53,423 nt of DNA from Propionibacteriaceae bacterium. Its GTDB lineage: Bacteria; Actinomycetota; Actinomycetes; Propionibacteriales; Propionibacteriaceae. The notes beneath the pieces were generated by a model, which ran no database searches, was not told where the DNA came from, and saw only the letters and a list, made by a program, of their open reading frames with translations. Shown piece by piece: positions 1 through 53,423 of this stretch. The first letter of the stretch is position 1; the number at the start of each line of letters is the position of its first letter. The position numbers and the translations under genes were made by a program. Where the stretch lies: positions 1-53,423 of the forward strand of contig JAIRXC010000011.1 of the NCBI GenBank assembly GCA_031268515.1, read 5' to 3'.

Positions 1-180
1 TCCCATCCGCCCACCGTGGCGGCCCCCGCCACGGCTGTGGAGAGGGGTTCGCTACGCGGGCAAAAAACCGTGAGGCACAGGCCCCCGCCACGCGGGCCAT
101 AACCATGAGTCTCGTCGCGCGGTCGCACTGGCGCGGCCGGCCCGGCTATGCTTGAGGCCCCCACGGCGGGACCTCGCCGC

Positions 181-251
181 GCGGATGTAGTTCAATGGCA
201 GAACATCAGCTTCCCAAGCTGACAGTGCGGGTTCGATTCCCGTCATCCGCT
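181..251 (+). tRNA. tRNA-Gly (anticodon CCC)
   Basis: Folds as a cloverleaf: acceptor GCGGATG/CATCCGC, D-arm GTTC..GAAC, anticodon stem TCAGC/GCTGA with loop TTCCCAA, T-arm GCGGG-TTCGATT-CCCGT. CCA is not encoded. Confidence 0.9.
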
Positions 252-369
252 CTCTGGGACGTCTCGGGACATCGGAAACCGGTAGGACTACGGCCCAGCG
301 TGGTTCATCGAGTTGCCGAAATCATTATGAGGCGTCATCTTCACCAAGACTGATCGTCAACGCTACTAA

Positions 370-388
370 CGTAACGGTTTATGTTACG
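370..388. promoter_or_regulatory. Inverted repeat CGTAAC-N7-GTTACG just upstream of abiEi; possible autoregulatory operator
   Basis: Perfect 6-bp arms seen in the sequence, 10 nt before the ATG at 398. AbiEi antitoxins are known to autoregulate through promoter inverted repeats. Confidence 0.35.
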
Positions 389-397
389 ATACCGCAC

Positions 398-1210
398 ATG
401 ACGACAGAAGTGAGAGCTGGCGTGGTTCGCGCGGCGCAAGCCGCTGACTGGACGCTGTCGCAGGGATTGTCGGCATTGACCACCGCTGAAGCCAGCAAGT
501 TGCTGAATGTGCCCGAAGGCCATGTCCGAGTGCGTTTGGCGGCCCCAATCAAGCGCGGCGAATGGGTGTCCCCAGCCAGAGGGCTGTGGGTTCCCGTGCG
601 CCCCGAGCATCGTGCCGCCGGCGGCCCGCCCGGGGTTGAACTGATCGCTGACCTCGCTCGGCATTTCGGGGTCGCCTACTACGTGGGCTGGCTGAGCGCG
701 GCTTCACGCTACGGCGCTGCTCATCATGCTCCTCAGGTGTTCCAGGTCGCCGTGGATGGCAGAGTCGCCGACCGCACGGTGGGCCGAGTGCGGTTTGAGT
801 TCAATCGCCGTGAACGCGCAGGGCGGGCGCCGACTGACATGGTGCGCGCCTACGGCGGCGATGTGCCATTCTCAACCCCCGCCGTGACAGCGCTCGATGT
901 GGCCACCGACATTGACCTTGCCGGGGGGCTCGACAACGCGGCCAACGTTATCGTCGATCTCGTCACCGAGGCGGGCCTGAGCGGTGCGGCCGTGGCCGAA
1001 GCGGCGAAGTGGTTCCCTGTGGCGTCTGCGCGCCGGGTCGGGTGGATCATCGCCACATTCACCGACCTCGCTGACCTAGAACCGTTGCGTCAGGCGGCAC
1101 GAACCGAGGCCATCGCTCCGTCTCTGCTGCATCCGTCTTTCCCGCGCCGCGGGAGCACTGACCCGGCGTGGAGCCTGGTCATCAACAAGGAAGTAGAGCC
1201 CGACACATGA
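398..1210 (+). CDS. Type IV TA system AbiEi-family antitoxin / transcriptional regulator
   Basis: 270-aa ORF resembling AbiEi-family antitoxins. Its stop overlaps the next ATG (ATGA at 1207-1210), and that gene encodes an AbiEii-type nucleotidyltransferase. Confidence 0.75.
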   Translation: MTTEVRAGVVRAAQAADWTLSQGLSALTTAEASKLLNVPEGHVRVRLAAPIKRGEWVSPARGLWVPVRPEHRAAGGPPGVELIADLARHFGVAYYVGWLSAASRYGAAHHAPQVFQVAVDGRVADRTVGRVRFEFNRRERAGRAPTDMVRAYGGDVPFSTPAVTALDVATDIDLAGGLDNAANVIVDLVTEAGLSGAAVAEAAKWFPVASARRVGWIIATFTDLADLEPLRQAARTEAIAPSLLHPSFPRRGSTDPAWSLVINKEVEPDT

Positions 1211-1987
1211 TTCCAGCCAGAGAGGTCACCGCTTGGGGTGTCACACATCCATGGCCGGAGCGGGCCCAGATAGAGCAAGACCTCCTACTCTCACGAGCCA
1301 TCTGCGCCATTGCGGCGCACCCTTTCCTAGGTGACGAGTTGGTGTTCCGCGGCGGCACTGCCTTCCATAAATTGCACCTGCCATTTCCGCTGCGTTACAG
1401 CGAAGACCTCGACTACGTGCGTTCTACCGCCTCTACCGTGGGGCCACTGCTGACGACGCTGCGTCAGATCGGCGACGAGATCGGATTTAAGACAAACTCG
1501 CAGGTCGGAGCGCATCCCAGGGTGCTGTGGCGCACCGCCACCGACGATGGCGTGCCGCTGCGTATCAAGATTGAGATGAACACTCACGAACGTTCCCCCG
1601 CCTTGCCGCACGTCAGAGTGCCTTTCCGAGTTGTCTCAAGGTGGTGGAGCGATGACGCTGAGATCCTCTCCTTCCAAACACCTGAGTTAGCCGCCACGAA
1701 GATTCGCGCGCTATACCAGCGATCGAAGGGCCGAGACCTGTTTGACCTGTGGTTGGCGCTGACGCAGTTGCGCGTCGATCCAACCGCAATCCTGGGCGCC
1801 TTCACCCCACTACCGTCCAGAAGGGTTGACTTCCGCACTGGCAGTTGCGAACCTCCGGGCCAAAGTCGAGGACCCGCAGTTCAGAGACGACATCACTCGC
1901 CTCACTGCGCGCAAACCCATCGATTACGACGTCGCTGCCGCCGCTGATCTGGTGATCAAGGAACTGTTATCAAGGCTGGACGGATAG
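1207..1987 (+). pseudogene. AbiEii/AbiGii-family nucleotidyltransferase toxin, apparently frameshifted near 1800-1810
   Basis: The N-terminus (MIPAREVTAWGVTHPWPERAQIEQDLLLSRA..FRGGTAFHKLHL..RYSEDLDY) is typical of AbiEii. After about codon 200 the track frame becomes Arg/Pro-rich junk. The adjacent frame instead reads HYRPEGLTSALAVANLRAKVEDPQFRDDITRL..KELLSRLDG and stops at 1985-1987. Confidence 0.7.
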
Positions 1988-2250
1988 CTCTGCCGCCGGC
2001 ACGCGCCACCCCTAGAACCCAACCGCCGCCAATCCAAACCAACCGAATATGCTCGAACTCAGTAAGCGGCTGTTTTCCCACGCCAACCTAGGTAACAGCC
2101 ACCGGCTGGAACTTTCCGTAAACAACCAGAAAACGCCTACGGGCCGAGGAGGCCGTAGACCCAAACCCCACCGCCAACCGCCGGTTTTAGCCGCCTACGT
2201 GACAGGCCCGGGCCGCGCCCCGTATCGTGGCAGGGATTCGGGAGGCCTCC

Positions 2251-3699
2251 ATGAACAAGTCATTTTCACGCCGTTGGCGGGCCGCCGCCGTGGCCGCCGC
2301 GTTGGCCGCCGTCGCGGCGGGCTGCACTGGGCAGAACGCGCCCGCCCCCTCGGAGTCCGCGGATTCTTCAACACGCCGGTCCGAGCCCGCCACGTATCTG
2401 ACCGCCCTGGGCGAGTCCGCCGACGCCCGCATGTCGGCGGCGGCTGTCGCGCTCGGCATAGGCTTGTCGGACAACGTGCGGACGGACGCCTACGGCGACT
2501 GGAACCCCCTCCAGCTGTCCGACGACTCGCCGGTCCTCGACCTCGATCTCGACAAGCTCTTGACGCCCGCGACCGAGGAGGGCCAGGAAGTCTCTTTCAG
2601 CGAGCCGTGGGTCGAGAGCGCTTGGTCTGTGGTCGCCGCCTTCCTCGTCAACGAGTGGGCCGACTCTGAGGTGGCCTGGGATGACACGGCCTTCAACCGC
2701 GCGACCGCAGCGGAACGGATAACCGACGGCGGCTATTTTTCACAGGAATACGGCGGCTCCTTCTACTCCTACCTCGACCCTGACGGCGGCCTCATCTCTT
2801 TCACCGCCCACGGTTCTTGGGCGCTCGACCAGGACTACGAGGCTTGGCGGCAAGAGGGGCTGCCGGCCGCCTTCTTCGCCGACGTCGAGGAAGCTGAGAC
2901 CGCCGCCCAACGGGCCGACCGCCACCGCTACATCGGCCGTCTGACGCCCGCCGCCCCGATCCCCTACACGCTCGGCCAGCAGCGGGTCTACGTGACAGGC
3001 CTCGAAGCGGTCAGCGTCGCGGCCGGGCAGGCGACGGAGGAACTCCAGTTGACAGCCTCCATCAGCTATTTCCGGCCGATCCAGGTCGAAGGCGCCGACA
3101 CGCCGCGCTACGAACAGAGCCACGCCTACATCACTTTCATCGTGGCCGCCGTCGACCAGACATCCGTCATCGTCGGTTTCTCGGAAGGCTCGGTGACGCA
3201 CTCGGACGGCGCCTTGCTAAGCGGCCAGGAGATGTCCCGGCTGCCCCTCTTGACGGCCTCCGACGCGGCTGACCCGGCCCCGGCCGCGGGCTCGCCTGTG
3301 ACACAGGCCGATTGGGCTTACAGCCTTCCCAAGACCGCCGCCGCCGATGAGGACGGCTCTTGCGCTGTGACGCTGCCAGACGGCTACGAAGGCCAGTTCA
3401 CCTCCTACGACCTGCCAGAGGCGGCCTCGGGCTTGCCGGCTTGCCTCCAGGTTTGGACGTATCCGACGGATGTCACGGAAATAGGCGAAGGCTGGGTCGC
3501 GCCGAGCACGACGCTGTGGGGTTTTGAGCGCGGCGGCGCCGTCGGCGTCATCAGCGTCGACTCCTACGTCTCGGTCGATGACATCCTCATCGACCTCATC
3601 GACCAGCAAGGCCAGCGCCTACGGCTGGAAGCGACCGTGCCGGCGGGCACAGGCCAAGCTTTCGCGGCGTCGTTGGCGGATTCGCTGCACTTGGCCTGA
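2251..3699 (+). CDS. Secreted lipoprotein, function unknown
   Basis: GGGAGG RBS before the ATG at 2251. Signal peptide with lipobox (AAVAAGC-TGQ). Acidic mature protein with no domain I recognise. Confidence 0.7.
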   Translation: MNKSFSRRWRAAAVAAALAAVAAGCTGQNAPAPSESADSSTRRSEPATYLTALGESADARMSAAAVALGIGLSDNVRTDAYGDWNPLQLSDDSPVLDLDLDKLLTPATEEGQEVSFSEPWVESAWSVVAAFLVNEWADSEVAWDDTAFNRATAAERITDGGYFSQEYGGSFYSYLDPDGGLISFTAHGSWALDQDYEAWRQEGLPAAFFADVEEAETAAQRADRHRYIGRLTPAAPIPYTLGQQRVYVTGLEAVSVAAGQATEELQLTASISYFRPIQVEGADTPRYEQSHAYITFIVAAVDQTSVIVGFSEGSVTHSDGALLSGQEMSRLPLLTASDAADPAPAAGSPVTQADWAYSLPKTAAADEDGSCAVTLPDGYEGQFTSYDLPEAASGLPACLQVWTYPTDVTEIGEGWVAPSTTLWGFERGGAVGVISVDSYVSVDDILIDLIDQQGQRLRLEATVPAGTGQAFAASLADSLHLA

Positions 3700-3844
3700 C
3701 CGCTCCAAAACCGCGCTGCTGGCCCTGGCCGCCCGCGGGCGCGGCCACTTCGCTTGGGCTTTCTGTGCCTCTTGGCCCGGGTCCGCCGCGCTTCTGGCCG
3801 CCATGGGAAACTTTTCCACCCCAAGCTCAGGCTTCCCGCGCCTC

Positions 3845-6445
3845 TTAGCCCTGGTCCGCGGCGGCCGTCGGCGGGGCCGTCAAGACCAGTTCGTCGCCCC
3901 ACTCGCCGACGTCAAAGGCGGCCTTGTCGCCGTCCGCCACGTGGCCGGCCAGCACCTGTCTGGCCAAGGGGTCTTCGATCGCCGTTTGGATGAGGCGGCG
4001 CAAAGGCCGCGCCCCGTAGGCCGGGTCGTAGCCCCGGTCCGCCAGCCACTCCCGCGCTTCCTTCGTCAAATCGATGGTGATACGGCGCTCGAGCAGGCGG
4101 CGGTTCAAGCGGCCGAGGCTGATCTCCACGATCCGAGCCAGGTCGTCACGGGTCAGCTGATTGAAAACGACGATGTCGTCAAGCCGATTTAAGAACTCCG
4201 GTTTGAAGACCAGCCGGACCTGGCCGAGGACTTCTTCGCGGCGCTGCTCTTCGTCCATCGTCGGGTCGGTGATGAACTGGGAGCCGATGTTCGAGGTCAA
4301 GATGATAATTGTGTTGCGGAAGTCGACGGTCCGGCCTTGGCCGTCGGTCAGGCGCCCGTCGTCGAGGACCTGGAGGAGGATGTTGAAAACCTCCGGGTGG
4401 GCTTTTTCGACTTCGTCCAACAAGATGACCGAATACGGGCGGCGGCGCACCGCCTCGGTCAGCTGGCCGCCCTCCTCGTAGCCGATGTAGCCGGGGGGCG
4501 CTCCGACCAGGCGGGAGACGGCGTGTTTCTCGGAGTATTCGCTCATGTCGATGCGGACCATGGCGGATTCGTCGTCGAAGAGGAACTCGGCCACCGCTTT
4601 GGCCAACTCGGTTTTGCCAACGCCGGTCGGACCCAAGAAGAGGAAGGAACCGGTCGGCCGCTGGGGGTCGGACAAGCCGGCCCGAGCCCGCCGGATGGCG
4701 TCGGCGACGGTCGCGACGGCTTCGGTTTGGCCGATCAGGCGGGCGCCGACCCGCTCTTCCAGACCGAGGAGTTTTTCTTGTTCGCCTTGGAGGAGTTTGC
4801 CGACGGGCACGCCGGTCCAAGCCGACACGACCTCGGCGATGTCGGCGGCGCCGACCTCTTCTGAGACCATGGCCCGCGCCTGGTCGGCCGAAGCGGCTTG
4901 GGCCAGCTGGGCTTCAAGCTGAGGCAGCTCGCCGTAGAGCAACTCGGATGCTTTCGTGAGGTCGCCGTCGCGCTGAGCCCGGTCGGCTTCGACCCGGACC
5001 TGGTCGATCCGTTCGGTGATCCGCCCGACCTCGTTGAGGCCGGCCTTCTCCTTCTCCCAGCGGGCCTCCAAGCCCCGCAGTTGTTCTTTGGCGTCGGCCA
5101 GGGCGGCTTGCAGGCGGGCCAGCCGCTCGGCCGAAGCCGGGTCGTCTTCTTTCTCCAAGGCGAATTGCTGCATTGTCATGCGGTCGACCTGGCGGCGCAG
5201 TTCGTCGATTTCTTCGGGAGAGGAGTCGATTTCCATACGCAGCCGCGAGGCGGCCTCGTCCACCAGGTCGATGGCCTTGTCAGGCAGCTGGCGGGAGGTG
5301 ATGTAGCGGTTCGACAAGCTAGCGGCGGCAACCAAAGCAGAATCCGTGATACGAACCTTGTGATGGGCTTCGTAGCGTTCCCGTAGGCCGCGCAAGATGG
5401 CGACCGTCTCCTCGACCGAGGGCTCGCCGACGTAGACCTGCTGGAAGCGGCGTTCCAAAGCGGGGTCTTTCTCGATCCGTTCGCGGTGCTCGTCGAGAGT
5501 CGTGGCCCCGATCATCCGCAGTTCGCCGCGGGCCAGCATGGGCTTGATCATGTTGCCGGCGTCCAAAGCGCCCTCGGAAGCGCCCGCGCCGACGAGGCTG
5601 TGGAGCTCGTCGATGAAGGTGATGACCTGGCCTTCGGCGTCGCGGATCTCGGTCAGGACGGCCTTGAAACGCTCCTCGAATTCGCCCCGGTATTTCGCCC
5701 CGGCGACCATTGAGGCCAAGTCGATGGAGACAAGGCGGCGGCCCTTGAGAGAGTCTGGCACATCGCCCGCCACGATCCTTTGGGCCAATCCGTCGACGAC
5801 GGCGGTCTTGCCGACGCCGGGCTCGCCGATCAGGACGGGATTGTTCTTGGTCCGCCGGGCCAAGACCTGGATGACACGACGGATTTCCTGGTCGCGGCCG
5901 ATGACCGGGTCGAGTTTGCCTTCACGGGCCCGCTCGGTCAGGTCGACCGAGTATTTGGCCAGGGCCGATTCGCCGCCTTCAGCTTCGGCCGAGGTGACGC
6001 GTTTGCCGCCGCGGGCGGCCTGGAAGGCGGCGATGAGAGGTTCGGCGCTGACGCCGTGCTGGTTCAGCAGGCGTTGGGTTTCTGACTCGGCCAAGCTGAG
6101 GCCGATCAGGAGGTGCTCGGTCGTGACGAACTGGTCTCCCATGGCCTGGGCCTGGGTTTCCGCCTCGGCCAGGACGCGGGCCAAGGCGCCGTCCAGGGTC
6201 GGCTGGGTGACGGAGGCGCCCTTGGCGCTGGGCAGTTTCTTGATGGCGGTGTCGGCGGCGGCGGCGATGGCGGCCGGGTCGGCGCCGAGTTGGGCCATCA
6301 GCGGCCCGACGGTGTTGTCGGGGATGAGGAGGAGCCCGGCCAACAGGTGGACAGGCTGGGCGCTGGCGTTGCCGTGGGTGAGGGCCAGCCGGATGGCCGC
6401 CGTGTAGGCGTCCCGGCTCATGGCGGTGAGTTTGTCGGTGTCCAT
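3845..6445 (-). CDS. clpB: ATP-dependent chaperone ClpB
   Basis: 866 aa with a Clp N-domain, two AAA+ modules ([18 protein letters not shown]) and a long coiled-coil middle domain. Confidence 0.97.
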
Positions 6446-6468
6446 GGGGCGAGAAGAACTCCGTATCC

Positions 6469-6495
6469 AAAGTTGAGTCTGAGTGGCTCAACTTT
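6469..6495. promoter_or_regulatory. HspR operator (HAIR) upstream of clpB
   Basis: AAAGTTGAGT-CTGAGTG-GCTCAACTTT fits the HAIR consensus CTTGAGT-N7-ACTCAAG. It lies 24 nt upstream of the clpB start. Confidence 0.8.
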
Positions 6496-6582
6496 AACCG
6501 TGGGTACGGCTGGAGTCCAATCGACGGCGCGCCTCAGACTCTTTGCGCGCCAACGCCTCGCTTGTGGGGCTGGCCCCCGGCC

Positions 6583-7269
6583 TCACCTACGACGGCACTC
6601 TGGGCCGACACCTACGGCCAGGGACCCCGGGTCGCTCAGAGGTTTCCCGCACACCAGGCAACGGTTCCCCCGGAACACCTCGGCGGGAGGGCTGTCAGGC
6701 GACGCGGCCGGCTCGACCCCCGCAAACACCGTTCGCATCGCCTCGAACAGCCTCGGATGCCCAGAACCCAACGCCGCGTGCAACGTCTCCGGCGTGTTGG
6801 GCGGGCGCAATCTCCCGGCTGCCATGGCTGCCAATGATTGCCGATACTCAGCCTCGCCCAGCATGTGCGCCAAAAACAGATCCGGATGCACAGCCGACAC
6901 GCCCAGATCACCCAGATCGCCACGCCCGAAGTCCTGGACATTGCGCGTCACCAGCACCCGTATGCCAGCGGCCTTGGCCGCGGCCAAGACGTGCCGATCT
7001 GTCGCCGCCGTATCCGACAAGGCCTCCATCGCCTCCGGGGTCGCAGCCGGCCCCAAGACAGCCGTGCCCCAATCGAACCGGCCCCGCACTTCGGCCACGG
7101 GAGTTTGGCCGGGGCGCAGAGCCCGATCAGCCTCCCACTCGACAGCCTGGCTCCAGCAGACTTGAAACCTCGACCCTCTCTTGGTCGAAGTCACGATGAG
7201 CAAGGTGCGCGTCATGGGCGCGGCCAGCACATCAGCGTCAAGGAAGACGCGCACCTGGTCAGAAGTCAT
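6583..7269 (-). CDS. PIN-domain protein with a C-terminal Cys-rich (DUF6011-like) tail; putative toxin
   Basis: VFLDADVL..HVLAAAKAAGIRVLVTRNVQDF is a PIN signature. The C-terminus is RCLVCGKPLSDPGSLAVGVGPECRRR. The start at MTSDQVRVF overlaps the upstream HTH gene by 11 nt. Confidence 0.7.
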   Translation of the reverse strand: MTSDQVRVFLDADVLAAPMTRTLLIVTSTKRGSRFQVCWSQAVEWEADRALRPGQTPVAEVRGRFDWGTAVLGPAATPEAMEALSDTAATDRHVLAAAKAAGIRVLVTRNVQDFGRGDLGDLGVSAVHPDLFLAHMLGEAEYRQSLAAMAAGRLRPPNTPETLHAALGSGHPRLFEAMRTVFAGVEPAASPDSPPAEVFRGNRCLVCGKPLSDPGSLAVGVGPECRRR

Positions 7270-7600
7270 TGGCCATGACCGCCGCGGTCTCAGCCCACAT
7301 CCGGTCACGGTAACTGTCAAGATCAGATTTTCTGATACGCCAGTGAGAACCCTTCTTGAAGGCCTTGATCGTTCCGTCTTCGATGCGCCGCTGAATCGTC
7401 ATCCTCGACACATGCGCTGCCTCGGCGGCTTCCTGGGGCGAGTACAGCCGCTCATCGGCGACCACCGTCACCGTCTTGCCCTCACTCGTGGCCTTTTCCA
7501 CGAACGTCAGCACCGATCTCGCCCAGTCAGAGTCCCGGGACGGGTTCAACCGCACCGACGCGGGCGGAATCACAACAACTTGACTCTCCAAAGTTTCCAT
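7259..7600 (-). CDS. Excisionase/MerR-like HTH DNA-binding protein; putative antitoxin of the PIN gene
   Basis: 113 aa. LYSPQEAAEAAHVSRMTIQRRIEDGTIKAFKKGSHWRI is a typical excisionase-family HTH. Overlaps the downstream PIN gene. Confidence 0.7.
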   Translation of the reverse strand: METLESQVVVIPPASVRLNPSRDSDWARSVLTFVEKATSEGKTVTVVADERLYSPQEAAEAAHVSRMTIQRRIEDGTIKAFKKGSHWRIRKSDLDSYRDRMWAETAAVMANDF

Positions 7601-7843
7601 GCGCCCAGCCTACACCCGATTGAGCATCCAGCCATAACTAACTGACCACGACTTACCACCAGACGGCTTGCCCGCCTGCCTGGGACACACTGTCGCAGCC
7701 ATGGGATTTCCGCTGCCCCAAGCGAACTCGGCTCGAAGCCCAAAGCGCCGGCCGCCGCGTCAAACCGAGGCTGATCGGCCGTGCGCCCAGACGGCCGCAG
7801 GCCAACCCGCGCCAGGCCTTCGGCCACGAACGCCTACGCGTCC

Positions 7844-9487
7844 TCATGTCAGAGTCGCCTTTATCAGCTGCGCCTCCCGCCGCTCCTTCTTCGCACGACG
7901 CCTCTCCAATCTCTTGCGTCGCAAGAGTTCCGGCGCCCCCGAGACGGAACAGCCACAACTGATGGCGCCGCCTAACGAAAGTCCTACCGGCCAGCCAAGA
8001 ACTAACGGAATGGTGATGAACGCGATGAAGTCGAAACCTCGAAAGACGTCTCCCGTCAGCGTTGGCGGCACAGCGCCAAAACCAACCTGAAGAAGTGGTT
8101 GGCCGTAATCGATTGGCGGCGCTGAAACCCACCGGATGGCAGCCAACAGACCTGCTGCGGCTGTCACGACTGACCAGGCAAACCCTTCAGCCCAGCCTAA
8201 CTTCGAATCATCAAAACAAAGAAAAGATGGTGTGGCGAGCAAGGCCCACAGCAAACCCACACCAGCCGCGACCGCCGAGGTAGACAATCGCACGCCAATT
8301 TCCGACATCGGAAAGAGCCGGGGCAAACTGGCAGTCCGCGCCATAGCCCTCAGGCTCCCCAAGAACGGAACCAGAGCCACCAACAGGACAACAGCGGAAA
8401 CTGTCGGCGCGAAAGCTTGGAAACCCAAGGCGTTGACCGCGTAGGGAACTCCGACGCTGGCTGAAAACAAGCCCCAACGGCGCGGATATCGAGTTAGCCG
8501 CTGCACATCACGCCAAACCACCGCCCACGCTCCGCGCCCCCGGCCGGTTCGCGGCATGACATGACCGATGTTCTTCGCCGACCGCTCTGTCAAAATATCC
8601 CACAGCAAAGCAAAATTAAGCGCGTAGGCAGCTCCCTGCAAACTGGCAATCAAACTGCCGCCCGAAACCAGCCGCCCGCGATGGATGTGGTCCAACCTGG
8701 CTAGCGCCCACAGGCTGCAAAGCAGCAGACCGGCCGCCGCCACGATCCCGAAACCGCCCGTAAGGCGATCCCACAACGATTCGGAGAGGCTGGTGGCAAA
8801 CCATCCGGCTCCCATTCCCGTCACTGTCACCAACATGCCAACCGCGGCCATCCCACACAACCACTGGAGTGTGTTCATGGCCCAATTTCTCAGATAGGTC
8901 TGCTCGACGGCCGCCGCGGCCGTCAACCAGCCCCCGCCCAATCCGAAAGCCGCCGCCCACAAGACAATCTGCCGTGGGCTGTAGCCTGCCAAAGCCATGA
9001 CAGCGCTGACTGCAAGCGCGCTGCCGGCCACCTGGACCAACACCACCGCCAGCAAGCGGCCGCGCAATAATTTAGCCCGATTGATCGGTGTGTCTAGCAG
9101 CCAGGTTCCCTCCGCCGCCGAGGCGACCACCGGACCCAGTAAGCGGGCGACGGCTAAGGCCGCCGTGAAAAGCGTCAACGCCGCGACCCACGGCAGAAGG
9201 GTCCGTCCAATGGCACAACCTGCCGTGCCGCAGACAGCGGCGCCACTTTGAGCTAGGCGAATCCCACCCCACAGCATCGCGCCAATCACCAAAACACCTA
9301 CAACAGCTATATAGCCATCTGACAGCGCTTGGCCTAAAGTCAGCGTCGCGCGCCCCCTGCGCCAACTCCGCATGATGGCTTTAAGCTCAGCGACGCTAGC
9401 CTGGGTAGGAACTGCGGGGCCAGAATCTGTTTTCCCGCTTGAGCCAATCATAATGTTCTCAATTCTATTGGCGGCGGGCTTTGACAC
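7844..9487 (-). CDS. Polytopic integral membrane protein, about 12 predicted TM helices (possibly ABC-2/DUF6297-like)
   Basis: 547-aa ORF with many hydrophobic helices and a basic C-terminal tail. The start is uncertain because a strong terminator hairpin sits 10 nt upstream of the first ATG. Confidence 0.6.
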   Translation of the reverse strand: MSKPAANRIENIMIGSSGKTDSGPAVPTQASVAELKAIMRSWRRGRATLTLGQALSDGYIAVVGVLVIGAMLWGGIRLAQSGAAVCGTAGCAIGRTLLPWVAALTLFTAALAVARLLGPVVASAAEGTWLLDTPINRAKLLRGRLLAVVLVQVAGSALAVSAVMALAGYSPRQIVLWAAAFGLGGGWLTAAAAVEQTYLRNWAMNTLQWLCGMAAVGMLVTVTGMGAGWFATSLSESLWDRLTGGFGIVAAAGLLLCSLWALARLDHIHRGRLVSGGSLIASLQGAAYALNFALLWDILTERSAKNIGHVMPRTGRGRGAWAVVWRDVQRLTRYPRRWGLFSASVGVPYAVNALGFQAFAPTVSAVVLLVALVPFLGSLRAMARTASLPRLFPMSEIGVRLSTSAVAAGVGLLWALLATPSFLCFDDSKLGWAEGFAWSVVTAAAGLLAAIRWVSAPPIDYGQPLLQVGFGAVPPTLTGDVFRGFDFIAFITIPLVLGWPVGLSLGGAISCGCSVSGAPELLRRKRLERRRAKKERREAQLIKATLT

Positions 9488-9496
9488 AAGAGAAAC

Positions 9497-9529
9497 GGGG
9501 GTCCGCCGACAATCAATCGGCGGACCCCC
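9497..9529 (-). terminator. Intrinsic terminator after the LRR surface-protein gene
   Basis: Perfect 13-bp stem GGGGGTCCGCCGA/TCGGCGGACCCCC with a 7-nt loop, followed on the minus strand by TTTCTCTT. Confidence 0.75.
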
Positions 9530-9571
9530 GCAGGCTAAGGCCTTAAATTTTGAGAGGCGGACTGAAGACGG

Positions 9572-11230
9572 TCAGCGCCTACGGCCGTAGGAGCTGGTCA
9601 ACAGGCCAGACCCAAAGCAGACAAGGCCAAGTCCAAAGGCAAACAACGCCCAAGCCGCCAGCCTGAGAGAAGCCGCGGCGCCAGTGCTTGGCAGTCCGAT
9701 TTCAGCCGGCGGCGTCGGCTCACTCGGTTGGGGAGACACACTGGCATCCGCCGACGGCGTTGGCTGAGGAGAATCAGAAGGCTCCGGAACAGCCGACTCA
9801 CTAGGCTCAGGAACAGGCGACAATGTGGGCTCAGGAGAACCAGAAGGCTCAGGAACAACCGACTCACTAGGCTCAGGCGTAGGCGTCGGCGTGGTCTCCC
9901 CGGCGACAGTCACGGTCAGGCGGCCGTTGAAATATGTGTAGTCCGGCGAAGGGTAGCGGGAAGCGGTCCAGGCCAGCTCGACGGCGCCGGGAGCAGAGAA
10001 AGAAACACTGTGGGCGTCTGAGTCGATGACAGCGATGTCGTCACCACTGACAATCTTCAAAGTGAGAGGGGAGTCGTTGCCAGTCAACTGGCTGATCGGC
10101 CAAGGATAAGTCCCAGGATCGACAGTCCAGACCGCCTCCTGCATCCCGGCGCCCAACCCGAAGCCCTCTCTGTCGATGGGATCGAGTGGCGTCAGGTCTA
10201 AGATTTGATTGCCGTCAAGGGAAAGACCGATGAGACTCGTCAGGCCGCTCAATGGCGTCAAATCAGAAACCTGGTTGTTGCCAAGGGCGAGATGGCTGAG
10301 ACTCGTCAAACCACTCAACGGCGTCAAATCCGAAACCTGGTTGACGCCAAAAGAAAGATAGCTGAGACCCGTCAAACCACTCAACGGCGCCACATCCGAA
10401 ACCTGATTGACAGAAAGGTAAAGAATAGTGAGATCCGTCAAAGCGCTCAACGGCGTCAAATCCGAAACCTGATTATCGTCAAGGTAAAGATCGTTGAGAC
10501 TCGTCAGGCCGCTCAACGGCGTCAAATCCGAAACCTGGTTGCTGCCAAAGGCAAGATAGACGAGACCAGTCAGACCGCTCAACGGCGTCAAATCCGAAAC
10601 CTGGTTGCTGCCAAAGGCAAGACCATCGAGACCAGTCAAACCGCTCAACGGCGTCAAATCCGAAACCTGGTTGGAGGGAAAGTCAAGCTCGGTGAGACCC
10701 GTCAAGCCGCTCAACGGCGTCAAATCCGAAACCTGATTGGCGTTAAAGGAAAGATTGCTGAGATCAGTCAAGCCGCTCAACGGCGTCAAATCCGAAACCT
10801 GATTGGCGCCAAGGACAAGATCGATGAGACCAGTCAAACCGCTCAACGGCGTCAAATCCGAAACCTGATTATCGTCAAGGTAAAGATACGTGAGACCAGT
10901 CAAACCGCTCAACGGCGCCAGGTCCGAAACCTGATTGCCGCTAAGGTAAAGCTCGCTGAGGTTGGCAAGGTGTTCAGCTCCGGCGATGGAAGCGATCTGC
11001 GAGTCGCTACAGTCCACTCGGGTCAGATGGGTTAGCTGGTCGGCGGCGATGGGAGCGTCGGCCGCCGCCTTCAGATAGCCGTTGAGGCAAGCCCGGAAAG
11101 CGAGATCCGGGACGACGCCGCCAGACTCCTCCGCCTGAGCAGCCGGAGCGAAAGCAGCCGCAAAAGCCAGAACCAAAGGAAGGACGAGACCGCCGACAAG
11201 GGCGGGAAAGTGAGTCAACCGGAGTGACAT
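9572..11230 (-). CDS. LPXTG-anchored leucine-rich-repeat (internalin-like) surface protein
   Basis: Signal peptide, 12 consecutive 22-aa LRRs (LSGLTGLxxLxLxxNQVSDLTP), a beta-rich domain, and a PEPS-rich spacer. Ends with an LPSTG sortase motif, a TM helix and an RRR tail. Confidence 0.9.
   Translation of the reverse strand: MSLRLTHFPALVGGLVLPLVLAFAAAFAPAAQAEESGGVVPDLAFRACLNGYLKAAADAPIAADQLTHLTRVDCSDSQIASIAGAEHLANLSELYLSGNQVSDLAPLSGLTGLTYLYLDDNQVSDLTPLSGLTGLIDLVLGANQVSDLTPLSGLTDLSNLSFNANQVSDLTPLSGLTGLTELDFPSNQVSDLTPLSGLTGLDGLAFGSNQVSDLTPLSGLTGLVYLAFGSNQVSDLTPLSGLTSLNDLYLDDNQVSDLTPLSALTDLTILYLSVNQVSDVAPLSGLTGLSYLSFGVNQVSDLTPLSGLTSLSHLALGNNQVSDLTPLSGLTSLIGLSLDGNQILDLTPLDPIDREGFGLGAGMQEAVWTVDPGTYPWPISQLTGNDSPLTLKIVSGDDIAVIDSDAHSVSFSAPGAVELAWTASRYPSPDYTYFNGRLTVTVAGETTPTPTPEPSESVVPEPSGSPEPTLSPVPEPSESAVPEPSDSPQPTPSADASVSPQPSEPTPPAEIGLPSTGAAASLRLAAWALFAFGLGLVCFGSGLLTSSYGRRR
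10178..10969. repeat. 66-bp tandem coding repeats (12 LRR units)
   Basis: CAACGGCGTCAAATCCGAAACCTG recurs nearly identically every 66 nt on the plus strand. Confidence 0.9.
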
Positions 11231-11301
11231 GGCAAAACTCCAAAACTAGGCGGATATCGCACTTCCCAGACTAGTCAGAGACCCAGCCTGAATCCTGCCC
11301 A

Positions 11302-11309
11302 CCCCCCCC
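11302..11309. repeat. C8 (G8 on the coding strand) homopolymer 72 nt upstream of the LRR gene start
   Basis: Read directly in the sequence: ctgcccaCCCCCCCCgaaagcc. Confidence 0.9.
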
Positions 11310-11523
11310 GAAAGCCAAGTCCCCGGAGGGACTCAGAGACGCTGTCCGAGGGGGAGGATCAGTGCCTCAATAGTTTTTCCCGTGGCGAGCACCCGGCCAC
11401 GCAAGCCGCAGCCCAGTTCCAGCCGCGGCTTCAGCTCAAATTCGGGCGGCGGCAGCCAGGATCCCTGGCGCTGGCAAGCTGACGGCGAAGCCAATGGAGC
11501 CTCGGCGTCGCATGCTGCTGGGG

Positions 11524-13371
11524 CTACGGCGTTTGCGGCAGTTGCGAATAGACGGGCGGTGGCGGCGGCGGTTGGGCCGAGTCGTCGGCGGACAACTGCG
11601 CGTAAACCCTGGGGATGCGGGGGAAAGTCTGGTCAAGAGAGGGGCGGGGGAAAGCCTGGGTGGGCTCATCCCAGGAGTTCCGGCGCTCCGGCGCGGGTGA
11701 GACGGGGGCCGGGGCAGGCGAAACGGGGCCTGTCGAACCTGGCCAGGCGGGGCTTGATGTGGCGGCAGCGGGCGGGACTGGCCGCGGCGGCGGTCCGGCG
11801 GCGGCCGGGGCTGGCCGCGGCGCGGAACCGGACGCGGCCCGGCCGGCGGGCGCAGACGGGTAGGCAGTGGCCTGGTAGGGCGCAGTCGGATAGGCGACAG
11901 GCCGCGGCCGGCCGCTGTCGGCGCCAACCGGCCCGGCGGACGGGAAGGCCGCCTCCGGCCGCCGGCTGCCGCCTTGGGCGGTCACCCGCAGGGGTTCTTG
12001 TTCGGGGACGTAGGCCACGGACCGCTGGATGCGCCGGACGCACTGGTGGGCCGTGTCCATGGGCTGGACGACGGCGATGGCAAGGCACTGGTCGGCCAGA
12101 GTCTGGAGCATGGCCAAGGTGTCGCCGGCCAAGGCCAGCTGATGGTCGACCTCGGGCAGCAGGCGGGTCACGAAAGCGTCGTCGCGGCCTTCCGTCATCG
12201 CCTTCCAGTTGCCGATGAGATCTCGCGGCATGGCCAACAGGTCATGGAGGGATTGGATGCGTTCGGCCACCGTCGCGGCAAAACGAGCGTTTTTCTCCAT
12301 ACGCCAGCTCAGGTCGTCGAAGTCGCGGTCCAGCGTCGTGCACAACTGGCTGACCGCCCCCCGCGAACGCTCTAGGATCTCCGGGTCGGAAAAGCCGGTG
12401 GCGAATTGGCCGATCATCTCCGTGTGGATCTGGGCCAAGCCGATCCAAAAACGCGTCTGAGCGCAGGCCTGGCGGAGCGCCAAGAGGTCGCCGGGCAAGT
12501 CCGCGATGACCTTCTCGATCTCCGCGATCATCGACGCCCAAACCGTGATCGACAAGCGCATGGCGTTGAAAGAGTCTTCCTGGTCGATCTCCTGGCTGAT
12601 CGAGTCGGCGGCCCGTTTGGCGTCGTCGACCATGGGTTTGAGGGAGACAAGCGTCTTCGACAGCGAACCCCAGGTGCTGAGCAACTCAGCCTGTTGATGG
12701 GACCAGGGCATCAGCTCGCGGGCCAAGTCGCAACTGGCGGCCAGGACCGCGGCGGCGGAGCCGCCGGCGTCGTCCGGGCTGCGCGGTCCAGGCGCCCGGC
12801 GGCAGTATTCGTCCACCTCCTGCGGCAAGGCCGTCCACATGAAATCGTCGTAGGAAGAGAAACCGAGTTGGCGCAAAAGGTCGGCCAGCAATTCGGCGCC
12901 GTGCACCGAAGCGGTCTGAGCGTCGGCCCCGTCATCGCGCGCTTGGAATTCAGCGCTGCGGACAGATGAATAGAGTTTTTCGACGGCTTCGGCCGCTTCG
13001 GGCCGGCAAGGCTTCTGGGCCACCGCCAGATAGCCGCCGAGGGTGGGGCTGATCGTCACGAGAGCTGTGTACGTATTGCCGTCGGCCGGCAGGTTTTGGA
13101 GATAGGCGCAGGCCGGTTTGCCAACCTTGAGACGGTCCCAGACGAGTTTGAACAGGCCGCCTGGCATCCCCGGGTGGCGGACGGTCGAATGGGCGGCGCC
13201 GAGGAGGCGTTCGCGGGCAAAACGGGTCCAGGCCAAGAAAACATCGTTGACGTCGGTGATGACGCCGTTCTCATCGGTCACGGACAGCGCGAGAGGCTCA
13301 ACCTCGGTCGAGGCTTTGGCGGCCGGCAAGCCGCCGACCCAGGGAGTCGCAAGCCACGAGTCGCTGCTCAC
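11524..13371 (-). CDS. Soluble Aer-type PAS-domain protein with an uncharacterised helical domain and a Pro-rich tail (paralogue 1)
   Basis: N-terminus LSVTDENGVITDVNDVFL..HSTVRHPGMPGGLFKLVWDRL..AYLQNLPADGNTY. The preferred start is the GTG at 13371, preceded by AAGGAGG. The last 170 aa or so are Pro/Ala-rich low complexity. Confidence 0.75.
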   Translation of the reverse strand: MSSDSWLATPWVGGLPAAKASTEVEPLALSVTDENGVITDVNDVFLAWTRFARERLLGAAHSTVRHPGMPGGLFKLVWDRLKVGKPACAYLQNLPADGNTYTALVTISPTLGGYLAVAQKPCRPEAAEAVEKLYSSVRSAEFQARDDGADAQTASVHGAELLADLLRQLGFSSYDDFMWTALPQEVDEYCRRAPGPRSPDDAGGSAAAVLAASCDLARELMPWSHQQAELLSTWGSLSKTLVSLKPMVDDAKRAADSISQEIDQEDSFNAMRLSITVWASMIAEIEKVIADLPGDLLALRQACAQTRFWIGLAQIHTEMIGQFATGFSDPEILERSRGAVSQLCTTLDRDFDDLSWRMEKNARFAATVAERIQSLHDLLAMPRDLIGNWKAMTEGRDDAFVTRLLPEVDHQLALAGDTLAMLQTLADQCLAIAVVQPMDTAHQCVRRIQRSVAYVPEQEPLRVTAQGGSRRPEAAFPSAGPVGADSGRPRPVAYPTAPYQATAYPSAPAGRAASGSAPRPAPAAAGPPPRPVPPAAATSSPAWPGSTGPVSPAPAPVSPAPERRNSWDEPTQAFPRPSLDQTFPRIPRVYAQLSADDSAQPPPPPPVYSQLPQTP

Positions 13372-13769
13372 GCCACCTCCTTCGCACCACGCGCGCCCTG
13401 AGGCCGTGGGTGACGGACCCGGCGAAATCACCTTCGGCCCGAGCATATTCCAGCCCCGCAAGTCCTTGGGCCTTAGGTCACGGCGGGAACGCGCTTTCCG
13501 AGCCTAACACCTAGATCCGAAGATCGCCGCCTTGGGGCAAAGCCGGACTAGACGAGTCGGAAAACCGCCGTCTCGGCCGCTTGGCCTTGGCGAAGCGGGA
13601 CACGCCGGCCGGCGGCCGGCCCCCGAGCAGATGGCGTGGCCGACATCGTTCTTGCGGTACAGACAGCGCTGGCCGCCGGGATCCGCCGTATCGCGGCGCC
13701 GCCATCAGAACCGTCCCGCCTCAGCGCTACGCTGGCCGCTGCTTGGACATCACGAGGAGCTTGGGACCC

Positions 13770-15116
13770 ATGGTTGACGAATCCGTCACTTGGCCGACAA
13801 TGGCCGAGCACTGCAAACCCAGCGGACTCTCCCACGAAGTCGGCGAGGGACAACTATTTTTCTCTGTGACAGATCGGCGTGGAATCATCACAGCGGCTAA
13901 CTCCGTTTTTGTGGACCTGGCCCGCCTCCGGCGTGACCAGTTGATGGGATCGCCCCACTCGATCATCCGCCACCCCGACATGCCGGCCGGGGTCTTCAAG
14001 CTGATGTGGGATGAAATCGCCGCCGACCGGCCATTTTGCTGCTATATCGACAACCTGGCGGCCGACGGCTCCAGCTACACCGTCTTCGCCACGATCACCC
14101 CCTTCCCCGACGGCTACCTCTCCGTCCGCGTCCGGCCGCTGCGGCGCGACCTGCTGGACTTCGCCCGCGGCCTCTACAAGGCCACCCGGCCCGTCGAGTT
14201 AGCCGCCCAAACCCACGGCATCAACCGGCGCGGCGCCGCCGCCCTCGGCTACGACAAGTTCACCGAGCTGCTGGCCGAAGCCGGCTACGAGTCGTACGCG
14301 GAGTTCCAGTGGCGCGCCTTGGTGGCCGAGGCGGACGCCCGTTCCGCCGTCTCCGTCGGCTTGCAAGCCCGGCCCCAGGCCACAGGCCCGTTGGCCGCCA
14401 TGCTCATACGCTGTCAAGCCTTGTCGGCCGAACTGGGGCGCTGGTCTGGCCACCAGGTCGCCATCCAGCACATGGCCACGTCGCTGTCCGAAGCCATCCC
14501 GCACTTGCTCCACGCCGCCAAGACGGCGACGGCCACGGCGGCGGCCATCGACGAGGAAACCTTGGCCGGCGACGGGCGGACGGGGGTCACTCCCTTCTTG
14601 ACCTCGCGGCTGACCCAGTTGTCAAGCATCATCCGCGACCTCGTGCGTCAGCTCGTGGAATTCCGGCGGACTTGTTTCGACACCCGTTCCCAGGTCGCGC
14701 TGGCGCAACTCCACACCGACGCCCTCTGCCAGTTTGTCGTCGAGATCATCGACGACGGTTTGGCGGCCTACGACCAAGACGCCATCCGGCAGGTCTGCCA
14801 GGCCCTCGACCTCGACTTCGCCATCGTCGGAGAGCTGACGGAGCGGACGGCCAGCTACGCGGCGACGACCGTCCACGAACTCAACCGCGCCCACGGCCTC
14901 ATCGCCGACCACCGCTCGGTCGTCCGGCAGGCGACGGCCGGAGCCGTCCGGGCCGCCCCGGCCATCGCCCAGCAATTAGCCGGCGTCGAAGACGCCCTCG
15001 CCCTGATTGAACACTTGGGCCGTGAAGCGGAGTCGATCACAACCCCCCAAGACACCCGCTTGGCCGAAACCCAGGTGGCCGGACTCCTCGCCCTCATGGA
15101 CACGTTGTCCGACTGA
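13770..15116 (+). CDS. Soluble Aer-type PAS-domain protein with an uncharacterised helical domain (paralogue 2)
   Basis: FSVTDRRGIITAANSVFV..HSIIRHPDMPAGVFKLMWDEI..CYIDNLAADGSSY. The RHPDMP motif is as in FAD-binding Aer PAS domains. ATG at 13770 follows GAGGAG. No TM, HAMP or MCP signalling motif. Confidence 0.75.
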   Translation: MVDESVTWPTMAEHCKPSGLSHEVGEGQLFFSVTDRRGIITAANSVFVDLARLRRDQLMGSPHSIIRHPDMPAGVFKLMWDEIAADRPFCCYIDNLAADGSSYTVFATITPFPDGYLSVRVRPLRRDLLDFARGLYKATRPVELAAQTHGINRRGAAALGYDKFTELLAEAGYESYAEFQWRALVAEADARSAVSVGLQARPQATGPLAAMLIRCQALSAELGRWSGHQVAIQHMATSLSEAIPHLLHAAKTATATAAAIDEETLAGDGRTGVTPFLTSRLTQLSSIIRDLVRQLVEFRRTCFDTRSQVALAQLHTDALCQFVVEIIDDGLAAYDQDAIRQVCQALDLDFAIVGELTERTASYAATTVHELNRAHGLIADHRSVVRQATAGAVRAAPAIAQQLAGVEDALALIEHLGREAESITTPQDTRLAETQVAGLLALMDTLSD

Positions 15117-15440
15117 CAAGCCTCGCCTGGCCGGGGGTCCGGCTAGCAGTTTTGCCGCGTCCAAATCTGTGGGGCATAAAGGTCTGATCGTGGCCGCGGC
15201 GGCGGACGGGTTCCGCCGCCAACGGCTTCGAGCAGGCCTTATTTCTTCATCACGCAGGCCGGGCCGGCGGCGCTTGAAACCAACGTGATAAACGCCGGCC
15301 CAGCCTGCGGCAACGGCGTAAATCAGCTCTTCGCAGTCGAGGGGGCGTCGGCCGGCGGATGAGGGCTAGGGCCTTTTGATGGTGGGAGTCCTCACGCCGA
15401 TCTGTCCGCGCCGCTCCAGCGGCGTCCGAAATGAGGACAT

Positions 15441-15589
15441 TTAACCCTATGCCCGGGAGGACCGCCGCCGTGATGAACATGTGGGCCTTGCGCGTCTGGA
15501 CTTAGCCCTATGCCCGAGAGGACCGCCGAGCCCGTCAACGACCATCTGCACGGCTGACTTACTTACCCCTATGCCCGAGAGGACCGCCG
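15441..15589. repeat. Three 27-bp direct repeats (TTAVCCCTATGCCCGRGAGGACCGCCG) spaced exactly 61 bp apart
   Basis: Copies at 15441-15467, 15502-15528 and 15563-15589, separated by 34-bp largely unique spacers. The period is not a multiple of 3. The array ends 11 nt from the stop of the FtsX-type permease gene. Confidence 0.8.
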
Positions 15590-15600
15590 GGGCGGAATGG

Positions 15601-16908
15601 TCACCGGTTCTTGAAGTAAGCGAAAAGCCGTCGCTGGCGGACGCCGAGCGCTCCGGCCAGGGCGCCGAGGATGGTCCCGGCCAGGCTGGCGGCCGGGATG
15701 GCAGCGGCGCTCAGAGCCAGGTCACGGCGGCTGGCCGCCGGCAGTCCGGCGGTCAGTCCGGCGATCAACGGTCCGCTGGCGGCGACGGCGGGGACGGCCC
15801 AAGACAGGGTCTCCAGGACGATCTGAGCCACCTGGTCAGACTTGGCCTGACGGTGGTGGAGGGCCGAGGCGTGCTCAAGACGGCGGCGCCAGCAGGCCAG
15901 GCCGGCGATGACGGCCCCAGCGGCCGCGGCGCCAGCCCACAGCCAGGCGGTCGGCCGGCCCCGCCAGCGAGCTGCCCAGTCAGGCGGCGGGCCCAGGCTG
16001 CTGTTGTGCTGGAGCAGCTGGGGCGGGGCAGTCTGGCCGTCGCCCGACAGCCGGACGGCGGTGTAGAGCAGATCGCGAGTCTGAGAGTCATAGGCAGTCA
16101 AATCCAGCCAGCACTGGTCGAAGGCTTGGGCAGCCGGCTCCACCGTGATGAGGGCGTAGCCCAGCCCTGGCGGACGGCCGTCGGAGCTGTCGTAGACGTA
16201 GGTCCCCCCAATCGGGACGGCTTGGCCCTCGACGACGATCAGTTGGCCCACCTGGCGGTTCAAGGTCCCGGCTAGTTCGGTGGACAGCAGCGGTCCGGCC
16301 TGGAGTTGCCCGGTGGACTGAGGCAGGACGTCGGCGAAGCCGGGGCTGGCCGAATACCAGGTGGCCGGGTTGCCGGGCAACTGGGCGATGGCCAGGCCGT
16401 CGGCTCGCTGGCTCAAGGCGCCAGCCGCCCGGACGCCAGGCTGGCCGGCCAGACGGTCGCAGGCCAGGCCATCGACCAGACCGGGGGCTTGGATGATCCA
16501 AGTGTCGGCTCCCCGGTCGCCGAAGGCCGTCCGCTCGGCCAGCAAGCTGGTAGTGGCGGCGGTGTCGAGCCAGACGGCCAGCCCCGTCATCAAGCCGACG
16601 GCCAGCAACAGCCAAAGAGCCCCCGTGGCGCCCGAAGCCACGTCGGCGTGGCAGTCGGCCAACAGATCGGCGAGGCGCGTCCGGCCGGGCCAGGGCGGCG
16701 CGGGCGCGCCACTTGGATCGAGGCCGGGCCAGGGCTCGAAGGGATCGGGGCGGGAGCCCGGACCAGAGCCGGCTGACGGATCGGGGCGGAGCCCGGTCGG
16801 CGGCGGACTGCCCCGGGGCCGGTCGGGCGTGGTCATGGGAGAGGGCCTGCCGGCTGGGCCGGCTGGTTGGGCTGGTCCTCTTGGCCTGGGCCGGTCGGGC
16901 GTGGTCAT
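15601..16908 (-). CDS. FtsX/MacB-type ABC transporter permease
   Basis: Pro-rich N-terminus, a TM helix, a large extracytoplasmic domain and three C-terminal TM helices. ATGA overlap with the upstream ATPase. A duplicated start motif gives an alternative start at 16836. Confidence 0.75.
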   Translation of the reverse strand: MTTPDRPRPRGPAQPAGPAGRPSPMTTPDRPRGSPPPTGLRPDPSAGSGPGSRPDPFEPWPGLDPSGAPAPPWPGRTRLADLLADCHADVASGATGALWLLLAVGLMTGLAVWLDTAATTSLLAERTAFGDRGADTWIIQAPGLVDGLACDRLAGQPGVRAAGALSQRADGLAIAQLPGNPATWYSASPGFADVLPQSTGQLQAGPLLSTELAGTLNRQVGQLIVVEGQAVPIGGTYVYDSSDGRPPGLGYALITVEPAAQAFDQCWLDLTAYDSQTRDLLYTAVRLSGDGQTAPPQLLQHNSSLGPPPDWAARWRGRPTAWLWAGAAAAGAVIAGLACWRRRLEHASALHHRQAKSDQVAQIVLETLSWAVPAVAASGPLIAGLTAGLPAASRRDLALSAAAIPAASLAGTILGALAGALGVRQRRLFAYFKNR

Positions 16909-17561
16909 GGGAGAGAGCCAGGCTGGGCCGGCGGCGGGCCGGTGAGGTCGAGTTGGTCGCTGCAGGCGTCGCGGGTGCGGGAGTCGTGGGTGGCGATGAC
17001 GACGATGGTCCGCCGCCTGGCCAGGTGGATCAGGACGGCGTTGACCTGCTCGGCCGTGTGTTGGTCGAGCTGGGCGGTCGGTTCATCGACCAAGAGCAGT
17101 TCCGGTTCGGCGGCCAGGGCGCGGGCCAGCATGAGCCGTTGGGCCTCACCGCCCGACAGACGCCGAAAAGCCTGGTCGGCTGGGCCGGCCAAGCCGAACT
17201 GGTCCAGGAGCTCCGAGGCGGCCCGGCGGGCCTCGGCCCAGGGCCGGCCGCGAGCCAGCCAAGGCCAGGCGACGTGGTCGAGGGCCGTCCGACGAGGGCT
17301 GCCGTGGGGATTCTGAAAGACCCAGTTGAGCTGCCGGACCCCCTGGCGCCAGACGCGGCCGGCGGTCGGGGCAATCCAACCGGCCAGCAGGCCGAGCAGG
17401 GTTGACTTGCCGGAGCCGGAGGGGCCGGTGACAGCGTAGGTGCGGCCCGGCCGCAGCGTGAAGCCAAGGCCCTGGAAAAGGAACGGTTGGCCGGGGAAAC
17501 GGTGGCCCAAGCCTTCGGCCCGCACCAGAGGCTGGGTCAGGCCGGTCGGAGGCGCCGTCAT
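16905..17561 (-). CDS. ABC transporter ATP-binding protein (MacB/LolD-like)
   Basis: Walker A GPSGSGKST, signature LSGGEAQR, Walker B LLLVDEPT. ATG at 17561 overlaps the stop of the upstream gene (ATGA). The longer 448-aa track ORF is an Arg/Pro-rich artefact. Confidence 0.9.
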   Translation of the reverse strand: MTAPPTGLTQPLVRAEGLGHRFPGQPFLFQGLGFTLRPGRTYAVTGPSGSGKSTLLGLLAGWIAPTAGRVWRQGVRQLNWVFQNPHGSPRRTALDHVAWPWLARGRPWAEARRAASELLDQFGLAGPADQAFRRLSGGEAQRLMLARALAAEPELLLVDEPTAQLDQHTAEQVNAVLIHLARRRTIVVIATHDSRTRDACSDQLDLTGPPPAQPGSLP

Positions 17562-18709
17562 GAACAGGCCGCCTCCGCCGTCGGGGCAAGTTGGACCGCC
17601 GTCGGGATGTCGGCGCCAGGGAATCGGACAAAGGTGCGGCCTAGGCCGCTGCCGGCGATCTCCACTGGCCAGGCTGTTCCGGCCGGGTCGAGGACGCAGC
17701 CGTCGGTCTGGCCGACGGCCTTGACCGCCGCCGGCGGCAGCGGGTAGACGGTCACCGGCTCGGCCAGGCGATAGACGGCGGCAGCCGACCGGCTGGGGTC
17801 GGCCCGCTGGGCGGCCGCTGTGGCCGTGGCGGCCAAGGCCGGCAGCTGGGCCGAGTCGGCCACCTCGCCAGTCTCGGTCAGCGGCAGGACTAGCTCGTCC
17901 ACCACGGCGACCCGAGGCCCGGGCAGGGCGCCGGCGTCCGTCTGGCTGATCCGGGCGGCGGCCAGTTGGCCGGCCGTCTCGGCCAGCGTGGCGCCGGCTT
18001 GGACCGTCCCGCCGACCAGGATCGGGCAAGCGGAGACGACGACCTCGGGGTCCGGCAACCAGACCAGGTTGGCGCGGGACAGGCCGGTGGCGGAGAACGC
18101 CGCCCCGGCCGTCTGGGCGACCGCCCGGTAGGCCTCGGCCAACGACCAGTCGAACGGCCCGCTGAGTTCGACCGGCTGTCCCAGCCGGGCCAACTCCTGG
18201 CGCAGAGCGTCCACGTCGGCCCCCTGCGAGCCCACGGCCAAGTCGCGCCACAACGGCGCGCTGGTGTGGAGGGCCAGCAGCCCGGCTCCATCAACCGCCC
18301 AAGGGGTGGTTCCCGAGGTCAGGACAACCCCCGGCGCGCAGGCGCTGGCCGTCAGCAAACCGGTCGTTGGGCTGACGACAGCCGGCGCCTCAGCCCAGGT
18401 CAAGATCAGGGCGACAGAGTGGTCATCGGTTGTCGACTCGGCTGTCAAGGGCAACGTCGAGGAGGCCGGGGCCGGCCGCAAAGCCTCCGGCGGCGTCTGG
18501 GACTGCGGGACCAGCCAGAGTGTTGTGACAGCCACCGAGACGATCAGGACGGCCGCAAGGATCAAGGCCGGGGTCAGCACCCGCCTCAGGCCGCCGAATC
18601 GCGTCACCGCCGCCCCTTCTCCGTCTCTGGCCGAGCCAGCGCCAGACGAGCTGCCTGGCCGAGGCGCGGCCCCACCGGTCAACCGAGCCGGCCCAGCCGC
18701 GCCGTCCAC
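17558..18709 (-). CDS. Membrane-anchored peptidoglycan-binding / periplasmic-adaptor-like protein of the ABC exporter
   Basis: One N-terminal TM helix, then a PG_binding_1-like segment (GSQGADVDALRQELARLG), then a beta-rich C-terminus. First gene of the three-gene exporter operon. Confidence 0.65.
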   Translation of the reverse strand: MDGAAGPARLTGGAAPRPGSSSGAGSARDGEGAAVTRFGGLRRVLTPALILAAVLIVSVAVTTLWLVPQSQTPPEALRPAPASSTLPLTAESTTDDHSVALILTWAEAPAVVSPTTGLLTASACAPGVVLTSGTTPWAVDGAGLLALHTSAPLWRDLAVGSQGADVDALRQELARLGQPVELSGPFDWSLAEAYRAVAQTAGAAFSATGLSRANLVWLPDPEVVVSACPILVGGTVQAGATLAETAGQLAAARISQTDAGALPGPRVAVVDELVLPLTETGEVADSAQLPALAATATAAAQRADPSRSAAAVYRLAEPVTVYPLPPAAVKAVGQTDGCVLDPAGTAWPVEIAGSGLGRTFVRFPGADIPTAVQLAPTAEAACS

Positions 18710-18722
18710 GACCGCTGACTTG

Positions 18723-19460
18723 TCATTTTATGGCTTTGTCCCAGCACTCCTGGAAGCCGGGGCCACGATCCGGGCCGTAGAGGGAGGTCTCCCCCTCACC
18801 GCTGCCGCTCTCCGTCCCTCCCTGAGAGGAGAAGTCGGCGAAGAACTCCTCGTAGGCCGTGGATTCCGGGATCAAGTCCGCCTCGATCAAGCAATCATAG
18901 ATGGCGCGCGGAACATGGTTGGGGTCTTGATTGGCCGGGTCGCCGTAGATGTAGCGATACAGACTGTTGACTTGAACGCTAAGTTTGCTGCAATCGGTTA
19001 TGGCCGCCCTCATCTGAGCCCGCTGCTCGTCGGTCTGCTGGGGGTCGGGGAAGGTCTGGAAAATTGTCTCAGCCCCCTCATAAGAGACCTCGGTCGGGAA
19101 ACCCCGCTCCTGCAGGCAGGCCACGGTCAGATTGTTCGCCTCCTTCCAGTCGGCCTCGCTGACCGCGCCTGTCTGGCGGGCTCGCAGCAAGATGTCCCGC
19201 TGGAAATCGGTCATTCCGTCGGGGTCCTCGAACAGGCTGTCGATATAGGCCACTAGGAGCGGGGCGACCGAGGTTGTGGGATCACCAGCCGCGCCATCCG
19301 CCGCCGCGCATCCCACCAAGGCAGCACCGCCAAACAGCGCGACGGCGGCCAAGAGGGAGAGGCGGCCTTCCCGCAGAGCCAACCTCGCTGGGATGCTTGA
19401 GCGGCCAACCAAGCGAGGCGGCTTCACCCATCTCTCGGGGAAACCCTGGGAAGCGCGCAT
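18723..19460 (-). CDS. Lipoprotein, function unknown
   Basis: Signal peptide with lipobox LVGC-AA. The start at MRASQGF is chosen over the longer ORF. Confidence 0.6.
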   Translation of the reverse strand: MRASQGFPERWVKPPRLVGRSSIPARLALREGRLSLLAAVALFGGAALVGCAAADGAAGDPTTSVAPLLVAYIDSLFEDPDGMTDFQRDILLRARQTGAVSEADWKEANNLTVACLQERGFPTEVSYEGAETIFQTFPDPQQTDEQRAQMRAAITDCSKLSVQVNSLYRYIYGDPANQDPNHVPRAIYDCLIEADLIPESTAYEEFFADFSSQGGTESGSGEGETSLYGPDRGPGFQECWDKAIK

Positions 19461-19626
19461 TACGACGATCACCGCCTCCCTTGGCCAACATTGCGCCATT
19501 GACAATGTGTGCATAAGATCACCCGCTCTGGGAGTGATCAAGGGTTAGCCGGGTGATGTTATCAAACTGTGACCTTTCACTGTCCTGCCGCCCGCGCGGA
19601 CCGATCTCGGCCGTCCCGGCCCATCC

Positions 19627-20043
19627 TTACGGCAGGAGTTCCCGTAGGCGCGGCTGGACTTGGCCGCGGGGCCAGATGTCGCCGGTCACCGTGGCCGCGT
19701 AAACCCGCGTGCCGCGAGGCGGCGAGTGGACTCGGCGCAGTTCCACGCTCAGACGCTCCAGGTCGCGGCGCAGCCGGTCGGCTTCGGCCCGCAATTCCAA
19801 GATCCGGCGGACGCCGTTGAGGTTGATGCCCTCGTCCTGGGAGAGGTATTGGACGAGGCGGAGGCGGGTGATGTCCTTGGCCGAGTAGCGCCGGCCGCGG
19901 CCCTTCGTCCGTTTGGGCACGACAAGGCCGAGACGGTCGTAGGTCCGCAGCGTCTGCGGGTGCATGCCGGCCAGGCGGGCGGCCGTCGAGATGAGGAAGA
20001 CCGGCGCCTCGTCGTCGATCACCTGCGGCAGCCGGCCCGTCAT
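19627..20043 (-). CDS. hspR: Heat-shock repressor HspR (MerR family)
   Basis: MerR-type HTH ([26 protein letters not shown]). ATGA overlap with dnaJ. Last gene of the dnaK operon. Confidence 0.93.
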
Positions 20044-21206
20044 GACGACGCCTTGAGGCGGGCCCGCGGGTCCGGTTCGGCGGCCAGGCGGACGTAGGCC
20101 TGGAGCGCCGCCGCCGCTTCAGCCGTCAGCTCCTGCGGCACCTGGACCTCCACGGTGACAAGCAGATCGGTCGGCCCGGTTTTCTTGGCGAGGCCCTTGC
20201 CGCGGACGCGGAAAGTGCGGCCGTTCGGGGTGCCCGGTGGTATGCGCAGGCGGACGGGGCCGCCGGCCAGCGTCGGCGCCTCGACTTCGGCGCCCAGCGC
20301 CGCCTCCGCGAAGGTGACGGGCAAGGTCACGGTGAGATTGTCGCCCTGACGGCCAAACAAGGGGTGGGGGAGGACGTGTACGACGACGTAGAGGTCGCCC
20401 GGAGCGCCGCCGCCGCTGCCAGCGGCCCCCTTGCCTTTGACACGGATACGCTGCCCGTCGGCCATCCCGGCCGGGATGCGGGCTTGGACAGTTTGGGCCG
20501 AGCGGCCACGGCCCGAACCGGCGCAATCGGGGCAGGGGTCGTCGATGACAAGACCGCGGCCATGGCACTGGGGGCAGGGTTCGGAGACGGCGAAACCGCC
20601 CGACTGGCGAGAAGCCGTGCCGGAACCCTGGCAAGCCGGACAAACCCGCGGTTGGCTGCCCTTGCGCGCCCCCGTGCCCCGGCAACTCGGACAGGGGACG
20701 TCGGAACTCAGCGGCACGGCCACGGCAACGCCTTCGGCGGCGGCGGCAAAGGACACCGTCACCTCGCCTTCCAGGTCGCGCCCGCGGCGGGGGCCACGGC
20801 TGCGGCCAGCCCCGGGACTGCCGCCGGCGCCGCCGAACAGCCCGCCGAACAGGTCGGCGAAACCACCGCCCGCCGCGCCGCCGAAGCCGCCGGCCGCGCC
20901 GCCTAGCAGGTCGTCGAGGCTGACGTTCCCGCTTCCACCGGCGCCGCCGGCTCCGTAACGCAGGCCGGAACCGAAAAGCGAGCGAGCCTCGTCGTATTGC
21001 TTGCGTTTGTCCGGATCAGACAAGACATCATTAGCCTCGGCAGCGTCCTTGAAGCGCCGCTCGGCCTGCTTGTCCCCGGGATTGCGGTCAGGGTGGTTGT
21101 CACGCGCCAGCTTGCGGAAAGCCTTCTTGATGTCGGCCGCCGCGGCGTCTTTCTTGACCCCGAGAACGGCGTAATAATCTTTTTCCAACCAGTCTTTTGT
21201 TGTCAT
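20040..21206 (-). CDS. dnaJ: Molecular chaperone DnaJ
   Basis: J-domain with HPD, a G-rich linker, four CxxCxGxG zinc motifs and a C-terminal substrate-binding domain. Confidence 0.96.
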
Positions 21207-21240
21207 CTATCCTCCTGGCCGGGGCCGCCGCTGGCTAGAC

Positions 21241-22029
21241 TCAGCCGGCTTGGTCTGGCTTGGCTGGGCTGGCTGGGGCGTCCATCACGGCGGCGTCCGC
21301 CGGGCTGTTGCCATCGGCGGCGTCATCTTGGCAATCCGTTTCGGCGACGGCCAAACGGTCCGCTTCGGCGCCGTCAGCTGGGCTGTTGCCGTCGGCGGCG
21401 TCAGCTGGACGGTCCGCCGCGATGGTCTGAACTGGCGTAGGGCCTGTCTCGGCTTCGCCGCCCTCGCCTGCGACCGCCGGCTCATCGGCTTCAGTTTCGC
21501 TGGGGTGGGCCACGGCGACCCGGGCCGGCCGCAAAACCTTGCCTTGGATCGCGTAGCCCGGCTGGAAGACGTCGGCCACCGAGATAACGGCATAGCCAGG
21601 CTTGTCGACAGTCAGCAGGGCCTCGTGGACGTGAGGGTCGAACGGGTCGCCGGCCGCGCCGTATTCGGCCAACCCGTACTTCTGGACGACCTTGGCCAAC
21701 TCGTCCGCCAAGAGCTTGGCCCCGCCCGTCAGCTCGTCGTGGGCACGAGCCGCCGTGATGCCGTCGAGGACCGGCAGAAGGTCCGCCAAGACCGCCTCGA
21801 CGCCGCCTTGACGGGCCTGGGCGCGGTCGCGGTCGACACGCTTCTTGTAGTTGGCGTACTCCGCTTGCAGACGTTGGAGGTCGGCCGTCCGTTCGGCCAA
21901 CAGGTCAGGCGGCGCCGCAGCAACCTCGTCCGACGCTGGTCCAGCGGCGCCAGGGCTGTCGCGCAACTCCTCGACCAGATGCTCCAAGGCGTCATCCCAG
22001 TCGGGTTCGGGGGCCAGCGGGTCAGTCAT
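21241..22029 (-). CDS. grpE: Nucleotide exchange factor GrpE with an acidic repeated C-terminal extension
   Basis: GrpE core ([24 protein letters not shown]). AAGGAG RBS before the ATG at 22029. The tail carries a duplicated AADGNSPAD. Confidence 0.93.
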
Positions 22030-22192
22030 GGATCTCCTTCGCACAGATTCCGGCAGCAGCTTTCAAGCCACAGATGATAGGGCGGGAGCCCGTCGTTCTC
22101 GTCCTCGGTCTCCGTCCGCCGGCGGCAAAAAGCCGACGGCAAAGGCGAGGCGAGGGCGGCGACCGCGGGGGCGGGCCCCCGCCCTCATCGGC

Positions 22193-24046
22193 TCACTTGT
22201 CCTCGTCGACGATCTCCGCCTCGACCACGTCGTCGTCAGAGCCGGCGGCCGCCGACCCCTCCGCGCTGGCTTCGGCGTTGGCCTGGGCCTCAGCCTGCTG
22301 CTTGGCCTGAGCCGCCGCGTAAACCGCTTGGCCCATCGCCGCCGCCTTCTGGTTGAGGTCGTCCATGGCCGACTTGACCTCGGCGTCGTTGTCGGTCCCC
22401 TTGAGGACCTCCTTGAGCTTGTCGACAGCCTCCTTGACCGGAGTCTTGACATCGTCGGCCAAAACGGCGTCGTGCTCGGACAACAGCTTCTCGGTCCGGA
22501 AAGCCAAGGCATCGGCCTCGTTGCGCAACTCAACCGCTTCGCGGCGTTTGCGGTCCTCTTCGGCGTGCGATTCGGCCTCGCGCACCATCCGGTCGATGTC
22601 ATCCTTGCCCAGGGCCGAGCCGCCCGTCACCGTCATCGACTGTTCCTTGCCGGTGGCCAGGTCCTTGGCTGAAACGTGGACGATGCCGTTGGCGTCGATG
22701 TTGAAGGCCACCTCGATCTGGGGCACGTTGCGGGGAGCCGGCATGATGCCCGTCAGCTCGAAGTTGCCGAGCGACTTGTTGTCGCGGGCGAAGTCGCGCT
22801 CGCCTTGGTAGACCTGGATGAGCACCGACGGCTGGTTGTCATCGGCGGTCGTGAAGATCTGGGCGCGCCTGGTCGGGATTGTCGTGTTGCGCTCGATGAT
22901 CTTCTCCATGACGCCGCCTTTGACCTCGATGCCGAGAGACAGCGGGGTGACGTCGAGCAAAAGGACGTCTTTGACTTCGCCCTTGAGGACGCCAGCTTGC
23001 AGCGCCGCGCCCAAGGCCACGACCTCGTCTGGGTTGACTCCCTTGTGCGGCTCCTTGCCGGACAGCTCCTTGACCAAGTCGCTGACGGCTGGCATCCGGG
23101 TCGAGCCGCCGACCAAGATGACCTGGTCGATGCGGTCCACCGACGTCTTGGCGTCCGCGATGACGGCGTTGAAGGGAGACCGGCAGCGGTCCAGCAGATC
23201 TTGGGTCAGGCGCTGGAACTCGGCCCTGGTCAGCTTGGCGTCAAGGTGGAGGGGGCCGTCGGCGCCGGCCGTGATGTAAGGCAAGTTAATCTGCGTCTCT
23301 TGGGCGCTCGACAACTCGATCTTGGCCCGCTCGGCCGCCTCTTGCAGCCGCTGGCGCGCCATCTTGTCCTTCGCCAAGTCGATGCCGTGGGAGTTCTTGA
23401 ATTCCTTGACCAGCCAGTCGACGACCCGCTGGTCCCAATCGTCGCCGCCGAGGCGGTTGTCGCCCTTGGTCGCCTTGACCTCGAAGAGGCCCTCGGAGAT
23501 TTCCAGCAAGGAGACGTCGAAAGTGCCGCCGCCGAGGTCGAAGACGAGGATGGTCTGCTCGGGGCCCGCCTTGTCAAGGCCGTACGCCAAGGCGGCGGCC
23601 GTCGGCTCGTTGATGATGCGGTCGACCGTCAAACCGGCGATCTCGCCGGCTTCCTTGGTGGCCTGACGCTCGGCGTCGGAGAAATAGGCCGGGACGGTGA
23701 TGACGGCGTTCGTGACCGGCTCGCCCAGATAAGCCTCAGCGTCGCGCTTGAGCTTCATGAGGACGCGGGCCGAGATTTCCTGCGGCGTGTACTTCTTGTC
23801 GTCAATGCGGACGGACCAGTCCGTTCCCATGTGCCGCTTGACCGAGCGGATGGTGCGGTCGATGTTCGTGACGGCCTGCCGCTTGGCGACCTCGCCGACG
23901 AGGATCTCGCCGCCCTTGGCGAACGCGACGACGGACGGGGTCGTGCGGGCTCCCTCGGCGTTCGGGACGACGGTGGGCTCGCCGCCCTCGAGGACGGCGA
24001 CGACAGAATTGGTGGTGCCGAGGTCGATGCCTACTGCACGAGCCAT
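22193..24046 (-). CDS. dnaK: Molecular chaperone DnaK (Hsp70)
   Basis: 617 aa with canonical Hsp70 motifs ([17 protein letters not shown]). Confidence 0.98.
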
Positions 24047-24116
24047 AGTTGCCTCCAGTGGATTTTTGTGCGGTTGCTGATGCTCTTGGCTGGCGCTCTC
24101 AGACGTAAGCCGAGAA

Positions 24117-24163
24117 TTGAGCCTACCACACTCAAGATCAAAGTTGAGCCGATGGTGCTCAAG
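24117..24163. promoter_or_regulatory. Two tandem HspR operators (HAIR) in the dnaK promoter
   Basis: TTGAGC-CTACCAC-ACTCAAG at 24117-24136 and TTGAGC-CGATGGT-GCTCAAG at 24144-24163, 70-117 nt upstream of dnaK. Confidence 0.85.
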
Positions 24164-24170
24164 GCGCGTG

Positions 24171-25742
24171 TCAGTCGTGGACGACGACCGGTGTGCCGTT
24201 CGAAGACCATTCGTAGAGGAAACGAGACTCCGCCTCGCGCATGTTCAGGCAACCGTGCGACTGGGGAGTGCCGATCTGAGAGTCATCGAGCCAATAGGCC
24301 GTGTGGAAACCGTAGTCTTCCCAGAAATAAGTGACCCAGGTGACGTTTGGGATCGAATACGGCGAACCGTCCGCCTCCGTGCCGTTCATGGTCTGAGCCG
24401 GGACCTTGAGGTAGACGTAGTAGACGCCCGTCGGCGTCGGGGTGCCCTCTTTGCCGGAGGAGATGATGTAGCTGGCGACAACGTGACTGCCTTCAAGGAG
24501 GGTCGTCGTCTGGCTCGACAAATCGACATCGATCCATTTGCCGCCAGTCGGGGCCGGGCCGGACAGCTGGCTCTCGATCGTCGCCGGCGGGGTTTCTGAG
24601 ACCGGGACGGTCAGATCAACGTCGAGGCCGTTGTCGAGGGCGGTGGCGACAGCCTCGACGGTGCTCGCCAAATCACCGACGGCGAGGCTGGCCTGGCCGT
24701 TGTCGGCGACCTGGAGGATTTGGCCGTTGGCGTCGGCCACGATGTGACGCGGTTTGCCTCGGCCGGCCCAGGCCGTTTCGAGGCGCTCCCGCAGGCCGGC
24801 GCTGAGGACGGCCTGGTCGCAGAAGACGGCGACATCCCCGACCGCTGGGTCAGGCACGACCGCCGTCCAGGCGGCGATGTCGGCGGGCGTGGCGGTGTAA
24901 GAGCCGCCGGCGCCGTTGGCGAAGCGGAGGGTCAAAGCGAGGCGGCTGTTGGCCTGCTCGGCGGCGGCCAAGGCGGCGACATCCCCTACATCGGGCTCTC
25001 GCTCGACCAAACGCAAGATGGCGACCGGGTTGGACTGGGGCGTCCAAGCGATCTCGTCCAAGGCCTCGCGTATGGAGGCAAGGTCGAAGACGTGGCCCGT
25101 TTGGCCGGGAGCGACGATGTAACGGCCGGTCGCCTCGTCAAAACGGACGGCGGCGTCGGCCGGGGCTGGCTGGCCCGTCTCGAAATGACGGCCGACCCAG
25201 CCGGCCAAGGCGGCCTCATCGGCCGTCAAGCTGAGAGGCACAGCCTGCTTGGACCAGCCGGTGTAATCGGCGATCAGGGAAGGGCCCGTGTCAGCGCTGA
25301 AAACGGCCTTGACCGTCGCCGCGACATCGACGACGGCGCCGAGTTCGGCCAGCCGGACGGTCTGGACGGCGTCCTCGTAGACGACCGTGACCTCCGCCTC
25401 GTCAGCCAAACGGTTGACGACAGCGGTCAGCTCCTGGGTGTTGTAGCCCGCGACGGACAGCGCGCCGACCGTGACGCCGGGCTTGACAGTCGAACCGTAG
25501 GCGCTCAAGGCGAAGGAAGTGTAGGCGACGGCGCCGAGGACGACCGCCAAAGTCAAGGCGAAAACCAAGGCGGCTTTGCCGGGGCGGCGAGGGCGGGCGG
25601 CCCGTTGGGCGGCGGCGATAGTGGCCGGGGTTTCACCGGCTCCGGGCGCGACACGACGGGCCGGCGCCGTCGCCGACCGTCCACCGCTTTGTCCACCGCT
25701 CATCGCCGGCCAGTCTAACGGGGTTTGAGTGGCGAAGCTCAC
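24171..25742 (-). CDS. L,D-transpeptidase (YkuD domain), membrane-anchored
   Basis: N-terminal TM anchor. The C-terminal YkuD domain has the catalytic motif SHGCLNM. Confidence 0.88.
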
Positions 25743-25780
25743 AGCCCTTAACCGCCGGCGCCGGGCCAGGAGGCAGAAAA

Positions 25781-25816
25781 GACGGGCCGGCCATCCCCCC
25801 TGGCAGCCGGCCCGTC
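25781..25816 (-). terminator. Intrinsic terminator of sugar ABC operon 1
   Basis: Perfect 11-bp stem GACGGGCCGGC/GCCGGCCCGTC, followed on the minus strand by TTTTCTG. Confidence 0.75.
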
Positions 25817-25830
25817 CGTCTTAGATTAGC

Positions 25831-27108
25831 TTAGCTGACGCCGGAGCGGCGTTTGCTGACGAGGTCAAAAGCCACGGCCAACAGCAGCACCAAACCCTTG
25901 ATCGCCATCTGAGTGTTGGCGTCGATGCCGCGGATCGACAGACCCATGTTGAGGACGCCCATGATGAGGGCGCCGACCATGGCGCCGCCGACCTTGCCGA
26001 TGCCGCCGGAGACCGCCGTGCCGCCGATGAAGCAGGAAGCGATGGCGTCGAGCTCGTAGTTCTGGCCGGCCGCCGCCACCGCCGCGCCAGCCCGCGAGGT
26101 CGTCACAATGGCCGCCACCGCCGCCAGCAGGCCCATGTTGACGAAGAGGAGGAAGTCGACCCGGGCCGTCTTGACGCCCGACAGCAAAGCGGCATTGCGG
26201 TTGCCGCCGACCGCGTAGACGTGGCGGCCGAAGGTCGTCCGGCTGGTCACGAAGGAATAGATGAAGATGAGCGCGCCGACGATCACGAGGACGATCGGGG
26301 TGCCGCCGATCAGGTTCATCGACAAGACCGCTGTGATGAGGAAGATGGCCAGCCCGATGACGCCGAGGCGGATCACCATGACGGTCCTCGACTCCACGGT
26401 CAGGTTGTGCTGGAGCTGCGACTGGCGGCTCCGCAGGGTTGTGATGACAATGGCGGCGATGCCGGCTAGGCCGAGGACCAAAGTGACGACGTCAAAGTCT
26501 TGGCCGAAGGGGCTGCCGGCTTTGAAGAGGAAGTTCAACGGGTTGGCGGCGAAGCCGAGGAAGTTCGGCAGCGAGCCGCCGGCGATCTGGTTGAAGCCGT
26601 GCTCGAAGCCGGCCATCGTGCGGGAGGCCACGATCTGGGCCAAGCCACGGAACAAGAGCATCCCAGCCAAGGTGACGACGAAGGCCGGGATGCGCACGAA
26701 GGCCACCCAGAAGCCTTGCCAGACCCCGACGATCAAACCGAGGCCGAGGCCGACGCCGACGGCCAGATACCAGTGGGAGTGCCAGAACGGGTAGGTGAAC
26801 ATGAGCCAGCCGACGACGCCGCCGATGAAGGCGACGACCGAGCCTACGGACAAGTCAATGTGGCCGGCGATGATGACCATGAGCATGCCGAGAGCCAAGA
26901 TGAGGACGTAGGCGTTTTGCTGTACCAGCGTCCACAAGTTGTTCGGCATGAGGATGCGCCCGTCCGTCCAGACGGCGAAAAAAATGACGATGAGGACGAG
27001 GGCCAACATGATGCCGTATTGGCGGAGGTTCTCCCCCAGCAAGGCTCTGAGGCCGCCGCCTTTGGGGCTGTCGTCAACCGCGGCCATGAGGCCAGACTGA
27101 TCGGTCAT
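25831..27108 (-). CDS. Monosaccharide ABC transporter permease (GguB/XylH-like)
   Basis: Multi-TM ribose/xylose-family permease. The ATG at 27108 overlaps the ATPase stop (ATGA). The upstream extension of the track ORF is Arg/His-rich junk. Confidence 0.9.
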
Positions 27109-28658
27109 GCGTGGGTCTCCGCTTCTTCGTCGGTGGTCTGTGTCATGAGGCGCATGAGCGCTTCCTGGGTGGCGGCGGCGCGGTCCAGGCAACCGGTGAT
27201 ACGGCCGTCGCTCAGCGTGTAGATGCGGTCGCAGACTCCGATCAGCTCGGGCAGCTCGGAAGATATGACGAGGATGCCCTTGCCGGAGTCGGCCAACCGG
27301 TCGATGATCGCGTAAATCTCGTATTTGGCGCCGACGTCGATGCCGCGGGTCGGCTCGTCCAAGATCAAGACGTCCGGGTCGGTGTAGATCCACTTGGCCA
27401 AGACGACCTTTTGCTGGTTGCCGCCGGACAGCTTGCCGGCCGGGACCTCGACGGACGGGGTCCGGATGTTGAGGTCTTTGCGGTAGGTCTCGGCCACGCC
27501 GGCCTCGGCGTCGACCTCGATGACGCCGGCCCGGGCGAGCTGGTGCAGCCCAGCCGAGGTGATGTTCTCTTTGACGGTCTGGATGAGGTTGAGGCCGTAG
27601 CGTTTGCGGTCCTCGGAGGCGTAGGCGAGGCCGTGGTGGATGGCTTGGGTGACGGTTTTCGTCTCGATCCGTTGGCCGTTCTTGTAGACGGCGCCGGAGA
27701 TGCCAGAGCCGTAGGTCTGGCCGAACAGCGACATCGCCAGCTCGGTCCGCCCGGCCCCCATGAGACCGGCCAAGCCGACGATCTCGCCGGCGTTGACAGT
27801 CAAATTAGCGCCGTCGACGATGACCCGTTCATTGTCGATGGGGTGGTGGACGGTCCAGTCCTCGATCCGCAAAATCTCTGGGCCGATCTTCGGCTCATGC
27901 TCGGGGAAACGGTTGTCGAGGGGGCGGCCGACCATGCCGCGGATGATCCGGTCGACCGTCACGTCGGGACCCCGCATGGAGAAGGTCTCGATGGTGCGGC
28001 CGTCGCGGATGATCGTCGTGGTGTCCGCGATGTCCATGATCTCGCCCAGCTTGTGGGAAATCATGATGCAAGTGATGCCCTGCTCCCGCAACTGCCGCAT
28101 GAGAGCCAGCAGATGCTCCGAGTCGTCGTCGTTGAGGGCGGCCGTCGGCTCGTCCAAAATCAACAACTTGACATCCTTGGACAGGGCCTTGGCGATCTCG
28201 ACCAGCTGCTGCTTGCCGACGCCGATGTCGACGACGCGCAGGTTCGGGTTCTCATGCAAGCCGACCTGCTCGAGCAAGTCGACGGCCTGGGCGGTCGTTT
28301 TGCGCCAGTCGATGATCCCGGCTTTGGCCCGCTCATTGCCCAAGAAGATGTTCTCGGCGATGGACAGATAGGGGCTGAGGGCCAACTCCTGGTGGATGAT
28401 GACGATGCCCCGCCGTTCGGAGTCGCGGATCGTCTTGAAATGGCAAGGTTCGCCGGCGTAGACGATCTCGCCGGTGTAGGAGCCGGCCGGGTGGACCCCG
28501 GAGAGCACTTTCATGAGCGTCGACTTGCCGGCCCCGTTTTCGCCGCAGATCGCGTGGATCTCGCCGTTGAAGACCTGGAAGGTGACGTTTTGAAGGGCTT
28601 TGACGCCCGGGAATTCCTTGTTGATGTCACGCATCTCGAGGATGTGGTTATCCGCCAT
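27105..28658 (-). CDS. Monosaccharide ABC transporter ATP-binding protein, duplicated NBDs (GguA/MmsA-like)
   Basis: [31 protein letters not shown], and a second NBD with LSGGNQQK. Confidence 0.93.
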
Positions 28659-29215
28659 GTGCCGTCCTTGGATGGGGAAATACGGGGTGCAACTGGTCCT
28701 GGTCCGCGGCGACCGTTGGGACCACCTTACGGCGGCCCGGGCCTCTCTGCCTCGGCGCCCCGCCAAAGACCCTGGTTTAGAGCAGTTATTTCAGCCGCCG
28801 GCGCCCCGCCTTGGGGGCTGGCTTTGAGAATCTGGCCGCCGCCACACCGCCTTGGCCTGTTCCAGGGGCCTTAGGACCGGAGGCGTTCGGCCGGCCGCCG
28901 TTTGGACTGGCTCGGAGCTGGCCTTTGGCGGCCGCCTCGGAAGGACACGGACCGGGCCGCCGGCGCCGGAGGCGTCCCGGCGTCGGCTTTGGCTCGCCGG
29001 GGAGCCAAACCTAGCCGCCAATGCTGGGAGGGTGTCATAGAAGGCCGAGGCCCGGGTCAGCGTTCGGGAGACCGGGCCGCCGACGCCGGGAGTGTCCTCC
29101 AAGCGCCGGCGGCCGGGCCCTGCGGACCGTCCGCCTGACCGCTAGCCGGCGGCCGAAGCCAGCTGGCCAAGTGGAAAATCAGGCTCACAGGCGGGCCGCG
29201 AACGGTTCCGCTAAA

Positions 29216-30355
29216 TCACAAGCCGAGCTGGTCAGCCGAGTAGAAGTCCGTCCCGACCAGACGCTCTTCGACGTTGGCCTTCGTGATGACCTCGAGCGGC
29301 AGCAGGTAGCTGGGGACGTTCTTGATGCCGTTGTTGTAGTCGGTCGTGTTGTTGACGCTGACCGTCGCGCCGGTGACGATCTCCTGGACCATCTTGGCGA
29401 CCTGGTCGGCCAGGATGCGAGTGTCCTTCCAAACTGTCATGGCTTGCTTGTCGGCCAGGATGTTCTTGACGTTGGCGAGGTCGCCGTCTTGGCCGGTCAC
29501 GATCGGCCAGTCGACGTCAGGCTGGTAGCCGGCGCCTTCCAGGGCCTGCTCGATGCCGAGGGCCAGAGAGTCGTTGGGGGACAAGACAGCGTCGACCTTC
29601 TTGTCGGCGTAGAAGGAGTTGATCCGGTTCTGCATCTCCGACTGGGCCGTCGCGGTCGTCCAGCCCTGGATGCCGATGGCCTGCCACTGGTCATTGCTGG
29701 CCGGGGACTTGCCCGACGGGACGACGAGCTTGCCGGAGTCGATGTAAGGCTTGAGGACATCCCAAGCGCCGGAGAAGAAGAACTTGGCGTTGTTGTCGTC
29801 CGGGCTGCCGGCGAAGGGTTCGAGGTTGAAGGGGCCATCGGCGGTCTTGAGGTTCAGCGCCTCTTCGATGTACTGGCCCTGCAACTGGCCAACCATGTAG
29901 TTGTCGAAGGTGGCGTAGTAATCGACGTTCGGCGTGGCGTTGATGAGCCGGTCGTAGGCGATGACGGTGATGTCGTTGTTGGCGGCCTGTTCCAGGACCG
30001 GCCCCAAGACGGTGCCGTCGATGGAGGCGACGACCAGGACCGTGACGCCGTCGTTGATCATGTTCTGGATCTGGGAGATCTGCTGATCGGTCTTGTTGTC
30101 GGCGTATTGGAGAGTCGACTTATAGCCGAGGGCCGTGAGCTGCTGTTCCAGGTACGCGCCGTCGTTGTTCCAGCGTTCGAGCGACTTCGTCGGCATGGCG
30201 ATGCCGATATAGGCCTCGGCGGTCTTCGGGGCGTCGCCGGCCGTCGTCGTGTCGCCGCCTGGGCTGTCAGAGTCGCGGCTTGAACTGCACGCTCCCAGGC
30301 CGATGGCCAAAGCGGCGCAAGCCGCGACCGCCACGAGACGGGTGAGCTTCTTCAT
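29216..30355 (-). CDS. ChvE-type monosaccharide ABC substrate-binding lipoprotein
   Basis: AAGGAGG RBS, lipobox LGAC-SS, and IGIAMPTKSLERWNNDG typical of the ChvE/multiple-sugar-binding family. Confidence 0.9.
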   Translation of the reverse strand: MKKLTRLVAVAACAALAIGLGACSSSRDSDSPGGDTTTAGDAPKTAEAYIGIAMPTKSLERWNNDGAYLEQQLTALGYKSTLQYADNKTDQQISQIQNMINDGVTVLVVASIDGTVLGPVLEQAANNDITVIAYDRLINATPNVDYYATFDNYMVGQLQGQYIEEALNLKTADGPFNLEPFAGSPDDNNAKFFFSGAWDVLKPYIDSGKLVVPSGKSPASNDQWQAIGIQGWTTATAQSEMQNRINSFYADKKVDAVLSPNDSLALGIEQALEGAGYQPDVDWPIVTGQDGDLANVKNILADKQAMTVWKDTRILADQVAKMVQEIVTGATVSVNNTTDYNNGIKNVPSYLLPLEVITKANVEERLVGTDFYSADQLGL

Positions 30356-30720
30356 TGACATCTCCTCCTTGAGGGTCAGGGCCAACCGGGGACGCTGAGG
30401 CCAGGAGGTCGAAGGCGCCGCGTTTGGCTGGGTGGAAAGGCCGGTGAGACCTTCCAACGGGACATTAGTTCAGCGGATGTACCTAATGCAAGAAGTGGTG
30501 GCGCCGGCCCTGGAATCGTTACCGGATCGAGATTTTCGGTCCCTTCACGGTCGCGGGCGCGGCAAGAGTTTCGAATCTTACGGCTTCGAGCGGGCCGTAG
30601 GCGAGGTGGGAGGCAAGGCTCTGGGAAGCCCTGCGGCCGTCTACACGTCCTGAGGCACGCTGGATCGCCCAGCGTTCCCATTCCCTGTGGCCTATCGCCC
30701 CGGTCGGGTAGGAAAATTGT

Positions 30721-31620
30721 TCACGAGCCTGACAGGTGCGCCAGATCCATCTCCTCCGTCTCCTTCATCTGCTCCAATGTGAACTCGTTGACCATGACCA
30801 CGTCGCCGCTGCAACCAACTATTTCGCTCGCCTCTCCCGCCGCCGAACAGAGTTGAACGAGCGCCTCCCCAAGGGCCGGCCACAGGAAGTACCTTTCAAC
30901 GTCGCTGCTTCCTTCTCGAAGGCGCTTTGCGATGCTGGCCACCGCGTCTTTCGGGGGCAGGGCGCCAATCCAGTTCCTCAGTTTGAGTGGCGCTTCTGGC
31001 ATCTCATCTTCCGGGAAGGACGGCAGAGAGCCGGCATCGACGATGAACCAGAGGTGAACCTCGAAGGGGCCAGACTCCCAATTGTCAAGCTGTATCCGGA
31101 TCTGATCCATCTGGCCAAGCGCCCATCCCACATCCCCTTGCCTTCGAGCCTTAGTTTTTGCCAACTTCCGTAGCGGGTCAAGCCATTCCGCCACCGCATC
31201 TGGGATTGCCGCCCGCCCGAGCTTTCGCGCCACTCCGAGACGAAATCCTCGCGCCTCGCTCGAAGACGCACACCCGTGCACCGGACTTTTTTCTGCCAAT
31301 GACTCTCTGCGCACTGTGCTAATCACTTGAAGATCGGCAAACGCTTTATCTGACACTCCCGGCAGGGCAACGAAGCGAGGGGTGTGCCCCCTGGCAGCGG
31401 CCCTGGCTTCATCCTCTGACAATTCAGCCACCGGAGCCACCTGAATGAATTCATCTCTCTTAGCGTCGCAAGTCTGCGTGATCACAACAACTCCGTGTGG
31501 CGTATCGTGCTCTTCACGGGCGCCGTCAATGGAAACCACCGGAACCGAGTGCAACTGAAACACCAACCCCTGACTCAGTTCTGCGAACTGGCCCGGCGAT
31601 ATCGGTGTTTCATCACTCAT
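30721..31620 (-). CDS. Hypothetical 299-aa protein; third gene of the island operon and putative effector or toxin
   Basis: Clean ORF with lower GC than its surroundings and an ATGA overlap with the upstream HTH gene. No family recognised. The N-terminal pattern HGVVVITQTCD..FIQVAPV..ADLQVISTVRRESL loosely recalls MazF/CcdB-like barrels. Confidence 0.6.
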   Translation of the reverse strand: MSDETPISPGQFAELSQGLVFQLHSVPVVSIDGAREEHDTPHGVVVITQTCDAKRDEFIQVAPVAELSEDEARAAARGHTPRFVALPGVSDKAFADLQVISTVRRESLAEKSPVHGCASSSEARGFRLGVARKLGRAAIPDAVAEWLDPLRKLAKTKARRQGDVGWALGQMDQIRIQLDNWESGPFEVHLWFIVDAGSLPSFPEDEMPEAPLKLRNWIGALPPKDAVASIAKRLREGSSDVERYFLWPALGEALVQLCSAAGEASEIVGCSGDVVMVNEFTLEQMKETEEMDLAHLSGS

Positions 31621-32243
31621 GCGATCGGGCCCGATTCATCGGCTGTGGCTCCCAAAAGATCGAGAGCCCGCCAGGGCTGAGAGTTGATCCCGCTGGCGCC
31701 ACTTCTCCGGTAGCGAAGGAAGCGGTCAAACAAGCTGACACCCTCATCGTTCAGCTTGAACAGGCTGGATCGGCGCTCGTCTGGGGTTGCGCCAGCTAGA
31801 GAATGAGCCAGGCGTTCCACCTCGGCAAGAGCCTCGGCGTTCGTGGCGTTCAGGCGCGATCCGCTGGCCCAGAGGTGGACGGTCCGACGGCTGACGCCGA
31901 AAAGCCGGCCAAGCTGATCCCAGGTTAGGCCGGTGTGCTCGTGAATCCAGCGGATTCGACCAGAATCCCCGGCCGCAGTCCGGTCTGGGGTCGGGTTCCC
32001 CCGGTAATAGACAACACTGAACGGAGCGCTCGTCCCCGAGGAACTCGGCGAAAACTGTTGCGGCGTCAAATTCGACCCCTGCCCAAGCCCGGCCGTTGGC
32101 GTCGCTCGAGACGACATCCCCGGCGCGATGGCAGCGCTCCAGGAAACAGCCTGTGGAATGTGCGGAGCGGGAAGCCTAAGAGAGCCGGTCTTGCCTCCCG
32201 CGGCCTCGTATGAAATCCCAGAGAAGGCGGTCATGGCAGTCAT
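31617..32243 (-). CDS. HTH protein (Xre/antitoxin-like) with a disordered Ser/Pro-rich N-terminus
   Basis: LTWDQLGRLFGVSRRTVHLWASGSRLNATNAEALAEVERL resembles the HTH of Xre/ParS/MbcA-type antitoxins. ATGA overlaps with both neighbouring genes. Confidence 0.6.
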   Translation of the reverse strand: MTAMTAFSGISYEAAGGKTGSLRLPAPHIPQAVSWSAAIAPGMSSRATPTAGLGQGSNLTPQQFSPSSSGTSAPFSVVYYRGNPTPDRTAAGDSGRIRWIHEHTGLTWDQLGRLFGVSRRTVHLWASGSRLNATNAEALAEVERLAHSLAGATPDERRSSLFKLNDEGVSLFDRFLRYRRSGASGINSQPWRALDLLGATADESGPIA

Positions 32244-33091
32244 CGTTCTGCCCCATAATGATCCAGGAATGCGTCAGTCACGATCCAGCGGAAATAGTCG
32301 TAGGCCCGGCTTGCCATCTCCTGAGTGTTGTTTAGAACCGCCGCCAGGTCGAACACCGTGTTCGGGAAGTGCCGGAAGGCGTCTAGATCGAGAATCCACG
32401 CTGGCTCCCCCGCCGGCGTGGGTGTGATTGCCGGATCAAGGACAGCCCCGGCCGGCAGAATCCCCCACTGCACCTGCATGCCATCTTGCACCTGATTAGA
32501 CGTGCCTGGATTGTCAAAGCTGAAAATGGCTTGGCTGAGAGCATGAACCAGCCGGGGACCAGCGACGGCCGGCGCGCCATTGATTGGGCCGAGGAACTCC
32601 GGCCGGATCCAGCCGGCCAGCGTTTCCACTGGGACGGGAACCACTCTGTTGGTGTATCGGAATCCGAGCCTTTCGACGCGAGTTGGCTGCGCGATGCCAA
32701 TGAACACTCTTAAGACCGCTTCGAACCGCTCCATGAATTCGACTCGGCCAGGGTATGCGGTGCTCTGAAGGGTGATGAAGTTCGGCGCGACGCTAAGATG
32801 CCAGGCCCGATCCTTCGTGTGAAACTGTTTGACATTGCCGGCCTGGGTCTGTTGAACCTGTCCGTCGGGAGCGATGGTCACCGACATCTCGTTGCCATCG
32901 TTCATCTCCGGGTAGTTTGGCGCGAGAGCCATGGCCAGGCGTTCCGCCCAGCTCGGCGTCTGCGCGGCGGTGAGCTGAGGAAAGCGGGCTTGAGTCAGCA
33001 CGGAGGCCAGAGGCGGGTTGGCCAGGTGGATCTTCGTTGGCCTTGGTTGGCGGAAGGGCGCACTTACTTCGCTTACTTCGCTGTTCTCCAT
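32240..33091 (-). CDS. TIGR04255-like uncharacterised protein; first gene of the island operon
   Basis: 283 aa. The N-terminus (KIHLANPPLASVLTQARFP) and overall length match my recollection of the TIGR04255 family. That assignment is from memory only. Confidence 0.55.
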   Translation of the reverse strand: MENSEVSEVSAPFRQPRPTKIHLANPPLASVLTQARFPQLTAAQTPSWAERLAMALAPNYPEMNDGNEMSVTIAPDGQVQQTQAGNVKQFHTKDRAWHLSVAPNFITLQSTAYPGRVEFMERFEAVLRVFIGIAQPTRVERLGFRYTNRVVPVPVETLAGWIRPEFLGPINGAPAVAGPRLVHALSQAIFSFDNPGTSNQVQDGMQVQWGILPAGAVLDPAITPTPAGEPAWILDLDAFRHFPNTVFDLAAVLNNTQEMASRAYDYFRWIVTDAFLDHYGAER

Positions 33092-33110
33092 ACTTCACAG
33101 TCTACTTCAC
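33065..33110. promoter_or_regulatory. Four G(Y)GAAGTA octamers (minus-strand sense) straddling the start codon of the island operon
   Basis: TACTTC(G/A)C begins at 33065, 33074, 33091 and 33103 on the plus strand. Two copies lie upstream of the ATG at 33091 and two inside codons 4-9 (SEVSEV). Confidence 0.5.
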
Positions 33111-33223
33111 ACGACCATCGACGGTGTCATCTGCTACCTTTGGCGTCGCGCAATTCGCGGAGTTTTTGCTCCACGGCGGTCGTGCTCAGAAGCCTTAGCG
33201 CCTGTTGAGTGATATTCGCCGCC

Positions 33224-33676
33224 CTATTTGCTTTCTGGGCGGCGCTCGGTCACCGGGCCTCGGCCTGGGTCGTCGATGACAGGGTCAAACACATCGAAGC
33301 CGAGGCTGATCGACGCGACAGCCATCTGCCGGTCGTGCGTCGCCATCGCCAAGACGCCCGGCCCCAGCCGTAGCGCCGAAGCGACATGGATCGCATCAGC
33401 GCCGCCTAGCTTCTCATCCAGCGCAATGGCCTCGGCCAGCAACTCGTCGTCAACAGTCATGAGCAAGAACTCGTCGAGATATTCGTCCACGATGTCCTGG
33501 TCGACCCCGGCGTTCTTCGTCACCCGGCGGACCTCGACCTCCATCAGCCGCGAAGCCACGAAGCGGTCGCCGGCCTCGATCCGCTCCTCGAACCAGGCCC
33601 GGGCCGCCGGCGATTGGCCGCTCATGGCCCGCAACAGCACCGATGAGTCCACATACCAAGTGCGCGCTTCAAGCAT
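33224..33676 (-). CDS. vapC: Type II toxin VapC (PIN domain)
   Basis: WYVDSSVLL..DAIHVASAL..ATHDRQM are PIN acidic motifs. The start MLEARTWYVD overlaps the antitoxin stop by 8 nt. Confidence 0.8.
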   Translation of the reverse strand: MLEARTWYVDSSVLLRAMSGQSPAARAWFEERIEAGDRFVASRLMEVEVRRVTKNAGVDQDIVDEYLDEFLLMTVDDELLAEAIALDEKLGGADAIHVASALRLGPGVLAMATHDRQMAVASISLGFDVFDPVIDDPGRGPVTERRPESK

Positions 33677-33950
33677 CAAGGCGGCTTCGATCCGCATCAA
33701 GCGCAGATCCCAGGTCAACTGCGCCGCGCGCGACTGGCAACTGACGAGCCCTCTGCCCGCCCGTCCGACGCGCTGGGGCCAGCAGTCCGGCCTGGATCAA
33801 GGCCTCGACCGGATCGCCCGGTTGCTCGCGGACTCGTTCAAGACGGTAGGCGGCCACTCCGCGCCGCAACACGATCACCTCGCCGCCGTCGGCGAGCCTG
33901 GTGGCTCGCGACGGGTTCCGGTTGAACTCCGTCAAGCTGATCGTCTTCAC
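33669..33950 (-). CDS. Type II antitoxin (Phd/YefM-like prevent-host-death family)
   Basis: MKTISLTEFNRNPSRATRLADGGEVIVLRRG is a typical Phd/YefM N-terminus. Lies immediately upstream of vapC. Confidence 0.78.
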   Translation of the reverse strand: MKTISLTEFNRNPSRATRLADGGEVIVLRRGVAAYRLERVREQPGDPVEALIQAGLLAPARRTGGQRARQLPVARGAVDLGSALDADRSRLDA

Positions 33951-34191
33951 GACATCAATCTAGCATTAACACTACAATCTGCCGGCGGAGCCGCCTGGAC
34001 CGCCCAGAGCGTCGGCCGAGGCCGCGGGGCCTCCTGGAACGAACCGTAATGCTCGCCCAAGCACGTCACCATCTGATACCCAGGTTCGGCAAACGCGCTC
34101 ACGCCTGGCCATGCGCGACCACGCCATGCTTGTCTGGCTTGTTTTGATCCTTACCGCCCGATCCCAAGGGCGCTCTCGGCGCCATCGTCAC

Positions 34192-34283
34192 CGTGAATCC
34201 GACTGCTAGAGCAGCGTGAATCCGACTGCTAGATACGCGTGAATCCGACTGCTAGAGTTACGTGAATCCGCCTGGTGGAACTA
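34192..34283. repeat. Four tandem 23-bp direct repeats (CGTGAATCCGACTGCTAGA + 4 nt), the last degenerate, in the promoter of the AAA ATPase gene
   Basis: Copies start at 34192, 34215, 34238 and 34261 with an exact 23-bp period. They end 25 nt before the GTG start at 34308. Confidence 0.85.
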
Positions 34284-34307
34284 CCTGTCCAGCTAAGAGG
34301 AGGCCCC

Positions 34308-35588
34308 GTGAGCGGTCCGTCATATCTGCCGCGAATCGTTGACCGCGAGCTGTCTGACCTTCTTGCTCAGCTACCGGCCATCGCGCTCGAAGGCGCCAAG
34401 GGCGTTGGAAAGACACGCACCGCGCAACGCCTGGCTGGCGCTGTGTTCGAGTTCGCCAGCCTGGGCGTGGCCCAAAACGCGGCCGCCGGGCCGACGGTGA
34501 TCCGCGACGCCAAACCGCCTGTGCTGATAGATGAGTGGCAGCGCGCTCCCTGGATTTGGGACGAAGTGCGCCAATGGGCAGACCAAGGCGCCGAGCCGGG
34601 GCGCTTCATCCTGACCGGATCGGCTGTCCCGGTCAGCGCGCCGATCCACTCGGGCGCCGGACGGATAGTCCCCCTGCGAATGCGGCCACTGTCGTTGGCC
34701 GAGCGAGACCTGTGCGAGGCGACTGTGAGCCTCGGCGATCTCCTGGTAGGCGCCACGGGCCGAGTCGACTCCCGCGCCGACGTTGGCTTGGCGCGCTACA
34801 TCGAAGAGATCACCGCCTCTGGGCTCCCGGCTATTCGCCCGCTGCGCGGCCGCGCCAGACAGCGCGCACTGGACGGCTACCTCCAAGCCCTGGTCACGCG
34901 GGAGTTCCCCGAGCAGGGCCACCTAGTGCGCAAACCAGATTCGCTGATGGCCTGGCTGCGCGCATACGCCCTGGCGACCGGCTCGACCGCCTCCTATGCG
35001 GCCATCTTGGACGCGGCCACGCCGGGCGACGGCGACAAACCTTCGAAAGCCGCCACCCTGGCCTACCGCGACACGCTCGCCTCGCTGTGGATGCTCGACG
35101 ACGTGCCCGCCTGGAACCCTGTCTTTTCCGGCTTGCGCACGCCGTTGGCCAGCGCCCCCAAGCATTTTCTGGCTGATCCAGGCCTGGCCGCCCGGCTGCT
35201 TCGCCTCACCCCGGACACGTTGGTGGCCGGCTCGAGCTTGCGCCCAGCCGGACCTCAAGCGGGCTCTTTGCTGGGGCGTCTCTTCGAGGCTTTGGTGGCG
35301 CTGGGACTGAAGACCTACGCCGGTGCGAATGACGCCGACCTGTTTCACCTGCGAACCGCCAACGGCGACAGGGAAGTTGATTTTGTCATTGAGCGCGGAA
35401 CCGATATTGTCGCGGTGGAAGTCAAGCTGAGCCAGTCAGTGGACGCCAGGGATGTCAGGCACTTGAATTGGCTGGCCGGCCAATTGCCGGATCGCCACGT
35501 CGAAAAAGTCGTCATCACAACCGGCCCACAGGCCGTCACCCGCCCAGATGGCGTGCATGTGGTCCCGGCCGCGCTGCTTGGCCCGTGA
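34308..35588 (+). CDS. AAA+ ATPase (AAA_14 / DUF4143-type ATP-binding protein)
   Basis: YLPRIVDREL..LEGAKGVGKT (Walker A), LIDEWQ (Walker B), and a C-terminal DUF4143-like region (REVDFVIE). The GTG at 34308 follows AAGAGGAGG. Confidence 0.8.
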   Translation: MSGPSYLPRIVDRELSDLLAQLPAIALEGAKGVGKTRTAQRLAGAVFEFASLGVAQNAAAGPTVIRDAKPPVLIDEWQRAPWIWDEVRQWADQGAEPGRFILTGSAVPVSAPIHSGAGRIVPLRMRPLSLAERDLCEATVSLGDLLVGATGRVDSRADVGLARYIEEITASGLPAIRPLRGRARQRALDGYLQALVTREFPEQGHLVRKPDSLMAWLRAYALATGSTASYAAILDAATPGDGDKPSKAATLAYRDTLASLWMLDDVPAWNPVFSGLRTPLASAPKHFLADPGLAARLLRLTPDTLVAGSSLRPAGPQAGSLLGRLFEALVALGLKTYAGANDADLFHLRTANGDREVDFVIERGTDIVAVEVKLSQSVDARDVRHLNWLAGQLPDRHVEKVVITTGPQAVTRPDGVHVVPAALLGP

Positions 35589-35670
35589 CCGGCCGCGGCC
35601 CCGCGCCACCGCCCTCCGGCGGGACAAGGCGAAAGCCAGCGTTGCTTCAGCCCAGCGGCGCGGCCGCGCT

Positions 35671-37182
35671 TCAGAGGCCGCGGGCCAGGCGGTGGTAGGC
35701 CGCGTTCCAGCGTAATTCCTTCTCAAAAGCGGCCCGGGTCGTCGCCTTGTCGATGAGGGCCAGCTCCGTGCCGGTTTGGGCGGCCAGGGCGGTCCAGATT
35801 GCGGCGTCGGTGGCCGTGGTCAAGACAGTGTGATGAGGTCCGCCGGCCGTTAGCCAGCAGGCCGCCGAGGTCCGGAAATCGGGGGCCGGAGCCCAGACGG
35901 CCCGGCCGACCGGCAGACACGGCATCGGCTGGTCGGGGGCCACTAGCTCGACCTCGTTGGCGGTCAGACGGAAACGGTCACGCAGGTCGGCCAAACCGAC
36001 CAGCAGGCCGGGGCCGGGATCGGCGTCGAAGACCAGGCGGACCGGGTCTTCCCGGCCGCCGATGCCCAGCGGGTGGATCTCAAGCCGCGGCGTCTTCGTC
36101 GTCAAAGAGGGGCAAACCTCAAGCATGTGGGCGCCGAGGATGCGCTCACGGCCAGGGACGAGGTGGTACGTGTAATCCTCCATCAGCGAGGCGCCGCCCG
36201 GCCGGCCCGCCCCCATCGCCTTGGCCGCCCGTACGAGCACGGCCGTCTTCCAGTCGCCTTCGGCCCCAAAGCCGTAGCCGTCCGCCATCAAACGCTGGAC
36301 CGCCAGGCCAGGCAGTTGCCGCAGCCCGCCGAGATCCTCGAAGTTCGTCGTGAAAGCCCAAGCCCCGTGTTCGGCCAAGAAACCCCGTAACGCCAGTTCT
36401 TGTTGGGCCGCGTAAAGGAGGGAACCATGCCGAGCGCCGCCGCGGCGCAATTCGCCGGCGACCTCATAGCGGTCCTCGTAGTCAGCCGCCAACGCCGCCG
36501 CCGCGGCCGCCGGGACCGCTTCTGTCGCCGCCGCCAGCTCGGTGACCCCGAACGACAACACCGCCGGGCCGAAAACATGCTCGGCTTCGACTTTGTCGCC
36601 CTCGGTCACCGCCACGTTACGCATGTTGTCACCGAAGCGGACCACGGTCAGCCGGCGCAGCTCCTGCCGGCCGGCCGCCGCCCTGATCCAAACATCGACT
36701 TCCGCCGCCGTCCTGGGGTCGCTGACGTGGCCGACGACGGTGCTGCGGGGAACGGCCAGGCGGGTCTCGAGGTAGGCGAACTCGCGGTCGCCGTGGGCCG
36801 CCTGGTTGAGGTTCATGAAGTCCATGTCGATGCTCGCCCAAGGCAGTTCGACATCCACCTGGGTGTGGAGATGAAGGAGGGGTTTGGCCAAGGCGTCGAG
36901 GCCGGCGATCCACATCTTGGCCGGCGAGAAGGTGTGCATCCAGCAGATCAGCCCCAAGCAATCATCGTCGGCGTTGGCCTCCAAAATCGTCCGCCGGATG
37001 GCGTCCTTGCTCGTCAGCACCGGTTTCCAAACAATCTCGGCGAGGCCGGCTGGATCGCTGAGAACGGCCGCGATACGGCGGGAGTTGTCGGCCACCTGGG
37101 CCAAAACGGCGTCGCCGTAAAGGTCTTGGGAACCGGTCAAAAACCAGACTGCAGGCTTGGGGGACGCGGTGGCAAGGGACAT
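35671..37182 (-). CDS. araA: L-arabinose isomerase
   Basis: 503 aa. [25 protein letters not shown] is typical of AraA. Confidence 0.95.
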
Positions 37183-37203
37183 GGGATACGGGCCTCCGAT
37201 GGG

Positions 37204-37989
37204 TCAGATGTTCAAGCCAAGCGGACCGCTTGGACGGCTAGACGGGTCGAGGTTGGCGGCGGCCCAGCCGGCATCCGGGCCGGCCGGAGCCGGTTGTCCC
37301 GCTGCCTCAGGTTGGCCGTAGGCGGTTTGATAACGCTCGTGCAAACGGGCGATGTCGGCCGGGTCCAGTGGGACTGGCTGGCCGAGTTGGCGGGCCAGAT
37401 GGATGGTCTTGGCCACCTCTTCGCAAAGGACCGCCGCTTTGACGGCCGCCTTGGCCGTCGGGCCGACGGTGAAAACACCGTGGTTGGCCATCAGGACCGC
37501 CGGCGAGGGCGAGCCGCGCAGCGTCTCGACTAGGCCACGGCCGATCGAATCGTCGCCGATCAAAGCGAAGGGACCGACCGGGATGGGGCCGCCGAATTCG
37601 TCGGCCATCATCGTCAGGACGCAAGGGATGGCTTCCCGGCGGGCCGCCCAAGCGGTGGCGTAAACCGAGTGGGTGTGGACGACGCCGCCGACCTCAGGCA
37701 GGTGGCGGTAGACGTAGGCGTGGGCGAAGGTGTCCGAGCTGGGCCGGCCGTCGCCCTCGACCAGTTGGCCAGCCAGGTCCGTCACAACCATGGCCTCGGG
37801 AGTCAGGTCTTCGTAGGCGACGCCGGAAGGCTTGATGACAAGCAGGTCGGCGCCAGGGACGCGAGCCGAGACATTGCCGGCGGTCCAGGCCGCCAAACGC
37901 CAGCGGATGAGCTCGGCGTGCAAAGCGGCGACCTCGCGCCGGAGCCGCCAGACGCTGTCTTCAAGGTGGCTGGGAAGCGCCATCGTCAT
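37204..37989 (-). CDS. araD: L-ribulose-5-phosphate 4-epimerase
   Basis: Class II aldolase/epimerase fold (GNVSAR..VVHTHS..ANHG). Sits between araB and araA. Confidence 0.92.
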   Translation of the reverse strand: MTMALPSHLEDSVWRLRREVAALHAELIRWRLAAWTAGNVSARVPGADLLVIKPSGVAYEDLTPEAMVVTDLAGQLVEGDGRPSSDTFAHAYVYRHLPEVGGVVHTHSVYATAWAARREAIPCVLTMMADEFGGPIPVGPFALIGDDSIGRGLVETLRGSPSPAVLMANHGVFTVGPTAKAAVKAAVLCEEVAKTIHLARQLGQPVPLDPADIARLHERYQTAYGQPEAAGQPAPAGPDAGWAAANLDPSSRPSGPLGLNI

Positions 37990-38025
37990 CGCCTTTCCGT
38001 TAAGTCGGTTTGAGCCTGCGGCCGG

Positions 38026-39705
38026 TCAGCCGGCCGAGCTGGCTTGCCGGCGGCGGGCCTTCAGCCGGCGCATGACCTGATTGCCGCCGCGGCCGAAATA
38101 GTCGTGGAGTTCGCTGTAATCGGCGAACAGGCTTTGATAAGCCGCCGCCTCAGCCGGGAGGGGCCGCCAGCGGTCCGGTTCAACCCGGCCCATGGCGCTG
38201 GCGGCGGTCCTGACGTCAGGGTAGGCGCCGGCGGCGGCCGCCGCGTGGATGGCCGAGCCGAGGGCGGGGCCGTTGGCGGAGGCGGAAACCGAAATGGGCA
38301 GGTCTAAGACATCGGCGTAGATCTGCATCAGGACCGGGTTCTTGAGCAAACCGCCGGTGGCGGTGAAACGGTCGACCGGGACGCCGGCGTTGCGGAAAGC
38401 CTCCACGATCACGCGGGTCCCGAAGGCGGTCGCTTCGACCAGGGCCCGATAGCTGTCCTCGGGGCGGCTGGCCAGCGTCTGGCCGATGATCAAACCGCTC
38501 AACTGGTGGTCGACCAAGACCGACCGGTTGCCCGAATGCCAATCCAACGCCAACAGGCCGTGTTGTCCGACCGCCTGCTGGCCGGCCAGCTCGCTGAGAA
38601 GGGCATGGACGCTGACGCCTAGGCGGCCAGCCTCGGCGGCGTAGGCGGCCGGGACGCAGTTGTCGACAAACCAGCCGAGGATGTCGCCGACGCCGGACTG
38701 GCCGGCTTCGTAGCCCCAAAGCCCCGCCACGACGCCGCCATCGACGGCCCCGCACATGCCCGGGACGGCCCTCAGGTCGCGGCCGTTGACGATGTGACAA
38801 GTCGAGGTGCCCATGATGGCGACGAGCTGGCCCGGGTCAACCGACTGGCAGGCCGCCGCCGCCACGTGGGCGTCGACGTTGCCGACCGCCACGGCTGTGC
38901 CGGCCGCCAAGCCAGTCCAAGCGGCCGCCGCCGGGCGCAACCGGCCGGCCAAGCCGCCAAGAGGCGAGATCGGCCAGGCGATCTTGTCGGCGAAACCAGC
39001 CAGGCCGGGGTTGAGGGCGGCGGCGAAAGCCGGGCTGGGGTAGGCGCCGTCTTGATAGCAGCCTTTGTAGCCGGCCGTGCAGGCGTTGCGGCTGCGCTGC
39101 CCCGTCAACTGCCAAACAATCCAGTCGGCGGCTTCGACAAAGCAGTCGGCCGCCGCGTAGACGGCCGGGTCCTCCTCCAGCACTTGGAGGCCCTTGGCCC
39201 ACTCCCACTCCGAGGAGACGAGGCCGCCGTAGCGGGCCAGCCAAGATTCGCCCCGTTCCCGGGCCAAGGCGTTGAAACGGTCGGCTTGGCCTTGGGCGGC
39301 GTGATGTTTCCACAGTTTCGTCCAAGCGTGCGGCCGGGAAGCCCAAGCCGGCGTCTGGCTGAGCGGCAAACCGTCGGCTCGGCAGGGGATGAGCGTGCAA
39401 GCGGTGAAATCCGTGCCCAAACCGATGACGTCGGCCGGATCGACGCCGGCCTGGGCGAGAGCGGCCGGGACGGCGGTTTGAAGGACGGTGACATAGTCGG
39501 CCGGGTCCTGCAAGGCCCAGTCTGGCGGCAATTCAATTCCCGGGCCGGGCAGGCGGCGGTCGATCACGCCGCTGGCGTAGTCAGACGTCGCGGACCCCAA
39601 CTCAGCCCCGTCGCTGACCCGGACGACGACGGCACGGCCCGACAAGGTGCCAAAATCCACGCCGACGACGCAGCGGCGGTCAAACAGGGCAGACGGTTGA
39701 GTCAT
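38026..39705 (-). CDS. araB: Ribulokinase
   Basis: 559-aa FGGY-family kinase (VGVDFGTLSGR) of AraB length and in the AraB position. Confidence 0.92.
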   Translation of the reverse strand: MTQPSALFDRRCVVGVDFGTLSGRAVVVRVSDGAELGSATSDYASGVIDRRLPGPGIELPPDWALQDPADYVTVLQTAVPAALAQAGVDPADVIGLGTDFTACTLIPCRADGLPLSQTPAWASRPHAWTKLWKHHAAQGQADRFNALARERGESWLARYGGLVSSEWEWAKGLQVLEEDPAVYAAADCFVEAADWIVWQLTGQRSRNACTAGYKGCYQDGAYPSPAFAAALNPGLAGFADKIAWPISPLGGLAGRLRPAAAAWTGLAAGTAVAVGNVDAHVAAAACQSVDPGQLVAIMGTSTCHIVNGRDLRAVPGMCGAVDGGVVAGLWGYEAGQSGVGDILGWFVDNCVPAAYAAEAGRLGVSVHALLSELAGQQAVGQHGLLALDWHSGNRSVLVDHQLSGLIIGQTLASRPEDSYRALVEATAFGTRVIVEAFRNAGVPVDRFTATGGLLKNPVLMQIYADVLDLPISVSASANGPALGSAIHAAAAAGAYPDVRTAASAMGRVEPDRWRPLPAEAAAYQSLFADYSELHDYFGRGGNQVMRRLKARRRQASSAG

Positions 39706-39724
39706 GGGAGCCTCCGAGTGGCGC

Positions 39725-40924
39725 TTAGACGACGGTGCTGGCGCGACGCTTGTTGAAGAGGTCGAAGGCCACGGCCGCCAACAAGATGAGGCCCTTGACC
39801 ACTGGCTGCAAGCCTTGGGAAACGCCCATCAACTGCATGCCGTTGGAGATCACCGCCATGATGAGGCCGCCGATGACGGCCCCGCCGACGCGGCCGATGC
39901 CGCCGGTGGTGGAGGCCCCGCCGATGAAACAAGCGGCGATGGCGTCAAGCTCGAAGCTGGTGCCGGCGGCCGGTTGGGCGGCGTTCATGCGGGCCGAGTA
40001 GACGACGCCGGCCACCGAAGCCAACACACCCATGTTGACGAAAGCCCAGAAAGTCACCTGCTTGACCTTGACACCCGACAGCCGCGCGGCCGACAGGTTG
40101 CCGCCGATGGCGTAAATGTGGCGTCCGAAACCGGTCCGCTGCATGACCAAGGTGTAGGCCATGATGAGGATCGCCACCAAGATGAGGATGAAAGGCAAGC
40201 CGCGGTAGCAAGAAATCTGCCAGGCGAAGGCCATCGCCACGGCCGCCACGGCGACCAGTTTGCCGATGAACAAAGGCAGCGGCGAAACCTGCTGTTGGTA
40301 ACGGATCTGGCCGGCCCGGACCCGCCACTGCGAGAAGGCGTAGCCGACCACCGCGATGGCGAAGATGAGCAGAGTGAAAACATCGAAGCCGTTGCCGCCC
40401 AGCCAGCCGTTGAAGAAGCCGTTGGCGATGTTGTAATAGGTGCCGCCGAACGGGCTCAAGGAGATGTAGTTGAGCAGCAACTGAGCCAGGCCTCGGAAGA
40501 TCAACATACCGCCAAGCGAAACGATGAAGCCGGGTATGCCGACGACGGCGACCCAGAACCCTTGCCAGGCGCCGACGATCAGGCCGACGACCAAGGCGCA
40601 GATGACCGCCACCCACCAGGGCTGGCCGTAACGGATGGCGACGACTGCGGCCACCGCGCCGGTCAAGGCGATGACCGAGCCGACTGACAAGTCGATCTGG
40701 GCCAAGACGATGACCATCAACATGCCAATGGCCAAGATGAGAACGTAGGAATATTGCAAGACCAGGTTCGTCAGGTTCGACGGCGACAAGAAAACCGGTT
40801 TGATACAGGCCAGCGCCACGACGACGGCGGCGAAGGCCATCAAGATGCCATTCGTCCGGAGGTTGTCGAAGAAATAGCTGCTGAATGGCGCCGTGGCCGA
40901 GGCGCTTGGGCTCGTAAGGCTCAT
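39725..40924 (-). CDS. Monosaccharide ABC transporter permease (GguB-like), paralogue 2
   Basis: Multi-TM protein homologous to the permease at 25831-27108. ATGA overlap with the ATPase gene. Confidence 0.9.
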
Positions 40925-42465
40925 TTGCGGATGTCCTTTTCCTGGGTCATGAGTTCCATGAGATTCTCCTGGGTGGCTTCGGCGACCGGCAACATGCCGG
41001 TGATACGGCCGAAGCTGAGCGTGTAGACACGGTCGCAGACGCCGAGGATCTCAGGAAGTTCAGAGGAGATGACGATGACCGCCTTGCCGTTCGCGACCAT
41101 CTCGTTGATGAGGGTGTAAATCTCGTATTTGGCGCCGACGTCGATGCCCCGGGTCGGCTCGTCCAAGATGAGGACGTCTGGGTCGGTGAACAACCACTTC
41201 GAGAGGACGACCTTTTGCTGGTTGCCGCCTGACAGCTTGCCGACGTTGGCTAGCACCGAGGGAGTCTTGATGCCGAGGGCCGAGCGGTAGTCTTCGGCCA
41301 CCTTGAGCTCTTCGTTGCCGTTGATCCAGCCGAAGGCCGTCATCAAGCGGCGCAGACCAGCCGAACAGATATTGCTGCGGATGTCGGTCAAAAGGTTGAG
41401 GCCGTAGCGTTTGCGGTCCTCCGAAACGTAGGCGATGCCGCTGTCGATGGCCTCTGACACCGAATTGATCTCGACCGGCTGACCGTGTTTGTAAAGCTGG
41501 CCTGTGATATCGCGGCCGTAGGACTTGCCGAAGACCGACATCGCCAGCTCGGTCCGCCCGGCTCCCATGAGGCCGGCCACGCCGACCACCTCGCCCGCCC
41601 GGACCGACAAACTGACATGGTCGACGACGAGGCGGCCCGACTGAGTCGGATGGCCGACGGTCCAATCTTCGATCCGCAACACCTCTGGCCCGATGGCCGG
41701 ACGGCGCGGTGGGTAGCGGTTGTCGAGGTCGCGGCCGACCATGTCCCGGATCAGGCGGTCCTGAGTGGCGTCCGGCTGGCGCATGTCGATTGTCTCGATG
41801 GTGCGGCCGTCGCGGATGACCGTCGTGGTGTCCGCGATCTCCATGATCTCGCCCAACTTGTGGGAAATCATGATGCAAGTGATGCCCTGCTCCCGCAACT
41901 GCCGCATGAGAGCCAGCAAATGCTCCGAGTCATTGTCGTTGAGGGCGGCCGTCGGCTCGTCCAAAATCAACAACTTAACCTCTTTGGACAGGGCCTTGGC
42001 GATCTCGACCAGCTGCTGCTTGCCGACGCCTAATTGGTTGATCTGGGTCGTCGGGTTCTCGTCCAAGCCGACCCGTTCCATCAAGTTGGCGGCCTCGGCG
42101 TTGGCCCGGTTCCAATCGATGAGCCCGAACGGGCCTTTGCGTTCGTTGCCCAAGAAGATGTTCTCGGCGATGGACAGATACGGGCTCAAGGCGAGCTCTT
42201 GGTGGATGATGACGATGCCCACCCGCTCGGAATCATTGATCGAGTGGAAGCGGGCGTTTTGACCGGCGTAGACGATCTCGCCCTCGTAGGAACCATGAGG
42301 GTGGACGCCCGACAAGACCTGCATGAGGGTTGACTTGCCGGCCCCGTTCTCGCCGCAGATGGCGTGGATCTCGCCACCTTGGACCGTCAAGGTGACATCT
42401 TGGAGGGCGATGACGCCGGGAAAGCGCTTCGTGATCGAGCGCATCTCAAGAATGTTGTTTGCCAT
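40921..42465 (-). CDS. Monosaccharide ABC transporter ATP-binding protein (GguA-like), paralogue 2
   Basis: [21 protein letters not shown], duplicated NBDs, strong similarity to the ATPase at 27105-28658. Confidence 0.93.
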
Positions 42466-42527
42466 AGAGGCTGACTCTTTCGCACGTCTCGGGTGAACAC
42501 AGCTCAGGTGAAACGGGTGGGGCGGTC

Positions 42528-42562
42528 CGCCGGCCGGCCGCGGTAGACCCGGCCGGCCGGCG
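42528..42562 (-). other. Intercistronic GC stem-loop between the SBP and ATPase genes
   Basis: Perfect 12-bp stem CGCCGGCCGGCC/GGCCGGCCGGCG. This is the usual position for mRNA-stabilising hairpins downstream of highly expressed binding-protein genes. Confidence 0.6.
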
Positions 42563-42573
42563 GCGCCGACAGC

Positions 42574-43725
42574 TCAGGAACCGGATTCGACCTGGGCGCT
42601 GGTGTAATAGCCGGAGTCGATCAGCAGTGGCTTGATGTCGTCCTTGTTGACCGTGTCGACCTCCAGCAGGTAGGAGGGGACAACCTTGATGCCGTTGTCG
42701 TAGGTCGTGGTGTCGTTGGCGGTCGGCTGCTTGTCCTCAAGGTACGAGGTGGCGGCGACGACAGCCTGGTCAGCCAGCTTGCGGGTGTCCTTGAAGATGG
42801 TCGACCACTGGATGTCCTCGTTGATCAGCTTGACCGACGCCAACTCGGCGTCCTGGCCGGTCACGATGGGCAAGCCCTGTGGCCAAGAGGGGCCGAGGCC
42901 GACGCCTTGGAGGGCCGTGATGATGCCGCGGCTGATGCCGTCGAAGGGCGACAGGACGCCCGCCAAACCATCGCCGTTGCCGCCGTAGGTCGAGGTCAGG
43001 AGGTTCTCCATGCGCTGCTGGGCGACTTCCTGGCTCCACCGCATGATGGCGACCTGGGCGAAGTCGGTCTGACCGGACTTGACGACCAAAACACCACTTT
43101 CGATATAGGGCTTGAGGGTGTCCATGGCCCCGTTGAAGAAGAATGTCGCATTGTTGTCATCGGCGGACCCGGCGAAGAGTTCGATGTTGAGAGGCCCAGC
43201 CGGGGCGTCAGCGGCCGGCTGGCCGGCCTTGTCGGTCAAGCCGAGGCCGTAGAGCAAGCTGGTCGCCTGGGCGACGCCGACTTTATAGTTGTCGAAGGTG
43301 ACATAGAAGTCGACGTTGGGGCTGTCTCGGATCAGACGGTCGTAGGAAACGACCTTGATGCCGGCGGCAGCCGCCGCTTCCAATTGGCTGGTCAAAGCGG
43401 TGCCGTCGATGGCGGCGATGACGAGGAGTTTCTCGCCCTGGGTGATCATCTGGTCGATCTGTTGGGTCTGGGTTGGGATGTCGTCGTTGGCGTATTGAAG
43501 GTCGACTTTGTAGCCGAGCTTCTCCAGGCCCTCTTTGACCGCGTTGCCGTCCGCGATCCAACGTTCAGAGGTTTGCGTCGGCATGGCGACGCCGATAGTG
43601 ACATCGCCGGCGGCTTGGCTGTCGTCAGACGAGCCGGCGGCCGGGCCGGCCCCTTCGCCGCCGCAGGCCGCGAGGGAGAAAGCCAAGGCGGCCGACGCCG
43701 CGACGGCCAGGAGTTTCTTCTGCAT
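42574..43725 (-). CDS. ChvE-type monosaccharide ABC substrate-binding lipoprotein, paralogue 2; first gene of the araBDA operon
   Basis: Lipobox LAAC-GG and IGVAMPTQTSERWIADG. Confidence 0.9.
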   Translation of the reverse strand: MQKKLLAVAASAALAFSLAACGGEGAGPAAGSSDDSQAAGDVTIGVAMPTQTSERWIADGNAVKEGLEKLGYKVDLQYANDDIPTQTQQIDQMITQGEKLLVIAAIDGTALTSQLEAAAAAGIKVVSYDRLIRDSPNVDFYVTFDNYKVGVAQATSLLYGLGLTDKAGQPAADAPAGPLNIELFAGSADDNNATFFFNGAMDTLKPYIESGVLVVKSGQTDFAQVAIMRWSQEVAQQRMENLLTSTYGGNGDGLAGVLSPFDGISRGIITALQGVGLGPSWPQGLPIVTGQDAELASVKLINEDIQWSTIFKDTRKLADQAVVAATSYLEDKQPTANDTTTYDNGIKVVPSYLLEVDTVNKDDIKPLLIDSGYYTSAQVESGS

Positions 43726-43854
43726 GGGGGCTGTGGTCCTTTCTAGAGCGGACTGTCAGGTGTGGCCCCGGGGAGCCAGGGAGTAGCAAGGGCGCCGCAG
43801 TCATTGCGACGCGTGGTGTCTCGGGCCGGACGGGGTCCGGAACCGCTGGGGTTG

Positions 43855-43870
43855 ATGTTAGCGCTCACAT
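43855..43870. promoter_or_regulatory. LacI/AraR-type palindromic operator ATGTTAGCGCTCACAT
   Basis: Near-perfect 16-bp palindrome 130 nt upstream of SBP2. The same motif occurs upstream of the ytfQ-like gene. Confidence 0.65.
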
Positions 43871-44115
43871 ACGGGGCCGGCAAGGACCGCAGGTAACGAT
43901 TTGGTCACGCCGGCGCGCCCTCACAGCGCAAGCCCCCGCCTTGCCCCTTGGGCCCGGCCGCTGCCTCCTCCGGAGCCGGCCGCCTGGGCGCCGTCCCGGA
44001 ATTCCCCTCTCTCCAACAAGGCTCCGGACCCCGGCCGCTTGGGCGCCTTTTGCGCGACCCCGCCGCGCGGCTTCTCGCGTTGCTCCGAATCCGGCCGCCT
44101 GGGCGTCTGGGCGCC

Positions 44116-45156
44116 TTATTCCCGTCTACGCCGCACGTAGGCAAAAACGCTCTGGAGGATGATGAAGAAGCTCATGATGACGGCCAGCACGATGTTGGAC
44201 CAGCCGTTGGCGAGCGTCCCGTTGAAGTTGATGAACTTGACAATCGTCGTCTGGACCAAAACGCCGAAGAAGGAACCGATGACGTTGCCGACGCCGCCGG
44301 TCAAGAGCGCCCCGCCGATGACGGCCGAGGCGATCGCCTGCATCTCGAAACCTTGCGCCTTCTCGACCGCGCCGCCGGTGGAGAAAAGGCAAAAAAGGAA
44401 ACCGCCGAAAGCCGTCAGAAAGCCATTGAAGGTGTAGACGGCGAGCTTCGTCCGCTTGGTGTCGACCCCCATGAGCCGGGCTGACTGCTCGCCGCCGCCG
44501 ACCGCGTAGACATTGCGCCCAAACCGGGTCCACGTCATGACGGCGTAGACGGCCAGCAAACCGACAAGCGCCAGCACCACCGACAGGTAGACGAACGGCG
44601 TCTGATAAACCCCGGCCGCGTTGACATAACCGCCGAAGGGGACCTGGATGCGTCTCAAAGCCAGCGCCATGAAATCGGCGTTCGTGATGTCGATCGTCTG
44701 GGGCGAGATCATCGCCGTCATGCCGCGGGCGAAAAACATCCCGGCGAGCGTGACGATGAACGGCTGGATGTTCAAATAGGCCACCAGCGCCCCCTGGACA
44801 AGCCCGAAAACCACGCCCGTCACGAGCACGATGAGGATCATGGCGTAGGCGTTGGCCTGGCGGTTCTCCATGAAATAAGCGAACATCATGCAATACATCG
44901 CGACCTGGGAGCCGACAGAGATGTCGATGCCGCCGGAGATGAGCACCATCGTCATGCCCGCGGCGATGATGATGAGGCCGGGGTTGGAGTTCAGCATGTC
45001 GAAGAAAGAGTTAAGGCTGCCGAAGTTCTTATCCCGGTAGATGAAGACGCCCGCCACGTAGATGGCGATGAAGAGGACCACGGTGATGAGCACCAGGAAG
45101 TTGTTGCCGTAGAAGTTGGCTTTGAGGCCCTGCCAGGGCTTTGACGCGCGCATCAT
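44116..45156 (-). CDS. Sugar ABC permease (YjfF-like)
   Basis: 346-aa multi-TM permease of the ribose/galactofuranose family. ATGA overlap with the upstream permease gene. Confidence 0.88.
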   Translation of the reverse strand: MMRASKPWQGLKANFYGNNFLVLITVVLFIAIYVAGVFIYRDKNFGSLNSFFDMLNSNPGLIIIAAGMTMVLISGGIDISVGSQVAMYCMMFAYFMENRQANAYAMILIVLVTGVVFGLVQGALVAYLNIQPFIVTLAGMFFARGMTAMISPQTIDITNADFMALALRRIQVPFGGYVNAAGVYQTPFVYLSVVLALVGLLAVYAVMTWTRFGRNVYAVGGGEQSARLMGVDTKRTKLAVYTFNGFLTAFGGFLFCLFSTGGAVEKAQGFEMQAIASAVIGGALLTGGVGNVIGSFFGVLVQTTIVKFINFNGTLANGWSNIVLAVIMSFFIILQSVFAYVRRRRE

Positions 45157-46271
45157 GCCGGCCCACCGGCCCTCTTCGCGCTCAAGGCGAGCCGTCGGAA
45201 CACCCCGCCCGCCCGTTGGAGCAAGGGTTTGAGATCCGGCGACTGCAAGACCACGATGACGATCACGGCGATCGCCTTGAACAAAGGCAACTGGTCGGCC
45301 GAGACGTTGATCGAATAGAGCACGGTCGTCAACGCCTGGATCGTGACAGCGCCAATGACCGATCCGGACAGCGAGAATTTCCCGCCCGCCAGGGAATTGC
45401 CGCCCAGCGCGACGGCGAGGATGGCGTCCAATTCGAGCATCTTGCCGCAGTTATTGGCGTCGATGCCGCCGATCCGGCTCGTCGCGATGATCCCAGCGAT
45501 AGCCGCGCAGGCGCCGCAGAAAATGTAGGCCACGAGCACGATCCGATTCGACCTCAAACCCACGAGACGGCTGGCCTTGTTGTTGATTCCGACCGCCTGG
45601 ATGTTCATGCCCAGCGCCGTTCGGCGCAGCACCACGGCCGTCACCGCCACGACGGCCGCCGCGATGAAAATAGCCGTCGGAATGGGCATGAGATTGTGCC
45701 CGTCGGCGTCTTGGATGAAATTGCCAAGCCATTTGTAGGAAGCCACGTCGACCTTGTCGATCTGCCCGTCGGCGACGACTTTGGCGATGCCGCGCCCGCC
45801 CGTGTAAAGGACAAGAGTGGCGACCATCGGCTGGATCTTGAGCTTGGAGACGAGGAAGCCGTTCCACGCCCCGCAGAGCGCGCCGACAGCGACCGCGGCC
45901 AGCAGCCCGACCGCGTAGGGCACGACGTAGCTCTCGACGTGGTAGCCGTTGTCTTTCAGCTCGCCGAACCCGAGCAGCCAGATGCTGACAGCCCCGGACA
46001 GCGCCATGACGGCGCCGACGGAGATGTCCGTGCCAGCCGAACACGACACGACGATGGTCATGCCGACAGCGAGGATGACGAGTTCCGACGAACGGTTGAG
46101 GATCGTCACCAACGGCCCATTGAGCGCCCCGTTCGTCAAGCTGATCTGGAAGAACGGGCCCGGCGAGCCGGTCGTGGCGACCGTCACGACGACATTCAGC
46201 AACAGCACGAGAAGGAGGCAGACGAGCGGGAAAAACAAACGGTGGCGCGTGAGCGCCCTAAGCCTCGTCAT
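45153..46271 (-). CDS. Sugar ABC permease (YtfT-like)
   Basis: Multi-TM protein. The start at MTRLRALTRHRLFFPL overlaps the ATPase stop by 14 nt. Confidence 0.85.
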   Translation of the reverse strand: MTRLRALTRHRLFFPLVCLLLVLLLNVVVTVATTGSPGPFFQISLTNGALNGPLVTILNRSSELVILAVGMTIVVSCSAGTDISVGAVMALSGAVSIWLLGFGELKDNGYHVESYVVPYAVGLLAAVAVGALCGAWNGFLVSKLKIQPMVATLVLYTGGRGIAKVVADGQIDKVDVASYKWLGNFIQDADGHNLMPIPTAIFIAAAVVAVTAVVLRRTALGMNIQAVGINNKASRLVGLRSNRIVLVAYIFCGACAAIAGIIATSRIGGIDANNCGKMLELDAILAVALGGNSLAGGKFSLSGSVIGAVTIQALTTVLYSINVSADQLPLFKAIAVIVIVVLQSPDLKPLLQRAGGVFRRLALSAKRAGGPA

Positions 46272-47775
46272 GGCGGCCTCCCGCGATCTGGGCCATGACC
46301 GCCGACGAGGACAGCTCATCGCCGGACAGTTCCCCCACCTTGGCCAAATCACGCATGACGCCGATACGGCCGCAGGTGCGCAGCATCTCGTCAATCTCCG
46401 AGGAGATGAAAAGCACGCTCATCCCCGCGGCGGCCAACTGGACGCAGAGCTTTTGGATTTCGGTCTTGGTCCCGATGTCGATGCCGCGGGTGGGCTCGTC
46501 GAGGATCAGGAAATCAGGCTGGGTCGCGAGCCAGCGGGCGAGTATGACCTTCTGCTGATTCCCGCCGGACAATTGCTTGATGGGAGTCTCCAGGCTGGCT
46601 GTTTTGATCTGCAGCAGATCGGCGTATTTGCCCGCGATCGCTTCCTGCTCGTCGCGGGGGATGAGACGGAAGGCGCCGCGCTTGGTCTGTTCGGCCAGCA
46701 CGATGTTCTCGCGCACCGTCAGCTCGGCCACGCAACCTTCGTCCTTGCGGCTCTCCGGGCAAAACGCCAAACCCGCCTTGAGAGAGTCCCGCGGCGAGCA
46801 GGCGATGGGCTTCCCCTTGACGGCGAGCGTGCCCGTGTCGTGGCTGTCGGCGCCGTAGACAGCCCTTGCCACCTCCGTGCGGCCGCTGCCAAGCAGGCCG
46901 GCCAAGCCGTAGACCTCACCGGGGTAGATGTTGAGGTCGAACGGTTTGACCCCGCCGTGGACGCCCAGCCCGCGCGCGGACACCGTCGGCACAGTTGTAG
47001 CGGTTGGCGCCGCGCCGGCCACCCGGATCTCAGCCAGGTCGTCAAAGGCCCGGCCGAGCATGGCGGCGACGAGATCTTTGCGGGGCAGCGTCTCGATGGC
47101 GTACTCCCCCGCCAAACGACCATTGCGGAGGACGGTGATGCGGTCGCAGACCTCGTAGACCTGCTCCAAGAAATGGGTGATGAAGACGATCCCCAAGCCT
47201 TGCCCCTTGAGGCGGCGGACAAGCTCGAAGAGGGTCCGCACTTCGGACTCGTTGAGCGAGGAGGTCGGCTCGTCGAGAATCAGGACCTGGGCGGCCATGT
47301 CGATGGCCCGGCCGATGGCGACCATTTGCTGCACGGCGATGGAATAACTCTCAAGCGGCTTCTCGACGTCGATGCCGACCCCGATGTCCGCCATGATGGA
47401 CCGGGCCCGCCGGCGGATCTCCCCCCACCGCACGAAGGCGAGCCGGCGAGGCTGCCGCCCGACGAAAAGATTCTCCGCCACCGACAGGTTGGGGCAGAGG
47501 TTGACTTCCTGGTAGACGGTCGAGATGCCCCGGGTTTGAGCCTCCTGCGGCGAGTGGTTGACAATTGGAGTGTCGGAGCCGCCCAGAAAAATCTTGCCCT
47601 CTTCGAACGCTTCCGCGCCCGTCAGCACCTTGACCAAGGTGGACTTGCCCGCGCCGTTTTCGCCCATGAGCGCGTGGACCTCGCCCGGTTGGAGGGTGAA
47701 GTCCACGCCGTCGAGCGCGATGACGCCTGGGAAACGCTTGGTGATGCCGCGCATGCGGATCAGGGGATCAGGCAT
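46258..47775 (-). CDS. Sugar ABC ATP-binding protein, duplicated NBDs (YtfR-like)
   Basis: GENGAGKST and LSGGNQQK. The ATG at 47775 is preceded by AAGGAAGG. Confidence 0.9.
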   Translation of the reverse strand: MPDPLIRMRGITKRFPGVIALDGVDFTLQPGEVHALMGENGAGKSTLVKVLTGAEAFEEGKIFLGGSDTPIVNHSPQEAQTRGISTVYQEVNLCPNLSVAENLFVGRQPRRLAFVRWGEIRRRARSIMADIGVGIDVEKPLESYSIAVQQMVAIGRAIDMAAQVLILDEPTSSLNESEVRTLFELVRRLKGQGLGIVFITHFLEQVYEVCDRITVLRNGRLAGEYAIETLPRKDLVAAMLGRAFDDLAEIRVAGAAPTATTVPTVSARGLGVHGGVKPFDLNIYPGEVYGLAGLLGSGRTEVARAVYGADSHDTGTLAVKGKPIACSPRDSLKAGLAFCPESRKDEGCVAELTVRENIVLAEQTKRGAFRLIPRDEQEAIAGKYADLLQIKTASLETPIKQLSGGNQQKVILARWLATQPDFLILDEPTRGIDIGTKTEIQKLCVQLAAAGMSVLFISSEIDEMLRTCGRIGVMRDLAKVGELSGDELSSSAVMAQIAGGRHDEA

Positions 47776-47879
47776 GGGGTCCTTCCTTGTCAAGCGCCGC
47801 CGCGCCGCCGACACCTAGATGGCGGCCGCCGCTTCTTCGCGACGGCGCCATCTAGGTGTGAGAGTCAACGCTTAGACAA

Positions 47880-48935
47880 TCACGAGCCGAAGGCGGTCTT
47901 GACCTTTTCGGCGGCGTTCGTCGAATCGATGTAGCTCTCGTTGGAGTACGTGATCTTCGCGATCTGTTCGCCGGCTTCGGCCTTCTTGATGAGGTCGCCG
48001 ACCTGCGGGCCGAGCAGCGGGTCGCACTCGGCGATGACGTCGATAAGCCCGTCAACGACCATCTGCACGGCCGACTTATTGCCGTCGAACGAGATGATGA
48101 TGTATTCCTTCGGGTCCTTCCCGGCGGCTCTCAGCGCGTCGATGGCGCCGTAGGTCATGTCGTCGTTTTCGGAGTAGATGACGTTGAAATCCTTGCCCTG
48201 CTGGAGGAACGACTCCGTCACTTCCTGGCCCTTGGCTTGGGTGAACTCGCCGGTCTGCTGGAAGACGATGTTCCAGTCGTTGGCCGGCGCCGCGTCGTCG
48301 AGGGCCTTCGTGCGGCCCTTCTGGGCCGTCGAGCCGATGGTGCCTTGGAGGTGGAGGATGTTGATCGGATCAGTCACGTTGTTGGCAGTGATGTAATCTT
48401 GGAGCCACTTGACAGCTGTCTTGCCTTCTTCTTCCATGTTGCCGCCGAAGTAGGTCAGGTAGAGGTCGTCGGAGACCGACAACTGCCGGTCGGAGACGAT
48501 CAGCGGGATGCCGGCGTCCTTGGCCTCCTGCAGCACGGGCTCCCAGCCGGAGTCGGTCACGGGCGCCAGGTCGATCACCTCGACGCCCTGCGCGATGAGG
48601 TCGCGGACGTCTTGCTTCTGCTTGTCGGCATCCTGATTGGCGTCGAGGAAGACGAGTTTAAAACCATTGGCTTCGACGAAATAGTCTTTGTAGCTTTGCG
48701 TGTTGGCGGTGCGCCAGCCGGACTCGGCGCCGACCTGCGCGAAACCGAGCGTGATGAAGCCGTCGCCGTTGGTGTCCTTCGGCACGAGCGAGTAGCCGGA
48801 GGCAGCGCCCGCGGCGGTAGGTGAAGCGTCGGACGAGGAGTCGTCGGCCGGAGGGGGCGTGTTTGTGCCACCGCAGGCTGTGAGCGAGAAGGCCAGGGCG
48901 GCCAATGCCGCGGTGGCCAGGAATTTCTTCTTCAT
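47880..48935 (-). CDS. Sugar ABC substrate-binding lipoprotein (YtfQ-like, galactofuranose/arabinose type)
   Basis: Lipobox LTAC-GG and a periplasmic-binding-protein type I fold signature. Confidence 0.88.
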   Translation of the reverse strand: MKKKFLATAALAALAFSLTACGGTNTPPPADDSSSDASPTAAGAASGYSLVPKDTNGDGFITLGFAQVGAESGWRTANTQSYKDYFVEANGFKLVFLDANQDADKQKQDVRDLIAQGVEVIDLAPVTDSGWEPVLQEAKDAGIPLIVSDRQLSVSDDLYLTYFGGNMEEEGKTAVKWLQDYITANNVTDPINILHLQGTIGSTAQKGRTKALDDAAPANDWNIVFQQTGEFTQAKGQEVTESFLQQGKDFNVIYSENDDMTYGAIDALRAAGKDPKEYIIISFDGNKSAVQMVVDGLIDVIAECDPLLGPQVGDLIKKAEAGEQIAKITYSNESYIDSTNAAEKVKTAFGS

Positions 48936-49068
48936 GGGCTTGTGTCCTTATCTGGAGCGGACTGTCATGTGCGGCCCCGGAGCGCCGGGGCGAGGTAAAC
49001 CGGTCGAGGCGCCGCAGCCATTGCGACGCGTGGTGCTGGGCCGGCTCGAAGCCGGAATGTCAGCTTTG

Positions 49069-49084
49069 ATGTTAGCGATCACAT
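49069..49084. promoter_or_regulatory. LacI/AraR-type operator ATGTTAGCGATCACAT
   Basis: Second copy of the operator, 134 nt upstream of the ytfQ-like gene, within a leader paralogous to 43726-43909. Confidence 0.65.
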
Positions 49085-49360
49085 ACGAGGCCCGGCAAGG
49101 GGTTTCAGGCGGACGCTGGATAACGATTCGGTCACGGTTGTCCGACTGCTTCGCCGGCTGCGACAGCCATCCCCTTCTCCGGGGCGCCAGGCGAGTGTCG
49201 ATGATCCGCTTGGCGTAGTTTCGACTTTCCCCGAAGAGTCGAAGAAAACCAGGTCCAGTCGGACGCTGCTTCAAAAAGAGCCAGCCCTTTCCCTGGAAGT
49301 CAAAGCCGGCAAGGATCAGGGCAGCCCGATGACCCTGCGAGCCAGCCCTTTCCCTTGAGG

Positions 49361-50383
49361 TCAGAGGTCGGCGGGACCGGCGGCCGAGGCCCGTACGACC
49401 AACTCCGCCGGAACGAGAGCCGAAGCCGGCTGGCGGCCCTCGATCAAGTCGATGAGAAGGCCCAAGCCGGCCCGGCCCAAAGCGTCATGGTCCTGGCGGA
49501 TAGTCGTCAGGGGCGGGATGGCGCAGTCGGAGGTGTCGATGTCGTCGAAGCCGACGACGGAGACACGCCCCGGCACGGCCACGCCGGCGTCGTGGAAACC
49601 GCGCAGCAAGCCGATGGCCATATGGTCATTGCCGGCGAAAACCGCCGTCGGCAAGTCGGGTCCGACAAGCAGTTCCAAGGCCGCCTGATAGCCGGATTGG
49701 GAGCTCCAGTCGCCCTGGACGAGCGGCCCGGGCGGCAACCCGGCTCGCTCCAGGCAAGCCCGCCACTCGGTCAGCCGGGCTCGGGCGTGGAGGTCGTTGG
49801 GCGGCCCGGCGACGTGGGCGATGCGGCGGTGGCCCAAGCCGAGCAGAAGCGTCATGGCCTGACGGGCTCCGCCCCTCTGGTCAAGGTCGACGACCAGGTT
49901 GCCGGCCGGGGCGTCGCCCGAGGTGATGAGCAGGAGAGGGCAGTCGCCGGCCGCCTCGACCGCGCCGCGCAAAGACTCGTCCGTCTGGGCGATGGCGACG
50001 ACGCCATCGACGCCCTGGTCGATGAAGTGCGAGATGGCCCGGCCGGCCTCGGCTGAACTGTGCTCGCGCAGACCAGCCACGGAGACCCAATAGCCGCGCT
50101 GGCGGGCAGCCCGCTCCAAACCAAGCAGAGCGCCGGCCGGACCAGACAGATAAAGGTTCGAGACGACCACCCCGACGATGAGAGAACTGCGCGTCACCAA
50201 AGCCCGGGCCGCCAGGTTGCGGCGATAGCCCAAATGTTCGATCTCAGCCTGGACCCGCTGTCGGGTGGCGGCGCTGACCGACGGGTGGCCGTTGAGGACA
50301 CGGGAAACGGTTTGGTGGGAGACGCCAGCGGCGGCGGCCACATCCGCCATAGTCGGCGCCGCCGGACGCCGTCCCGAAGTCAT
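49361..50383 (-). CDS. LacI-family transcriptional repressor (AraR-like)
   Basis: N-terminal HTH MADVAAAAGVSHQTVSRVLNG followed by a sugar-binding core. GGAGG RBS before the ATG at 50383. Confidence 0.9.
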   Translation of the reverse strand: MTSGRRPAAPTMADVAAAAGVSHQTVSRVLNGHPSVSAATRQRVQAEIEHLGYRRNLAARALVTRSSLIVGVVVSNLYLSGPAGALLGLERAARQRGYWVSVAGLREHSSAEAGRAISHFIDQGVDGVVAIAQTDESLRGAVEAAGDCPLLLITSGDAPAGNLVVDLDQRGGARQAMTLLLGLGHRRIAHVAGPPNDLHARARLTEWRACLERAGLPPGPLVQGDWSSQSGYQAALELLVGPDLPTAVFAGNDHMAIGLLRGFHDAGVAVPGRVSVVGFDDIDTSDCAIPPLTTIRQDHDALGRAGLGLLIDLIEGRQPASALVPAELVVRASAAGPADL

Positions 50384-50569
50384 TCCCGTCACCTCCATGT
50401 GAACGTTCACCTCAGCATACTGAAGCGAGGCCCGGCGGCGGCCGCTGATCAAATTCGACGCCGGCGAACGTAGGAGGCGAAGACGCCGCCGGCGGGGAGG
50501 TTCAGCTGCAGGCCGGTTTTACCGGCTGCCGCGTTAGGGCCGGTTTCTTATCGGTTGCCCTGTGGGCTG

Positions 50570-51232
50570 TCACATTCCGAAGGTTTGCAGGATGCCTGCG
50601 ACTGCCGCGACGGTGGCGGGCTGCATTCTGGCGGTGTCGACTGGTCCGGGGGCGGCCAGGGCGATGTCCCAGGGCAGGGGGATGACTGCGGTCCCAGGAG
50701 CCGCTTGGGCCAGCCGGGCGGCCACTGGTCCGGGCGGGCGCCGGCGGCTGGTGGAGTTGATGACGATGACGCCGCCGCGGGGCGGCTGCCCGGCGTGGGC
50801 GTCCGCGTCATTGCCGTTCGGTGCGCCCGTCAGCGTTTGCAAGACGAACCAAGCCGTATCGGCGCTGTCGGGGTCGGTGGAGGCGACGATGACGGGGCAC
50901 ACGCCGGGGCTGGCCAAGAACGCTGTCGCGGCGGCGGCGTGCGGGCCGAGGTCGTGGACGGTGTGAAGAGCGGCGGGAGAGGCGGTGGCGACGCGGGCCA
51001 GGAGTGTTCCGCCGGAGTGGTCGGCGATTCTGGGCGGCAAGCCGGTCCTGGCAGCCAAAGCGGCGGCGATCAGCGCGGCCAAAGCGGTGGTGCCGCAGCC
51101 GCCGGCTGTCCCGGCCACAACGAAACGGGCTTGTCCCCTGGGCAAGTCGCCTGGCCCCGCCGCAGCCGCCGGCGAAACCAGTTCTGAAAAGTTTTCCAAA
51201 GGCCTTTCCAAAGCCTTTTCGGGGACGGTCAT
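50570..51232 (-). CDS. MinD/ParA-fold-like protein with a lysine-less P-loop, encoded downstream of eccC
   Basis: RFVVAGTAGGCGTTALA resembles the deviant Walker A xKGGxGKTT but lacks both lysines. ATGA overlap with the upstream small gene. Confidence 0.5.
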   Translation of the reverse strand: MTVPEKALERPLENFSELVSPAAAAGPGDLPRGQARFVVAGTAGGCGTTALAALIAAALAARTGLPPRIADHSGGTLLARVATASPAALHTVHDLGPHAAAATAFLASPGVCPVIVASTDPDSADTAWFVLQTLTGAPNGNDADAHAGQPPRGGVIVINSTSRRRPPGPVAARLAQAAPGTAVIPLPWDIALAAPGPVDTARMQPATVAAVAGILQTFGM

Positions 51233-51576
51233 GCTGGCGTCGCCGAGCGGGCTTCGCCGTCGAAGCGGGCGGCCAACGCTTGGGCGATTTGGACGCCCCG
51301 CTCGCCGTCGGCGCCCCAGGGCGCCCAGGCCTCAGTCCACCAGACGGGCGTGGCGGCAAGGGCGGAGTCGGGCGCGAGCCTGGCTGTCTCGTGCGAGGCG
51401 CGGACTGACAAGGGCGGGGCGATGGACAGCACTGGCTGTTCGCCCACGCAGAGTTGGGTGACGGCCTGCCCGGCGATGGTGCGCACGCCCAAGTCCGGAT
51501 CGACGCTCAGCGCGGCGGCTGTCAGGCCGGGCAGATCAGGTTGGCGGCGGGTGATGATGAGGATGTCACGGGGCAC
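51229..51576 (-). CDS. Hypothetical small protein downstream of eccC
   Basis: The ORF overlaps the eccC stop and the next gene's start. The start (GTG 51576 or TTG 51606) is uncertain. No recognisable motif. Confidence 0.45.
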   Translation of the reverse strand: MPRDILIITRRQPDLPGLTAAALSVDPDLGVRTIAGQAVTQLCVGEQPVLSIAPPLSVRASHETARLAPDSALAATPVWWTEAWAPWGADGERGVQIAQALAARFDGEARSATPA

Positions 51577-53423
51577 TGTTCTGCTCCTGCAGTTGGAAAT
51601 TGGCAACCTGGACGATACGGGCTCTAGCCCCCCGGCGGACGAACTTGCCGCGGCCGGACGGGAACTGCTCGGCGTAGATTTTCGGGAAAATCACTCCCTC
51701 GGCGCGTTCCCCGTTCATGACCAATCCCGAGCCGCCGGTGTCGCGGATCGCTTGGACAGCCGGGTCGAGCATCCCCCGCGCGGCGCCCGCGACCGGCCGG
51801 GACAAGATCACCGACAACCGCAGATCACGGGCGGAGGGCAAATAAGCCAGCAACGGGGCGAGCGGCTGCGTGCCGCCGGCGGCGATGATGTCATAGTCAT
51901 CGACCAAGACGACGACTCTCGGGAAGTCGGCTCCGGCGGTTCGCTTGCCGAGTTCGTTGGCAATTGCGGCAGCCAGGGCTTGGGCGTCTTTCGCCCCTAC
52001 AGCCTGGCCGCCTAGGTAGTCGTCCTCGATACCAGCCGCCAAAGTGTTGCGCGGATCAATGACAGCGAACACCAGCTCGTCGGGGGTGAAACGTTTGACA
52101 AACCCCTGGACGAGGCCCCGTAGCAATGTTGTTTTGCCACAGCGCGTGTCGCCGAAGACCAGCAGATGTTGGTCTTCAATCGGGTCAAAACAGGCGGCTT
52201 CAAAGGTGTCTTGCCGAAGGCCGAACGGTATCTGGTCTGGCTGGTCGAACTCGTCTGGCAGGTCGGTCGGGGCCAGCACGTCGGGCAGCAGTCTGATGGG
52301 CGCGGCTGACGGCCCGGACCAGGACTGGGCGACCCGCTGGGCGAGGGCGGCCAGTTCCTCCCCGATGCTGTCGTCTTCGCCTTCGTCGAGCACCGGCAAG
52401 GCGATCTGCCCGTACAGCCGCTCCGGCGTCAGCGCCCGTCCCGGCCCAGCCGCTTTGAGGGCTTGGGAAGCGGCCCGTTGGATGGCGGACTCGGCCGGGT
52501 CGTTCAACCGCAGTTCGAAATGCTGCCCGATCAACGGCTGGACGGCGGCCCGCAACTCGTTCCACCGGGTCAAGGCGGCGATGATGTGGAGGCCGAACGT
52601 GCCGCCGCGGCGCAGCAGTTCTGTGAATGGCGCGTCAAGCTGGTCGAACTCGTTGCGCAACGGTTCGACGCCGTCGACCAAGATGACCACATCTGGGGCG
52701 ACTAACTCGGGGATGGCGCCACGGGCGCAGGCTGCCCGCAACGCGGCCACCGAGTCGATGTGGTAGTCGCGGAAGATCGCTTCGCGCTGGTCGACCATCG
52801 TGTGCAATTCCTCGAACAACCGCGTCAGGCGGGCTTGGTCGGAGCGGGTCGCGACGCCGCCGACGTGGGGGAACGCCTCAATCCGGTCCAGACCGCCGCC
52901 GGTCAAGTCGATGCCGTAGACCGACACTTGTTTCGGGGTGTGGGTGAGCGCCAGACCAGCGGCCACCGTCCGCAAGAACGTGGACCGGCCGGTTTGCGGC
53001 GCGCCCACCAACGCGACGTGTCCGCCACGGGCGGCCAGGTCGAGCAGCCACGGGCTTTGGCGTTGGTTGGCGGGATCGTCCAGCAGGCCAACCGGGATCA
53101 CCAGGCCGGTCTTGGCTTGGGCGACCACATCGTCGTTCAACACGGCGCCCAAGGTGACCTTGGGAGGCAAAGGCTCCAACCACACCGGCGCCACGCCCCG
53201 GTCGGCCGCCAACCGGGCGACCGCCTCGTCCACCAGCAGATGGCCCACGTCTGGCGGGGTGAGTTGCTCTTCAGCCAGCACCGTCTCAGCTTGTTCAGGG
53301 GCGTCGAACAACGGCACAACCCGCACCAGGTCGTCTACGGCCAACTCCTGGTCGTCTTGGTCGTCTTGTCCGACGGCGTCGACGGGACCGGAGACGTAGC
53401 CGGCTTTGAACCTCGTATAAATG
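51566..53423 (-). CDS. eccC: Type VII secretion ATPase EccC (FtsK/SpoIIIE family), C-terminal part; continues beyond the window
   Basis: Two FtsK-type P-loop modules (GAPQTGRST, GDTRCGKTT). The frame stays open to the window edge, reading IYTRFKAGYVSGP. Confidence 0.88.
   Translation of the reverse strand, partial: IYTRFKAGYVSGPVDAVGQDDQDDQELAVDDLVRVVPLFDAPEQAETVLAEEQLTPPDVGHLLVDEAVARLAADRGVAPVWLEPLPPKVTLGAVLNDDVVAQAKTGLVIPVGLLDDPANQRQSPWLLDLAARGGHVALVGAPQTGRSTFLRTVAAGLALTHTPKQVSVYGIDLTGGGLDRIEAFPHVGGVATRSDQARLTRLFEELHTMVDQREAIFRDYHIDSVAALRAACARGAIPELVAPDVVILVDGVEPLRNEFDQLDAPFTELLRRGGTFGLHIIAALTRWNELRAAVQPLIGQHFELRLNDPAESAIQRAASQALKAAGPGRALTPERLYGQIALPVLDEGEDDSIGEELAALAQRVAQSWSGPSAAPIRLLPDVLAPTDLPDEFDQPDQIPFGLRQDTFEAACFDPIEDQHLLVFGDTRCGKTTLLRGLVQGFVKRFTPDELVFAVIDPRNTLAAGIEDDYLGGQAVGAKDAQALAAAIANELGKRTAGADFPRVVVLVDDYDIIAAGGTQPLAPLLAYLPSARDLRLSVILSRPVAGAARGMLDPAVQAIRDTGGSGLVMNGERAEGVIFPKIYAEQFPSGRGKFVRRGARARIVQVANFQLQEQNSAP

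What the first reader, a model, noticed from the sequence alone, without database searches (positions are those of the whole stretch)
30721..33091. Translationally coupled three-gene operon (TIGR04255-like, Xre-like HTH, unassigned 299-aa protein) in a low-GC island: candidate novel defence or TA-like system
Three ORFs are joined by ATGA stop/start overlaps at 32240-32243 and 31617-31620. Their GC content is clearly lower than the flanking sugar operons, which suggests horizontal acquisition. The middle protein has an HTH followed by an L..E..L helix, as in Xre/ParS/MbcA-type antitoxins. The gene order (HTH first, unknown second) is the classic antitoxin-toxin order. The 299-aa protein matches no family I recognise. 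Its N-terminal strand pattern (VVVITQTCD .. FIQVAPV .. LQVISTVRRESL) is only reminiscent of MazF/CcdB-type barrels. The upstream TIGR04255-like protein belongs to a sporadically distributed family of unknown function. The operon sits beside a VapBC pair and a DUF4143 ATPase, an arrangement typical of defence islands. As far as I know, no described system has this composition.
Basis: partly seen in the sequence, partly recalled or inferred. Interest (0 to 1): 0.8.

Follow-up and report, generated by a model that had tools for sequence, protein, structure and literature searches.

The report
Conserved three-gene toxin-antitoxin-like cassette
The three overlapping genes are a real, uncharacterised, horizontally mobile cassette found in several bacterial phyla; it has a near-invariant DNA control site and looks like a three-part toxin-antitoxin or defence module, but its function is untested.

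Summary
Three minus-strand genes (g1 33091-32240, g2 32243-31617, g3 31620-30721) are joined by ATGA overlaps and have lower GC than their flanks. g1 is a clear TIGR04255 protein whose model shows two TBP-like repeats. g2 carries an Xre/MbcA-like helix-turn-helix. g3 matches no Pfam, NCBIfam, PADLOC or PHROG family, but belongs to a large family (843 clusters), and its N-terminal domain models confidently as a MazF/PemK fold.

The trio is a conserved unit. It was present in 19 of 19 testable actinobacterial genomes found through g3. It also occurs in Alpha- and Gammaproteobacteria and in Cyanobacteria, often on plasmids or beside integrases and relaxases. Its GC is below the flanks in all 19 loci.

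A 19-nt element, TGTGAAGTAnnnTGTGAAG, sits one base before the g1 start codon in every actinobacterial locus. Its layout fits an operator over the promoter of a leaderless mRNA.

In other loci TIGR04255 heads a known Xre-RES toxin-antitoxin pair, or a third cassette type found in Burkholderia prophages.

Best reading: an autoregulated, mobile, three-part toxin-antitoxin or defence-like module with a new MazF-fold effector. Toxicity, neutralisation and any phage phenotype are untested. One locus lacks g2, which weakens the simple antitoxin model.

The parts
33093..33111 (-). Conserved non-coding element TGTGAAGTAgacTGTGAAG: two TGTGAAG direct repeats, 12 nt start to start. It ends one base before the g1 ATG. 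Proposed operator overlapping the promoter of a leaderless mRNA.
   Evidence: It is the only match in the window. An exact or one-mismatch copy sits at the same position in all 19 testable actinobacterial genome loci and in the Kocuria plasmid. In non-actinobacterial loci it is reversed or diverged. A motif-only scan of metagenomes returned 23 of 120 loci with a g1 homologue next to the motif.
33099..33104 (-). TAGACT, a TAnnnT -10-like hexamer at -13 to -8 from the A of the g1 start codon. This spacing fits transcription starting at the start codon (leaderless mRNA).
   Evidence: A TAnnnT hexamer is present between the repeats in every actinobacterial locus, and there is no room for a Shine-Dalgarno site. 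Promoter function is inferred, not measured.
32240..33091 (-). g1: TIGR04255 family protein, 283 aa. The model shows two beta-alpha-beta4-alpha (TBP-like) repeats. Proposed accessory, sensor or substrate-binding subunit.
   Evidence: TIGR04255 at 122.4 bits. AlphaFold pLDDT 92, pTM 0.89. Foldseek gives only weak matches to AdoMetDC, TBP, Bet v1 and the phosphoglucomutase C-terminal domain. Family-wide invariants are Q34, R145, D235 and D237, with R141 and G143 nearly invariant.
31617..32243 (-). g2: 208-aa protein. It has a variable, low-complexity N-terminal region of about 95 aa, then a conserved Xre/MbcA-like HTH and a helical tail. Proposed autorepressor and possible antitoxin.
   Evidence: Sub-threshold HTH hits. 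The g2 profile hits MbcA at E 0.0022. The N-terminal region is translated: 0 in-frame stops in 1969 codons over 20 loci, against 69 and 71 stops in the other two frames.
31770..31958 (-). HTH domain of g2 (about aa 96-158), the most conserved protein segment of the cassette (consensus SGLTWDQL.K.FGVSRR.VHLWA.GGRMNA.N).
   Evidence: Alignments. W108, R119, W125 and G128 are invariant.
30721..31620 (-). g3: 299-aa protein of an unannotated family. Proposed effector or toxin.
   Evidence: 843 clusters at 50% identity match at E<=1e-3. Every homologue that carries a source name (about half of the 120 listed) is called 'hypothetical protein' and none has a Pfam domain. AlphaFold pLDDT 92.2.
31216..31578 (-). 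N-terminal MazF/PemK-fold domain of g3 (about aa 15-135), carrying the invariant SQTCD-type motif (Q49, C51, D52) and R132.
   Evidence: Foldseek against PDB: all of the top 50 hits listed are MazF-family toxin structures, best E 1.5e-4, best TM-score normalised to target length 0.68. Foldseek against the viral library gives PemK-like hits. A collinear hhalign alignment to MazF/Kid has E 0.033.
30724..31203 (-). C-terminal alpha/beta domain of g3 (about aa 140-299), of unknown fold class. It ends in the conserved tail motif LDLDHLS.
   Evidence: Secondary structure from the model. Conserved FPDE, W181, D292, L296 and S297. A PDB sequence-profile search found no match.

Best explanation
This is a horizontally mobile, autoregulated, three-component toxin-antitoxin-like conflict cassette.

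Proposed mechanism:
- Transcription starts at the g1 start codon, giving a leaderless mRNA. The promoter's -10 hexamer lies between two TGTGAAG direct repeats.
- g2 is an Xre/MbcA-type helix-turn-helix protein. It binds these repeats and represses the operon. Through its C-terminal tail it probably also restrains g3.
- g3 is the effector. Its N-terminal domain has the MazF/PemK toxin fold but its own invariant Gln-x-Cys-Asp and Arg residues, so it most likely attacks or binds nucleic acid, probably RNA, by non-canonical chemistry.
- g1 (TIGR04255, two TBP-like repeats) is an accessory subunit, either a trigger sensor or a substrate-binding partner. Related cassettes combine it with other effectors.

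Shown here: gene structure, synteny, mobility signature, predicted folds, and conservation of the DNA element.

Inferred: who binds the DNA element, toxicity, neutralisation, the target, and the biological role (plasmid or island addiction, or phage defence).
For: Synteny and coupling:
- The trio is in the same order in 19 of 19 testable genome loci from about a dozen actinobacterial genera.
- It also occurs in Acidiferrobacter, Chroococcidiopsis, Gloeocapsa, Sphingomonas, Rhizobium, Sinorhizobium, Mesorhizobium and Vibrio.
- Four-base overlaps are frequent: g1/g2 in 12 of 19 loci and g2/g3 in 6 of 19.

Mobility:
- Trio GC is below the flanks in 19 of 19 loci, by 8 points on average.
- The flanks are unrelated between loci.
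- g1 homologues appear on 15 different plasmids in two searches, and the loci examined lie next to relaxases, integrases and IS elements.

Protein folds and families:
- The g3 N-terminal domain has a MazF fold.
- The best solved relative of g2 is the antitoxin MbcA.
- TIGR04255 also heads an operon of an Xre_MbcA_ParS_C antitoxin and a RES toxin. So in a related cassette the positions after g1 are held by a known antitoxin-toxin pair.

Operator:
- The element is identical or nearly identical in 21 of 21 actinobacterial loci found through protein searches. It abuts the start codon and has TAnnnT at -13 to -8.
- In Gram-negative and cyanobacterial loci it keeps the 12-nt spacing but is reversed or diverged. 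The divergence tracks a diverged recognition helix: Vibrio has TGTGTAAT twice, and Rhizobium has TTTCACTTTAC twice with TRQSLYNW in place of SRRAVHLW.

Analogy for g1:
- The TBP-like domains of the RnlA toxin are needed for substrate binding (PMC8266594).
Against: - No experiment backs any of this.
- g3 has no sequence match to PemK/MazF in Pfam.
- In the best available alignment, the MazF catalytic Arg and Thr positions are Gly43 and a hydrophobic residue (low-confidence alignment).
- One long metagenomic contig (L022) has intact g1 and g3 but no g2 and only half an operator. A lethal toxin neutralised only by g2 does not predict this.
- The structural matches of g1 are weak (TM-score about 0.25-0.35).
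- There is no PADLOC hit for any of the three proteins, and known defence genes are only mildly enriched in the flanks.
Confidence: 0.5

Rival explanations
1. This is a sensor-effector defence system with a dedicated transcriptional repressor, not a toxin-antitoxin system. g1 and g3 form the functional pair and are inactive until triggered. g2 only sets expression level, in the manner of the repressors attached to BREX or CBASS operons.
For: L022 keeps g1 and g3 without g2, and there the upstream half-site of the operator is lost. TIGR04255 is the constant partner of three different downstream gene sets: g2+g3; Xre+RES; and X plus Y, a protein with a GLTC motif. This matches the pattern of a shared module with swappable effectors. 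The third cassette type sits in an integrase-proximal accessory region of P2-like Burkholderia phages, and beside a multiubiquitin/ThiF/DUF6527 cluster.
Against: g2 resembles a true antitoxin (MbcA) beyond the HTH itself. In L226 the corresponding position holds a classical ParS/MbcA-type antitoxin. g2 is retained in all but one of the more than 35 trios examined. The g2-g3 order and coupling are those of an antitoxin followed by its toxin.
Confidence: 0.28
2. This is a mobile-element housekeeping or regulatory module, for example control of transfer, integration or maintenance, with no toxin or immune function. Under this reading the MazF-like fold of g3 serves as a binding scaffold only.
For: The cassette often lies directly beside relaxase, MobC, integrase and T4SS coupling-protein genes. 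The canonical MazF catalytic residues are missing. There is no PADLOC match.
Against: In most chromosomal loci no mobile-element genes lie within 6 kb and the flanks are metabolic genes. That fits a self-contained selfish or defensive cassette better. g3 keeps invariant polar residues (Q49, C51, D52, R132, R136), which suggests an active site. There is also the link to an Xre-RES pair.
Confidence: 0.15
3. This is an artefact: chance ORFs in GC-rich DNA, or a mis-called middle gene, with g2 really being a protein of about 110 aa preceded by an intergenic region.
For: The N-terminal 95 aa of g2 are low-complexity, have flat GC across the three codon positions, and are poorly conserved.
Against: The g2 reading frame stays open from the g1 stop codon in 20 of 20 loci: 0 stops in 1969 codons, against 69 and 71 in the other frames. 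All three proteins have many homologues, and g1 and g3 give confident models.
Confidence: 0.02

Closest known systems
Xre-RES type II toxin-antitoxin systems (MbcTA of M. tuberculosis, ParST, Xre/COG5654 pairs)
   Same: The g2 HTH and the following helix resemble the antitoxin MbcA (6fkg_C, E 0.0022), and 5 of 23 g2 homologues touch Pfam Xre-like-HTH. The order is antitoxin-like gene first and larger partner second, with translational coupling. A related TIGR04255-led operon really does contain an Xre_MbcA_ParS_C antitoxin and a RES toxin.
   Different: g3 has no RES domain. g2 does not reach any Pfam or NCBIfam threshold. There is an extra first gene (TIGR04255), and g2 has a long variable N-terminal extension.
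MazEF / PemIK / Kid-Kis (and CcdAB) toxin-antitoxin systems
   Same: The g3 N-terminal domain is predicted to adopt the MazF/PemK SH3-like barrel. Collinear motif relics remain: RQGDV against KRGDV, VVVISQTCD against VLVIQND, and FADLxxIxTVxKxxL against ILLEQIRTIDKQRL.
   Different: There is no sequence-level family match. The catalytic Arg/Thr pair appears absent. g3 is about 2.6 times longer, with an extra C-terminal domain of about 160 aa. The partner is an HTH protein, not an AbrB- or RHH-type MazE/PemI. The operon has three genes.
RnlAB / LsoAB anti-phage toxin-antitoxin systems
   Same: In RnlA, two TBP-like domains accompany an RNase effector, and TBP1 is required for substrate binding (PMC8266594). 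g1 has two TBP-like repeats by topology.
   Different: In RnlA the TBP-like domains are fused to a HEPN RNase, whereas g1 is a separate protein and the effector here has a MazF-like fold. RnlA did not appear among the top 50 Foldseek hits shown for g1. This is an analogy only.
Tripartite toxin-antitoxin systems (TAC HigBA-SecB chaperone, HipBST, PaaR-PaaA-ParE, omega-epsilon-zeta)
   Same: These have three co-transcribed genes, with a regulator or accessory protein added to a toxin-antitoxin pair.
   Different: None of them, as far as I know, uses a TIGR04255 or TBP-like protein, and none places the accessory gene first on a leaderless transcript. Their components are unrelated to g1 and g3.

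Membership tests
TIGR04255 family (NCBIfam) - g1 | Score above the curated cut-off of the TIGR04255 HMM over its full length | tested here: met
   122.4 bits against a cut-off of 30, covering profile positions 2-250 of 252.
Type II toxin-antitoxin system (generic) | Adjacent, co-directional, co-transcribed genes with the antitoxin-like DNA-binding gene upstream of the toxin-like gene | tested here: met
   g2 (HTH) overlaps g3 by 4 bases. The order is conserved in 19 of 19 loci.
Type II toxin-antitoxin system (generic) | The antitoxin binds an operator in its own promoter (autoregulation) | tested here: inconclusive
   A strongly conserved direct-repeat element lies at the promoter and changes along with the g2 recognition helix. 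Binding was not measured.
Type II toxin-antitoxin system (generic) | The toxin arrests growth and is neutralised by direct binding of the antitoxin | not testable with these tools
   This needs expression and interaction experiments. Locus L022, which lacks g2, is a caution.
MazF/PemK endoribonucleases (Pfam PF02452) | Sequence match to the PemK/MazF profile | tested here: not met
   No Pfam hit for g3 or for any of 83 homologues. No PDB sequence hit.
MazF/PemK endoribonucleases (Pfam PF02452) | MazF/CcdB SH3-like barrel fold | tested here: met
   AlphaFold model with pLDDT 92. All of the top 50 Foldseek PDB hits listed are MazF-family toxin structures (best E 1.5e-4; TM-score normalised to target up to 0.68; probability 1.00).
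MazF/PemK endoribonucleases (Pfam PF02452) | Catalytic Arg (B. subtilis R25, E. coli R29) and Thr/Ser (T48, T52) | tested here: not met
   In the hhalign alignment, R25 pairs with the nearly invariant G43 and T48 pairs with a hydrophobic position. The alignment is weak (E 0.033), so this result is provisional.
Xre-RES / MbcTA / ParST systems | Antitoxin with an Xre-like HTH plus a DUF2384 (Xre_MbcA_ParS_C) domain | tested here: inconclusive
   MbcA is the best PDB hit, at E 0.0022. PF20432 is hit by 5 of 23 homologues at E no better than 1.2e-4, and window g2 scores 15.8 bits, below the 25.8-bit cut-off. NF049845 scores 13.4 bits against a cut-off of 90. PF09722 is not detected.
Xre-RES / MbcTA / ParST systems | RES-domain NAD+-targeting toxin | tested here: not met
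   g3 has no RES hit. A RES toxin is present only in the related cassette L226.
Known or candidate anti-phage systems in PADLOC-DB v2.0.0 | A match of any component to a PADLOC model | tested here: not met
   No hits for g1, g2 or g3 at E<=1. Only the neighbouring DUF4143 ATPase matches (PDC-S01).
TBP-like fold (g1) | Two beta-alpha-beta4-alpha repeats with significant structural superposition on TBP-like proteins | tested here: inconclusive
   The DSSP topology of the model fits two such repeats. Foldseek matches are weak: AdoMetDC E 9e-4, TBP E 2.4e-3, TM-scores 0.25-0.35. hhalign finds no similarity between the two halves.

The most novel reading that the evidence does not exclude
TIGR04255 proteins may be the common sensor or adaptor subunit of a previously unrecognised superfamily of three-gene conflict cassettes carried on mobile elements. 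These cassettes would have interchangeable effectors: the MazF-fold g3 family, RES NAD+-targeting toxins, and a protein with a GLTC motif found in Burkholderia prophages. In the g3 branch, a MazF-like barrel would have been rebuilt around an invariant Gln-x-Cys-Asp/Arg site with new chemistry. The whole unit would be switched by one of the most conserved operator/leaderless-promoter elements seen in toxin-antitoxin-like loci.
Probability: 0.3. Interest if true: 0.8.

Novelty: new variant of a known kind. Interest (0 to 1): 0.64.

Why it matters
- It would give a first functional context to TIGR04255, a family that has been annotated for years without one.
- It would define a new MazF-fold effector family (at least 843 clusters at 50% identity) that lacks the canonical catalytic residues.
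- It would add a three-component layout to the Xre-type toxin-antitoxin repertoire.
- The near-invariant operator, placed exactly at a leaderless start codon, is a clean and directly testable regulatory element. It also works as a practical search handle: a 19-nt DNA pattern alone recovered further cassettes from metagenomes.
- If the cassette defends against phages or stabilises plasmids in Streptomyces, Nocardia, rhizobia and cyanobacteria, it bears on strain engineering and on the biology of mobile elements.

Tried and rejected
Searches that found nothing or failed:
- Single-sequence searches with g3 failed twice on time-outs. A single-protein genome scan found nothing. The full 83-sequence alignment was too divergent to derive scan patterns. 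A subset sharing the motif RFAFPDEV worked.
- PDB sequence-profile searches gave nothing for g1 or g3.
- Rfam gave no RNA family over 30300-34400.
- The simple promoter and terminator scan found nothing useful near the operon. It does not model actinobacterial leaderless promoters.
- hhalign of the two halves of g1 found no internal sequence repeat.

Ideas rejected:
- Conserved fourth gene: rejected, because the flanks differ in every locus.
- The PIN/Phd pair and the DUF4143 ATPase as parts of the system: rejected, because they do not recur next to the trio in other genomes. VapBC lies nearby only in one Mesorhizobium plasmid.
- g3 in sequenced phages: no match.

Literature:
- Searches for TIGR04255, CHP04255 and IPR026349, and for tripartite, MazF-like, TBP-like and RES-Xre terms, found no description of this system.

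Full report
**Observation**

The window carries three minus-strand ORFs: g1 33091-32240 (283 aa), g2 32243-31617 (208 aa) and g3 31620-30721 (299 aa). Both junctions are ATGA stop/start overlaps. The trio has a GC content of 0.607, against 0.658 for the rest of the window.

It lies in an insert of about 5.2 kb (about 30460-35670). The insert also holds a PIN/Phd-like pair and a DUF4143/AAA_14 ATPase that matches the PADLOC candidate PDC-S01. The insert separates araBDA from a sugar ABC transporter.

**The three proteins**

*g1.* It is an unambiguous TIGR04255 protein (122 bits against a cut-off of 30). An AlphaFold model built on 82 homologues is confident (pLDDT 92, pTM 0.89) and shows two consecutive beta-alpha-beta4-alpha units, the TBP-like topology. 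Foldseek finds only weak relatives, all of that fold class or of the related AdoMetDC sandwich. Invariant polar residues (Q34, R145, D235, D237; R141 nearly invariant) sit on strands of the sheets. The motifs that carry them can also be read in the most distant cassette types (sequences).

*g2.* It has a conserved C-terminal HTH (SGLTWDQL..FGVSRR.VHLWA.GGRMN) and a helical tail.
- Individual Pfam hits are below threshold. Across 23 homologues they are HTH_23 (17), HTH_3 (11), HTH_31 (5) and Xre-like-HTH (5).
- The best solved relative of the g2 profile is the antitoxin MbcA (E 0.0022).
- The N-terminal region of about 95 aa is variable and low-complexity, but it is translated. It has no in-frame stop in 1969 codons over 20 loci, against 69 and 71 stops in the other two frames.

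*g3.* It has no Pfam, NCBIfam, PADLOC or PHROG family.
- It does have 843 relatives (clusters at 50% identity) at E<=1e-3. Every one that carries a source name is called "hypothetical protein".
- Its model is confident (pLDDT 92.2).
- All of the top 50 PDB matches listed for the N-terminal domain are MazF-family toxin structures (best E 1.5e-4; best target-normalised TM-score 0.68). PemK-like proteins lead the viral library.
- A collinear hhalign alignment to MazF/Kid (E 0.033) shows motif relics. It places Gly43 and a hydrophobic residue at the positions of the catalytic Arg and Thr.
- The family has its own invariants: Q49, C51, R132, R136 and W181, with D52 nearly invariant. It also has a conserved FPDE motif and a C-terminal LDLDHLS tail.
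- The C-terminal domain of about 160 aa remains unidentified.

**The trio is a conserved unit**

A genome scan seeded with a conserved g3 peptide gave 20 loci from about a dozen actinobacterial genera. All 19 with upstream DNA carry g1-g2-g3 in the same order and strand, at roughly 30-35% identity for g1 and g3 and higher for the g2 HTH domain. Four-base overlaps are frequent.

The same trio was confirmed in:
- an Acidiferrobacter MAG;
- plasmids of Kocuria, Chroococcidiopsis, Sphingomonas, Rhizobium etli, Sinorhizobium, Mesorhizobium, Gloeocapsa and Vibrio.

**Mobility**

- Trio GC is lower than flank GC in 19 of 19 loci, by 8 points on average.
- The flanks are unrelated between loci and mostly housekeeping.
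- A minority of flanks carry restriction-modification, DarG, HEC or integrase genes.
- On plasmids the cassette often abuts relaxase, integrase or IS genes.
- No conserved fourth gene exists.

In the window and in all 19 testable genome loci, the bases just before the g1 start codon read TGTGAAGTAnnnTGTGAAG[T/C], followed directly by ATG or GTG. The pattern is exact in 17 of these 19 loci, in the window and in the Kocuria plasmid, and has one mismatch in the other two. The proteins themselves are only about 30% identical.

The spacer together with the preceding TA always forms TAnnnT at -13 to -8. There is no room for a ribosome-binding site. This is the layout of an actinobacterial promoter for a leaderless mRNA, bracketed by two half-sites 12 nt apart.

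In proteobacterial and cyanobacterial loci the same repeat pair lies 26-132 nt upstream of the region aligned to g1, in the opposite orientation. In some it is diverged in step with the g2 recognition helix: Vibrio has TGTGTAAT twice, and Rhizobium has TTTCACTTTAC twice with TRQSLYNW in place of SRRAVHLW. The flip in orientation argues for a DNA-level protein-binding site rather than an RNA element.

Searching public DNA with the 19-nt pattern alone returned 23 of 120 metagenome loci and 3 of 76 viral contigs with a g1 homologue beside the motif. I infer that g2 binds the element and autoregulates the operon. This has not been shown.

**What TIGR04255 does elsewhere**

- A distant member (L226, beside T4SS coupling-protein and DUF4913 genes) is followed, with a 4-base overlap, by an Xre_MbcA_ParS_C antitoxin and then a RES toxin. 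That is a known toxin-antitoxin pair in the positions held here by g2 and g3.
- Another type pairs TIGR04255 with two unrelated proteins, the last carrying a GLTC[S/A]T motif. It occurs in a Rhizobium plasmid beside a multiubiquitin/ThiF/DUF6527 cluster, and in P2-like Burkholderia phages between the integrase and a toxin/antidote (addiction-module) pair.
- Rhodococcus plasmids keep a TIGR04255 gene and a related HTH gene, followed by IS elements.

So TIGR04255 is a constant first gene with swappable downstream partners on mobile DNA.

**Mechanism proposed**

The most likely model (confidence about 0.5) is an autoregulated three-part toxin-antitoxin-like cassette. g2 represses the leaderless promoter through the direct repeats and probably restrains g3. 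g3 is a MazF-fold effector with non-canonical chemistry. g1 is a sensor or substrate-binding accessory, by analogy with the TBP-like domains that the RnlA toxin needs for substrate binding (PMC8266594).

The main rival (about 0.28) is a sensor-effector system in which g2 is only a repressor. It is favoured by locus L022, where g1 and g3 are intact, g2 is absent and only half the operator remains.

A non-conflict role in mobile-element housekeeping (about 0.15) cannot be excluded. An artefact is excluded for g1 and g3.

**Comparison with known systems and novelty**

The cassette works most like type II toxin-antitoxin systems of the Xre-RES (MbcTA/ParST) and MazEF kinds, but it is a member of neither:
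- it has no RES domain;
- it has no PemK profile match;
- the MazF catalytic pair appears to be missing;
- it has an extra first gene and an extra g3 domain.

No PADLOC model matches, and no paper in the searchable library mentions TIGR04255 or a system of this composition. I rate it a new variant of a known kind: a well-supported and widespread but functionally untested candidate. Interest is 0.64.

Noticed in passing
window 34192-34274: A 23-nt tandem repeat (consensus CGTGAATCCGACTGCTAGAGAAG, 3.6 copies, 86% matches) lies immediately upstream of the DUF4143/AAA_14 ATPase gene (34275-35588, + strand). That gene matches the PADLOC candidate PDC-S01 at 225 bits. It may be a regulatory or iteron-like array.
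   Followed up: partly
window 33063-33111: The GAAGTA core of the operator recurs twice more just inside the g1 coding sequence (CGAAGTAAG twice, encoding SEVSEVS at aa 5-11). That makes four to five copies of TACTTC[A/G]C on the + strand across the start codon. These extra copies are not conserved in other loci.
   Followed up: partly
L001-L020, g2 N-terminal regions (e.g. L001:5246-5600): Most g2 homologues have a moderately hydrophobic stretch of about 20 aa, resembling a signal peptide or transmembrane segment, in the variable N-terminal region. The Kyte-Doolittle 19-residue maximum is at least 1.6 in 7 of 20 loci. The window's g2 (0.59) lacks it, and the much shorter N-terminus of the Rhizobium homologue appears to lack it too. 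This is odd for a DNA-binding protein and remains unexplained.
   Followed up: partly
L022:6001-8069: A long metagenomic contig carries intact g1 and g3 homologues separated by 380 nt with no recognisable g2. Only the start-proximal TGTGAAG half-site remains, together with a TATAGT -10.
   Followed up: partly
L226:2443-4324: A TIGR04255 gene is followed, with a 4-base overlap, by an Xre_MbcA_ParS_C antitoxin and then a RES-domain toxin, next to T4SS coupling-protein and DUF4913 genes. This would be a three-gene form of a known toxin-antitoxin family. Only one such locus was found.
   Followed up: partly
L231:3489-5519 (Burkholderia phage vB_SBP21 and six related phages); L225:3956-6129 (Rhizobium sp. 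CB3060 plasmid): This is a different TIGR04255-led three-gene cassette. Its last protein (218-236 aa, GLTC[S/A]T motif) is homologous between the two loci (E 1e-18) and has no Pfam family. In the phages it lies between the integrase and a toxin/antidote pair. In the plasmid it lies beside multiubiquitin/ThiF/DUF6527 genes.
   Followed up: partly
L224:3977-7068 (Rhodococcus aetherivorans plasmid; the same in R. pyridinivorans): A distant TIGR04255 gene and a related HTH regulator sit directly after a MobF relaxase gene and are followed by ISL3 and IS110 transposases where a third gene would be expected.
   Followed up: no
window 33224-33950: A PIN-domain ORF (E 1.3e-8) overlaps a weak Phd/YefM-like ORF (E 5e-4, below the Pfam cut-off). 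The likely true arrangement is an ATG that overlaps the end of the upstream ORF and its TGA stop (ATGCTTGA). This appears to be an independent VapBC-like pair in the same low-GC insert.
   Followed up: partly
L027-L222 (motif-only hits): About 97 of 120 metagenome loci and 73 of 76 viral loci that contain TGTGAAGTAnnnTGTGAAG have no g1 homologue nearby. Most are probably chance matches in very large collections, but other regulatory targets of g2-like proteins were not ruled out.
   Followed up: no
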